From Alloascoidea hylecoeti (Eukaryota): 64,000 nt of DNA. Below are positions 1 to 64,000 of the stretch, in pieces. The stretch spans positions 203,527 through 267,526 of the forward strand of contig BCKZ01000010.1 of assembly GCA_001600815.1 (NCBI GenBank). Reading direction: 5' to 3'. How positions within the stretch are numbered: position 1 is the stretch's first letter; each line of letters begins with the position of its first letter. A program made the translations under genes and the position numbers. The notes beneath the pieces were generated by a model. It was not told where the DNA came from. It was given only the letters and a program-made list of their open reading frames with translations, and made no database searches.

Positions 1-2108
1 TATTCTGCTGCGGTCATAAATCGAGACATTCTCGAGATTTAAATTTAATAACACTCGTAGCTTTCTAATTTTATTGAAATCACAACATTCCTTACCTATC
101 TAAAAATCACCGGATATTCGATTCAACAGGTGGTTTAACATTAGTAGGTACAGTGGGTAACATGGCAGAACAATAATGCATATGCATCATGTGGCCGAAA
201 TTAAGTGGAGACACTGTAAACGATTCAACTTATAACGCTTGACAAATTGCATCGTGTACTCGATAGTATATAAATCAATGATCATGATCCGGTCTAGAGA
301 GGTGGCTTAATCACAGATGTATTCAGTATTCAACCTTCAATTAAAAGTCTATATATAATTACGTAATTAATATTTAAGCTATAGTACTGGTATGTTAGAT
401 ATATTTAAAATTAGTATTATGAAAATCTTGCAATAAGAGCAGATCTAGATGTTACAATTTATTTTGGAGTCATAAATATCAGTATATAAGCGATTCAAAG
501 TTCAATTTATATGCCTCAAGTTCAACCGATATTATATAAACTTTCTACTTTAAGTTATACATGTATATTTAAATTTAAACAATATTTACCTTGTATAGAG
601 TGTGTATGATTACCAAAGCATATAAAACAAAAGATTATCACATAGTAATGAAATTTTCACTTTTTACCAAACTCTGATTGGCTCGAGCTCTGTATTAATA
701 TCGACATTCATTGGTATAGATAATTATGTAATCAACTAACATTTACAGAAGTTATAATATGGTATATGTGTCTTTGAAATTATCTAAGTTAATCTATTTG
801 AGACAGAAATAATATTAATTGCTGTTTCTCTTTTCACATTTCTATATATCGCGGTGAATATCGATATCGTCAGAACGGTTGAATTTACTAGTGGGACAAA
901 AGACGTTAATTGCAGTTATAATTATAACAGAATATAATATTCATGTGTTATTAATATATTAATATTGTACGCATAGCTATAGCTTAGTATATATATGGAG
1001 TAACCAATTGGTCAATAGCTATATTCATTTGAATTATATTCTGTAGTTTCAAATAATAGCACTTGGGAATTCTCCAAGTGGAGGCCTAGAATCCTTAGAT
1101 ACACATATAAGAAGAGGAACTAAGTTGAAAATGACCATAATCTCGAGATATTGCTACTTTTGGTGTAGCTATAGCACCTAAACCGCTGCATCCAATGATA
1201 TTTGGTTTTATAGATCCGGTTTTCCGATTAATTAATTATTCTCGTAAGATTTTGGATTTTTAAAGATGATCATGAGGTGATACTAACCAGCTGGGGTGCA
1301 TGAAATGATGGAGACAACTGAAATTAATTAGAAACCGCTCTTAATGTTTGTACGTGTGTAACTTCCTAAGAAAGTAACGGGTTATTCGGAATTTACAAAA
1401 TGTGATAACAACTATAATCGGGAGGACTATGTAAAAAAAATGGTGTGCTTTTTTCTGCCATTCTCCTTTGCGTAATTTATAATATACAGGAGTATGCATA
1501 TGTATATGCATAGACACAAAAATATAAGATATTGACCTAACACTATATATATTCTGACTATACTTGCCATTATTACCAATTATATTTTCTTAGCTCAAAT
1601 TTATAATTGTTCTTCCAAAGTTTTACCTCATTAATGTAAATTGATATACTAATCGTGCGTGTGGTAATTCTAATTGCAATAAATTTTTAAAAATATAGAA
1701 TAATATGCATATGCAAGCTTTAAGTTTAAAATTACGATCATGCTTGATTTCACCGTATTTTTCAGGGTAGAATACTATGTGCATCTAACGGTGATAACCG
1801 CCGTGCAAAAATGAAGTCACAACAAGAAACGGAGTTATTATTTAATCTAAACTGAAAATGAAATTATCACCCAATTTTGAATTAATTAGTGATGAATCAG
1901 ATACTGGGTATCAGCTACTATTGTTCCTTACTTATTTTAATTATGATGAAAACTATCATTTTTGCAATGTTAATTGTATACCGAATTTATATGGACCAAT
2001 ATATGCTTTCAATACGAATCTGATAATATATAAATACTTCACCAATTCCTTGTACTTTTTTTCCTTTTTTCATTATTAAATCAATCAATATATTCTAATT
2101 ATAAAAAA

Positions 2109-3005
2109 ATGTTTTATATTCGTGCTAACGAAGCTGTTAGTATCAATGCTCCCACGGGATCTGATATGCATGTTACTGAACATGGTTCGGATTGGCTTTT
2201 CTCAGCTTTTTCAGTAATGGCCTTATTTGTTGTTGGTTATCTCCTTTTAACTTGGTTCAAGAAGGAGAAAAGATATGCCTTTGTCTATAATAATTTGGCA
2301 TCCTTGCTTTTAATTATGTATCTTTATTTTATTATGGCATCTGATCTCGGTTGGGCTCCAGTTCAAGCTGAATTCAATCATGTTACTGTTGAAAATTCTA
2401 GTGCTACTCCTGGATTACGTCAAGTCTTTTACAGTCGTTATGTTGCGTGGTTCTTAGCCTGGCCATTCCAGATTGCTAACCTTGCTTTATTGGCAAGATT
2501 AGACTGGCCAATCATTTTTATGAACTTCATTTCAACTGAGGTCTATGTTATTTCTTTATTGGTGGCCTGTGTTGTTCATTCTACATACAAATGGGGGTTC
2601 TTTACTTTTGCTATCGCTGGCTTTATTGTTACTTTGATCAATCTCTACACAAGTGGTCTTAAATCTGCTACAGAAGTTGGTTCAGATGTTAGGGGTGCCT
2701 ACATTAAGTCATTATCAATTCTTTCTTTCTTTTGGCTTCTTTACCCCATTTGTTTCGGTTTATCAGAAGGTGGTAATGTCATCCAACCCGATTCAGAAGC
2801 AGTTTTCTATGGTGTTTTAGATGTTTGTCTATTCCTTATCTACCCAATCATCTTTTTATTTTTTACAAAGGGTATTTCTTTGGAAAGATTAAACTTGAGA
2901 GCATATCTTAACTATGAAGGTCCTAATGAAAGACACTTAGATGAGAAAGAATCTCCTGCTTTGGAAGCAGGAACCGAGTCCGTTCAACCGGAGACTACGG
3001 TTTAA
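2109..3005 (+). CDS. Opsin-related 7-TM membrane protein (Yro2/Mrh1/Hsp30 family)
   Basis: 298 aa with 7 hydrophobic helices and motifs RQVFYSRYVAWFLAWP, WLLYPICFGLSEGGN and FYGVLD. The helix G Schiff-base Lys is absent (DVCLF), so it is not a retinal-binding opsin. Confidence 0.9.
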   Translation: MFYIRANEAVSINAPTGSDMHVTEHGSDWLFSAFSVMALFVVGYLLLTWFKKEKRYAFVYNNLASLLLIMYLYFIMASDLGWAPVQAEFNHVTVENSSATPGLRQVFYSRYVAWFLAWPFQIANLALLARLDWPIIFMNFISTEVYVISLLVACVVHSTYKWGFFTFAIAGFIVTLINLYTSGLKSATEVGSDVRGAYIKSLSILSFFWLLYPICFGLSEGGNVIQPDSEAVFYGVLDVCLFLIYPIIFLFFTKGISLERLNLRAYLNYEGPNERHLDEKESPALEAGTESVQPETTV

Positions 3006-3332
3006 TTATAACCAATGGGATGTTTTATTTCATAGTGTTGATGTTGTGTCGATTTTTGACCTTCATCTAAATATTAATCTTCTTAATTTCACATTTCTTA
3101 CATTTCTTTAATGAAGTAGTGTTTAACTACAAATTTTTTTTATTTACGAACTGAAATGTTTGATGCAAAATAACTTAATTAATGAATAAAAAATTTAATT
3201 TTAAAGATAACAATTATTGATTTTAAATAAATATAAATGTAGTATAATTGTAAGCATAATCTTTTTCATAACTGTGAAAATATCAATTTAAAGGATTTAA
3301 TATGTATATTAAATATAATATTAATGTCTTTA

Positions 3333-3661
3333 TTATTTCTTTTTTCCTCCAGCTCCAGACCTAATAACAAATAATTAATACTTATAATCAAAATAATACT
3401 TTTAAATATATAAAAAACATACTTCTTAATTCCACCCCCAACTAATGGTCCACCCTTTTTGGCCTTTGATGCCATTTCCTTCTTGGCTTGAGCAGCAGCC
3501 TTTTGCTTCTCTTTGAAAGCAAGGTCTTCTTCATCAAGGTCCTTTGGGCCCTTCTTAGATTGTTTAAGTGCTAATGTGGGCATTAGCAAATGATCTTTAC
3601 CATATTAAGTAGCAGATAGAATTTTCTTACGCTTTAATTTTCCTCCTTGACGTCCTGACAT
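3333..3661 (-). CDS. TMA7: Translation machinery-associated protein 7, 3 exons (3661-3631, 3570-3423, 3360-3333)
   Basis: Spliced product [34 protein letters not shown]...GPLVGGGIKKSGAGGKKK. The introns start GTAAG and GTATG, end TAG, and restore the frame. Confidence 0.92.
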
Positions 3662-4102
3662 AATAATAACAAAATTTTCGTAATTAAAAATAAAAAGTGA
3701 TTCAAATTTGAAATACGCTCGGCTTAACTACACCAACAGAAGTGTGCATAACATCATCACGTGTTGTTATATTTAAACTATATGTGACATTATTGCCATA
3801 GAAGGAAGATTAGTTAGATACCATATTATAGTTATATAATGATCCTGTAAATGAAAAGAACATTATTCTTGCGTTCATAGGTTGTTTCACTTTGATAGTG
3901 GTTAAAATTTCATGGCTTTACTACTGAAGGCTATCTAGAGCTAGTTATCGTTATAGTTTGATCTTGAGACGTAAAAGAATTGTTTACAATTAAGTTAACC
4001 AACCAATTAAAATTGAAAAATAAATTTTCAATTGTTATTGCAAAAATTTGAAGCAAACAGGACCATATTCATCAATTCTTTATAATCACCTATATATAAT
4101 TA

Positions 4103-4897
4103 ATGAATACAACGTTGACGAATAACCCAAATGAAAAGATTCTACTACGGCACAGAGAAAAGCAAAGGAAACAGATCTATCCCCTTTCTTCTGCAAATGA
4201 TCGCGAATCAAAAGGTTTAACGTCATCTTTCTATGACCCTTCGACGATAATTGCAACATCAATACTTACTGCTTCAGTGCTAGGCGGTTTTTATATCTAT
4301 AAAATGTATCTAAGAAGAATAGCTGAATCAAGAAAATTACCGCTTAGTTTTATGCGTCACCGGACAATGTTAGGATATGTCACTTCTGTAGGAGACGGTG
4401 ATAATTTTCATTTTTATCACACACCCGGAGGAATATTAGCTGGTTGGTATTGGTTACGCCCAGTTCCGAAAGTAAATCAACGGGGATTAGGGAAACAAAC
4501 ATTACATGTTAGATTATGCGGCGTTGATGCTCCAGAACGAAGCCATTTCGGAAAACCGGCACAGAAATGGGGTGATGAGGCATTAGCTTGGTTACGAAGT
4601 TATGTATTAGGAAGAAGAGTAAGGGTGAAACCATTATCTATTGATCAATACAATAGAGTCGTTGGGAAAGTGACAATATTGAAATGGAATGGAAGGCGTG
4701 ATATTAGTGCTGAAATGATTAGACAGGGTTGGGGTGTCGTTTATGAAGGGAAAAAAACTGCTGAATTTGATGGAAATGAACATAAATATAGACGGTTAGA
4801 AGTTAAAGCAAAGAAAAAAAAATTGGGAATCTGGCAACAGGGTGTAAAGAAAGTGGTTACACCAGCAACTTATAAAAGAAAATACAACAATTTATAG
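4103..4897 (+). CDS. LCL3: Staphylococcal-nuclease-like endonuclease
   Basis: TM segment followed by VTSVGDGDNFHFYHTPGG, RLCGVDAPE and DQYNRVV SNase motifs. Confidence 0.9.
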   Translation: MNTTLTNNPNEKILLRHREKQRKQIYPLSSANDRESKGLTSSFYDPSTIIATSILTASVLGGFYIYKMYLRRIAESRKLPLSFMRHRTMLGYVTSVGDGDNFHFYHTPGGILAGWYWLRPVPKVNQRGLGKQTLHVRLCGVDAPERSHFGKPAQKWGDEALAWLRSYVLGRRVRVKPLSIDQYNRVVGKVTILKWNGRRDISAEMIRQGWGVVYEGKKTAEFDGNEHKYRRLEVKAKKKKLGIWQQGVKKVVTPATYKRKYNNL

Positions 4898-5119
4898 TTA
4901 TCATGATCATAAGATTCATATATGTATGTAGATTATAACATTAGCATTTATATCATTCATTATCGATATCGTATAATCTTCCATGTATTACACAAGCTTT
5001 ACACTTGTTTAATATGTCCCTAAGAATCTATAAAAAATTTAATAATAAATAACAAAAACTTTATAATTAAATTTATACTAATTTTGTTCATTTCACATCA
5101 TCTCCTAACACAAATAATA

Positions 5120-7306
5120 TTATGCTAATGGTATAAGCTTGTTATCACTTCTTTTCGATTCTTTTAATTCAAGTAACTGGGCGATAACTTCCTCAATTGG
5201 AATAGAAACATTTCTATTTTGAGAAGAAGTATCGTCACGATTTCTAATGTTAACTGAATTTGAATCCATTTCCTGTTGACCAACAGTGAAAATAAAATTA
5301 TACTGTTGAAGTTGTGCAGATCTTGTCTTTTTAGATAAGGTATTACCACTAAGATCAACATCAGCATAAAAACCTGCTGCAAATAGTTTATCCTTGATAC
5401 TTGTAGCATAGTCATTATATTTAACACCAACTGGTAGAACCATAACATGTCTTGGAGAGATCCAGAACGGCCATTTACCAGCACAATGTTCAGTCAAAAT
5501 GGCGGTCATACGTTCAACACTACCTAAAATAGCACGATGAATCATAACTGGTTTCACGTATGCTTCTTCATCTTTAGCACGATATTCTAATTCAAATCTT
5601 TGTGGCAGTTGGAAATCTAATTGAATAGTAGCACATTGATGCCATCTTCTAAGAGCATCAGAGATGGCAATATCGATCTTTGGACCATAGAAAGCACCAT
5701 CACCAGGGTTAATTTCCCAATCACCACCCCATGTCTTTAATGCTTCTTCTAACATATTTTCAGCATGATCCCAAGTTTCTATTTCACCAACATATTTAGC
5801 AGGTCTTGTTGACAATTCCATCTTAAAGTTAAAACCAAAAATTCCATAAACCTTCTTCAAGAAATCAAAGATTCCTAAAATTTCAGATCCAATTTGATCA
5901 ACAGTACAGAAAATATGGGCATCATCTTGTTGGAATCTTCTAACACGGGTTAAACCACTTAAAGCACCAGAAAATTCATTACGATGTAAGACACCAAAAT
6001 CGGCAACCCTCCATGGCAATTCACGATAACTCCTTTCTCTTGATTTAAAAAGTAAACAATGACCAGGGCAATTCATTGGTTTTAACGCAAACGTTTCCTT
6101 TTCAACGTCAATTGCGAACATATTTTCTTTATAATTTTGCCAATGACCAGAAGTCTCCCAAAGTTTTGTGTTAAACATATTTGGAGTGATAACTTCATCA
6201 TAACCTCTTGCTCTATATTCTCCACGTAGGAAATCAATAAGGCCATTATAAATTCTTGTTCCGTGTGGTAACCAGAAAGCAGAACCAGGACTAAGTTCAT
6301 GGAAATAGAAAAGCTCTTGTTCTCTTCCGATTTTCCTATGATCTCTTTTAGCCGCTTCTTCCATGAATTTGACGTATTCGGTTAATTGTTTCTTATCAGG
6401 AAAACTGATACCGTATATTCTCTGCAGTGAGTCATTATTTGCATCCCCTAAGAAGTACGAGGCGGAATTTTTCAAAAGTTTAGCACCTTTGATTTTACCA
6501 GTGTTTGGGATATGAGGACCAAGACAAAGATCAATTAAAGGTCCACATCTATAGACAGTAGTAGAAGTTCCATCTGGGATCTTACTTTGGATAATTTGTT
6601 GTTTATATTTATTGTGAATAAACATCTTTAACAAGTTCTCTTTAGAAACAACCAATCTTTCAAACTTCTGTTTATCTTTGGTGATCTTGGTGAAAAGAGT
6701 CTCTAAACTCGGAAAATCAGTTTGTGAAACAACTGTATTTCCTTCATTAATACTCATTTCATAATAAAATCCTTCCTCAATAGGGGGTCCAATACATAAG
6801 TGACAACCATAATGTCGTTCAGTTGCTTCACCGAGAACATGAGCGGAAGAATGCCAGAATACACGTTTACCTTCTGGTGTATTGAAATCAAAAAATTCCA
6901 AGGTTTCAACGTCACCTTCAAGTGGTCTTTCCAGATCCCATAATTCACCATTTACTTTGGAAATACACATTCTCTCAGCAAAGCTTTTACCAATAGATCT
7001 AGCAATATCCAATGGACAAGTTTCCCATGATGTGCCCTCTTTAACTGCACCATCTTTCAAAGTAATTGTGATTGGTTCACGTGGCTGTGCAGCAACGGAA
7101 TCGTCGTATTCCTTTTTCAATTCATCGAATAATTTGATACGGTGGTCAATATACTCGGGCTTTGGATCTAATTCTAATGGAGTAGCACCATTATCAGAAG
7201 TAGCATTTTTTTGTTTTTTCTGTTTCTTAGGTTTTGCAACTTGCTGTTTATTATCTTGGATTGATGAACCCTCGAGTTTCTGGGCTAATTGTTCTTCCTG
7301 ACTCAT
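5120..7306 (-). CDS. THS1: Cytosolic threonyl-tRNA synthetase
   Basis: TGS domain, [32 protein letters not shown] and [10 protein letters not shown]. Confidence 0.98.
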
Positions 7307-7386
7307 TTTGTTAAATGATAACGAGATTCAGAAAAAAATCTTTTGTTCTTAGGAAAAAACCCAAATTTAACAATGTTTTTGTTGTG

Positions 7387-7394
7387 CCGGGTAA
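7387..7394 (+). promoter_or_regulatory. Reb1-type site CCGGGTAA in the short divergent THS1/AIR promoter
   Basis: Exact match to the yeast Reb1 consensus, next to poly(dT) tracts in a 158-bp intergenic gap. Confidence 0.5.
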
Positions 7395-7464
7395 CCATAT
7401 GCTTTTTCTTTGAAAATTTAATTATATTAAATTCTTTCTTTATATTTATATAATTCAACGTTTA

Positions 7465-8560
7465 ATGGACTCGATAGTAGATAAAATTTTAAATAACCAA
7501 CAGGAGGAGTCCACGGCGTCCGTGGAGCCACCGCTTCCAGTAAAGCCTAGATGGGTAGTGAAAAAGAAAGTTGTTAGTCTGGCTGTTGAAGAAGTAGATG
7601 ATAATAATGATGAGTTAGTTGAAATGGTATGCCCTCTTTTCACATATATTTTTAATTCTTTATAACGACAAATTTAACCTATTAAAATGTTAGAGGGGTG
7701 GAGGACGATACTTTGGAAATGCAGATCAAACATCTGAACGAGTATGTAGTAATTGTGGTCAAGCTGGTCATATTCAATCGAAATGTAAAGTTGTTGTATG
7801 TCATAAGTGTGGTGCTGTGGGGGACCATTATTCAGAGGAATGTCCTAAGACGATAAAGTGTTCAAATTGTGGTGCTACCGGCCATCATAGAGGTCAATGT
7901 AAAGAGAGACAAAAGCGCATATATTGTTCAAGATGTGATTCAAATCGACATACAGAACTGGCATGTCCTGATATATGGAGAAGTTATATACATAAAAAAG
8001 ATGAAGGTATTGCTGAATTGCCTGTCGCGATTTATTGCTATAATTGTGGCAATAAAGGACATTATGGTGATGATTGTGAGATGCAGAGAGTTTCAAGAGT
8101 TCCAAATATTAATGGGTCAGCTTTTAGGGGTGGTAATCTTCCGAAACACTTACGAGATATATATTGGAAAAATATAAGGGATCAAAGATTAAGGGGCGAT
8201 AATTTACCTAAAAGATCAAGAATGGATGATGATTATTCTGATAGAGATAGAAAGAGACAACACTATAGTCCGAATTCAATGCGCATTGAAAAACGTAGTT
8301 CTACTAACTTTTCACCTCGATATTCACCAAATTTCAATAGTTATGATCGCAATCAAGGTAATAGATGGTCTGACAGATATGATCGGAATAGGCCACAATC
8401 AAGGCGATATGATAATCCAACTCCTGTTAGGTCAGGTTATATTGATATAAGTCGCAATTCTGGAAACTATTCTAATTCTAATGAAAAACCAAAAAGAACG
8501 AAGATTATGGATAAGTTAAAAAATGCTCACCAAGCATTTAAAGGACGTAAAAGAAAATAA
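7465..8560 (+). CDS. AIR1: Air1/Air2-like zinc-knuckle protein (TRAMP complex), intron 7627-7693
   Basis: Splicing GTATGC...TAG joins ELVEM to RGGGRYFG. Five CCHC knuckles and the IWRSY motif follow. Confidence 0.88.
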
Positions 8561-8851
8561 ATATGATAATATTAACAATAACAAATTATACATGGTATTT
8601 TTTTGATTCTTATTTTGGGTATATCATAATTGGGGTTAAATTTTATGAAGAATACTGTTGCTTCCAAATTTTGGGCACACAATTTTTTAATTTTATTTTT
8701 TTTAAGAATTCATAACAGTTGTCATTTCATTATAGATTGAATATACTTTAAAAGATATCCTTAAATCATTGACTGGTTGGCTGTTATCTTAACTATTTGA
8801 AATTTATAATAATTATATTACCTCTCTGAAAACCTTATTGCAGTTAGAGAT

Positions 8852-8922
8852 GCGTAAGTAGTTTAGTGGTAAAATCATACATTCCCATTGTATGGCCCCG
8901 GGTTCGATTCCCGGCTTGCGCA
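8852..8922 (+). tRNA. tRNA-Gly(CCC)
   Basis: Cloverleaf with GCGTAAG/CTTGCGC acceptor stem, TTCCCAT anticodon loop and GGTTCGATTCC T-arm. A T-run terminator lies at ~8951. Confidence 0.93.
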
Positions 8923-8974
8923 AAGGGATTTAAAAAAGGTAGGAGGTATCTTTTTTGATTTTTTTGAAAAATCA

Positions 8975-9600
8975 GGTTTAACAATAGTGTCTATGCTTGG
9001 TAGACCAATAAAATGATATTTATTTTGTCTTTAGGTTATGATTCTTAGATATAAATAAATAGATAAATAAATAAATACAAAACAGACATTGTTGTACCGT
9101 CAAGGTATAACACTTAAATAATTTTATATTTATGTTTTAATAAAAAATAAAAAAAAAAGAAGGTCATTTATAGGTATTTTGTACTGGTAAATGGAAGATT
9201 CAAGAGAAATAATAATTTATTAACACTTTTTTTGGCTTAAATATTACAGTTCTTTACATACATTTATAATGTTTGATAATATATGAAGGTGTGTATCAAC
9301 AATATTAGTTGTAAACTACATATATAAATAGTAAGTAAAATAAAAAATAATTAATCAAAAGTGTACAAAGTAATATCATTTTACTGGGCTTCCCAGTATT
9401 GACGCCGTTATCAAAGAAATTAAGTTATTCATTATCATAAAAGTCCAAATAAGATCTTAAATTTTAATAAATTTATCATTATCTTTAGGTGTTAGAAATA
9501 TCACCAAACTAAAATGTTGTAAAAATAGCTCAAAAGGCGGAATATTGAATATTGATTATGGTTACAGAAAAAAAAAGAAAAAAAAAGAAAAAAAATTTTA
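8975..9600 (+). mobile_element. Possible stacked poly(A)-tailed retroelement 3' ends downstream of tRNA-Gly
   Basis: Three segments end in A-rich runs (~9139-9160, ~9335-9360, ~9565-9597). The middle one shares TAAATGGAA, TACATACATTTAyAAT and TAAGTAAAAkAAAAA with the LINE 3' end at 62600-62810. Confidence 0.4.
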
Positions 9601-9799
9601 ACTGTAAGTTCAAATTCATTTATTCATCATTGCAGACACAATGTTGTGGCCGATGTTGTACCCCATATGTGTTAAAAGTAACAACTGTGAACACAAGTTT
9701 AAAATGGGTATGATTACTACCACAGGATCTAGATTATTATTATAGTTCTATTTTTATTTTTTTATTTTTTTAACTTTTCATGTAGTGTAGAAGAGTCCA

Positions 9800-10202
9800 T
9801 GGTGAGTGTGTAAAACTTTCTTCTGTTTTGTGTCGTGACAGGGTGAGTTAATTAGACCCTTTGGCGTAACGGCTAGATACAGGCATTTGACCGTGGTAGT
9901 GAGCGTTGGTATACGAGCAGGAAGACATGACCAGTTCGATCCTCGCTTAGGACGTAATTTCACGAAAGCCATAAAGTGATGGTACTAGTACAGATGTGGC
10001 GAACTTGTAACCGGTGAAAATGAAGACCCGGGAGGCAGACCATGAAAGAATTCAAAGACCTGCTCCAAGTTTGGAGGTGTGCATGCGGCATACTTAGCAG
10101 TTATGGTCAATAAGTTAATTAGCTTTTTGGAAATCCAGATAATTAATCTTATTTGTATTATTTTCTTATTTACAATCAGGCGTAATAGCTAGATACAGAC
10201 AT
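9800..10202 (+). mobile_element. SINE-like element, divergent copy A (partial 3' end followed by a fuller unit)
   Basis: A-box-like TGGTAGTGAGCGTTGG, B-box-like AGTTCGATCC and T-run GCTTTTTGG. The 24-bp tail motif GGCGTAAnnGCTAGATACAGnCAT occurs twice (9863-9886, 10179-10202). Motif order matches 17709-18011. Confidence 0.55.
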
Positions 10203-11613
10203 AAAACCACTTTCTAATTTTCGATATATTTAAATGTGAATGCAATTTTCCTAGTAACTTTTTGGTTTATTATTAATATCTCATATCATATTCACATAAA
10301 ATAGTGCAATAACTACTAATTGTAATCTAAATAGTTCCATATTATAAAAAGAAGAAGAAAATCAAAAGAGATGTATAGTTATAATGATACAAATTGTGAT
10401 TTGGTTTACAAGAAAGGATATCTCATTATCTAATTAATTTAACTATATACTATTAATAATGGCAGATATATTGAAATTAAAATTAAAAATTCTATTCTAG
10501 TTTCTCTTTTATATATATATCTAGTACTTATAATGAATAAGGGGGAACTTACTTATTGCAACTATATGATTAATTTCTTTAAAAATTTAAGAGCAATATC
10601 AATATATCTATAATAATAATAATAAAATTTCTCATTTAACATGAATATTATTATTGTATTATACAATATTAGTTGTTTTCCGTAAAATAAATAAATAAAA
10701 ATTCATTTTAGGTATTTTTAAAGTTATCTCATCTACCCACAATTATTCTAAATCTAAATCTAAATCTAAATCTAAATCCCGTAAGATGTTTCATCATTTG
10801 ATTTATTTCTCTATTTTTCTCTTGTTCGGAATTCTGAGCCTGGTGAAAAAATGTGCAATACTCTTCTAAATGAATTCACACTCTCCTTAAATCTTGAACG
10901 ATTTCTTTAACATTCTAGAGTATTTACTTCTATCACAATATTTCCTACCTACATTTTTCTTTCTAGATGTATGTTAAGAGTTGAATTTCCATTTTGGTTA
11001 ACGAAGAATAGGATATAATTTTGAGATATCGGTTTTGAGAGTAATCTTGTTACAAAATGATCAGATCATAATGATAAGATCATAATGATAATCATTAAAT
11101 TTGTAGAAACTTATGAAATATGCTCAATATTAATTTGTGCATTGTAATTTGATTTGATTTGATTTGATTTGATTTAATAATTTGAAAAACATATTATAAT
11201 ATGAAAAATTGGTTAATTGATTGATTAATATCGATCGGATATAACTTTTGATTTTTGATGTTTATACATTCTAGAAGAAATCAATTTCAATTTCAATTGA
11301 AAAGAAAATAACTAATTTTTGAATTTTTGAATTTTTTTTTGATTATTTTTAAATCTGATAATTTTTTTTTTTTTGTGTCTTAATTGAATAAATGTTTAAA
11401 TGAATCAATTATAAATGGAAGAATGAGGGATAATAATATTATATGTTATTTGATATTGTAATCGATATCTAGAAGAAATTGTAAGTTTAAATTTTGTATT
11501 AAAGGTGGTGTGATGAGATGTATAGCATGACATAATAACCCCGGTATATATTCTTATTACATTACCTTTTTCTTTTTTAAAAATTAGTTAGTATATAAAT
11601 ATAAGGTTGTATA

Positions 11614-13283
11614 ATGAGAGTAATCTTTCGATTTTTTTTACTTGTTATATTAATCATTGGATTTTATTATTCATTTAAAAGGGATAAAAGTACAAATACA
11701 ATAAAAGTTAAAGAAAATATGAGTTTACAATTACAATTACCAAAATCATATGTTATTGTTGTTGGTAGTGGATTAGCAGGATTATCAGCAGCCAATCAAT
11801 TATTAACTAATGGTAAATCAGTTGTTTTATTAGATAAACAAGGTAAGTTTTTTTGATTTTAATGAAATAAAGTATTAATATTAATATTAATGAATAATGA
11901 AAAATGAAAATAGATAAATTAGGAGGTAATTCAATAAAAGCATCATCAGGTATAAATGGAGTTCCAACAATTATTCAAAAAAAACATTCAATTAAAGATT
12001 CAACATCATTATTTATTTCAGATTCAATTAAATCAGGTAAAAATTTAGCAAATAAAAAATTAATTGAAACATTGTCATTAAATTCAGAATCAGCAATAAA
12101 TTGGTTAATTGGAGATGAATTTAAAATTGATTTATCAGAATTAAGTCAATTAGGAGGGCATTCTGCTCCACGTACTCATCGTGGATCAAAAATTCCTCCA
12201 GGGTTTGCAATTATTTCATCGTTAAGTAAGAAATTACAAGATATTGCGAAAGAATCACCATCTAGGATTGTTATTTTAAATAACACAAGAGTTGAAAAGA
12301 TTTTGAAAGAAAATGATAAAGTTATTGGGATTGAATATGTTAATAAAGGGGAAGAAAAAGGGCAACTACAAGGACCAGTTATTTTGGCAACAGGAGGGTT
12401 TTCAGCGGATCACACAAGCTCATCGTTATTGAAGAAGTATAGATCGGACTTAATTGATGTTCCGTCGACCAACGGGGAGTGGACCACGGGAGATGGGCAG
12501 AAGATGGCAGAAGCGATTGGGGGGGAATTGGTCGATATGGACTGTGTGCAGATCCACCCCACGGGGTTTGTAGACCCCAAGGACCCCGACAGCAGGTGGA
12601 AATTCCTGGCCGCGGAGTCGCTGAGGGGGTTGGGGGGCGTCCTGCTGAACAAGCGGGGGAGGAGGTTCGTGAATGAGCTGCTCACGCGCGATGCGGTCAC
12701 GGCGGCGATCCTGGAGGAGACGCGCGGGTCGGCGCCCGTTGTGGACCTGGTTTTGCCCGGCGGGGGGTACGCGGCGCTGAAGAGCCACGTGGACTTCTAC
12801 ATCTTCAAGGGGCTGATGAGGAAGACGACGGTGGGCGAGTACGCGCGGGAGCTGGGCGTGGCCGAGGAGCAGCTGCTGGGCGTGCTGGGCGAGTACGACG
12901 CGCACGTGCCGGTGGTGGGCGGGGGTGCGGGTGCGGACGCGGGCGAGGGTGCGGGTTCGGGCGAGGGTGCAGGTTCGGATGCGGGCGCAGGTGCGGATGC
13001 GGATGCGGACGCCGTGGGCCGGCGGGTGTTTGCCGGCGGGGTGTTCGGGGGCAGCAGCAGCAGCATATGCGTGGGCGCGGTCACGCCGGTCGTGCACTTC
13101 ACGATGGGCGGGCTGCGCATCAACGAGCGGGCGCAGGTGCTGGCCCGGTCCGGGGCGCCGATCCCGGGGCTCTGGGCGGCCGGGGAGGTGTCTGGCGGTG
13201 TGCACGGGGCGAACAGGCTGGGCGGGTCGTCGCTGCTCGAGTGCGTGGTGTTCGGGCGGGTCGCCGCGGGCCTGGCAGCCTAG
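11614..13283 (+). CDS. OSM1: Soluble FAD-dependent fumarate reductase (Osm1/Frd1 family), intron 11843-11913
   Basis: VVGSGLAGLSAA, GGNSIKASSGING, LGGHSAPRTHR, VQIHPTG, EALRG-like ESLRG, HFTMGG and GGVHGANRLGGSSLLECVVFG. The GTAAGT...TAG intron restores the frame. N-terminal signal-like segment. Confidence 0.92.
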
Positions 13284-13800
13284 CTGGGCAGCCTGTGTAA
13301 TTAGCAGTTTATAATTTATAATTTATAATTTATAATTAGCATTCATTCCAGATCCCCTGCCTTCCTCACCTTCACATCTCCCGTAGTATGCTATAGCACA
13401 CACACCGCACTCTCAACATAACATAACCACTTTATACTCTGTCTTCTTCTCTGCACTCCGTCTGTCCGTCTGTCCGTCTGTCTGCCTGCTGTCTTCTCTC
13501 GCCCCTCCCCACGTCTCTCCCGCCTCCTCCTCCCCGGTCCCCCGATGATCAACCGTTACAAACTGCTCCACCACATCAACAATGGGGCCTTTGGCTCGGT
13601 CTCTCTCGCTATCGACACCTCCTCAAACAGCAAAGTCGCCATCAAACGAACCTGTCCGTCCCCGGCTTCCCCGTCCTTCCCTAACGACTCCCATGATCTG
13701 CTACATTCCGGCTTCCCATCTGAAACAACCATCCTTTCAACCCTCCACCATAAAAACATCACCCAACTTTATGACTCTTTTTACCAAGATTCCGACCATT
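12400..13800. other. Extreme GC island with G-to-C strand-skew inversion at ~13300
   Basis: Hand counts: 12001-12060 has 11/60 GC; 12901-12960 has 49/60 GC (36 G, 13 C); 13501-13560 has 33 C and 8 G. Confidence 0.95.
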
Positions 13801-15407
13801 ATTTGGTCATGGAATATTGTTCAAATGGTGACTTACATGATGCCATCAAAAATAATTCTTATCCTTCATCCCAATCCGAAATTATTAATGTTATGACTCA
13901 ATTATTAGATGTTTTGCATTATTCCCATTCTCAGGGTATTTATCATCGAGATTTAAAACCTGAAAACGTATTCATTGATTCAAATGGTAATATTAAACTT
14001 GGTGATTGGGGTCTTGCCACTAATCAAAAATGGTCTTCGGATTTTGAAATTGGTAGTGATAAGTATATGGCTCCTGAATTATGGTATCAATCAAATGACT
14101 ACGATGAAGATGATAAATATGATTGTTCAAAATCTGATATTTGGTCTCTTGGTATTTTATTCTTAACTTTAGTTTTTGGTTTTGCTCCTTTTAAAGTTGC
14201 TAATCAATCCGATTTAAATTTTCAAAAATTTTCTTTAAAATCTGATTATTTATTCGAATTATATCCTGAAATGTCTTTTGATTTATATCATGTTATTAAA
14301 TGTTCTTTATCTTTAGATCCTCATGTTAGAAATTTAAGAAAAATGAAGGAGTGTTTAGAAGATTTGGTTGATTTATATTATTATGATGAAGAAGAAGAAG
14401 AAGAAGAAGATGTTTTGAATTACAATGATGATGTTGATAAAGTAGTTTCATATGAAATGAATACTGTTGGAAATGAACATGAAAATGATGTTGAAATTAC
14501 TGGTTCTGTTCCGTTATTGCTTTCAAACTCAAACTCAGACTCAATCTCTAAATCAAATTGGGATTGGGATTCAGATTCAGATTCAGATTCAGATTCAGAT
14601 TCAGATTCAAAATCTTTGATTATTCCTGATGTTTTGGACGTACCGGAATTAGAATTAAGTGCTTCTTTGGATACTTCTTTAGATTCTGATTTAGACTTTG
14701 AATTCTTAAAAGGGAAACGTTGGGCTGATTTAGATGATGACGATGAAGATTATTTATCATCTAATTATTCAAATGATGTTTCAAATTCCACATCCACTCT
14801 TGTTGATTCTACTACTACTACTCATGATGATTCCAATTGGGATCTTTCAGAACCATTTAACTTTGAAAATGACATTAATGATACAATTGAAACTTCTTCA
14901 ACTTCTAAAATGTCAATGACACCTTCTACTTCTTCTTTTAAACAATCTCATTCTATTACTCAATTACCAAAAAGTTTAGAAATTGCTGGTTCTAATGAAT
15001 CTAAACTTTCGGATTTATTTTCAAATCTTCAAATCTTAAAGAAAAAATCACCACCATCACCATTACAAAATAAAACTTTTTGGAATATTCCATTAAAATC
15101 TCCATTTTTACCTGATTTTAAAACTTCAAAACATAATCATAATCATAATCATAATCATAATCATAATCATAAACATAAACATAAACATAAAAATCATGAT
15201 AATGATAAAGAAAATAAATTTGATTTTGATTTTGATAAAGATGATTTTTATCATCATGATCATAATCATAATCATTCAAATTGTAATTCTTGTGGTAATC
15301 ATGTATCAAATTCAAAAATGTTTCAAAGAAATATAAATGGAAATTGTGGTGGGAATCATGTTTGTATTAATTATGAATGGGGTATATCAATTCAAATTCA
15401 AAGTTAA
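13545..15407 (+). CDS. Ser/Thr protein kinase (Ksp1/Ran1-like) with low-complexity tail
   Basis: GAFGSV, VAIK, HRDLKPEN, LGDWGLA, GSDKYMAPE and DIWSLG. The tail has (DS)n, (HN)n and (HK)n runs. Confidence 0.88.
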   Translation: MINRYKLLHHINNGAFGSVSLAIDTSSNSKVAIKRTCPSPASPSFPNDSHDLLHSGFPSETTILSTLHHKNITQLYDSFYQDSDHYLVMEYCSNGDLHDAIKNNSYPSSQSEIINVMTQLLDVLHYSHSQGIYHRDLKPENVFIDSNGNIKLGDWGLATNQKWSSDFEIGSDKYMAPELWYQSNDYDEDDKYDCSKSDIWSLGILFLTLVFGFAPFKVANQSDLNFQKFSLKSDYLFELYPEMSFDLYHVIKCSLSLDPHVRNLRKMKECLEDLVDLYYYDEEEEEEEDVLNYNDDVDKVVSYEMNTVGNEHENDVEITGSVPLLLSNSNSDSISKSNWDWDSDSDSDSDSDSDSKSLIIPDVLDVPELELSASLDTSLDSDLDFEFLKGKRWADLDDDDEDYLSSNYSNDVSNSTSTLVDSTTTTHDDSNWDLSEPFNFENDINDTIETSSTSKMSMTPSTSSFKQSHSITQLPKSLEIAGSNESKLSDLFSNLQILKKKSPPSPLQNKTFWNIPLKSPFLPDFKTSKHNHNHNHNHNHNHKHKHKHKNHDNDKENKFDFDFDKDDFYHHDHNHNHSNCNSCGNHVSNSKMFQRNINGNCGGNHVCINYEWGISIQIQS

Positions 15408-15708
15408 TTCAACTAATAAATAGAATTTTTTTTGAAAAAGAAATCTATCTAAGTTATTTATTTCTTTTTGGTTTGTTTGATTTTCATCCCTTCTTTTTAT
15501 TTGTTTTGATGGTTGTGGTTATGCCTTTTTCTTAACATATCTTCAATTTCAATTTCAATTTCAATTTCAATTTCAACTTCAATTCTTAATTTTTTTTTTT
15601 TTTTTTTTTCCATTATTTGTTCTTCTTTTTTTTGATATATTATTATAAAATTTTAAAAAAATACGAAACGGGAACTTCATATTTATATTTGTTTTTTAAA
15701 TATTTATC

Positions 15709-15744
<36 letters not shown>

Positions 15745-17229
15745 CTTTTTAACCTTCAAATTTCTATTTTTTTTTTTTCTTCATTTATATTGGTTTTTAA
15801 ATTGCATCGTTGGTTGATTTTAGCAATTTCTTCCTATTTAATGAAAAATAACAAACAACAAACAAACATAACATAACATAACATAACATGAAAAAAAAAA
15901 AACAATTGATTTATTTGATACACATGATCATAATCATACCACAACAACAATATACAATTCAGTCATACAGCTCTGGTTATACAGCTATAAATTTTTTTTA
16001 CACCTTTATTATATTATACAACAAAGCAAAGGGATTAAAGGAATATATTATAAAGGAAGATTATAATACAACTATATTTATTATTTTAATTTCATTTATT
16101 TATTGGTTTTTTGGGTGGGTTTTTTTTTTTTTAATTTATATAAATCTCTATTCTTTTCAAATTATTTTATTATCTTATTCATCATCATCATCATCATCAT
16201 CATCATTATTATCATTGGTAAAATTTTCTTTTTGAATGTATGCTTTTAAAATATGAATTGGCGTCTCTCCCATTTTTGTTTGTTATTGGATTTGTTTAAT
16301 ATTTTATATTTAATTTTTTTTTTTTTTTGTTTGTTGTTTTTGCTACCATATCATACCAATTGATTTTGATGATTTTTGATTTTGATTTGAATTTTGAATT
16401 TGAATTTTGAAAATTTGAATTTTTATAGAAGTTTTGTTATAAATGGAAAAAAAAAAAGTTGCCAAACCTCCCAATTACTTTTAAAATCATGAAAAACAAA
16501 AATATGATTAATTTATTTAAATCTTTTCTTATTTTTATTTTACTATTTCCTTTCTTTATATGTATAAAAAGAAAAAACGATACAATTTGTTTTGCTTATA
16601 TTATATATAATTATGTGTCTTCATAAAAATAATTGTTTTTTTTTTTTTCCACTCTTTCTTTTTATTATTTTATTAATTTATACCTTTTTTATTTTATATT
16701 TATATTTTTATTTTCTAAATATTTTCTTTCTTTCTTTTTTTTTTTCTTTTTTTTTTTTTTTTTGCAATTGTATAAAAACTTTAAGTTAAAGTTTATTTAC
16801 TTTCTACTAAAATTTGTAAAGAACAAAAACAATAAACTTTTTTATACTTTTTTAAATTATAAAATTTTGTATTCATACCATACCGTACACAAAAAGGAAA
16901 TAATTTTTCTTTTTTTTTAAGTGTATTTGTATTTGTATTGCATTGTTTGTTTGTTTTTCGGATTTTTTCCTATAGGGTTATATATAAACTATATATTGTT
17001 TATGTTTCTTTTGGACTTCTTTTTTTTTTTTTTTTTTGTATAATGTTTACTTAAACAATTAAAACTATAGGAAAATGATTGATTATTGTTATTGTTATAT
17101 AGATACTTTTAAGGCAATTTAAAATTTAAAATTTCATTATAAAACAAATATTATATTGAATCCCAACAATGGGGCAAACACAACAAAAGAGTAGTACCCT
17201 TTAGATCAAATTTTCTGCTTTTTCTAACC

Positions 17230-17372
17230 TGGAACATTTTCGACAGGTAAGAGAACTTTTTAAACATTTCTGAATGAGAATGACCACAATGAACAAGTGA
17301 TTAAATTATTTATAGTTGATAGTAAAATAATTTCTATTAATAAAAATTGTTACTATTAAGATTTGGAATTTA
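17230..17372 (+). pseudogene. Frameshifted fragment of a WD40 C-terminal repeat, paralogous to 19020-19165
   Basis: Reads ...QVIKLFIVDSKIISINKN/VTIKIWNL, compared with YVIGLFIIGNKIISFNFDFDLAIRIWNL in the downstream pseudogene. Confidence 0.6.
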
Positions 17373-17472
17373 ATAGTGCAATTCCTTATCCTTCATGTGG
17401 TGATAATTCTAAAAGATTAGCTGCTTTTATTACGGCCGTTGATAAATATCATGGTGATATTGTTGTTTATTT

Positions 17473-17708
17473 TTTTGTTCCTTCTCCTCCTTGAGCTTCA
17501 CAAACTCTTGCATAGTTTCATTTAATTGCTTAATATAAAGTTCTAAGCTCATTGTTGTGTAAGTGAATTTTAAAGTGTTATAGGAAAATTATTGATCTAT
17601 TCTCAGTTTAAAATTCACTTACACAACAATGAGCTTAGAACTTTATATTAAGCAATTAAATGAAACTATGCAAGAGTTTGTGAAGCTCAAGGAGGAGAAG
17701 GAACAAAA
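17473..17708. repeat. Perfect 102-bp inverted repeat (17473-17574 / 17607-17708), 32-bp spacer
   Basis: The arms TTTTGTTCCTTCTCC...GTGAATTTTAAA and TTTAAAATTCAC...GGAGAAGGAACAAAA are reverse complements, with no mismatch seen. Confidence 0.97.
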
Positions 17709-18011
17709 TGGTAGCGGCGCCGCCACGAGAGGCATCAGGTTCGAGTCCGCCGTAGGACGGTAGTTTACATCAGTCTAGTTGAGGCTTAGTAGGGTAACGC
17801 ATAAATGGCCCGAAAGTAAAATGTCCGAGTCAGTCTGCAAGAAGTCCGAAACCCGCAAGATCACGGGGGTGAGCAGATATGGCGATTAGTAAAGTGACCT
17901 GCCTAAGGTTGGGGGGTGTGTTGGATATATATTACACTCTTAGAACAGTTCACTAAAGGGTCGATTGGCTTTTTGGCGCAACTGGGAGAACAGGCACTTT
18001 GAACTTTAACA
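17709..18011 (+). mobile_element. SINE-like element, copy B
   Basis: GC-richer 300 bp with a perfect B-box GGTTCGAGTCC (17738-17748). Its 3' 94 bp recur inverted at 53198-53291, and it shares motifs with copy A. Confidence 0.65.
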
Positions 18012-18070
18012 CTTATCATTTATATCACAAAGAAATTATGCAAGAGTCTCACTCCTTACGCCATTGAAAT

Positions 18071-19340
18071 ATGTCCTTACATAAAAATATTGAGAAGACA
18101 ACTGATTTTGTTTCCGATCTCCCTAATGAAATATTTGAAATAATCTTCTTAGATTTGTCACCAAAAACTTTACTTAATTGTAGAAGTGTATCTAGATCAT
18201 GGAAACAAATAGCTGAAAATGATAATATATGGAAATCAAAGTTTCAAGAACAAAATAATTAGAAATACTATAATGATGATTCGGAAACAGATTCATGATA
18301 TGAATTGTATAAAAAACGTTATCTTTTGGATTTGAATTGGAAAAATGATAAATTTACACGACATGTATTAAAGGTTCATTCTAGCAAAACACTTTGTGTG
18401 AAATTTTATAAAAACTGGATTATAACTGGTTCAGATGATTGGATAATAAGAATTTGGGATATTGAAACTTTTCAGTGTTTAAGAGTTATAGGTGAACCAG
18501 ATTTGAAGCTTTTAAAATATGGTATACCAGATCTTGAGTTTCTATACAGAGGAAACTGAGGGTTTAATAGGAAATATTGATATCAACTTTCATCTCAGTG
18601 GTGTCGTATCTATCGATATTAACTGATAATTCTTGTATGATTTGGAAACTACCCGAGTTCGAACTAATAGATTTTCTGATGGTGCCAGTAGAACCTGGTT
18701 ATTATAGTACCGAAGTTATTTTATACAATGACTATATTTTATGTTCTGCCGATGATTCTACTATTGCAGTTTGGAAGACAAGTCTTGATAATTTAGAACA
18801 TCAACTACATTTTTTTTTTAATTTTAAATTCCAGTTACATGAATTTGAGGGTATTTGTGTTCTTAATGATATCATATGCGGTGAATATGGAGTCTGAATT
18901 CTTGAACCTGTAATTAGATCCTGGAACATGCCAACTAATCCAAGAATTCCGATATAATCGAATGAAATGCTTTACAGTAAGTGATCGATACTTATTTGTT
19001 ACTGTTTCTGGAAAACTAACAGTTCGGAATTTACGATCAAATGAATTAATAAAGACTTTATCGGATGACCCAGAATTTTATGTAATTGGATTATTTATAA
19101 TAGGTAATAAAATCATTTCTTTTAATTTTGATTTTGATCTTGCTATTAGGATTTGGAATTTAAATGATCTAAAATTATTTAAAGAAAATTTTTTAAAATT
19201 TCAGAATATGAAGTAACTATGGAAGGCCCTGTTATTTCATTTTTGGCATTGACGCAAAAAGACTAGCTGCTTTTTGGATGATGATATTATTATTTATGAT
19301 TTTACTGAAAATTTAAGGAAAAAGTATATAGAAAATTGAG
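18071..19340 (+). pseudogene. F-box/WD40 repeat protein pseudogene
   Basis: F-box LPNEIFEIIFLDLSPKTLLNCRSVSRSWKQIAENDNIW, then WD40 repeats (WIITGSDDWIIRIWD, YILCSADDSTIAVW). In-frame stops at 18260 (TAG) and 18296 (TGA); frameshifts and deletions further on. Confidence 0.88.
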
Positions 19341-20059
19341 AATAAACACCTTTCCTTAAAGAAATTTCAATCAAAATAACCAGTTAATCTCTAAACTATT
19401 TATTGATATTTAATCACAATTATCAGTGGAAGTAATTAACAAATAAATTGATAGACAAATCATAAAATCAATTAATTACTTTATAACTATGAATTCATCC
19501 GCATTTTATCACACTACAAAAGAATAACTCACAAATGTGTAGGCCTATATGTGTGCTTGAAAATACATTTATATATGGGTCATAAGATCTATAGCATGCT
19601 AAGCATAGAAAAATAATAATGTAACCGCCAAATTTACTAAACTTTTTCAGACACCTCCAAATAAAAATAGTAGTGTTATACCCAACAATTGAATACTCTA
19701 CAAGTCATTAAACTGTTCTCAAACTAGTTCATATAACGTCCCCTAGATAGTAGATGCTACATATATACCTGGTATAAGGCTCTTAAAAAGGCTCTTAAAA
19801 AGGCTCTTTATAGCTATAGTCTAATCTATCTTATGCTATTTTTGTATAGCAATCTCGTAGAGCAATTTAGTATAGCAACTCTAGTGTATTATACCATTTT
19901 GTATAATCGATCATATCGAATAATATACAACAAACCACTCTATCATCCATAGACTATATTAGCACGCATACACATAAGTGAGCACGAGTATTCATGGTAA
20001 CTACAAGATCAGGAATGAGCACTGAAGTTCAAATCAATGTTTGAACAAGAGGATTTATC

Positions 20060-20480
20060 CCCCCAACAGAATTCAACAAACATCGGGTGCAGAAAAGTAT
20101 ATGCTGAAAAATAATTAAAAAAGACTTTTGAATCTCCGAATATAATAATATAGGTAGTCTGGAACTCTTAGTCTTATGTTATGGGCTAGAATTTGGTAAT
20201 GTGGTCGCACTTCATTGACAGAATGATTGGGGAACCTAATAGCAAAAAAAAGGATACATAGAACTTCTGTATGAGGCCTAATAAGATTCCTGAGAGCCTC
20301 ATATTCAAGCTACATAGTTGACTTATCCATAAAGTTAAAATCACGATGAATTGGTTTCATGGAAAGAATATCTGAGTCCTGAGGACAGTTGTGTTTAGAA
20401 TAAATAAAAGGATATCGATGAACTCACTAAACCCAACGAGAGAATTCCATTCACCTAGGTGTGAGAAAAAGTTAGTGTAG
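20060..20480 (+). mobile_element. Degenerate Tc1/mariner-superfamily transposase relic
   Basis: Fragments SLMLWARIW*CGRTSL (cf. SVMVWGAI), NSKK/YIELL, and LIFKLHS*LIHKVKITMNWFHGKNI*VL (cf. FQQDNAPIH...WF...IEVLDWP) occur in the expected order. No TIRs recognised. Confidence 0.65.
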
Positions 20481-21734
20481 TAGTTCCAATTAGGTTCTCT
20501 ATTATAAACATATAATGTTAATATTAACCAATTTATAGAAAATTCTTAAAGCGCAAACTTAAGACAAGTTCTTTTTATTGTAATTGTATACTTAAATTGG
20601 TTCAAATTCAGATTAAAGATAATAGTTTCTGTTTCCATAAATAACCATAGATGACTGAAAGTCAATAAGATGATAAAATCTAAAAAGCTAAGGACTTGTT
20701 ATCTAATTCTTTAATGACAGTTATATATATAGAATTTAAATATCATTTAATTTATCATCATTATTTTAGTTAGATATCATATTAATCAGAAACTAAGTAG
20801 GATTGACTGTCAACAAATACTCAAAAAAAGTATCATAAGCTCCAGTATTTATCTTTTTCAAAGGATATTGGAAGACTCATCGCATATTTCAAGGTATTGA
20901 TGGAGAATAATGATGAAATTTCCAAGATTCAGATATCGATAACAGAATATGACAATCCGGGTAACATAAGTAGCAATATAATATGCAAACCTTAAATATA
21001 GTAGAAAACTGATCCAAATATCTAAACTACCCAATTTTTAGACTGAGAAATTGGTACAAATTGTATCATTATTAATATTTCTCAATGTCAATTTAATAAT
21101 TAGAATTAGGAATACATTAAAGAGTTTTATGAAGCAAGGTATCTCTAGATCTGCATGTTACCGATCAGGAATAACAAAAATTGAAAAATTCACCTCTTAC
21201 ACGGCTAAAGCTAAAGTAATGGCAAGAGAAAGCTATTTCTGATTATACAATTCATTTACCTGAATAGTATAATGTTTAACACATTTCAAACATATGAGCA
21301 GCATTATTATTGTATTTGAACATAAGTTATAATAATTCTGTTTCAATAATTATGAGGAGACAAACTTAAACGAACAATTATTTTTAAAAAAAATACGTTA
21401 CTATATTATAGATCCGTATATTTGTAATCGTTATTATAGATCCGCATATTTTTAATTGTTATTTTATCTTATGGATATTATATTGTAATTGCGAGTTATT
21501 AATTTGATAATTATGAGTAAAATATAGAGTCTGATTTCAACTAAATAAAATTTAGACTACTTTCAGCCACACTATTTGTCATATCAATTTACAATCATAC
21601 ATAGCAATACGTACAACGTCATACAATATTATATATATAAGAACTTATAAGTTATAAGAATGTATAAATAAGCTGTTCTAACCTTAAGTATATAATCATC
21701 TTATATGCAAATGGTCTTTTTAAAATTATTTTGA

Positions 21735-21940
21735 ATTCTTTTTAAATTCTTTTTATATTCTTTTTATATTCTTTTTATATTCTTTTTATATTCTTTTTAT
21801 ATTCTTTTTATATTCTTTTTATATTCTTTTTATATTCTTTTTAAATTCTTTTTAAATTCTTTTTAAATTCTTTTTAAATTCTTTAAATTCTATTTGATTT
21901 CTGTTTGATTTCTGTTTGATTTCTATTTGATTTCTATGTA
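21735..21940. repeat. 11-bp minisatellite (TTCTTTTTAwA)n grading into (TTTCTrTTTGA)n
   Basis: Directly visible tandem units. Confidence 0.9.
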
Positions 21941-23446
21941 TGTAATTTATATGTAAATTCTTTTTAATTTCTATTTATTTTTTTAACTTTCTTAAATTCT
22001 TTTTGCGAGTTTCTACATATGCATATGGTTATATATATTTAATTTAGTTAATACACAAGAAAAATTATAAGATTATATTTAATATAAAAACTAGACATAT
22101 CTCTCTAGATACTAAGAAATAATATATTATACACAGTGCTTAATCAAGATAAATACTTCTTATGAATATAATTAACTGTATAAAAGACTTAATTTTCAAG
22201 AAAATGACTATAAACAGCAATTGCAATATCCCAATGCAATCATATTAATATTGATGGAGCATACCTACCTCATAATTATGAGTGAGAGAACGAACTGAAA
22301 ATGCTCTATAATTGTATTAGCTTATAGTTGTATGAATAAAAATTTGAATGAAAAGTAGCTAACTTAATCATCCTCCTCTTATTCATCCACACTGACCCCT
22401 TATACCCCAAATGATCAGGTTAACACTATAATTAACATGATAATTTCGGATAAGAAAGACTCGTGTGGATGAAAGGGAAGAAGAAGATTGACAATTAAAC
22501 AATTTCATATATAAATGATCGTTAAGTTTGTAAGCTGAAAGTAAATTAAAAAGAAAAATAGGGGAAGAAAAAGTGGAGTCATCCGTTTATTTATATTGTT
22601 TAAGTTTTACTTTATTATATTTATTGATTTGGATTTGTTGAAGGTTACGCTGACCCAGAGTTTACAATATGATCCGTTCTCAAAAATTGTGTGTCCCTTG
22701 CAATTGCGTTAAATATCCAATTGGCCAATAGAAAAGTTGTAAATCTTGTTGGATTTGATCGTAAAGGACCTATTTCTTACAGTTAATTATAACGTTACTA
22801 CTGGACAGTTTTCCTACTGGTCATCAACTTGACGTTGGTAATTGGGAATTCTAAAAACTACAAAAACACTTACATAATTCAACCTGACACTTCTTAAAAA
22901 AATCACCCACAAAAAGCGTTATTACTGTTTATAGATAATTATAGTAAATATATATAATATCTATCTACTGGATTTACTTAATTATAATCAATATAGAATA
23001 GTATTATTATTAAAGATTTCTTTACACGATATCTACAGTAATAGCTCGGAAGTTACTATTTAATAAAATAAAAAAATCACCGATAAAAAGACATTGAAAT
23101 GTCATAATCAGATCATTTATAATTATTTGATTACCCACAGTTTAAAGAAGGCTACATGGTCATCGCTTAGATTTATCTTCATCATTAAATAAACCCAAAT
23201 TTTATCTGTTGTGACTATGTAGCATTAATTGGACGATTATACGTATACAATTTTCGCTAGATAAGTAAACAAATATCTTTATTTTAATAGAGCATATAAT
23301 TAGTCACAGTTTGAGATAAGATTGGCATGGCGCAGATACCAAATAGATAACAGCTGGATCGAAGAAGACCTTATTACATAATACTTACTTTTTAAAATTT
23401 GTACTTACCAAAATTTTGTGTTTGTGTCCCGATATACGACCAGCAA

Positions 23447-25187
23447 ATGTCACCGACCAATCCTCCAACTGATCCACCAGGCGCTTCACCAGGTATCTCA
23501 TCCGATGCCCCAGCAGATCGTCAGTATTTGCCTCCATGGATAGGCTCTTATATCATTGGAATTGCTGGTATTTCAGGGTCTGGTAAAACCAGTGTGGCTT
23601 CCCAAATCATCAAGAAATTAAACGTATGTTTCATTTTAAACACTTCTTTTGATATTAATATTAATTTTTATGATTTCTTTTTTAACAGCAACCATGGACG
23701 GTTCTTTTATCAATGGACAACTATTATAATCCGTTAACGAAAGAAGAGAGTGCCAGGGCTTTTAGAAAGTGAGTATAAAATTTCATAGAGAGATAACGAT
23801 TGCTTATACTAATTATGATCATCTAGCGAATTTGATTTTGATACACCAAAAGCTATTGATTTAGACTTACTAGTTCAGACTCTAACAGCTTTAAAAAAAG
23901 GGTAAGTCATTGGTCATTTTTATGCCTTATCAACGCTAACTGACTAAATCCTTTTTTTAAAGACACCATACCGAAATCCCAATTTATTCATTTTCTGAAC
24001 ATGCTAGAACTTCAAAGACATTCTCTATTTACGGTGCGAATGTTGTTATCTTGGAAGGTATTTATGCATTATATGATAAACGAGTGTTAGATATGATGGA
24101 TATGAAAATTTATGTTGATACTGATCTTGATATATGTCTTGCACGAAGAATCAACAGAGATATTGTTGAAAGAGGAAGAGATTTACATGGTGCTATTAAA
24201 CAATGGAACACATTTGTTAAACCCAACGCAGAACGTTTTGTCAAACCAACAATGAATTCATCAAATGTTATTGTTCCAAGAGGTGCCGATAATACAATCG
24301 CTATTGATTTATTGGTTAAACATATTCAAAAACAATTAAATTTCAAGTCAAAACAACATTTACAACATTTAATTAATTTAGGCACAAAAAATGAATTAAA
24401 ACCATTACCATCAAACGTTAAAATTTTGAAAAATACAAATCAATTAGAATGTATGAATACAATATTATTAGATCAAGACACAACAAGAGATGATTTTATA
24501 TTTTATTTTGATAGAATCTCAAATATATTAATCAATGAGGCACTAAAAAATGTTACTTATGAACCTTTTGAAGTAAAATGTCATAATGATCATATTTTCA
24601 AAGGTTTAAAACAAGTTGAGACTTTATGTGCTGTTAATTTAATTCGATCAGGGGATTGCTTCATGAGATCTTTAAAAAAAAGTGTCCCAGATATTCCAAT
24701 TGGTAAATTATTAATTCAATCAGATTCAAGAACAGGTGAACCTCAGTTGCATACTCAAAAGTTACCGCCTTGTATTACCATGAGAGCTCCCGGTGTATTT
24801 CAACCAGGGACTCCAAATTCACTTATCAATGGAAATGGAAATGGAAATCATAGCAAGACTACAAATATTGGAAAAGAATTAGAACCTTTAAAGGTCCTTT
24901 TAATTGATGCACAAGCATCTTCTGGGGCAGCCGCAATTATGGCAACACAAGTCTTAATTGATCATGGTTTAAAACAAGAAGATATCATTTTCGTTGTGTA
25001 TATCACTACTGAGCTTGCTGTTCGTCGATTATTAGCGGCTTTCCCCCGAATAACTGTTATCGTTGGAAAAATGGGTCACCATCAAAAGACTTCAAATGGT
25101 AGTTTATTAACCTCGGTTGGTTGTGAAGAAGATTCTGAATGGTGGTGCTTGAGGAGATTTGTAGATGCAAAGTATTTTGGTACGTGA
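23447..25187 (+). CDS. URK1: Uridine kinase with C-terminal UPRT-like domain; introns 23624-23688, 23769-23826, 23902-23962
   Basis: IIGIAGISGSGKTSVA P-loop, SMDNYY, FDFDTPKAID, EGIYALYD and RDIVERGRD. Three canonical introns keep the frame. Confidence 0.93.
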
Positions 25188-25510
25188 TATCCATAATTAA
25201 TAGATATATAACCAATAACAGTTATGATAAGCAATAGCTTTCTAGAAATGTTAAGGACGAAATAAATAAAAATTGAACGATTTAAATATTAATGAGACTA
25301 TTATGAATGTTAGATTTTAGAAATTTTATTATAAATGAGCGTTAATTTTAGTATAATAAGAGAGAGTTTTTACTGTCAATGGGGTATAATTTAATTTACC
25401 CAATTGCAATATATTCAATTTTTAATGGAAAAAAAACAGGTAGAAGGGTTGTGTGCCAAATTTAAGGACTGTCTTGCTTAGATTAGATTAACTACAACAG
25501 TTTAGACAAT

Positions 25511-26455
25511 ATGTTATTTGGCAAATCATCATTTCCTATTGAAAACCGATTATTTGTCGTTTCAGGGGGTTCACAGGGTGTTGGGGCGGCCTTTGCAAAA
25601 CAGATCTTTTCACGAGGTGGTAATGTGGTAATAGTAGCAAGAAATAAAATAAAATTAGAACAAGTTGTAAAAGAATCAGAACAATTCAGAATAAATGAAA
25701 CTCAAACCTTTGAATATATATCAGCCGATTTATCAATCCCCGAAGAAAGTGCAAGAGTTTTTGATTCTTTGGATGCAATTCCTGATGTTATCGTTTGTTG
25801 TGCTGGGGCAGCACATCCTGGTTTATTAAGTGATCTTGACACAAAAACACTTGCAAAAGGTGTTGAAGCAAATTACTTAACCGCTCTTTATTTCTCTCAT
25901 GCTGGATTTAAGAAAATGATTTCGGTTGAACCAATCCCACAGGTGTCACGAAATATCATTTTTTTTTCATCCGTTGTTGCATTTTATCCATTTATTGGGT
26001 ATGGACAATATGCACCCTTAAAAAGTGCAGTAAGATCTTTATCAGATGTTTTAAGACAAGAAGGAATTCCATATAATGTTAATGTTGCTTGTGTTTTCCC
26101 AGGAAATACAATGTCTGATGGATTTCTAGAAGAAGAACGAACAAAACCATCAATTACAAGACAGATTGAAGGTCCATCATCTGTGATTAGTGCCGAAGAG
26201 TGTAGTGATATTATTATAAAGAAATTAGAAAGGGGTCAAGGAACAATTACTACGGACTTAATTGGGTGGTTACTAAGTTGTATGGTTATTGGAGCAAGTC
26301 CTAGAGTTTATGGATTTTTTCAGGTTTTTGTTGCTTTACTTTTAAATATTTTTGGGCCAATCATTAGTTGGTTTATTTCGAGAGAAATCAAAAACTTTTA
26401 TAATAAGAAAAATGATACTAAAAGGATCGATCCTAAAGATATAAAAACAAAATAA
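25511..26455 (+). CDS. TSC10: 3-ketodihydrosphingosine reductase (SDR)
   Basis: SGGSQGVG, CCAGAAHPG, GYGQYAPLK, LRQE, FPGN, EEERTKP and a C-terminal TM segment. Confidence 0.88.
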   Translation: MLFGKSSFPIENRLFVVSGGSQGVGAAFAKQIFSRGGNVVIVARNKIKLEQVVKESEQFRINETQTFEYISADLSIPEESARVFDSLDAIPDVIVCCAGAAHPGLLSDLDTKTLAKGVEANYLTALYFSHAGFKKMISVEPIPQVSRNIIFFSSVVAFYPFIGYGQYAPLKSAVRSLSDVLRQEGIPYNVNVACVFPGNTMSDGFLEEERTKPSITRQIEGPSSVISAEECSDIIIKKLERGQGTITTDLIGWLLSCMVIGASPRVYGFFQVFVALLLNIFGPIISWFISREIKNFYNKKNDTKRIDPKDIKTK

Positions 26456-26617
26456 TCATATATAAATCAATTAATTGCTAGTTTAAATCTTTTTTATATA
26501 ATTACCGGTTTGGGTTAATTAGTCCGATTATCATACTAACCATGCATATATATATATATATTTATGGAGGTAATATCTTCTTCTCTCCTCCTCATATTTA
26601 GATCTTCAAAATACATA

Positions 26618-27496
26618 ATGTCTGTAACAACAAATGCCACAATTGCTAATTTTGGAGGTAAACTTCTTAAATTAAGCCATGATTCTAAATCAGTTGGAAC
26701 AAAAATGGAGTTTAACGTTTTCTTACCTCCTCAAGCTTTAGTCAGCAACGTTACATCAAAAGTTCCAGTTTTATTCTACCTATCCGGTTTAACATGTACA
26801 GGTAACAATTGCGCGGAAAAGGGATTCTTTCAGCCATGGGCCGCAAAACATGGTATTGCAATCGTGTATCCTGATACTTCACCTCGTGGCTTAAATCTCC
26901 CTGGCGAAGATGATTCTTGGGATTTCGGATCGGGTGCTGGATTTTATATCAATGCAACAAAAGCACCATATGATAAAAATTATAAAATGTATGATTATAT
27001 CACTGAAGAATTACCAACTGTTCTATTTGAATCATTCCCAGCTTTAGACTCTAAAAATGTTTCAATTACTGGACATTCAATGGGCGGACATGGTGCTTTA
27101 ACATTATTTTTAAAAAATCCAGGAAAATATAAATCTGTCTCAGCATTTTCCCCAATTTCAAATCCAATCAATTGTCCGTGGGGTTTAAAGGCATTTACCG
27201 GTTATTTTGGAGAAGAAGAAAAATCCAAAAAATGGAAGGAACATGATGCTACAGAGCTAATCAAAACCTATGATGGTCCAACTCCAGATATATTAATTGA
27301 TGTTGGTACTGGTGATGGTTTTTATACAGGAAAACAATTATTACCTGAAAATTTGCTTGAAGCTTCTAAATCTTCTGCTTTCAATGATAAAGTCAAGGTT
27401 AGATTTCAAGAAAATTATGACCATTCTTATTTCTTTATTTCTACTTTTGCAAAAGATCATGTTGAGCATGCTGCGAAATATCTCGGTGTTTTGTAA
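26618..27496 (+). CDS. S-formylglutathione hydrolase (esterase D)
   Basis: YLSGLTCT, PDTSPRG, WDFGSGAGFY, GHSMGG and YDHSYFFI. Likely start is the second ATG (26618). Confidence 0.95.
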   Translation: MSVTTNATIANFGGKLLKLSHDSKSVGTKMEFNVFLPPQALVSNVTSKVPVLFYLSGLTCTGNNCAEKGFFQPWAAKHGIAIVYPDTSPRGLNLPGEDDSWDFGSGAGFYINATKAPYDKNYKMYDYITEELPTVLFESFPALDSKNVSITGHSMGGHGALTLFLKNPGKYKSVSAFSPISNPINCPWGLKAFTGYFGEEEKSKKWKEHDATELIKTYDGPTPDILIDVGTGDGFYTGKQLLPENLLEASKSSAFNDKVKVRFQENYDHSYFFISTFAKDHVEHAAKYLGVL

Positions 27497-27670
27497 GAAG
27501 TTTATATGTAAATAATGAGATTAATTTATATAAAAATCTAATTCTAAGATATAAATAGTAACTAACTGTGTAAAGTAGCTATAGTGTGCGTAATGCAAAA
27601 CTCAAAGACTCTTCAAGATCAAACCCATATAACTTAAGGTTTATAATTAACAATCAATTGCAATATATAA

Positions 27671-29272
27671 TCATAAGTCCCAGCATTTTCCAAAAATTTT
27701 CTTCTTACAATTGTCATAATCTCCTGGGGTTGTAATGTGAGGCATTGTTGACCGAGTGCTTGTTTGTAGAACTTCAGTTGTTGTACTAGTTGTAGTCACA
27801 CCATCATCATCTTCATACTCGAGACATTTTCCATACCAAGTCCACCTAATGCATTTCCCTTTTTTTGGTGGTTCAGTAGGTGATACAGGAATAGAAGTCG
27901 AGGTAGCAGGTTCTTCAATAAAATTCCAATTGAAACAATCTTCACACGCTGGTGGAAGTTTACATTCAGGAATATCATCAGCTGTTGCAATAACTTCATC
28001 GATAACGGTAATTATTCTATGATTTAAGATATTAACATGCCAACCTTTTTCGGTAACAACATCATAAATACATTCAAGACCGGTATGACACATAGTTTCC
28101 ATTGCATAACCACCCAAAGCACACGTTGAACCGGGACCATTACAAACACCTAAATAGATTGGATCAGCATTATGGCCTATGTGCCAAATTGGTTCAAAAT
28201 AATCATTGTTACCATTGTTTGGTGGTACTGGTAATCCTAATCTTTCAGCAGGTAACCTTTCACCTGGAGATTCAAATGAAACAGCAGGTATTTGAAAGGC
28301 CCTACCAACTAAAGCTGCTAAAACACCACCTAACGAATGACCAGTTAACCAAATATCTGCTTTTGGATATAGAGCTGTAACGTTTTTATATATTTCCATT
28401 GCAGAAGAAAAATAACGGTCTTTTCTTAATAATTCAGTTCCAAGACATTGTTTGCTACAAGTATAAGGTATATCTGAATAACAATCACAAACTGTTGTCC
28501 ATAAATTCGTAACTCTTGCACAGCAACAAGAGAACAATAAATTATCGTTTATTCTATCGTTTGTAACTGTATCACTATTTCCATCAAAACTTTGAGATGA
28601 TGTGCCCTTAAATGCAATAATCACAACTTGTTTTGACTGCGTTGGAGACTTGTCAGATACAAATATATGACCTCTTACACCATCATCATCCCATCCTATA
28701 CCAGGAGAATCATAGCTTGGCCAAGGTGGACCAGTATTTCTCCATTTTGATTGCCATGGATTGATAATATATGCATCAGCAGACATCGTTGCTAATGATA
28801 AAAACGTCGTCTTGTTATCCATATCAGGTATTAGGATATTTTTCTCTTCCCATTGTAAAGAATTTTTCATTTGTTTTCGAATATCATACCCATAATTTTG
28901 AATATGATTTAGATACGATTCAATCAATAAAGGCGATGAGTCAACTATTCGTTGGATTTTTTGATATTTTGTAGGAATCGATACAAGATCTTGCCACCAT
29001 GATGATTGAAAGTTACTTTTAGTATTTGTATCATGATCATCAGGATTCAAATTCCTAAAAGGTTTATGATCACTTTTAATATCAAATCGGATCGTTTTTT
29101 GAGATGTGAAGCTATTTTGTAAGATATGACCGAGTCGAAATGTTGGGGGAGTTAAGTCGGGGTCGTTATTTAAGGGCAGATTCCGATAAAAAGACTCTTC
29201 AGCAGTCACAAAGGCAAATAATGATAGAAGTACTAGGGAAAGTAATAAAAGTGACCTTGTCACATCTATCAT
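27671..29272 (-). CDS. ATG15: Vacuolar/autophagic lipase
   Basis: N-terminal TM segment, GWDDDGVRGHIF, DNLLFSCCCARV, WLTGHSLGG and HIGHNADPIY. Confidence 0.93.
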   Translation of the reverse strand: MIDVTRSLLLLSLVLLSLFAFVTAEESFYRNLPLNNDPDLTPPTFRLGHILQNSFTSQKTIRFDIKSDHKPFRNLNPDDHDTNTKSNFQSSWWQDLVSIPTKYQKIQRIVDSSPLLIESYLNHIQNYGYDIRKQMKNSLQWEEKNILIPDMDNKTTFLSLATMSADAYIINPWQSKWRNTGPPWPSYDSPGIGWDDDGVRGHIFVSDKSPTQSKQVVIIAFKGTSSQSFDGNSDTVTNDRINDNLLFSCCCARVTNLWTTVCDCYSDIPYTCSKQCLGTELLRKDRYFSSAMEIYKNVTALYPKADIWLTGHSLGGVLAALVGRAFQIPAVSFESPGERLPAERLGLPVPPNNGNNDYFEPIWHIGHNADPIYLGVCNGPGSTCALGGYAMETMCHTGLECIYDVVTEKGWHVNILNHRIITVIDEVIATADDIPECKLPPACEDCFNWNFIEEPATSTSIPVSPTEPPKKGKCIRWTWYGKCLEYEDDDGVTTTSTTTEVLQTSTRSTMPHITTPGDYDNCKKKIFGKCWDL

Positions 29273-29917
29273 TTTCAGTATGTATATAGCGATAAGAAAT
29301 AATTATGAAGGTGATGTTTAACTTATAGTTGGAGGATAAGCCGAGCTCCGATGACGACAATCACATATATAATATTAATCTTAAATTATTGTCTTAATTA
29401 TAACACAAACAGATTATGACAATTACCCGTTATTATCTTTCATTATAACTTATATCATTAATTGAATTGCATCTCTTTTTTAATATTTACAATGACTGAA
29501 TAGTATAATTCCTCGTTTTGCTCATCTTTTATGGCTTATCGGGTTAACGGGAAATCCGATTCTTGACGAAGAACTGCGTTCCCTCAGCAGTAGCTTACGC
29601 TGACAAAATTAAATTTGTCAAAATAAATGAATAGAACTGAAAAAAATAAACACAGAAGAAAATCGAACCAGCATTTTCAGGTTTCAATTTGAGATAAATA
29701 TTGATGCGAAAGATTCAACTACTTAAAAGTATTTCATTATACTATTTAAATTTATAATTATATGTTGCGCATAATTGTCTTATAATCTTATGATTCGTTA
29801 TTGTTGGACACATAACATCTTCCATAGTTATAACTTTTCCAAGTTACCAAGTTAAGTTTTGAAAATCTATTTATTTTAAAACTCTACGAAGCACCCTTAA
29901 AAAAGTTAAAAAGAGAA

Positions 29918-30004
29918 CTCCCACACAGGGGCTCGAACCCTGGACATTTCGGTCGACTTTTAGGTCTTAAAAGCCGAACGCTCTACCAACTGAGCTATGC
30001 GGGA
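29918..30004 (-). tRNA. tRNA-Lys(TTT) with ~14-nt intron
   Basis: Reverse strand reads TCCCGCATAGCTCAGTTGGTAGAGCGTTCGGCTTTTA-[intron]-ACCGAAATGTCCAGGGTTCGAGCCCCTGTGTGGGAG. Confidence 0.93.
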
Positions 30005-30170
30005 TATCTTATGGAATGTCGACCATGACTCTGTATTTTCATACTTTCCTGCTCTAAGCAATTACCTGGAAAGAAACTCATAAAAGTAATAGTTTTTGTA
30101 TGCTATAGGCAATATTTATTTTACAAAATCTCCTGTTTAAACTATTATTAGATATAAACTATTTTAAAGA

Positions 30171-31565
30171 TTAATTAGTGTTCGATGTTTTGTTTTCCCA
30201 CATTATAATTTTTGAAATTTCTTTAGCCCTTGTTTCTGCAATATTATTGTGGATATAATTATATATTATATTAAGAGTATTCCTAAGTTGGTTTGGCGTT
30301 CCATTAAGGGCAATGATGTCTCTCGAACCGTTCTCACCTGACTCGACCTCAATGATAGCTTTATATCGTTGATTTCGAATTAGTTCAAAAATTTCTTCTT
30401 CATAAACGCTCGGAACTTTATTTGAAAAAAAGGAGAATGGAATTTTAACTTGTATGTGGATACGTTGAATTTTATCAAAGTATTTTCCATTGAGCACGAA
30501 CACTTCTTCTGGAATTTGGTCATGTTGGTATAAATCAAGGCCACTAAAGCTAGCTGAAGGAGGTGGTCGAAGTGGTCGAAGTAAACGTGGCACTCTATTT
30601 GTAGTTTGTGATAGAGGGGATGGCGGGCTACCATCATCTTCAGAAGAAGAAGAAGAAAAAGTGAGATGTGGAGGGTCATCTTGTGGAAGGGTATCTTCTA
30701 TATCTGTCTCAAGAGCAGGTTTGATATAAAAATTTGCCATCTTTGGGTTATCAATATTCGACCCCAATGCTGGATGATAGGGTACTTTTATTTCATATAC
30801 ACCATTCGATGTGTGCGACGGATGGTCGATAAGAATCTTTCCAATATGAGATATAGCGGCCGAAATTTCACTTGGAGATCCGGACACAAGAAACCTTATG
30901 TCTGTGGAGAAGGGTAGTTTTTTATCTTCTAAGGTTAAATCAGCCTGTGATTCTTTTTTGATCTCGTCAAATTTGTTAATAATATGGCGGGAAATGCCAT
31001 AAGATAGTAAGAAATTTAACTTATAACCACGATCAGCGGTACAGGAGGTATCACCTAAATGTAATAATGATATTTTAACCGTCTCAGAAATCTGTTCAAT
31101 TGAACCTGACAGAGTGAGAACACTTTGCACAACATCTAGCCAAGTAACATTCTCAGATAAATCTAGTTCTATGGTTCGACCAATATGTCCGGGATTTTCA
31201 TCATTTTCAATGTATTTTTTAAGTGACTTTGCTTCTTCTAATGCTAATAGAATCCGGATATAAAAATAATCTGAGTCCTCCATATCGATTCCAATTTTAT
31301 CTTCTTCTTCTTTATCGTCATCATTGTTGTCATTTGGGAAATCATCCAGTTTATCCTGGTTCATACTTTCGAGGTTTATATTCTGTGATATTTCTTGCGA
31401 TGAGCTAGCATTCCTTTCATTATAATCATCCATATCAATATCATTATCAGATGACTCATTCTCAATGGTATCATCATCATCAATGGTATCATAATCATCA
31501 ATGGTATCATCATCAATAGTATTATCATTATCATCATCAATGGTATCACGTTTATTATCAGCCAT
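30171..31565 (-). CDS. Uncharacterised protein with acidic N-terminus and probable degenerate KH domains
   Basis: Intact 464-aa ORF. Three segments resemble KH C-terminal strand-helix units (VLTLSGSIEQISETV, FLVSGSPSEISAAISHI, IIALNGTPNQLRNTL). Confidence 0.6.
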   Translation of the reverse strand: MADNKRDTIDDDNDNTIDDDTIDDYDTIDDDDTIENESSDNDIDMDDYNERNASSSQEISQNINLESMNQDKLDDFPNDNNDDDKEEEDKIGIDMEDSDYFYIRILLALEEAKSLKKYIENDENPGHIGRTIELDLSENVTWLDVVQSVLTLSGSIEQISETVKISLLHLGDTSCTADRGYKLNFLLSYGISRHIINKFDEIKKESQADLTLEDKKLPFSTDIRFLVSGSPSEISAAISHIGKILIDHPSHTSNGVYEIKVPYHPALGSNIDNPKMANFYIKPALETDIEDTLPQDDPPHLTFSSSSSEDDGSPPSPLSQTTNRVPRLLRPLRPPPSASFSGLDLYQHDQIPEEVFVLNGKYFDKIQRIHIQVKIPFSFFSNKVPSVYEEEIFELIRNQRYKAIIEVESGENGSRDIIALNGTPNQLRNTLNIIYNYIHNNIAETRAKEISKIIMWENKTSNTN

Positions 31566-31875
31566 TTTCGGTGTTTGTGTTTGTGTATTTGTATTTCTGT
31601 TTATGCCTCTGTCTGTATCTGGCTTGGTATATTTGTAGGAGAATTCGTCAATGATTTATTTTCTTCTATCGCTTAATTCTTCTGCTATAAGTAAAATTAA
31701 GGAAACACAATGTTTAATAAATAAATTAGAAGTTTGTAAAGTTGTGTGATAGTCCAGAAATGTAAAAAGCCAAAAAATACATCATGTGACCTTTAACTGG
31801 TTTTTTTGGGCTTTTAATTATTCATGTTCTTTTAGACTTATTGCTTTCTTCTTTTTTCCCTTGATATCATTTACA

Positions 31876-33186
31876 ATGAGTATTAAGAAAGAACTAGAAG
31901 GCCATATATCCGAAAATTCTGCTAATAACAACGCTAATCTAAAGAATAAACACACGAATGTACAAAATAACAAAGAGGGAGATCTAGAAGACGATGACGG
32001 CTATAGAGAATCCGAGGATGAGGATTATAATCCTGGAAATGGTATGTTTTTGTTTTTTTTTCCTTTAATTTATACATCTATTCTTTTTAGTTAAAAAGCA
32101 ATAACACGTTTTTCCTACAATAATAAAACTAAATCAACAGTTATTAATAAAAGAATTTAGTATAAATAGTAATGGACTGAAACTAATCGACCTTGTATTG
32201 TTTCTAGTTAGTGATGATGCAAGTGATAATTTATCAGATGGCGAAGATCAAAACCACACTGAAAAATCAAAACAACTGCTCAAAAAGAAGAATAAAAAGC
32301 AAATAAATAAATCAAATGATAGGAATGAAAATTGGGATCCTGATTTCGATGAGAAAGAAATCGAATCTGCGAGATATAGCAATATTGAAAGTAGTTCAGG
32401 TGGTTTAGTTAAGACTCGTGCACAAAGACAGGCAGAGAAGTGAGTGATTTATTTTCTTTAAATAGTATGTATGAATGGAATCTTGTAACTAACTTTAAAC
32501 TGTTTAGATTACAAGAAAAGCAATATAATATTGTCAAAAATAACGATAACTCAAATGTTGATATTGATGCCTTTTTTAGTTCCATGAAAGCCGAAGCCCA
32601 AACTAATCCAGCTTCTTCCGATATACAGACTTCATCATCAACCCCAGTACCGAAAACACAATCTTCATCTTCTAGTAAAGCAGTAACACCTGATTCTATC
32701 ACTGATACTACTAAAGATTCGCAAAATCAAATAAAAATAGACAGAACCTATGAATTTGCAGGTGAATTAATCCATGAATCAAAATGGGTGGACTCAGCCT
32801 CAGCAGAAGCAAAAGCATATTTATCCAATCTGAACAAAAAAGATCAGAAGAAACATTCTCTTGAAGCCGAATCTGAATCAAACTCCAAAAACATGACTTC
32901 GAAACCAACAAAACATACACATCGACGTCCTATAAAGAAAAGAAAATCTCTGCTGGATGCTGTGATTTCTGGCGCTAAAACTGCTAAATTAAATACATTA
33001 GAGAAATCGAGATTAGATTGGGCTAGCTATGTTGATCAAACAGGTATTAAGGATGATCTAACACATCATAATAAAGGAGGTTTCTTGAATAAACAGGACT
33101 TTTTGGCACGTGTTGATGAAAAGTTAGATAGAGATTATAAAGAGGCTAGAAAAAAAGGATCTGTTAATAATAATACTAATAATTAA
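31876..33186 (+). CDS. SWC5: SWR1 complex subunit with BCNT domain; introns 32042-32207, 32440-32507
   Basis: ESEDEDYNP, GGLVKTRAQR, YEFAGE, KLNTLEKSRLDWASYVD and GFLNKQDFLARV. Confidence 0.92.
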
Positions 33187-33773
33187 AGTAGATATAAGAG
33201 TTGCATATGACAACTAAGGGAAAAGGTTTCAATGAATGACATACTACTATTAATATGATTTCTGGAAGTATATATTTGTAAAGTATATTTTAAAAACTTG
33301 TATAGCATAATTACTAATATGGTCTCCACTAACACCTAAAAACAGGTCATGACACTTTATAAATAAATGACAGTCCACATTCGAAATAAAGAATATTAAG
33401 TATAATCAGTACTTCTACAACAATTACAAGTGGTTACAATTGCGCTATCGTTGGTAAGCTCAAGCTAGGGATTTAACACTTCTTTAAGGGAATTATTTGT
33501 AACTTCACTCTTTTAAAGCTGTAAGGTTATAGATGTCGATGCTTTTTACTTTCAAGTCACCAGTATTCCTATGATTATAATCAGTACTAATATATAATAA
33601 TATTAAAATGTATGTATGTATAAATATAATATAAAACATCAGCTATAACTATAGTTAACTAGATTAAGCAGCTAACGTTAATGTTGATGTATTGTCTGCA
33701 TGCTAATAAATGTAAAAAAAAATCTAGAGAATCAAACGTCCTTTATAAATATATATCAATTACGAAATGTTTT

Positions 33774-35867
33774 TCAAAAGTGAGGAACGTTAAATACCGT
33801 TAAAACCATTGTTAAAATACTCATTATCCCTTCTCCAAGTACTAATCCACTCGAGCATATAATCATAGACACTTTGTTATCTTGATTCTTTTCACCTCCA
33901 AAACTCTCATGTTCACTTCCATTATCGTTTAGGTTGTCATTTTCATTCCCATTTTCGCTTATAATGTTAAATGTCTTATTTGGTTTATTTTGCTTGCGTA
34001 GCCACCACCAAGCTACAACACCTCCAATAAATCTTGCTAATGTGAAACTGGGAACGTTATAGATACCGATTCCAACTGCAACACCACTAGGTAGGAACTT
34101 CACATATTTATGCCATCTATTTTCCTTTGAAATGACACTTTTCAAGAATGATATAATACTAAATATAATACCAAATATGAGAATGAATATTGGAACATTC
34201 TTGGGTAAACCTTGTCCCATCACTAACCTTGCACAATCGATCCAAATAATAGCTGTTGGAATTCTAAATAATTTACCGGGAATCGTATAGATATAATTAT
34301 ATATCCGATATACTATCCCTGATAAAATAGCTGAATATAGTGTTCCAATTAATTGAGCAAAGAATTGTGCTTTAGGAGAAGCGCCAATAAGATGTCCTGT
34401 TTTCAAATCTTGCATCAAATCACCCGCTTGTTGTGCTCCAGCTTCTGCTATCCCACCGGCAATCAAGTTTATCAAAACACCACCCGGGTGTGACTTTGCA
34501 ATTATTAATGTGAAAAGTAACTGTGAGATTTTACCAATACCACTGACAGGATTTAAATCTGTTTCTCCGAGTGCCCGAACTCCTAGGACAGATAAGAAAA
34601 GTGTAAAAATCAAAGCGCTCAAGGTTGCATAAATAGGCACAATTGGCCCAAAGACATATCTCACAGCAGAGATGCCCAATATGGTTGAAAGAGTCAAACC
34701 GGCTACAACTATCTGCCAAGATACCAATTGTGATTTTGGTACATCATCTTCTTTTTCTTCTTTTAACGAGGAAAGAGGAGAAGGAGATCCCATTAATGGT
34801 TCAGAATCCAATTGTAAACCCTGATCTTTTTCTATTGTGGATTTATAGTGCTTAATAAATGCAGCAATTGATTTAACAGATCCAACGATAAATGAAACAA
34901 CACTATCAGCAACCATTACAGATAGACTGACCCATAATATCCAGCCCTGTGCTCCTGTTTTCCAATCATCTACAGGTCCTTCCGCCCATCCATTATATTT
35001 GGCCATTGGAGCCAAAATACCCCAACCAAGTATTGCACCAAATAACATTGAGGATGTAGTATGTAACCCCATTATCATACCTTGACCGATATATGCAGGT
35101 GATGGTTGAAAGTTCCAAAGGTAATCAGAAGATAATTTAGAACCAAATATAGGAAGGACCCGTAATATCGGGACAAAATAAGCAAATAATGTGTAAAAAG
35201 ATGAAATAGCAAAAGAAACCGATAAAGAAATGATATTTTTATGAAAAGTCTCTTGCTCGTGGAAATCTTCAGCAGAAGATTCGGGGACATGGTCACCTTC
35301 TTCAACATGACTTTGTTCTGCAAAATTGATTGGATTATGATGTAATACCTGAATTAGAGTAGCCGTAGCACTCCCAGAAGGAAACGGGAGCTTCTCTCGG
35401 ACAATAGTCTGTTTCCTCAATGGAACAGCAAGAAAGACACCGAAAAATGCGAGTCCGGTACTCCAAATAATAAGCTGACTAATGCTCAAACTTGAAGGTT
35501 GAACTCGAGATGCTCCCGATTCTTCATTTGTCATCATTTTTTCAATGGCAGGGATGATCCCGACTAGACCGAAGGCCAAGGGTCCCGTTCCACAGGCGAC
35601 TGCCACGGACTGAACAAAGACGTTTTCAACTGCGGTGAAAGGACGGGAGGTTGGGACCAATTTGTGGATCAGCTTGAAAATAGCAAACCCCAACAAAGCA
35701 CTAGGCAAAGACATCATCGAAACCCACCCGGTCTGTAGGCCGAACTGGAAATTGGAGATGAGCACACAGGTGCCGACAGCAAGTCCGACAACGACTCCTC
35801 TCACGGTCATTCCGTGGTGATATCCCGGGGAAAAATCAGGCACTCTGCCATTTTGAATATTCGTCAT
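33774..35867 (-). CDS. OPT/YSL-family oligopeptide transporter (YGL114W-like)
   Basis: FGLQTGWVSMMSLP, ENVFVQSVA, LPFPSGSATA, GETDLNP and DLMQDLKTGHL. Confidence 0.92.
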   Translation of the reverse strand: MTNIQNGRVPDFSPGYHHGMTVRGVVVGLAVGTCVLISNFQFGLQTGWVSMMSLPSALLGFAIFKLIHKLVPTSRPFTAVENVFVQSVAVACGTGPLAFGLVGIIPAIEKMMTNEESGASRVQPSSLSISQLIIWSTGLAFFGVFLAVPLRKQTIVREKLPFPSGSATATLIQVLHHNPINFAEQSHVEEGDHVPESSAEDFHEQETFHKNIISLSVSFAISSFYTLFAYFVPILRVLPIFGSKLSSDYLWNFQPSPAYIGQGMIMGLHTTSSMLFGAILGWGILAPMAKYNGWAEGPVDDWKTGAQGWILWVSLSVMVADSVVSFIVGSVKSIAAFIKHYKSTIEKDQGLQLDSEPLMGSPSPLSSLKEEKEDDVPKSQLVSWQIVVAGLTLSTILGISAVRYVFGPIVPIYATLSALIFTLFLSVLGVRALGETDLNPVSGIGKISQLLFTLIIAKSHPGGVLINLIAGGIAEAGAQQAGDLMQDLKTGHLIGASPKAQFFAQLIGTLYSAILSGIVYRIYNYIYTIPGKLFRIPTAIIWIDCARLVMGQGLPKNVPIFILIFGIIFSIISFLKSVISKENRWHKYVKFLPSGVAVGIGIYNVPSFTLARFIGGVVAWWWLRKQNKPNKTFNIISENGNENDNLNDNGSEHESFGGEKNQDNKVSMIICSSGLVLGEGIMSILTMVLTVFNVPHF

Positions 35868-36006
35868 GACATGAAGAAAAGTGTATATGGATCACATCTC
35901 TCGATATGGTCCTAGATAGCGCTCAACCTCCATCCACCCGCATCGCTAATTCACACCACTTGTTCTCTCCACCATCATCGCTGAAAGATTCGTTCAAAAT
36001 TAAGAG

Positions 36007-37014
36007 ATGGATATCGACACAGACCTCAAACCGGTTTCTCCTATCCCACACCAGGATGTACCACACCAACAGATATGCGAACAGCAACAGGAGGGTCTTA
36101 AGGCGATCCGTGTGTTTCTGCAGTCAAAGACCTCCTATGACGTTTTACCTGTCAGTTTCCGGCTCATCGTGCTTGATACTTCTCTTCAATTAAAAAAATC
36201 CTTAACAATTCTATTGCAAAACTCCATCGTATCCGCTCCATTGTGGAATGCAAAAACTTCTCGTTTTGCTGGTTTGTTGACCTCCTCCGATTATGTCAAC
36301 GTTATTCAGTATTATTTTCAGAATCAAAATAAAATAGATCTAATCGACCACTTGACTTTGGATGAATTACGAGATGTTGAAAGGTCTCTCGGTGTGGCTC
36401 CTATAGATACAGGCTCAATACACCCTACTAAACCTCTCTATGATGCATGTTTGAAAATGATTGAATCAAAAGCTCGGAGAATTCCACTGATTGATAGAGA
36501 TGAAAGCACAAAAAGAGAAATTGTCGTTTCTGTTCTGACACAATATAGAATTTTAAAATTTGTTGCTTTAAATTGTAAAGAAACAAGATGGCTTATGAGA
36601 TCAATAAAGGAATTAGATATCGGAACAAAGGGTGAAATTGCAACAGCAACAATGACAACACCTGTTTTAGAAGTTATACAAATTTTAACTAAATTAGGTG
36701 TATCTTCGGTCCCAATTATAGATCCAGAAACACAAAAATTAATTAATGTCTATGAAGCTGTTGATGTTTTAGCTTTAATAAAAGGTGGTATTTATACAGA
36801 TTTATCTTTATCTGTTGGTGAAGCTTTATTGAGAAGAGCTGATGATTTTGAAGGAGTTTATACATGTACTTTTGATGATAAACTTGCAACTATTTTAGAT
36901 ACAATTAGGAAAGCTAGATTGCATCGATTATTTGTTGTTGATGAGCATACAAGATTACAAGCGGTTATTACTTTGAGTGATATTTTGAAATATATCTTGA
37001 TTGGAGGAGAATAG
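36007..37014 (+). CDS. SNF4: AMPK/SNF1 gamma subunit (CBS domains)
   Basis: SYDVLPVSFRLIVLDT, IVSAPLW, VLTQYRILKF and RLHRLFVVD. Confidence 0.96.
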   Translation: MDIDTDLKPVSPIPHQDVPHQQICEQQQEGLKAIRVFLQSKTSYDVLPVSFRLIVLDTSLQLKKSLTILLQNSIVSAPLWNAKTSRFAGLLTSSDYVNVIQYYFQNQNKIDLIDHLTLDELRDVERSLGVAPIDTGSIHPTKPLYDACLKMIESKARRIPLIDRDESTKREIVVSVLTQYRILKFVALNCKETRWLMRSIKELDIGTKGEIATATMTTPVLEVIQILTKLGVSSVPIIDPETQKLINVYEAVDVLALIKGGIYTDLSLSVGEALLRRADDFEGVYTCTFDDKLATILDTIRKARLHRLFVVDEHTRLQAVITLSDILKYILIGGE

Positions 37015-37810
37015 GTCATTAGATATATGACTATCATGCTAGATTGTTATATTTTTTCAATAGGTTAACAGTGATTTATGAATAGGTTCATCCGCTTATA
37101 AGTAGCGGTTATAAGTAATTGATAACGTGTAAATACCAAGCTTCAGAATCTCATAATGCAAAAAAATTTTAATTTTTCTTTTTAAGCTGCACTACAATAT
37201 ATCAAGTTGAGATGAGTTCAATACTTGATAATTGTGATTAACACAGACTTCTTAAACTTTTATGATATATAAGTATGTAATTTTGATAAGTATAGATTCA
37301 ATAATTCTTCCTATTGCCAATTACGAATTTCATTGTGGGCATTGTAATAAACTAGTCATTCCATTTCAGCCATAGTTTAACTAATCATGGTGTTTTCTAA
37401 TTTTAGGCCATCCCTTAGCGCCGAATTCGATTACGTTTATCCAACACCTGGGCCAGAGATTAAGATAATTCTACCTATACCCTAACCACGTTAACACGTT
37501 ACGTGAATTATAAATCTACAGAGCAATTATTGCAATTGGTAATTTAATATTATTTATTATTCAGGAGACAAGTATACAAAGAGCGATAATACTCTTAGAT
37601 ATCAGTAATAAACTATATAAAGATCATATTATCATATGTAGAGAAACTATTTAAATTATTCAAGAAGGAAGAAAAAATCCAATAGAATAAAAAGAAAAAA
37701 AGGAAACCGCTTTTGAAGAGAGAAGAGAATAAATAAAATGTCCAAACAAATTGGGGTAAAAGTAATTATCGTTAATAACAAAAAAACAAACATTAACATG
37801 ACATAATTTA

Positions 37811-39538
37811 TTAACGAATAGTCATAACTTTTCTAATTCCTTTACCAGAAGCTAGCGTACTTTCTGCATCATTAACAACTCTCTTACCAACATTTTCAAA
37901 TACTTTCCAAAATTTTAAATTCTCATCACTTGCACAAGTTGCTAAAGTAATACCATCAGGACTTATAGCAGAATTTAAAATTCTAGCATCATGAGCCATA
38001 ATATCAGCTGTTTTGGTTAAAGTTGGATAAGACCAAATTGATATATTGTTATCTGGATAACCATGAGTAGAAACGATTTCTTTTAAACCAGTATTTATTC
38101 CTGACCAACGTAATGAAGTAACTTGTGAACCAGTATCAATTGAATTAACTCTTGCACCAGTTGTTCCATTCCAAAAATGAACACATTTATCGTTTGAACC
38201 ACCTCCAGTTGCTAATAAATTAGATTGCCATGGACACCATGCAATTGCTTTAACAGCAGCTTTATGATTTGTTTTTGTAAATTTTGGAATTGATGATCTT
38301 GCATCCCATATATTAACTAAATTATCATTACCACCTGAAGCTAATTGACAACCATCAGATCTCCATTCTAAACCACAAACTTCAGCAGTATGATTAACAA
38401 ATTCAAATACTTTATGTTGTGCTACTCTTACATCATGATTCCAAATTGATCCATCTCTGCAACCAGAAGTTAATATATGTTTATTCCAATTACTTATACC
38501 AACACGAGCTGAATGACCAGACATTGTTCTAAGTTTGACTTCTTCTTCAACATCCCAAATTTCAACATTACCATCATTAAGCCCAATGGATAGATAAGCA
38601 CCATCCTCTGACCAACTAATACTTGTAACTAGATTATTGGCAGGACATTCCATCAATTGTTCGACTGTTCCAGAAGTAGCATCCCAAATATAAACAGCAG
38701 TTTCCAAAGCAACAGCTAGGTTATTGTCGCAAGACCAATCAAGTAGATTAAGGTAATAATCATCAACCAAGCCAGGAGCATCTAATACTCTTTCAGGGGC
38801 AGTTGGAATCTTACGTCTGTGTTGAGCACTAACCGCACTTTTCAAAGGTCTGTTGTATTGTGATCTTAAATCAACTGAACGGGAAGACTGTGGAGCAGGT
38901 GGCTGATATTGAAGAATTCTTTGATTTAAAGCAATTCCACAAGCTTTTGCAACTGAAGATTGGTATTCAAATTGTTCCTGAGTTAAATTATATTCAGAAG
39001 TTGTTTTAATTGGAGATGAAGATGAAGATTTCTTTGGTGATTCAGGCACTGTATCTGCAGCAGCAGCTTCTTCTAATTTTGATTTTGTTGAAAAGTATGA
39101 GCTTTGACGATTTGGAATGAATCTATCAGCAGTATTATTTAATCTAATTAATTTTTGCTTTGATGGTGATTTGGATGGGGATGTTAATAATGCTGCTGTA
39201 GTAGTGAGTGTCCAATCTGAAGCAACCATATCTAACTTTGGTGAATTGAAAAGATTCAAAGAAGGTTTTTTAACAAATCCACTTTTTGTTTTAGTTTTAG
39301 TTTGGACCTTGGATTTAGATTTAGATTTATTTATTTTGGGTGTTTGGTGGTGTAAAGTATTTGTATTTCTTTTAACAAAGGGAGATCTTGGAGATTGTTG
39401 AATTTTAGAATGAAACTTATCGGATGAAACGGACGAGAATGGATTCTTAGATTCTTTATGAAGTTTAGGCTGTCTGATAGGAGAGTCAAAAGACAATGTG
39501 ACTTTTGTTGTTTTTGCAGGGGGGCTAAATAGTGACAT
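37811..39538 (-). CDS. CDC20: APC/C activator Cdc20/Slp1
   Basis: C-box DRFIPNR, RILQY, ERVLDAPGLVDDYYLNLLDWS, WD40 repeats and the terminal IR tail. Confidence 0.93.
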   Translation of the reverse strand: MSLFSPPAKTTKVTLSFDSPIRQPKLHKESKNPFSSVSSDKFHSKIQQSPRSPFVKRNTNTLHHQTPKINKSKSKSKVQTKTKTKSGFVKKPSLNLFNSPKLDMVASDWTLTTTAALLTSPSKSPSKQKLIRLNNTADRFIPNRQSSYFSTKSKLEEAAAADTVPESPKKSSSSSPIKTTSEYNLTQEQFEYQSSVAKACGIALNQRILQYQPPAPQSSRSVDLRSQYNRPLKSAVSAQHRRKIPTAPERVLDAPGLVDDYYLNLLDWSCDNNLAVALETAVYIWDATSGTVEQLMECPANNLVTSISWSEDGAYLSIGLNDGNVEIWDVEEEVKLRTMSGHSARVGISNWNKHILTSGCRDGSIWNHDVRVAQHKVFEFVNHTAEVCGLEWRSDGCQLASGGNDNLVNIWDARSSIPKFTKTNHKAAVKAIAWCPWQSNLLATGGGSNDKCVHFWNGTTGARVNSIDTGSQVTSLRWSGINTGLKEIVSTHGYPDNNISIWSYPTLTKTADIMAHDARILNSAISPDGITLATCASDENLKFWKVFENVGKRVVNDAESTLASGKGIRKVMTIR

Positions 39539-39769
39539 TTATATAGATGATTTTTGATGCTATTTTTTTATATTTATTAGCTTGGACCGGCAAGAGACTT
39601 TGATGAAGGCAATAATAACGATAATATAGGAACCAGCCTTGCGGGACAAAAAGGGGGTAAGCTGTTAATATTTGAGAGAGTAATAACAATCAAAGAAGAT
39701 AATCAAATATGATTGATGAAAAAGAAAGAAAAAGTGGAGTTTCGTTTATATTTATATTTTACAAACAAA

Positions 39770-40020
39770 TTGTACTTTGTGTTTACATGCTGCCTATTCC
39801 GGTGATTTCCCGAACAGGCGATATTAACGCAACTGTCACGGCAACGTCTTGGTTAATCAGCCGGGCAACAAAGATTACTAATCACGACGCACGTGTCCGG
39901 GTAACCAAACAGCCCATTTCAGGAGACACGTGTTTTGCTTTTTGATAAGCACGTTTCTTTCGATTTGGTCGCACGAGGCCTCGTGTGCCAATTAAAATGT
40001 ATAGGTGGGCAAACGTGCTT
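39770..40020. promoter_or_regulatory. Motif-dense divergent CDC20/bHLH promoter
   Basis: CACGTG at 39890 and 39927, Reb1-like CCGGGTAAC at 39897, palindrome CACGAGGCCTCGTG at 39972-39985, and forkhead-like TGTTTAC at ~39780. Confidence 0.55.
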
Positions 40021-40099
40021 CAATGGCAATTGTATAAATAATCCACATCTCCCTAATTCTATTTGCGACTTCACTACTTACTTCGCTTCTATAACTATA

Positions 40100-41233
40100 A
40101 TGTCGGCTCTCTTAACCGAAAGTGAGCTTTCTGATTTGAAAACAACTTCCAGCTCTACTTCAAAAAGGAAGTCCTCCGAATCAGATTTAGATCCAGAATA
40201 TTTTCCTGCGCCTAATGCTCAATATTGTAAGAAGTCAAAGAAAAGTACTTCCAAGTTGCCACAATTGCCGCAACAGAAGAAGAAAACCCAAAGAGTTTCT
40301 CATTCAGTAATTGAGAAAAGGAGAAGAGTGAAAATGAATCAAGAATTTGTTAATTTAAAACAATTGGTTCCTGCATTCAGGACTTCCTTGAATAATCGCT
40401 ATAGATCAAAATCCAATTCCACAACCACTGTGGCAACTGATGACAAAAATGTTAATCACATGGAAGAAAAGAATGGCTCATCTTCAAATTCTGTTACTGG
40501 GGCTGGTGTTTATAAACTCACAATACTAGAAGAAACAGTATCTTACATCATGTATCTTCATGAATTTATTATGCAGATGAAGAACTCAAAATATGTTGAT
40601 GATAAGATGTTTGACTTCTCCTTTCTTGTCGATGATCGTGACGAGGAGGATATTAACATGAAAGAGACAAGCACTCCAGTCATCAGCATGAATTCAAACA
40701 ATAATCAGCATGATACTGAGACGAATTATAATAATACGAGTGCTTGTACCCCAGTCGTACTTCCTACTCCAGAACCAAGTCCCAATTGCAAGTTCATGAA
40801 CTCATCTATTCCAGCTATTCAATTTGAAATGTTACCTGAGCCAGCCTTGGTCTCCGAACCAGAGAAACTAGAGGTTCATGCATCTGAAGGTCTAATAACT
40901 AGGAACCAAATTATGCAACAACCAGCAAATGTGCCAACATCTCTAAGTCTACAAACATCGTCGATATTATCATTACCTAATTATTCTTATCTTCAATTCA
41001 CTCATGATCAAAATGAACTTCGTAATACTATTGTAAATACTTTTACACGTCCAACTTTACCACCTATATTTTCCATTCGAAGAACCCCACAATCATCTTT
41101 ACCAACTATATTTCCTAGCTCTAACTATCCTGAAGCTGGCGATGCACATGACAAACAATGGGACTTAGGTCGAGAAACGGATGCTACACATGCCTTACTA
41201 TCAATGAAGAAATTTAATCGGAATTCAGTTTGA
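40100..41233 (+). CDS. bHLH transcription factor
   Basis: RVSHSVIEKRRRVKMNQEFVNLKQLVP...KLTILEETVSYIMYL. First ATG at 40100. Confidence 0.88.
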   Translation: MSALLTESELSDLKTTSSSTSKRKSSESDLDPEYFPAPNAQYCKKSKKSTSKLPQLPQQKKKTQRVSHSVIEKRRRVKMNQEFVNLKQLVPAFRTSLNNRYRSKSNSTTTVATDDKNVNHMEEKNGSSSNSVTGAGVYKLTILEETVSYIMYLHEFIMQMKNSKYVDDKMFDFSFLVDDRDEEDINMKETSTPVISMNSNNNQHDTETNYNNTSACTPVVLPTPEPSPNCKFMNSSIPAIQFEMLPEPALVSEPEKLEVHASEGLITRNQIMQQPANVPTSLSLQTSSILSLPNYSYLQFTHDQNELRNTIVNTFTRPTLPPIFSIRRTPQSSLPTIFPSSNYPEAGDAHDKQWDLGRETDATHALLSMKKFNRNSV

Positions 41234-42338
41234 ATTTAATCTAATTTATTTATGTTTTGTCTATATATTTATCTCTCTATTTATTTATTACTATTATAAA
41301 TTCACTTCGTTTAAATTTTAGAATACTATTGATATATTAACTATGAATTTGTTTAGATTTCTATTTTACGAAGTGCTCTTCGTGAATAGTACTGAATACC
41401 TATAATTAGTAGTTGACAGTAAGATCATATATTGAGTTTAAGGTTTGCATATGGGATCATTTTAAACATTAACATTTTAGACAATATTGAAGTTAATTGG
41501 CGATACAATATGCAGCAAATACCTAAATAACTCTATATTGGATCCCAGCTTTGTTATAATTTGAGCCTAATAATCTTCAGCACAAGTAAAAGAAGCTGAT
41601 TAATTAAATATAAGTTAACTCATATTTAGTTGACAACCTCTGAGAACTAGTAAGAATACTAAGAAAGGAAAAAAAAAACTTAAGACCTCTTGCAGCAAGG
41701 AACAAGGAGTTGAATCGAATACATCAACTTCAGGGATTATAATTACTAAAAAAACCAATTTAACATTTTATTACAGAAAGAGTGGTGGACACTCTTCAGC
41801 GGTGGTAAACAAAAAATATTAATTGCTTACAAGATTAGAGGAGGATTGACTTACTGATTCACTGTTTTATGTTCCTATAAATGGGTGTGAGCCTCGTGGT
41901 GGGGGTTGATATACATGTAGATCTACTCTACACAACATTCCTAAGATGCGCCGAACCACTAAGAAGATAGCCGCTAAAATAAAATGCTGACGGACTTTGC
42001 ATAAATTCAAGCTTAACAGCTGGGGAATAAAAAACTTTGCAACACATTGAGGGTAATAAATAGGATATGTGGCATTAATTAGAATATATATTTTCCAAAA
42101 AAATTGAAGACCGTTGTGAAATTTTTAGTTGGATGGTTGAGAACTTGAGAACTTCGTAGTACAGACTGAATTATGAATTACTCTGGCTATAAAATCTTAT
42201 AAGATATTATTATTGTTTCTTTGTATCTATTTCTTTTTTATTTTACTTAAAAGAGGAGTTAATACTATGTATATATGTATGTAAAAAATATAATGATTTA
42301 CTATTCTAAAAAAATATGTTATTTATAATCGAAAGCTT

Positions 42339-45300
42339 TCAAATTAAATTATCCCATGATTTAGATCTTGTCATTCCTTTGCCTGTCATAGTGTTTAAAG
42401 TTTCCCTTCTATTCACTGTTGAAGCAGTATGATTTAGAATACCCTGTGAAGCAGATCTGTTCCGATTTAGATTATCCTGTGAAGCAGATCTGTTCCGATT
42501 TATATTATCGAGAATTAGGCTATTCTGAGAGCCAGATCTATTAAGATTTATGCTATTCTGAGAACTGGATCTGTCAAAAATTAAATTATCCCGAGAATTG
42601 GATCTGATCCGATTTATAGTATTCCGGGAACCAGGTCCGTTAAGATTTATGCTATTCTGAGAAATGGATCTGTTAACAGCAGGCTCTGGGGATTTAGAAT
42701 TCGAATATGATAAACGTTTAACTAGAGCAGAAGATTTATTGGCACTAACTCCATAAGAACGAGTTTTTATCGGAGTACTGTTACGTCTACTGTGCCCAGG
42801 TATATTATGTTCCGAGTCTTTGATTGGAATATTTGAATAATTGGCAATTGATTCATCAATTGAAGAAAGCCTTTGATGATGTCTGTAGATCTCATTTTTT
42901 TTCAGTGCCGATACTGCAGTACGTGTAGGTGTTCCTACCCGTGGCTGTGATGATGGTCGATTTGAAGATTCATATACATTGTCGGTTGCAGTTAATACTG
43001 GGGTATTAAGAGATTGTGGTTTTGGAGCCCAAATTTCAAGATTATTGAGCGAGCTTTGTGGTAATCCTTGAGAAACTGGAGACCCAAAATATCCAGAGAT
43101 TCTTGGATCGGGTGTAGTTGATTGTTCCCTCACATGAGCTTGGAAGTTAACACTACCACTAGCGGCAGAATTATAAACCAGACTTTGAGCTCTAGAAAAA
43201 TCTTTCATTGGATAATATTGTGGGTGCTCAGTATTAATAGTAGCATTATCTTTTCCATAGTATTCGGTGTGAATATCATTAAACATTTGTGAATAACGTT
43301 GCTCTATCAATTGACTATTATATTCTTGAAATCTATTAGTTGGATGAGTTAAATCTCTCTTTTCGTGGTGATATACCATAGAACGTGCTGCACCCGGTAA
43401 ACCATTTCTCATTGCGTATTCAGTCCATGTTTCCACTGGAATCATTCTTTCATCGAAATTATCCTCATTAACTGCAATGACTTGTTTCCCACTCTTCTCT
43501 TCAATTATAACCCTTGTATTACCCCAAGTAAAGTCATCTTGAAACCAAAATGAATATATAGGTAATATAAAAGAATGAACAGGATATCCAAGAAAGTAAA
43601 CAACCATCCAACCTATATTTTCCCATTCTCGTTTCAAAATATATAAAATCATTTGCAAACCATAAACCCCGGCAATCATGATAATCGATATTAATGGCAG
43701 TTCACTGCTTCGAGAAGCAATAACATAAACAAGATATACCAAATAAATAAAAACAGAAGGTAACATTAAAGTACCTGCTAAATCCACAAATACAATAAAT
43801 CTCATTCCAAAACAGCACATTCCACACATATTATTCAATTTTAATAGTTCAATTAAATTATGAACAGTAGAGTTAATCCATCTTCTTCTTTGTGATAATA
43901 AAATTTCAAATTGTTCAGGTGCCATTGTTTTTGCTTGTGCATCAGGATTAAATGTAAGACGAGCATGTGGGAAATGTTTTGCTAGTAGCGTAGTTAAATA
44001 TCTATCCTCACCAAGTGAGAATAAATTTTTTGTATGCAAAGTATCAACATCATCAACGGCATAATCATTTATAACCTCATCTGAAATAATAATCGGTCTA
44101 CCGTTATCAGAGAACCTCAACCTATATAAGGTAAAGCAACCTGGTAAACAGGTAACACTGCCAAATAAACTTTCAAATGCTTTTGCCATATGATGAGAAA
44201 TATAATATTCATAAATTTGTAACATTGTAAATAAAGATTTCTCTTCATTCATTAATTTTGTTTCGCCACAAATTCCAGCAATTCTACGATCAGCAGAACA
44301 ACTTGAAACTAGAAATGACAATGATTGAGGTTCAGCTTTAGTATCAGCATCAATAACAAACAAATATTCATAAAGTTCAGGATCAACACCAATAATATTA
44401 TTCATATGATGAAAAATTTCCAATTCTAAAGGATTCATAGGTTTCTGATAATGAACACAATTTAAGTATCTAAAGATTATAAGTTGAGAATCACGTTTAC
44501 CTCTATTACCAGGTTTTGATACTTCAGAGGCTTTACCAACCTTGACAACAACGATATATGGACAAACACTACCTTCAAATTCATATAAACCAGAATAAAC
44601 CTTACCATAGTTTAATTTTGCTGAGCCTTCACCAACAGATCTAAAGGGTAACGCAGGAGGATCATATTTCTCATCAACACCAAATATATCCAGTACGGTT
44701 TGAGCAGTTGATTTACTGTTACCAGCACCTGTAACAACTCCATCACATATAAGGAATAATAGTTTTCTTTGATTATCATATTTCAAATCAGTGATTGAAT
44801 CAATGGCTAATCTTAAAGCAGTTTCATCTTCTGTATAAGCTGGTATTTGACAAATGACATATTTTGATTGTGGAGAAGGAATTTTATGTTGATTAAATTG
44901 TAGAGCAGTCAGGAATTTAATAACTGTAACCGAAGATAAAGCAATAGCCATTCCTAATAAGATATAATTTGATGCTTGACATCTTGCAGAATGTCTAAAA
45001 TCAACTTTACCAGCATAGCCAATGTTTTGAATACATTGCCAACTTTTTAAATTACCATCATTTTCATCAACTAATTTACCTAGACTTGATGTGATATCAG
45101 TACCTGCATCTGATCGAAATAAATTAGCAATATCAGTAGATAGAAATTTATATTGATCCCAGCCATCCATTGTGTCTAAAGTAAAAATATAAGGTGATAA
45201 ATCATAAATTGAATTATTCACAATTGCCCAATTATAATTATCTTCATTTGCCATTTTTTCAACATAATTTCTTGACATAACAAGATCACCTTTGTAGTAA

Positions 45301-47832
45301 GTTTTTAATGCAGGTTCTAAAACATCATCATACCAAGTATACTTATAAGTTGCTGAAGTATTATAAATTACTGTAGCATCACCACTATAATGTACAGCGC
45401 TTGAATCATAATCAGGATATCTTGTTTCGTTAATCTGAAACCAAACTGTATGATCTTTAACAAGGTCTGGGCAAAAGTACGTTAAAGGTTTTGGAAAATA
45501 TACTGATAACTCTTGACCAGCGAATGGCATCATAATTAAAGAAGAAGTTTTAGTAGGAGTATCTGAATGTTGGGTTTTATAAAACTTTGTAAAATCATAA
45601 ACTTTGCCATTAATCGATCCATAATAATCTTTAACACCTTGATGATATCCAACTTCTTTAGTATTCCATACTTTATCAAAATCTGGGCAAATAAATCTCA
45701 TTAAGAAAATCATATAAAATACAATAGATGCATTCAATAAAAATATAAAGAAACAAATTACAACTTTTTCACGCCATGCCATTCTTACATCTGGTCTTCT
45801 CATACCACCAACATACTTTAGGATTGGTGACGGGATCCACCATGTTAATCCCCAAACAAAAGTTATCCAAAGTTTTCTTTCTCTTGATAATGTTTTAGTT
45901 TTAATATCCTTTGCTTTAATTGAAGGATCAGATGTTGGGAGTTTGTCTTCTAAATAATCTTCAGCCAGTAATTGGTTATATTGATCTTCATTATTATTAT
46001 CGTTATCATCAACCGTTTTCATTGGTGATGATGATCCAAATAATTGATCATGTAAGTGCATTTGTTGTAGGTCAAATGGATTTTCTATAACTGTTTGACC
46101 TTGAGGAATTGCAATGACTGAAGGATCATGATATGTGTGAGCTCTAGATTCCAAAATATTCCAAACATTTTCAGTTACCCAAACTCTTTCATCACCACAA
46201 AATACTTGTTCAATACCCCAACCTTGTAATTTGCACCAATCAGTTAGACTATCTTTTTCAGGTAAAACGTTAACCCCATTTAATAAATAATTATTAATAA
46301 ATTCATCATAATCAAAATCAACACAATATGGTAACATTGTTCTTTTATTGATCCAATCTAATAATTTAATATGTCTAATTTGTTTTGAAACATGTTGTGT
46401 TGACCAAACTTGATTTTTAAATTGATTTACTAAACATGATTTAGATGATGGTGCCATATTTAAAATTGACCAAACTCTTGTTTCTATAAACATTTCAGAT
46501 AATTCTAGGGTTGTATTGAATAAATCATCAATACTTAAATCAGATTTAAAAATTCCTTTATTAGCATTAACATCAATAGGACCAGCATTGTAAACAACAT
46601 CATTTGATATAATATTTTTCTTGAAGTAATCTAACCTTTCTTGGGTTTTCTCATTATCAGAATATTCCATTTGAGTGATTTTACCTGAAATTAACCCATT
46701 TGTTTCAAATCCTGAGTTAAATCCATCAGCCAAAATTTCATTGTTTATACCTATAGTATCATCAAAAACACTTCTCAAAATTCTATATTGTTGTTCATTT
46801 GGTAATTCAATTATGTTTACCACAGCAGCAATAGGTAAATCAGGATTTTTTGAATCATTTTCTAATTTATGCAATTGTTCAATTTTTGATGTTTCAATTA
46901 AAGATAATTTTTCATTTAACTTATTTATAATAAAGTTTACCAATTTTAAATAAGCAGTCTCTAAAACCTGAGTAGGAGTATATAATTCAAAAATCTCAGG
47001 ACCTAAAGATAATAAAGTGGCACCATCAACAAGATCATCATCATTCTCATCAGCATTACCTAATAATAAAATCGAACCCAAAACACTATAGACTTCAGCT
47101 ATTTCAGATTTTGTGAATCCAAAATGTTCAAATGATAACCTCCAATCAGAAGCTAATAACTCGTCATCAACAACTAAATCTTTCAAGTAATCCAATTCAT
47201 TTAATTTAAATATATTTGATTTTAATAATTTATAATCTTCCGAAGGAGAACTTTTAATGTTGAAAACATTTTTTTCTAATTCATTCAAAGAATTTAAGAA
47301 ATGATAAAATACATCAAAAGATCTGGTACCATTTTGTAGTTCGGATGTAATTGGAGATAAATCAATCGGGCCAGTCAATTTTAAATCTGATTTTAGAATA
47401 TTACCATCATGATCGAGGGTGAAAGCAAATAATAACCCCGAATGGCAGGATGTTGAAGGATTCTCCTCAGTTAATCTTGTTAAGAATGGTAGTAATATTT
47501 GTAAAGCAGTTGTAAACAAAAACGTATCTTCTGTCGGTAAATTTGATATGATTTCTTTGAGGGCAGATGGAGCTGTTGGATGAAGTTGACTAAAAAGATG
47601 GAGAGTATTGTTAATATAATAAAACAAGGAATTTGAAGTAACATGCAACCACCTACGTTACCGTCATTGTTTGGTTTTCATTTCTCAAGTACGCATGTCT
47701 CCAAAGGTTTTCAAGGAATTCAGAATCCACAGTGTCATCAAGCTGGAGCTCCGTGGTTGAGTCAACGTTGATATTTGGAATTCCATCCTCAAAATGGGAA
47801 TGTATAGTCTTCAACAAAGAAGAAGAGTTCAT
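42339..47832 (-). CDS. Class VII-type chitin synthase (degenerate myosin-motor-like N-terminus, cytochrome b5-like region); intron 47590-47656
   Basis: MAWREK, IPAYTE, PGNRGKRDSQ, IDADT, CLPGCF, LGEDRYLT, QRRRW and FTWGNTR. Exon 1 (MNSSS...LWRHAYLR) splices in frame via GTAGGT...TAG. Confidence 0.9.
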
Positions 47833-48108
47833 TTCCACAGATGTAGAGAAAGGATACAGATACGAAGCGATAATAAAGGATGTCGTATATTCTCGTAAAA
47901 TGGAAAGAGGTAAAAATAGATTTTTGCGCTGTGCAGGTGCAGGTGCAGGTGCAGAAATGGGGATGTATGTATGGATGTACGGCCTACGTGGTGCCTCGTG
48001 ACAGTGTGGTGGTTGCCATGCCGACACACATCCAACACCCATTGTTTACTTTGAATATTAACTTTACACTTTTTGTTACTTCATCATATAACTAGAATAT
48101 AGTAGAAA

Positions 48109-51100
48109 ATGGCTTCAACCCAAAACAATGTTCCTATAAAAGTGTATGTAAGATCTAGAAACCGATCGCCAAAAGAAATATCTTCAAATGCAAATACAAT
48201 TATAAAGACTCCATCCAATAAGTCATTAATAATTACAAACCCTAATGGTTATAATGGGGTTTCAACCAAAACCTACGAATTTGAACATGTTTTCAGTCCA
48301 ATATCTGATCAAAAGGATATCTTTGAGAAATTGGTTCTTGAGGTTTTAGCAGAGGTTAGGAGTGGCTGCAATTGTACTGTTTTCGCCTATGGACAAACTG
48401 GAACAGGGAAAACTTATACTATGATGGGTGATTTAGATGTTCGAATGGGTAGAATTGGTGTCGATGCTGGGATTATACCCAGAGTTCTAGACAGTATATT
48501 TAGGAAAGAAAAAAATGACGCTAATGACAATAATGATGATCATCATATGGGAGATAATATAAATGTTAAGGTATCTTTTGTTGAACTATACAATGAAGAA
48601 TTACGAGACCTATTATCAGTAGATGATTCAAAAAAAGTTAAAATATATGATAATAACTCATCGAATCACAAATCAATTAATGTTCAGGGGTTGGAAGAAT
48701 TTTCGATAACTGACTCAATTACTGGTCTTGAATTACTAACAAAAGGCAATGAAAAGAGACAGGTTGCTGCTACAAATTCAAATGATTATTCTTCAAGATC
48801 TCATACAATATTCACAATTACAATTCATAATTTGCAAAATAATAAAATAAGTAAATTAAATTTAGTCGATTTAGCCGGATCGGAAAATATATCAAAATCT
48901 TTAAAATCTGTTAATCATGAACAGAAAAGAGCAAGAGAAGCTGGACTTATAAATCAATCGTTATTAACTTTAGGTAGAGTCATTAACGCACTTGTTGAAA
49001 AACAACCTCATATACCCTATCGTGAATCAAATCTAACAAGATTATTACGAGATTCCTTAGGCGGTGGTACAAGAACAAGAATGATTGCAACAATTAGTCC
49101 TGCTGATATATGCTTTGATGAAACAATTTCGACCTTAGAATATGCGACACGAGCCAAATCTGTTCAAAATAAAAATCAATCACTTAATTCTAATACAAAT
49201 AATAATGTACCACAGTTACATTTATTACAACAAATTGATACCTTGAAAAAAGAATTAAGGGAATCGAGATTAAAAGATGGTGTTCATTTGACACAAGAGA
49301 AATATAATGAGATTATAACTGAAGGAGAAATGGCCAAATTACGAGTCACGGAATTGACAGGAAGAGTTGAACTTTTAGAGAAAAGAGAAGTACAGCAAAG
49401 AGCTGAATGGGAAGAATGTATGCAGGGTTGGATAAAAACAAAAGATGAGTTAAATTTAGCAAACACTCAGTTATCAGAAAAAACCGAAAAACTCAAAATA
49501 CAAAAAAATCAATTAAATGAATCATTACAGGGATTAAATTTTGAAAAAGAAATTAGCAATATATTAGAAACAAAAAATTTCACACTATCAACTATTTCCA
49601 ATAATTTAATTTCAAAGATTTTAAATACAATAAGTGATTTAAAAAATTTATCTGAACAAATTAATAAAAATTTAACAATTGATTCAAATAATGATCAACA
49701 AGTTTTAAAATTAAAAAAATTAATAAATGGGAATGTTAAAATATTAATAAATTGTTTTAAAAGTTTTAAAATTCAATTATTTAAAAGTTGTGAAGATCTA
49801 ACAGATTCAATAGAAACTTATGGAAAATCACAAGAAGATATCTTTGGTGATGGAATTCAAAAATATGATGAAAAAGGATTATTGTTTTCTACTCAATTTG
49901 ACCAGTTAAAATCAATATTAGATACAAATTTATCTCAAGCCTTGGGATTAATTAATGATTCAACGAAAATAAGTGATGAATTAGAAAATGATGTTTCTGG
50001 ACAAATTTCTGAAGGTAAAGGTTACATTTCAAATTCGTCTAATGAGTTAATGAATACTATCACTGAAATTAAAGAAAACTTATCTTTGAAATTATCAGAA
50101 ATTAGTACATCAGTTAGTACTGAATTTTCCCAATTAAAAGATAAAATACAACAACAAAATTCAGATATTAATGAACTTTGTGGAGAACTTGCAATTGCAA
50201 ATAATAGATATCGCGAGTTATGTTTATCCAACAGTAAGGAATTATCCAATGTTAAACTACAAAATAGTGAAAGACTGAAAAAAGCTAAATGTGATATGCT
50301 ACTACAATTTGATACAATTATGGAAAGTATTCTACACGAAAAATCAGATTTATTAAATGATGATATTGATCTAATATCAAATGAAATTGAAAAAGATTCT
50401 AATGAAAATGGAAAAAAATTTACAATGATAAATAATAGTGTTGAAAGTTTAAAGACTAAACAACAAAATATTATTAACGAGTGTTCAAATAAAAACGAAG
50501 AAATAATTAAAAATATTAATAGTTGCAAAGATAATTATACTAAAAAATTATTAAAAATTAATGAAAATAATAATATTTCAATTAATAAAATAGATGAATA
50601 TTTCAATTCATTATCACTTAATATAAATAATAAGCTGAAATTACTATCTGAAATTATTAAAAAATTAGAATTGATAACCGAAACAAATTTAAAAAATGAA
50701 TCAACAACTGAAATTAATTCAATTGGATTGAATCTTTCTACACATTTTATTGAACTAAAACAAGATTTCAATTCACTACAGGAAACTGTAAAAACATATA
50801 AAACAAATGCCCTTGGTCAGGTCGATGGTATTAATCATTTAAGTAATGAGTTCATTCAAATGGTAAAACCGCAGATAAATACTCTGAAAACCCAGGGTTT
50901 AGAAGAGTTAAAAGGAATTAAAAAATGTTCATTGAATCCTGAAATTAAGACTATAATGGAAAAAACTTATGAGGTGGATAATGATATTCCTGAATTGAAA
51001 ACTCGGGATGAGTTAAGAGATCAATTAAAACTTCAAATAAATTCTGATATTAAAGAGAATGAAAAATACGATGATAATGTTTGTTTACAAGACAAAGATG

Positions 51101-51411
51101 AAGAGATTCAACCTGAATTAGAGTTGATTGGAGACGCGAGTCAAAAAACTCCAACCCCAGAACCTATCGCAGAGATAAAATCTAGAAAGCGTGTTCCTTT
51201 GTCTGATCTTGATACCAACAATTTGGATTCTCATTTCAGTGTTCCTCCATCTAAGAGAAGAAGAGCATTAAGTACGATTATATCCGGAGAAGAAAATATG
51301 ATAACTAAAGAAAAGATCATTAAAGATACTCAAGATAAAATAACCGGCTCTGTTAGAAGGAAAAAGGGAAGAAGTTATATGAGACCGCAAACTAGGATGA
51401 GAAGGATATAA
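48109..51411 (+). CDS. Kinesin-5 (BimC/Kip1/Cin8 family)
   Basis: FAYGQTGTGKTYTM, NDYSSRSH, LVDLAGSE, REAGLINQSLLTLGRVI and HIPYRES, followed by a long coiled coil. Confidence 0.92.
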   Translation: MASTQNNVPIKVYVRSRNRSPKEISSNANTIIKTPSNKSLIITNPNGYNGVSTKTYEFEHVFSPISDQKDIFEKLVLEVLAEVRSGCNCTVFAYGQTGTGKTYTMMGDLDVRMGRIGVDAGIIPRVLDSIFRKEKNDANDNNDDHHMGDNINVKVSFVELYNEELRDLLSVDDSKKVKIYDNNSSNHKSINVQGLEEFSITDSITGLELLTKGNEKRQVAATNSNDYSSRSHTIFTITIHNLQNNKISKLNLVDLAGSENISKSLKSVNHEQKRAREAGLINQSLLTLGRVINALVEKQPHIPYRESNLTRLLRDSLGGGTRTRMIATISPADICFDETISTLEYATRAKSVQNKNQSLNSNTNNNVPQLHLLQQIDTLKKELRESRLKDGVHLTQEKYNEIITEGEMAKLRVTELTGRVELLEKREVQQRAEWEECMQGWIKTKDELNLANTQLSEKTEKLKIQKNQLNESLQGLNFEKEISNILETKNFTLSTISNNLISKILNTISDLKNLSEQINKNLTIDSNNDQQVLKLKKLINGNVKILINCFKSFKIQLFKSCEDLTDSIETYGKSQEDIFGDGIQKYDEKGLLFSTQFDQLKSILDTNLSQALGLINDSTKISDELENDVSGQISEGKGYISNSSNELMNTITEIKENLSLKLSEISTSVSTEFSQLKDKIQQQNSDINELCGELAIANNRYRELCLSNSKELSNVKLQNSERLKKAKCDMLLQFDTIMESILHEKSDLLNDDIDLISNEIEKDSNENGKKFTMINNSVESLKTKQQNIINECSNKNEEIIKNINSCKDNYTKKLLKINENNNISINKIDEYFNSLSLNINNKLKLLSEIIKKLELITETNLKNESTTEINSIGLNLSTHFIELKQDFNSLQETVKTYKTNALGQVDGINHLSNEFIQMVKPQINTLKTQGLEELKGIKKCSLNPEIKTIMEKTYEVDNDIPELKTRDELRDQLKLQINSDIKENEKYDDNVCLQDKDEEIQPELELIGDASQKTPTPEPIAEIKSRKRVPLSDLDTNNLDSHFSVPPSKRRRALSTIISGEENMITKEKIIKDTQDKITGSVRRKKGRSYMRPQTRMRRI

Positions 51412-52547
51412 TCATGTTGGCATATGTTTTTTTTTTTATTTCTTTTTTTTTGTTTTCCCTATTCTTAAATTTATACTTTCATTGGTTAACATTATTGTTG
51501 TTGGTTTATTTGTATACTATCAATATGATTATTGGGTAGATATAGATACCTATAAAAATAGATTATAATAATATATATTTGTATTCATAAGTTTCTTTTT
51601 ACAATACATTTTTTTATGAATTGATGATTAGTTATACTATCAATATTGGTAAATATTGATAGTACCATGCTTTAATGAAAAAAGGGAACAAAATGATGTA
51701 ATGAAAATGGATATACAAACAATATCAAGAATATCTGAGGGATCGAAAATACAATAATAACTTACTCTCTTGAATGCCTACTATCAACGACTCTCTTCTT
51801 TGTTCTAACTTCTTAGATCTAATTGGGAAAGGGCAGTTCACATATATTTAAATGATATGCATGATTGTATAATCAAGGCACTAAAATGGACCTTAGTGAA
51901 GACAAATTAACAATATGAGCGCGAGGAGAAAATGAGAGATAATTCAAAGACTAAATACTGGCCCTATATAAATAAATGGTACTAATTTGGAAATATTTGA
52001 GCCATAGTTAATACTTAGACCATTACATTTTTGTTATAAATGTGGTCCATTTGTCTAGTATTTATTGGTTCGCTAAGTTACTTATCGAACACTACAGATA
52101 CGAAATGATGTACTCAATTGTATTGTATTGTATTGTACTGTCAAATAGGTCATTATTAGTGTATCATTATTCAGGTACGAACACGTCAACTACATGCCAA
52201 TATGCAAGCCTCACTTGGCAACAAACTTGTATTGTATTATTTGTACAACCCCGGAATTCCATGCATATAAACATTTTAACAGAAAACTATGGGATTAATA
52301 ATAGAGAACAATGAAACCCGCAGGATTGAACAGTCATGGTAAGTTTCCACAAATTTAAATCTATGAGGCTTATATCCATATACCCGAAATGTCCGCGCAC
52401 GTAGGTTTACTGTTTTAAAGACCGTTAAGTCCCGAACATATTATTTATAATCTAAATTTGAAATTAATCGGCACATATTTCCTTCCATGATGAGATCTTT
52501 TTAATTCCAAACCTTTTTTTAGATTTTTATATTGCTGTTAAAAAATT

Positions 52548-52610
52548 AAATAAATATATTATTTGGAAATAAATATTTTATTTGGAAATAAATATATTAT
52601 TTGGAAATAA
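52548..52610. repeat. 19-bp tandem repeat (AAATAAATATwTTATTTGG) x3
   Basis: Directly visible. Confidence 0.85.
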
Positions 52611-53197
52611 CTAATTATTCCGCGGTTACCCACAATATAGGCTTATAAGTTTAATTAGAGCTATTAATTTAAATTATTACTGCATAAGGATAAGGACCGG
52701 ATGATTATTAAACCTCAAAAGCTTTTAAGTCCATTTTTGTACAATAAAATTTCTAATCTAAGGAAATATATACAGTTATTAGAGTGAGAGATTTTTTTCG
52801 AAAACCATGAGAAAAAGGAAATCAAATTAATCTGAGATTTTACACTTTTTGGGAAATTTTCACAAACTTTTATTTTGTTGAAGAATACTCTAATCTAACT
52901 TGGTTATTTTTCAAACTTAAAACATTGATTTTTATTCTATTTCGCATGAAATTTTAAGAAACTCCATCAGTATTCTATTATTAGGGCCCACGATCACCAA
53001 GTTGACATCTGAGATTAAGCTGAAATTCAGCTGAGCGTTGAAGACTAAAAAGTCAATATGCATGTAAAACTTAATATTATACTCGATGAAACTATATTCT
53101 GAATTTCTGAATACAAAAGGAGATAATGCATAGTTATGGCACTATGAACATATAAATTGTGTACCGGTATGTCCGATAAATTTGTACAGCTACTAAA

Positions 53198-53291
53198 TGT
53201 TAAAGTTCAAAGTGCCTGTTCTCCCAGTTGCGCCAAAAAGCCAATCGACTCTTTAGTGAACTGTTCTAAGAGTGTAATATATATCCAACAC
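53198..53291 (-). mobile_element. 5'-truncated SINE-like copy C
   Basis: Reverse complement of 17918-18011 with one mismatch in 94 bp. ACTAAAT occurs at both ends (53192-53198, 53290-53296). Confidence 0.85.
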
Positions 53292-55372
53292 TAAATATTG
53301 TACTCATCTAGATCTATAACCTATAAAGTTATTGATTATTGTACCGTATATGCCATATTGTGGGGCTGAATAGTATATAAACGTATATTGACTAATTATA
53401 TAATCAATGTATAAAATCAATTTTGTAATACTAAGAATATTTATGTTATAACTAATATGCCTACAATGATAAGTCCGGTTGTTATTCATGATAAGTATTC
53501 CATTTTGTGTCGGCACTAGAACTATAGTGGAATTTCAATTCATAAATATTTATTTAAATTATATTCTCAATTGATGACCACGTGCAATAAAAAGATATCG
53601 ATTTAGATTTAACCTTTTTATTTTATTTCATTTAAAGGGTAAGCTACTAAAGCGGTGTTCTACCAACCGAGCACACGTGCACCATCAGAAACACAAAGAC
53701 TAAAACAATTTTATTTTTTTAATTTAACAAATCTATTTATTGTTTATTTAAAAGGTATCGATCCTAGGAGACACAGGAGAATCTGGTAGCTGTTTTGTAA
53801 AAGATTATACAATCATTTGACGTCTGAATTCACGGTTGATACGTAACTTACCCTATATGAATAAGTTTCAGTAGGTTAGTGTTTACTGTTAACGTTTAGG
53901 TGTAAACATATCTGGGGTTCCGAGGATTCTTTTCCGAAGGCATTGCATAGGTACAGGATTCGGATATGTTCCGGATACCATCTATGGTCATCAAATAAAG
54001 TACATGTACACTTATCAGTGGAACCCATATTGATTAGATTTCACAGCGAACAGAAAATTAGAATTAGAATATAAGTGCGTGTATGTTGTATTCTTCTTAA
54101 ATCACAATTGGGTAAGGCCATGCAACTAGTTATCCGATGGAAAGTGCCTTGAAGAATTTGTAATTGATTTTATAATTAGATTTGGTGTTAGATTATGCGC
54201 GTCTCCTTCTCGCATAACACACTTCGCAATTGCGACATGTTCTTTGAAAGAAACCAATTAAATTTCAGATTAGACCTCTCAGACTTATAGATAATATTAG
54301 AAAAGGAGCACCCAGTCTCTAACATAGTGTGGTATTATGTAGTGGTGGTTGGTGGTGCAGAAAATGATATGTAGAGAATCTAGAATCTAGGATCTAGGAT
54401 ACTCCGTATTGAGAAATATCAGCTCCAAAAATCCGTATTACAATTTTTGTATTACAAATAGCCATTAAGATACTTTAAAGTTTCTTTTTAAGAATTAGAT
54501 TATAAAGTGTAAAGTTTTCCAGCTGCAGTGTCTTAACCTTATAATCAAATAAAGTCAAGATCCAGACTCTTCTTTTTATCTTGTAGTAATAGAGATTAAA
54601 ATATATATATATTGTTGGTTATTTTTTCCACTCATAGACATATGTGTACTAACTCTTTTCAACATTATGATTTGAATAATATGCATATAACTTTTATAAT
54701 TAAAAGGTTTTAGTAGTGAATCTACGTACTAATGATGTACAGAAAGTGCAATTAGAATATTAATATATTTGCAATTAACATGGATGTGTGTTTGACGGAT
54801 ATCAAACCTCCAGGTATTTCGATAAATTAATTATATCATTATCGCATTCATATTTCATAATTTATCTTTCTAAATTTGCCAGCTTAAATTAAGTTAAGCT
54901 TAAACAAACTAAACTTAAAATAAATCTTATAATTTCTCCCATTTTACAATGAGTTCGGAATATAATTTTAAGTAAAATAAAACGCTACAAATGAAGCATT
55001 ATAGATAAATTTATAATTAGTGGAACGGTTAACAATTATAATGGTCTTTCTTTCCCCTCAATTAAGGTTTTATTGAACCTTTATTTTTGGGATTTGCATA
55101 TATATTTTCCATGACAAAAAAATAGTTTAAAACTATATAATATCCTAGAAATTCTAAAACTGTAATAAAAATCCAAAATTTCCAAACCAGGGTGGTTTAT
55201 ATATAATAATATCTTCCGCTAATTTTTGAATTGAATTTACTTCACTTCTCCTCTTATAAGAACATTTCTCTTGAAGAATAAAAATTAGAAACTAATTCTT
55301 ATCATTGTTAATTGTTAATTAGACTTAATAACTCTTTTTCTCACACAATCATACAAAGTCAATACTGTTAAT

Positions 55373-57145
55373 ATGCCATACTCTACAGAAAGTAGCCGTT
55401 GGAACGCTTTCCAATTTGTTGATCCTCTAGCAGCTGGATGTTTTGTTGTCTGTCGGAAACAAGTCTCTCAATATTGTAGACCTGATTGCGAGGCCCGGCC
55501 TCCAACTCCAAGAAGAGCTTCTGTTATATTTATGAATACACCAGAGTTAGCTGAAAGGGCTGGTTACACTCCTTGTGTGTATTGTTATCCCCAACTTACT
55601 CCAACAGTTGATATTCACATTATAGCCAAAACTATTACTCAGGTTAATAAGGAAATAGGATTTGTTCCATCATCGGTAGAGCCTTCAAGCTCAGATTTTG
55701 AATTTGTGTCTGCGGAACAGCCTCACGAAATGGCAAATATACCTAAACTATCAGCTGCAGGCAGTAGAAAGCTTCTACGAAATGAACCTGATCATAGTCA
55801 ATTAGTTGATTTTGCGTGTCGCCATATAGCAGCAGCAGCAGTTAATGCCTTACTAGCTTCTTTGGAACTTGATTCTTCGTCAAATGAAAAGGATAAAAAT
55901 TTGAAGCAGGAAACGGATAGAAAAACAAAAAAAAGAAAGATTAAAACCGAGACTGAAATTGAAGAGACTGCACAAACTAAAAAAGATAGAAAAGGTAATA
56001 TTTTTGTAATGGAATCAGGAATCTCTGAGATTAAAAAGAAAAAACGAAGAGGTGGGGTTCTTGGATTTAAAGAATTGGCTTCTAAAGCAAAACTATCACC
56101 ATGGCACTTTCATCGTGTATTCAAGTCAATAACAAAAATGACACCAAAAGCCTACGGTGATTTATGCTGGGATATAGTAAGTAAAAGGAAAGATTTTGTT
56201 GATGCTTTAAAAACTGGAGCTGCTTCATCAGCATACTCAAGAAGACTATCAGCACAGGAGGCAGCATTAAAGCAACAAAATGAGAAGAAAAAGAAAGCAA
56301 AGGTTTATTACTATGGTGAATTTACTTCTCGTCCATCAGTTTATAACCTTACTGATTCTACTGATGGAATGGTATACCTACCTTCATTTTCTGATGGCAT
56401 ACAAAACTATGATTCTTGTGTGGATGTTAGGAATCAACCAATAAATAACATTAATATTGACTCGATTTCCTATAAACCCAGTTCACTTTCAGGATTTCCA
56501 ATCAGTTCTGATTATGCAAGTCAGCCGGTATCTTCAAATGTTCCTGTTCCTCTTCTCATGTCTTTAATGCCTTCATCTTTAACTTTACCAAATGCTTCTT
56601 TTATGAATGCAACAGACACAACAATATCTCCATTAAGTAATACCGATCCAGTACTTAATATGACTTCAGATGATGATATAATTACACATGGTAATGTACC
56701 CGGAGTAGCTAATATTGAAATTACTCAGAATGATTCTTCTTCTATTTACTATACACCACAATTGCAAGCAACATCTCCTCATTCTAATCCACCTCTAAAT
56801 TATTCACCAAGCTCTTCGAATGGTTCTTCTCCTTCTGATTTAGCTTCTACTCTTTTCAATTCCGGTCCTGATTATTCAATAATCTCAACGCCTGATATGA
56901 ATTTAATTCACATGGAAGATATTATCACTCCAGTCTATAATGCTAATAGAAACTGCAAGTTCTTTGAGTTAAAGATCAGAGAGTCAGACCTGTTTAACGA
57001 AAGAATTTACGGTCTCCCTAGAAAGTCAAAAATGTCTATAAATCCTGAAGCTAGTAAAGTGAATGAATTTGTTAGAATTATCGATAATCCGTTTGATGGC
57101 ACTTACCGGGATGATTTTGGAAGAAACTTCAATACTTATATATAA
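55373..57145 (+). CDS. Ada-like protein: Ada Zn-binding (methylphosphotriester repair) domain plus AraC-type HTH
   Basis: RWNAFQFVDP...YCRPDC...AGYTPCVYC and FKELASKAKLSPWHFHRVFKSITKMTPKAY, with a Ser-rich tail. Confidence 0.88.
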   Translation: MPYSTESSRWNAFQFVDPLAAGCFVVCRKQVSQYCRPDCEARPPTPRRASVIFMNTPELAERAGYTPCVYCYPQLTPTVDIHIIAKTITQVNKEIGFVPSSVEPSSSDFEFVSAEQPHEMANIPKLSAAGSRKLLRNEPDHSQLVDFACRHIAAAAVNALLASLELDSSSNEKDKNLKQETDRKTKKRKIKTETEIEETAQTKKDRKGNIFVMESGISEIKKKKRRGGVLGFKELASKAKLSPWHFHRVFKSITKMTPKAYGDLCWDIVSKRKDFVDALKTGAASSAYSRRLSAQEAALKQQNEKKKKAKVYYYGEFTSRPSVYNLTDSTDGMVYLPSFSDGIQNYDSCVDVRNQPINNINIDSISYKPSSLSGFPISSDYASQPVSSNVPVPLLMSLMPSSLTLPNASFMNATDTTISPLSNTDPVLNMTSDDDIITHGNVPGVANIEITQNDSSSIYYTPQLQATSPHSNPPLNYSPSSSNGSSPSDLASTLFNSGPDYSIISTPDMNLIHMEDIITPVYNANRNCKFFELKIRESDLFNERIYGLPRKSKMSINPEASKVNEFVRIIDNPFDGTYRDDFGRNFNTYI

Positions 57146-58634
57146 CTATCCCTTCGAACAAACATGAGTACTAGTAGGTCTCAATTCACAAAATAAACAA
57201 CTGAAGTTCTAAATATATTTTGAATATAAATAAATACAGAGTACAAATAAAAAATCAATTCCAATTGAAACTAAGCTTTATGACACACACATACACACAT
57301 GTCTACTTAATTTCCTATTCATTTTATACTTTTTTTGTTCATTTTCTAATGGTTTTCTTTATCCTTAATTTTTTTCTTCGTCTTTGTAATTGTTTTTGTT
57401 ATTCACTTGTTACTCATACTACACAACTGCTGCATACATCAAATTTGCATTTGTGTTGTATTGTACTTATAAAACGGTTGGGAGGGGCAGTTCTAATCCC
57501 ATTTACTACTTTTTCTAATTCATATTTTTTGTTCTATAGCTATATACACATTGTTTCTTTGTAAATTATTTTGAAATTATTAATAATGTTCGACTACATA
57601 TTAGCTCGTATGTGTATCACTTTTTTTTATATGATAGATCTATAGAATTGATACTAATTATAGATCATTAATCCATCTTGCAATCATCTTATAATTACAA
57701 TGGTGCACTTACAATTGCAATCGAACAAATCAATCTTGATATAATTTGCCTGATATAGTAATATGATAAATATTATATAAATAAAATATACCGTATCCAA
57801 TATTCTTTATTATTGACTCTATCTTTTGAGTAGTTCACCGGTTGTAAATCAGCTAGCCATATAGCCTATGTACATATGCAGGTTCCAAACAGTTATATGT
57901 ACGTATTTCTAGCTGCATATGTAGGTATCCCTAAAACGCCAATTTGGGATAGACCTGAAACTCTAACTTTGAGGAGAATAGCTACATTCCTCATAATCTT
58001 GACATCTTCTCGCGTCTACACACACTCTTATATAGCTCTTACTTAGCTTACTGACGTCAATTAGCACTATTGCAATTGCAATTGGATTGTAATTAAGTTT
58101 TATACTAACCGTCGGTAATTGAAAGTAACACACCAAGTTATATAGCTAATTAAGACCAGAAGATTAAAAACTTATCGGAAGCTTCAGTGATGACACCTGT
58201 GGTTTATAATTAAGTTCTGTGATAGCTCTGATAGCTGGAAGGCACAAGATGATATAATTACTGAGCTGATTAAGAGACGACTCGATACAGACCAATTGAT
58301 CACATAGTAGTTAACGTGCAATCTAATAATTGATCCCTGCTGCAGGTCAGTTTATAAGAATATAACTAGCGATAGTAAAAATTTCAAGGAAATACCAACC
58401 ACGAAGAACAAATATTGTTAGCAAATGCTTCTATGGGATAGAGCTTCCATTTGTGTATTTTCGATTCAATCTATGTACTTTGGTACTTTGACGGAGGAGA
58501 AATAACGGATAAACTATTATAATTAATTAAAATTCTGTTTCACGTGCACAAACGGGAACACCAAAAAATTAGACACAAAATCAAAAAGAGATCACCAATT
58601 ACTTCATAATTTGGTAGAGACCAAAACGTTCACG

Positions 58635-58907
58635 ATGTCAGATACTCAACAAACAACAGCTAAAACTACGGCAAATATTGGTGATTATATTGGAACTACA
58701 CTATGGGTTTCACTCACTGACAATAGAATACTCAAGGGAATTTTGCTTGCAACAGATAATGTTCCAAATATCTTACTAGAAAACGTTCTGGAAACAACTG
58801 CAAATAGGGAATTAGGTATGGTTACAGTCCCAGGAAATTGTATACGGGGTGTACATATGGCGAGAAGAGAACACAATTTGTTAATGGAATATCGTGAGAA
58901 TAAATAG
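58635..58907 (+). CDS. MAK31: LSM-domain protein, probably the NatC subunit
   Basis: IGTTLWVSLTDNRILKGILLATD..NILL and RELGMVTVPG Sm motifs. Confidence 0.7.
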   Translation: MSDTQQTTAKTTANIGDYIGTTLWVSLTDNRILKGILLATDNVPNILLENVLETTANRELGMVTVPGNCIRGVHMARREHNLLMEYRENK

Positions 58908-59131
58908 ATGGACATGTGAACGATTTCAGTACCGCAATTTCTGGGATATATATATTCTAAGATGAAACATCACACCGACTTTTACTAGTGATATTATATT
59001 TATTTCTCCTAGTTGGTATATATTTTTTGGAGCTTCTCCGCTGGCCATTCATATCAGGAGTACCAATATATTCACAACATCCATGCATCAAATATAGTAA
59101 CATTTTTCACTTTCATAGAAATAATATAGAA

Positions 59132-60710
59132 ATGTCTTCTTCTAACAAAGGCTTAACTGTTTCCGAGAGCAAAAAACATGGTAATATAGTAAACGATGAT
59201 GACAAGTGAGTATTTTGTTTTTACTGGCATTGTTACTTATTTTTTCCTCGTGAGTTATTTATAAGCATAAATATAATACTAATCATTTGAACTTTATAGA
59301 GATGATAAAACGGAGGACGAAATCTTAGAATCACGCCGAAAGAAACAAAGGCTTGTTCAAGAAGTGGCAATAAAGAATATAAGTAATAATGGAAATATGC
59401 CGAAGTCCGGTACACATGATAAAGAGTTTTTTAAACAGCAAAACAGTGAATTGATTTCTGATGTAACAAAGGATTTCCTAACTAAACCTGAAAATCATAC
59501 GATAATAAATCTAAAAGATGACAAAACTTTACATTTAAATTTAAATCTCAATTGTAAATCAGATTCTGATTCAGATTCTGATTCTGACATGTTTGCAGAC
59601 TCTCCTGTTGATAAATTAGATTCAAGTGAAACAAAACCAAAAGCCAAAAAAATTGAAATGCTTGATAATTGGGATGATGCAGATGGTTATTATAAAGTCA
59701 TTATTGGCGAGTTGTTAGATAATAGATATCAGGTCCAATCTATCTTAGGTAAAGGTATGTTTGCGTCAGTAATCAGGGCAGTTGATATAACAAAAGAAAA
59801 GGACAAACTAGTCGCAATAAAAGTAATTAGAAATAATGAAGTTATGATGAAAGAAGGTCTAAAAGAAATTTCAGTCTTACAAAAATTGAATAATTCAGAT
59901 CCAAAAGATGAGAAGCATGTTATTCGATTAATTAGAAATTTTGATCATAAAAATCATTTATGTTTAGTTTTTGAAAATTTATACTTAAATTTACGAGATG
60001 TTTTAAAGATTTATGGTAGAGGAATTGGAATTAATATTAAAGCTGTTAAACAATATAGTATCCAAATATTTAAAGCATTATATTTATTTCAAAAATGTGG
60101 CATAATACATGCTGATTTAAAACCTGATAATATTTTAATAAATGAAGCAAAGACCAGATTAAAGGTTTCTGATTTAGGGTCTGCTACTAGTATCGAAGAA
60201 TTAATTGTCACTCCATATATGGTTTCTAGATTTTATCGTGCTCCGGAATTAATACTCGGCGCTACTTATAATTATGCCATTGATATTTGGTCTATTGGCT
60301 GTACTTTATTTGAACTTTATACTGGTGAAATATTATTTTCCGGTCGTTCAAATAATGATATGCTAAGAGTAATAATGGAAATTCGAGGGAAATTCGGAAC
60401 AAAATTACTTAAAAGTGGAACATTAACTGCTGAACATTTTAATACACGATCTAAAATGTATGAATTTCTATACCAAACAGTTGATAAAGTAACCGGTAAT
60501 GGATTTGTGAAGCAAATACAATTTATCCAAAAACCGGTTTTAGGTAAAGATATAAGATCACTGGTTAAAGCTCATTTTAATTCAGATTACAACAGTGAAG
60601 ATTTAAGAACAATTGATTTGTTCATAGATCTACTGGATAGGTGTTTGATTACAAATCCAGAGAAGAGAATAACGGCATTGGATGCTCTGAATCATCCCTT
60701 TTTAAAATAA
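59132..60710 (+). CDS. prp4: Prp4 (PRPF4B-type) splicing kinase; intron 59206-59299
   Basis: DNWDDADGYY, GKGMF, HLCLVFE, GIGINIKAV, HADLKPDNIL and TPYMVSRFYRAPE. Confidence 0.9.
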
Positions 60711-61529
60711 ATTTACAATCTATAAAGTTTCGTATCAGATAATCCCATATACACTATCTTCCGATGAAATTTTTCGCCCCCAGGAATGTACAATATATTT
60801 TTCATGAATTCTCTTAAAATTCTTGCTATTAAGATAGTGAGGTACCGTTATAAATGTATGAATTGTGGTTCTTAAAGAATTTGAGATCTATACTTTTAAT
60901 AAACTTTGATACAGCTATATTCAAATATCTTCTGATGTAGATATAATTTATATATCATCATTCTATTCACGTTAAACTCAATGACTTACAAGAGCTTAGT
61001 AAGATAACATACATGAGGTTTGTTTTGCTCAAGATTAAGGTTCTAGCAGCAGCGGAACCTCTGATTTAGAATGAGTAAATTGAAAGGATATCCGTGTCTA
61101 TATATAGAATGAAATTCAATGAATGTATTAAGAGGATAATGGCGCCATTTATAATATTACGCTACTATCTAAATATCTTAAGTTGGGGCTGGATTAATGT
61201 AATGCTATGTGTGATATAATCTGACTGAAACAAAAAGATCTAGATGTAGACAAACTTAAGATTAAGAAGTAAGCTGTTAACTAGCAAACTAGAAAGCGGG
61301 GAAATCGGCAAGCTATAATAGAAATAAAAGAAGTGAAAGTTGTAGAACATAACGAAGACATATCAAGGGAAGTAATTATAAAGAAGACAAGATTCGCATA
61401 CAATTGCAATCGCATAAACATTTTTCTTCTTTCTTTTTTAACCTAATGTCAAACAGGAGGAGATCTGTCTAGCAATTGGCTTCTCAGCCAAGATTTGTCG
61501 TGCATCAGAATCCAACCTGGATCTCAAGC

Positions 61530-62045
61530 TCAATTTTTTTTTATTTAATTTTCAATTAAAACATTTAACTAGAAATTATTTAAGTAAAGAAATCGCTTAT
61601 AAATCGAAAATACTCTAAAGCTTTACATCTTCATATTAAGTCTTCATTTGATTTTTTATTAACCTTTCATATATTTTCCAATTAGATTATATAACTATGT
61701 AAATTCTGAGGAAATCTCTACTATATACTGAAATAAAAACTCTTTATCCATTCTTCTTATTATTTTTGTATGTTTTTGACGTACATCATTCATCTCTTCT
61801 TATGTTTCTTTATCTAGACTACTCTAAATATATATATATATTTTTTTTTTCACTTTTTTGATTTTTATTTTTTTTATTTTTTTTAACTTTTCAATTAAAT
61901 TATATAACTAGAAACTATGTAAATTCTGAGGAAATCTCTACTATATATAGTGAAGTAAAAACTTCTCTTTCTATTCTTCTTATTTTTGTGTATTCTTGAC
62001 ACTCTTCTTTCTTCCCTTCTTATGTACCTAGACCACCTTTAAAGT
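61530..62045 (-). mobile_element. Tandem stack of related poly(A)-tailed 3' ends upstream of tRNA-Ala
   Basis: 61677-61830 and 61890-62040 share AACTATGTAAATTCTGAGGAAATCTCTACTATATA and align throughout. A third, more diverged unit starts near 61550. Each unit is preceded on + by a T-rich run. Confidence 0.6.
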
Positions 62046-62103
62046 TACATCTATTGTAAGCTATTAAGTCATCAGTAGCTTACTTTACAAAAACTCATCT
62101 TTT

Positions 62104-62177
62104 GGGCGTCTGGTGTAGTTGGTTATCACATTCGCTTAGCATGCGAGAGGTCCCCGGTTCGATTCCGGTGTCGTCCA
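62104..62177 (+). tRNA. tRNA-Ala(AGC)
   Basis: GGGCGTC/GTCGTCC acceptor stem with G3:U70, TTAGCAT anticodon loop, GGTTCGATTCC T-arm and a T-run terminator. Confidence 0.95.
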
Positions 62178-62199
62178 TAATTTTTGAACTTTTTTCTTA

Positions 62200-62810
62200 A
62201 GTTCCTCCATGGCACAGCGGTGCAATTTTTTGCATCATAGAGATCCAACAAAATGGAAAACATGGTGGGAATTGTTAGCAAAGATAAACAAAGAAAATCC
62301 TGGATCAGTGGATTTTATACATCGGCTAAACATACGAAATTATTCTCATCATTGGGAATTTAAATCCAAACATCACATTAATGGATCACTAGACAAATGT
62401 ATTTTATGTTTTCAACCAGGTATAGAAACAGAATCGCATATATTTAATAAATGTGAAATCAAGAAAATGATATTCAAAACCCTACATGGTACAGATGTAA
62501 CTTTGGAAGATTTGATATGCCTGGCGATAACGAATCATGAGATTATCAGAAACTTGAGTTTGATTTCTGGGATAATATGGAGTCCATAGAAGATTTAGCG
62601 ATCAATAAATGGAAAATGACGATTCCAATAATCAGAAAAGAGAAAAACTGCGTTTATATTTAAAATACAAATAATAATGATATATTGGTCTTTATCAGGT
62701 AAGATGAAGAAATAAAAATAAATAATTACTATACATACATACATTTACAATATATATTTATAAATTTAAATAGTTTATAATAAAATATAATTAAGTAAAA
62801 GAAAAAAAAT
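62200..62810 (+). mobile_element. 5'-truncated non-LTR retrotransposon 3' end (L1-like)
   Basis: CCHC motif CILCFQPGIETESHIFNKC, then IIW, followed by an A-rich tail at ~62797-62809. Confidence 0.78.
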
Positions 62811-62988
62811 TCAATATCAGCGTACTGCATACTGAGCGTTAGGAGGGTGGGTATGGCTCAAAGTCGAGTCCCACCCTGAACAAATGCACGTTTTTCGTTC
62901 ATAATCGGATTCTCCTCCCAAATACCCGATCAGGAACCATAACTATTTAGAGTGTAAATTTAATAACACGACAGTCAAACCTTTAGAT

Positions 62989-64000
62989 TTGTTCAGACAG
63001 CTTAATTACACAAAAGGAAAACAAAAAACGACTCTAAGTGAGAAAGCTCTTCTTCAATGTGAATTTACTCTTGAAGAGTTATCCACGGCGTTGGAACATT
63101 GCCAGATGACAAGGGCACCTGGGGCAGACGGCATTCCCTACAAGTTTTATAAAACCACTTGGGATAATTCAGGACCTAGGCTGGTGAAAATATCAAATCA
63201 TATTCTAAAAACGGGAAATCATCCTATTCCGATGAAAACCGTTCATCTTCTAAAGATTTATCATTATCTCAAAAGTATTCTCGAAGCTTTCGGTCTTCCA
63301 AATAATCTCATAAACATGATCTTATCTTTCGTTACCTAGCAGGTGGACACCCATAAACATGTAACTTTTGTTGATGATTTGTGCTGTTATCTGAGGAACC
63401 TAGACCATCATCACACTCTGAAAATATCTTTTAAGTATTTTCAAAGTTCGCAAATATCAAGGCAAATAACAAGAAGCCTAGTCTTTTCTTAGTGAATACT
63501 AAGTTAAACTATCCTTCACCCTTAAAGTATCAGGGAAAAAAATCTAAAAATTCTATTCTAACTCCAAATTGGAAAACCAGATTGGAAGATTTGACGGATA
63601 GATTGAAAAAAGTTTTCTTACGTGATTTGTCCATTGGAGATCGTGTTCGTTCTATTAATACCTTTATTTATAGCCGAGTGAATTTTTAAAGTGAGTTCTG
63701 GCCTTTAACTCCCATCCAGTTAATTCGATTTCAAAAGGAGTTCACTAAACAAACTGTTAATCTCAAATTATCAATATCATTAGAGACATTACACCGCCCT
63801 AGAAAACAAGGAGGTTTTGGTCTTCTCGATCTGAGATGCCGTCTAGACGGATTATATTCATCTTGGTTTATATCTATTATATAGCTCCAGCGTACCTTTT
63901 GCGTTGCATATTAGGGCCCTATTACAAAACAAATGTGATGAAAGAAGTTTGCAATACTGCCAATATCGTTATAACAATCTCAATATTTCTTATGAGTTCT
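62989..64000 (+). mobile_element. Decayed, internally deleted L1-clade LINE reverse transcriptase
   Basis: FTLEELSTAL...RAPGADGIPYKFYK, YLKSILEAFGLP, FVDDL (63367), LKYQG, LSIGDRVRSINTFIYS and LHRPRKQGGFGLLDL occur in canonical order, broken by stops and frameshifts. Confidence 0.88.

Follow-up and report, generated by a model that had tools for sequence, protein, structure and literature searches.

A GC-rich spike with graded edges across two tandem genes of an AT-rich budding yeast, probably shaped by GC-biased gene conversion

The 64-kb stretch of DNA analysed here (the window) carries an OSM1-like fumarate reductase gene followed on the same strand by a protein kinase gene, with a 261-bp spacer between them (Table 1). 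The matches of the OSM1-like gene are fungal fumarate reductase homologues with 45-50% identity. Its predicted splice sites were placed from the DNA letters, and joining the exons restores the spacing of the 'LLDK' and 'GGNS' motifs, which we take to be that of yeast fumarate reductases. Exon 2 falls into an AT-rich zone up to 12383, a transition at 12384-12563, and a GC-rich zone at 12564-13283, the last of which includes an in-frame minisatellite whose product, a Gly/Ala/Asp-rich insert, is missing from 30 aligned homologues. The AT-rich dip at the gene junction probably comprises the OSM1 3' UTR and terminator, and it contains the (TTTATAA)n island that the first-pass annotation had reported near 13300. 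The C/T-rich spacer that follows is presumed, from its position and composition, to be the kinase promoter and 5' UTR. The first ~120 codons of the kinase gene are GC-rich and C-ending, while the remainder is AT-rich and T-ending. No tRNA lies in the spike; at the Rfam gathering score the window has three tRNAs and nothing else, and 12-14 kb is empty up to an E value of 1. Long stop-free frames run along both strands of the GC-rich part, and no Pfam family matched the three long ORFs that GC-richness creates in alternative frames.

Table 1. Positions of genes, repeats and compositional features in the window (position 1 is its first nucleotide).
Feature	Position	Strand	Basis or description
OSM1-like fumarate reductase, exon 1	11614-11842	+	ORF; hydrophobic N-terminus, start of FAD-binding fold; predicted end CAAG/GTAAGT
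Intron, phase 1 (predicted)	11843-11913	+	GTAAGT...ATAG, read from sequence
OSM1-like fumarate reductase, exon 2	11914-13283	+	ORF; Pfam FAD_binding_2, E=7e-60
Left graded edge	12250-12583	.	GC3 0.03 to 0.91; midpoint 12417; 10-90% width 331 bp
GC spike	12321-13840	.	GC ≥45% throughout (200-bp windows), with a peak of 77.5%
In-frame G-rich minisatellite	12917-13012	+	TRF; 6- and 24-nt units
AT-rich dip at gene junction	13284-13340	.	26% GC
(TTTATAA)x4.3	13308-13337		TRF; within AT-rich dip
C/T-rich spacer	13341-13544	+	C 90, T 61, G 24, A 29
(TCCGTCTG)x3.2	13457-13482		TRF; in C/T-rich spacer
Right graded edge	13468-13950	.	GC3 0.97 to 0.11; midpoint 13709; 10-90% width 483 bp
Protein kinase gene	13545-15407	+	ORF; Pfam Pkinase, E=3e-53
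Second, weak GC3 peak	35361-36200	.	centred on divergent promoter (spacer 35868-36006)

The GC spike is the only long GC island in the window when GC is measured in 200-bp windows. Its peak compares with a window mean of 31.7% (SD 8%), and the maximum over 60 bp is 83% within it versus 65% elsewhere. It spans the 3' half of the OSM1-like gene, the spacer, and the 5' end of the kinase gene, with a half-maximum zone of 1.3 kb (12417-13709). Recomputation returned the rise noted at first sight, from ~18% GC at 12001-12060 to ~82% at 12901-12960. In 20-codon bins, OSM1 GC3 climbs from 0.00-0.20 at 11904-12383 to 0.85-1.00 at 12564-13283, minisatellite excepted, and the kinase, as had been described, starts with C-ending codons and decays back to AT, with GC3 falling from 0.75 to ~0.15 by 13900. 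Within the 1.3-kb zone, silent-position GC has gone from about 5% to nearly 100%. CpG observed/expected is 1.1, which indicates that there has been no methylation decay. The spike is off-centre with respect to the kinase promoter, reaching ~1.0 kb leftward and 0.3 kb rightward. Promoter-proximal GC3 enrichment was also present elsewhere in the window: among 17 other ORFs, GC3 averaged 0.28 in the first 50 codons versus 0.22 in the middle (higher in 13/17, p=0.02), and at the weak peak near 35.9 kb it fell from 0.5-0.7 to ~0.2 within ~100 codons in both divergent genes, a shape like that of the main spike.

The spike is no artefact: it is genuinely part of this AT-rich budding-yeast genome and is inherited. 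One 3451-nt contig in X1, and likewise in X2, spans 11186-14370 with 0 differences from the window; an independent metagenome, X3, yielded contigs covering 11570-12934 and 13309-14370, also with 0 differences; and a contig from a second isolate, X4, passes the left edge (11186-12665). Depth in X1 was uniform at 55.6. Coverage in X4 dropped to 2.3-3.5 in the GC-rich part versus 7-9 outside, which is the usual GC bias. The possibility that a chimeric assembly or contaminant join made the spike, named earlier as the result that would overturn its interpretation, is left with practically no chance, as contigs from three samples of three studies, the source sample among them, cross the transitions and the X4 dip lends it no support.

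Both edges of the spike are graded. A logistic curve fitted GC3 better than a step by 10.9 log-likelihood units at the left edge and by 2.8 at the right, so GC3 decays smoothly with distance, as expected of the footprint of a conversion hotspot, where a distribution of tract lengths would give such a slope. Two other features of such a footprint were found: a local, kilobase-scale excess of GC and GC3 over the flanks (GC3 up to 1.00), and an effect on synonymous, nonsynonymous, and non-coding sites alike, whatever their function, with a smaller effect in the spacer (26-56% GC). The shift is visible at every codon position and carries over to the protein. In the GC-rich part of OSM1, aligned residues are 0.39 Gly/Ala/Arg/Pro (GARP) versus 0.24 in 30 homologues, and 0.15 Phe/Tyr/Met/Ile/Asn/Lys (FYMINK) versus 0.28; in the AT-rich part, the corresponding values are 0.19 versus 0.19 for GARP and 0.35 versus 0.27 for FYMINK. 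Faster protein divergence of the GC-rich part was not seen, with identity relative to homologue-homologue identity of 0.94, compared to 0.92 in the AT-rich part.

The spike also coincides with a change in strand composition. Recounts agreed with the first-pass annotation that codons end mainly in G left of the junction and in C right of it (G3 135 and C3 80 in the GC-rich part of OSM1; C3 42 and G3 8 in that of the kinase) and that 13501-13560 holds 33 C versus 8 G. Skew flips were computed with 600-bp arms at 1256 positions across the window. At 13300, the GC-skew flip of 0.79 and the purine-skew flip of 0.47 were each the largest of all, at ~4 SD, but stand at the top of a continuous distribution; the values that follow are -0.70, -0.60, and 0.58. 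The AT-skew flip at this position was only -0.05, a value exceeded at 851 of the 1256. The proposal that the flanks mirror one another holds for the coding part of OSM1, to which A-richness is confined (+0.16), and fails farther left, where the DNA is T-rich (-0.09). The arms are unequal as well: G exceeds C over ~2.3 kb on the left, and C exceeds G just at 13340-13900 on the right before the skew reverts, with a reverse flip of -0.70 at 14000.

To separate the skew from the GC enrichment, we compared purine shares at fourfold degenerate sites. These are the same in the AT-rich and GC-rich parts of each gene, at 0.73 versus 0.67 for OSM1 (p=0.42) and 0.34 versus 0.31 for the kinase (p=0.72), so GC enrichment did not create the skew. 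The two genes depart in opposite directions from a pooled background of 0.435 (OSM1 0.70, p=1e-16; kinase 0.33, p=0.002). Left of the centre, the share of fourfold sites that are now G/C is 98% in the purine-ending class and 90% in the pyrimidine-ending class (p=0.07); on the right, the values are 54% and 69%, not a significant difference. Apart from the small residual on the left, the AT-to-GC shift lacks a strand preference, again as expected of a hotspot footprint, and the process that enriched GC treats the two strands nearly alike. It converted a pre-existing A/T preference into a G/C preference, and the mirror is mostly each gene's own base preference. The earlier conclusion that a mirrored skew calls for a bidirectional, strand-asymmetric fixed point is not supported, given a purine share that is unchanged between AT-rich and GC-rich parts and the conversion of both base classes.

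Transcription direction had been judged unable to explain the flip, a view that we do not share. According to McLean and Tirosh (2011, PMC3315797), the coding strand of fungal genes is G-rich at 3' ends and C-rich at 5' ends and promoters, from which a tandem gene pair is expected to run from G-rich to C-rich across its junction. The OSM1-kinase junction has these signs, with a coding-strand GC skew of +0.26 in the last 300 bp of OSM1, -0.58 in the 200 bp upstream of the kinase, and -0.44 in its first 300 bp. Across 18 other ORFs in the window, GC skew was -0.03 in the first 300 bp and +0.10 in the last, with a rise in 13/18 (p=0.09).

Taken together, these observations suggest that fixation is locally and strongly biased from AT to GC, probably through GC-biased gene conversion at a recombination hotspot that has persisted, a reading to which we assign a probability of roughly 55%. 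A strong local force favouring G/C would have swapped out almost every free A/T in the 1.3-kb zone, acting on synonymous sites and on amino acids free to change, with a less complete effect in the spacer, and its strength would fade smoothly over 330-480 bp at each edge. The most likely agent would be GC-biased gene conversion at a long-lived double-strand-break hotspot at the 3' end of OSM1 and the kinase promoter. Taking background GC3 as the mutational equilibrium, the strength needed would be about 4Ne*b = 6. Most changes would be A-to-G and T-to-C transitions affecting both strands, and would thereby preserve the silent-site purine/pyrimidine preference of each gene, turning the A-ending preference of OSM1 into a G-ending one and the T-ending preference of the kinase into a C-ending one. 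This conversion of gene preferences, combined with the tendency of fungal genes in general towards G-rich 3' ends and towards C-rich promoters and 5' ends, would yield the G-to-C flip at the junction. Thus, of the earlier suggestion of a double-strand-break hotspot with GC-biased conversion, we retain the hotspot as the best account of the GC spike and set aside the mirrored skew as its strand-asymmetric signature.

Several observations fit the hotspot reading poorly, among them the off-centre position of the spike relative to the kinase promoter. The GC maximum is not at the centre of the spike, where the spacer has 26% (13284-13340) and 56% (13341-13544) GC versus 90-98% G/C at nearby fourfold sites; a hotspot would therefore need constraint on the spacer or repeat turnover. 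In addition, the purine share of OSM1 exon 2, at 0.70, lies beyond the range of 17 ORFs (0.26-0.58), which counts against this reading. Lynch et al. (2010, PMC2997560) attribute GC3 peaks at Saccharomyces recombination hotspots to biased gene conversion. A runaway GC in gerbils, extreme at synonymous and nonsynonymous sites and accompanied by raised variation, has been put down to GC-biased conversion where local recombination is very high (2020, PMC7403616). Against this, GC-biased conversion in yeasts is weak or disputed; one paper cites work that saw no conversion bias in S. cerevisiae, with the counter-proposal that GC-rich DNA attracts recombination (PMC9246145).

Differences between strains concentrate in the spike, which speaks for the hotspot reading and would also suit a mutational one. 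We counted 17 in 1035 covered bp of the spike versus 3 in 3174 bp outside (p=2e-8), or 7 in 686 bp versus the same 3 in 3174 when a low-depth contig was left out (p=4e-4). Of the 20 differences, 19 are changes between A/T and G/C; X4 also has one 24-nt minisatellite unit fewer. Between the two genotypes compared, counted from the window to X4 and unpolarised, there are 11 AT-to-GC changes, 8 GC-to-AT changes, and 1 A/T change. A change of three adjacent bases lies at 12543-12545 (TGT versus CAG). A 10- to 17-fold higher density of differences, the three-base change, an unstable minisatellite, and the location of every G4-type motif of the window in the spike would all suit a local GC-biased mutation process, for example one in which G/C is inserted when breaks are repeatedly repaired in an error-prone way, or by translesion synthesis, at a site that is fragile, carries a minisatellite, or readily forms R-loops or G4 structures. 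Under AT-biased mutation, moreover, G/C sites mutate more, so that higher diversity in the spike needs no hotspot. Moving GC3 from ~0.05 to ~0.95 by mutation would need a ~300-fold local shift in the ratio of AT-to-GC to GC-to-AT changes, conversion is almost complete on both strands, and at two conserved residues polarised by homologues, the derived states of the window strain are AT-richer, not GC-richer. We consider this mutational explanation unlikely.

Somewhat less plausible still is that a point of bidirectional, strand-asymmetric synthesis or repair, such as breaks that are resected and refilled or a dominant replication origin, adds a mirrored purine/pyrimidine asymmetry on top of the GC enrichment. 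The rank of the flips at 13300, the opposite departures of the two genes from background, and the residual differences at fourfold sites, which reverse between left and right, all point in its direction. The skew is gene-wide and independent of local GC level, however, and the purine share of the kinase lies within the range of other ORFs; indeed, similar opposite preferences occur in same-strand neighbours that have no spike (0.26 at 2109-3005 and 0.58 at 4103-4897). The inequality of the arms, with a C-rich arm that reverts at 14000, also speaks against it. Models that act on one strand only, such as A-to-G change on the resected 3' tail of a break, are excluded by the conversion of both base classes. 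For an origin, the GC-skew sign suits yeast, where leading strands are C-rich (PMC3459929), and the AT sign is wrong: instead of strands enriched for both C and A, the right arm has 95 T versus 47 A at fourfold sites and the left is A-rich. The same source gives an amplitude of 9% at S. cerevisiae origins, and an origin skew should persist or fade slowly over many kilobases; the jump of 79% here is about ten times too large and reverses within 0.6 kb. The dominant origin put forward in the first-pass annotation is therefore unsupported.

G4 potential on opposite strands either side of the centre had been anticipated, and within the window, strict or loose motifs are indeed confined to the spike, where 12917-13185 carries them on the top strand and 13502-13692 on the bottom strand. 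We treat them as a by-product of GC content and skew and not as a sign of function. A more speculative extension of the hotspot reading, which we hold to be improbable, is that of self-reinforcing 'runaway' hotspots, in which AT-to-GC conversion saturates silent sites over ~1 kb, a coding strand that is G-rich and liable to form G4s and R-loops on one side and a C-rich strand on the other feed back on breaks, and break-centred strand-asymmetric repair adds to the mirrored skew. Its bolder version would place one such spike on each chromosome, as a new kind of GC-rich centromere or an early origin.

That a GC-rich foreign or introgressed segment took over the region from the 3' half of OSM1 through the spacer to the 5' end of the kinase is very unlikely. 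The composition is extremely atypical against the rest of the window, the N and C halves of OSM1 order their homologues differently (Spearman -0.39), and the C part sits on a long tree branch (0.51 versus a median of 0.08). Set against this, an acquired segment should have sharp boundaries and closer kinship to a donor, neither of which was found: the edges are graded, gene order and reading frame continue unbroken through both, and the best matches of the GC-rich half are yeast fumarate reductases with at most 50% identity, among which no near-identical donor appeared. Relative divergence of the two halves is alike (0.92 and 0.94), and homologous exchange would be implausible between partners that differ at nearly all silent sites. 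A metagenome scan of 26 OSM1 loci gave a best identity of 48% over the full length, apart from one fragment of 72 residues at 67%. The data thus give no support to a foreign origin, as both gene halves look yeast-like; the smooth gradient had rightly been held to speak against simple horizontal transfer, and the feared grouping of the GC-rich half with a distant GC-rich donor did not materialize. Close relatives are scarce: none close enough for polarising substitutions was found, the best OSM1 protein match being 50% identical, and for threonyl-tRNA synthetase the nearest non-self match reaches 75% identity.

We likewise give little credence to selection for GC-rich sequence, for example, as a CpG-island-like promoter or through a need for mRNA structure. 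The promoter falls inside the spike and CpG is undepleted, but the spike reaches 700 bp into the 3' coding half of the neighbouring gene, pulls the amino-acid make-up of OSM1 away from that of its homologues, and is weakest in the spacer itself. A Candida-type centromere-associated site is even harder to credit, and this reading is unsupported. Koren et al. (2010, PMC2924309) describe big GC-skew flips in GC-elevated DNA with a central GC drop at C. albicans centromeres, Marsolier-Kergoat (2012, PMC3459929) gives a skew amplitude of 74% that is not caused by replication, and the window has a single strong spike. In Candida, GC skew goes from minus to plus with AT skew reversed (PMC2924309), whereas here it goes from plus to minus with an AT flip of -0.05. 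A centromere of this type has an ORF-free core of several kilobases, one per chromosome and bound by CENP-A; here, a short spacer separates two conserved genes that are both intact. In other yeasts, centromeres sit in troughs of low GC (PMC2997560). The first-pass annotation's suggestion of a centromere-associated site thus fails on both sign and gene content.

If the hotspot reading is true, a non-adaptive repair bias can, in a yeast, wholly overwrite codon usage and, over no more than a few hundred bases, shift the amino-acid make-up of half of a conserved enzyme, which greatly exceeds anything described for the GC3 peaks of Saccharomyces. If it can be cultured, a yeast with such spikes would be tractable for asking how strong conversion can become, how long promoter-type hotspots live, and whether GC-rich DNA attracts recombination or the reverse. 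There are practical consequences as well. Half-gene composition shifts can mimic horizontal transfer, such spikes depress short-read coverage, as in X4, and stop-free frames on both strands could in principle mislead gene callers.

Among known systems, C. albicans centromeres, as described in the two sources above, share with this locus a large GC-skew flip inside a GC-elevated region and a GC drop at the switch point; they differ in the opposite GC-skew sign, in an asymmetry of G+T/A+C rather than purine/pyrimidine, and in their ORF-free region (PMC2924309, PMC3459929). The pattern reported by McLean and Tirosh is matched by the G-rich upstream 3' end and C-rich downstream promoter and 5' end, with fourfold sites and flanks both affected; the skews here are far larger than those pooled over the 18 other ORFs, and OSM1 is also G-rich at its 5' end and so lacks a 5'-to-3' rise. 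In gerbils, a mammal, the clusters are megabase-scale and substitution rates were measured across species, as against a single 1.3-kb spike in a yeast, but the two cases have in common extreme GC at both types of site and raised variation (PMC7403616). Across the freely accessible literature, we found no kilobase-scale budding-yeast spike with GC3 of ~1.0. With the Saccharomyces GC3 peaks, as Lynch et al. present them, the spike shares a local rise in synonymous GC for which gene function is irrelevant, and the window adds to this its promoter-proximal enrichment; unlike them, it takes GC3 from ~0.03 to 0.91-1.0 within ~330 bp inside one gene, and shifts amino-acid composition along with it (PMC2997560).

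Judged by its sequence, the window (64 kb of AT-rich eukaryotic DNA, 31.7% GC) belongs to an isolated lineage of budding-yeast-type fungi. No non-self protein in the database is more than 75% identical to the threonyl-tRNA synthetase encoded in it, and the best matches that carry a name are Saccharomycotina. We observed a GC-rich zone (the spike) at 12321-13840, in which GC is at least 45% throughout and peaks at 77.5% in 200-bp windows. It covers the 3' half of an OSM1-like fumarate reductase gene, a spacer, and the 5' end of a protein kinase gene on the same strand. Values reported in the first-pass annotation were reproduced on recomputation: GC is 18% at 12001-12060 and 82% at 12901-12960, there are 33 C versus 8 G at 13501-13560, and the TTTATAA island was located as (TTTATAA)x4.3 at 13308-13337. 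No other GC island in the 64 kb exceeds 840 bp or 49% mean GC.

Features of the two genes that share the spike
Feature	Position	Strand	Basis
OSM1-like fumarate reductase, exon 1	11614-11842	+	ORF
OSM1 intron, 71 nt, GTAAGT…TAG	between exons 1 and 2	+	inferred from sequence
OSM1-like fumarate reductase, exon 2	11914-13283	+	Pfam FAD_binding_2, E=7e-60
Protein kinase gene	13545-15407	+	Pkinase, E=3e-53

Within OSM1, the G/C share at third codon positions (GC3) rises from 0.00-0.20 to 0.85-1.00, while the kinase starts at 0.75 and is down to about 0.15 within its first 120 codons; codon positions 1 and 2 are also shifted in the spike. At aligned residues in the GC-rich part of OSM1 exon 2, Gly/Ala/Arg/Pro account for 39% compared to 24% in homologues and Phe/Tyr/Met/Ile/Asn/Lys for 15% compared to 28%, with the AT-rich start of the exon tilted the opposite way. 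A minisatellite at 12917-13012 encodes a 33-residue Gly/Ala/Asp-rich insert that is present in 0/30 homologues. GC-richness has also opened stop-free frames on both strands (12450-13322 on the minus strand and other frames of 12400-13320), the longest antisense one reaching up to 290 aa. The alternative-frame ORFs of the spike matched no Pfam families, and such long frames could mislead gene callers. Separately, the C-terminal half of the kinase (14388-15275) is packed with in-frame microsatellites: (GAA)7.7, (GATTCA)7 encoding DSDSDS, and (CATAAT)12.8 encoding HNHNHN.

We favor, at a probability of roughly 0.55, the reading that the spike is the footprint of GC-biased gene conversion at a recombination hotspot, one of the options raised in the first-pass annotation. 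The force behind the spike takes silent sites from ~5% to ~95% G/C and pulls amino acids along; strand-symmetric and fading smoothly over a few hundred bases, it matches what is expected around a conversion hotspot. Under the assumption of mutational equilibrium in the flanks, this would take a population-scaled strength of about 5.6-5.9. Support comes from a weak GC3 peak of the same shape but low amplitude on a divergent promoter at 35361-36200 (spacer 35868-36006), where GC3 over the first ~100 codons is 0.48-0.68 for the gene on the minus strand (33774-35867) and 0.40-0.56 for that on the plus strand (36007-37014), compared to about 0.2 further in. A 5'-end GC3 excess in 13/17 other ORFs (0.28 vs 0.22, p=0.02; 11/15, p=0.07, without the two 35.9-kb genes) and a clustering of strain differences in the spike point the same way. 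The window strain and a second isolate differ at 17 of 1035 covered bp in the spike and 3 of 3174 bp outside (p=2e-8); without a low-depth contig, the spike retains 7 differences in 686 bp (p=4e-4). Nineteen of the 20 differences are A/T <-> G/C exchanges, and the minisatellite differs in length by one unit. Under AT-biased mutation, base composition by itself would also raise diversity in the spike. At each of two conserved residues, the codon of the window strain is derived and richer in AT (Cys TGT rather than Gln CAG, with Q in 24/30 homologues; Ile ATC rather than Val GTC, with V in 26/30), which shows that AT erosion is ongoing and the spike therefore must be either actively maintained or young. 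Against hotspot conversion, the spacer at the spike centre is just 26-56% GC, the spike lies off-centre relative to the promoter, and biased conversion is a contested matter in yeast (PMC9246145). A local mutational process biased toward GC is an unlikely alternative source of the same enrichment.

Slightly less probable still is an added strand asymmetry centred on a break or an origin. The G-to-C flip noted earlier at the OSM1/kinase junction is real: with 600-bp arms, the changes in GC skew (0.79) and purine skew (0.47) at 13300 are the largest of 1256 positions (~4 SD), at the top of a continuous distribution whose other values reach -0.70, -0.60, and 0.58. Its mirror symmetry held only in part, since G exceeds C over ~2.3 kb on the left, OSM1 promoter included, but C exceeds G only at 13340-13900 on the right before reversing, and the AT-skew change at 13300 is nil (-0.05). 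Decisively, the skew is not a property of the spike. Purine share at 4-fold sites is 0.73 in the AT-rich and 0.67 in the GC-rich part of OSM1 exon 2 (Fisher p=0.42); for the kinase, the corresponding values are 0.34 and 0.31 (p=0.72). Codons end in A where OSM1 is AT-rich and in G where it is GC-rich, and the kinase likewise uses T and C endings, respectively, in keeping with the G- and C-ending codons described before. This constancy implies that GC enrichment proceeded mainly via transitions, with an older preference kept. Enrichment acted on both strands: G/C at 4-fold sites reaches 98% for purine-ending and 90% for pyrimidine-ending codons in the OSM1 GC-rich part (minisatellite excluded; p=0.07), and 54% and 69% in that of the kinase (not significant). 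A process confined to one strand per side is thereby excluded, and the bidirectional, strand-asymmetric engine first proposed is not supported.

The first-pass annotation also held that transcription direction cannot explain the flip; it can explain the sign. McLean & Tirosh (PMC3315797) showed for most unicellular fungi that coding strands favor C in promoters and at 5' ends and favor G at 3' ends, a skew that extends to 4-fold sites and flanks, so tandem genes should run from G-rich to C-rich across their junction, which is the pattern observed. Because this skew is weak in the window (-0.03 in the first and +0.10 in the last 300 bp of 18 other ORFs, rising in 13/18, p=0.09), it does not account for the size. 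The 4-fold purine share of OSM1 (0.70, 171/245) goes beyond what this account explains, as it exceeds the values of all 17 other ORFs (range 0.26-0.58; pooled 0.435); that of the kinase (0.33) falls within their range. The plus-strand neighbours 2109-3005 (0.26) and 4103-4897 (0.58) have opposite shares with no GC spike between them, so A- versus T-ending preference commonly varies from gene to gene in this genome.

Transfer, a centromere, selection, and artefact each carry little weight. The spike does not look foreign by sequence. Logistic GC3 fits beat a step by 10.9 log-likelihood units at the left edge (midpoint 12417, 10-90% width 331 bp) and by 2.8 at the right (midpoint 13709, width 483 bp), bearing out earlier doubt about simple HGT. 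Both OSM1 halves best match yeast-type fumarate reductases (N half at most 59%, C half at most 50%), and no close donor emerged for the GC-rich half. Scaled to the identity among 30 short homologues themselves, the identity of OSM1 to them is 0.92 in the AT-rich and 0.94 in the GC-rich part. OSM1 is sister to 26 yeast-type sequences in the N-part tree (support 0.89); in the C-part tree it sits at a deep node on a long branch (0.51 vs median 0.08), the nearest by distance still being yeasts. Fungal homologues share 45-50% identity, and no close relative was found over full length in databases (at most 50%) or metagenomes (at most 48%). The exon 2 protein did not return itself in the database search; the threonyl-tRNA synthetase did. 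Artefact was rejected with De Bruijn contigs (not long reads) assembled independently of the reference, which cross the transitions and thus answer the earlier concern about a chimera. Two runs of the probable source sample each yielded a 3451-nt contig that matches 11186-14370 with 0 differences, and contigs from an unrelated wood-decay metagenome do so over 11570-12934 and 13309-14370. The second isolate, from another study, is covered at 11186-12665, 12687-13035, 13104-13340, and 13737-14370, with no contig at 13341-13736 and a depth of 2.3-3.5 in the GC-rich part vs 7-9 elsewhere.

Elsewhere in the window, an 87-nt gene at 29918-30004 (minus strand), labelled tRNA-Stop (tta) by ARAGORN, has the anticodon loop CTTTTAA followed by a short insert; it resembles a normal tRNA-Lys(UUU) gene with an intron, its anticodon read one base off, rather than a suppressor. 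Two G-rich, non-coding islands lacking an ORF (9781-10100 and 17641-18020, 46-47% GC), the second carrying the tRNA-T-loop-like GGTTCGAGTCC, may be structured RNA genes; neither matched in Rfam or ARAGORN. An inverted duplication at 17430-17763 places a ~38-residue ORF piece (…FTYTTMSLELYIKQLNETMQEFVKLKEEKEQ…) on both strands, and its hairpin (17535-17646) gives a sub-threshold match to the plant microRNA model MIR6288 (64.7 bits vs a gathering score of 74), almost certainly because it is long.

Compared with yeast replication origins, where leading strands are C- and A-rich with jumps of ~9% (PMC3459929), agreement is limited to the GC sign: the AT sign is wrong, and the jump here is 79% and short-lived. 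At Candida albicans centromeres, a large skew flip goes together with elevated GC that dips at the centre, but the GC skew there changes from minus to plus and kilobases are free of ORFs (PMC2924309), whereas the flip here is plus-to-minus and the spacer is 261 bp, flanked by intact genes. GC peaks at recombination hotspots are known in yeasts (PMC2997560) and extreme 'runaway' GC in gerbils (PMC7403616); our full-text literature search found no budding-yeast case with GC3 going from close to 0 to close to 1 inside one gene over ~330 bp. We rate the spike as more extreme than known yeast hotspot peaks, although its kind is itself known.
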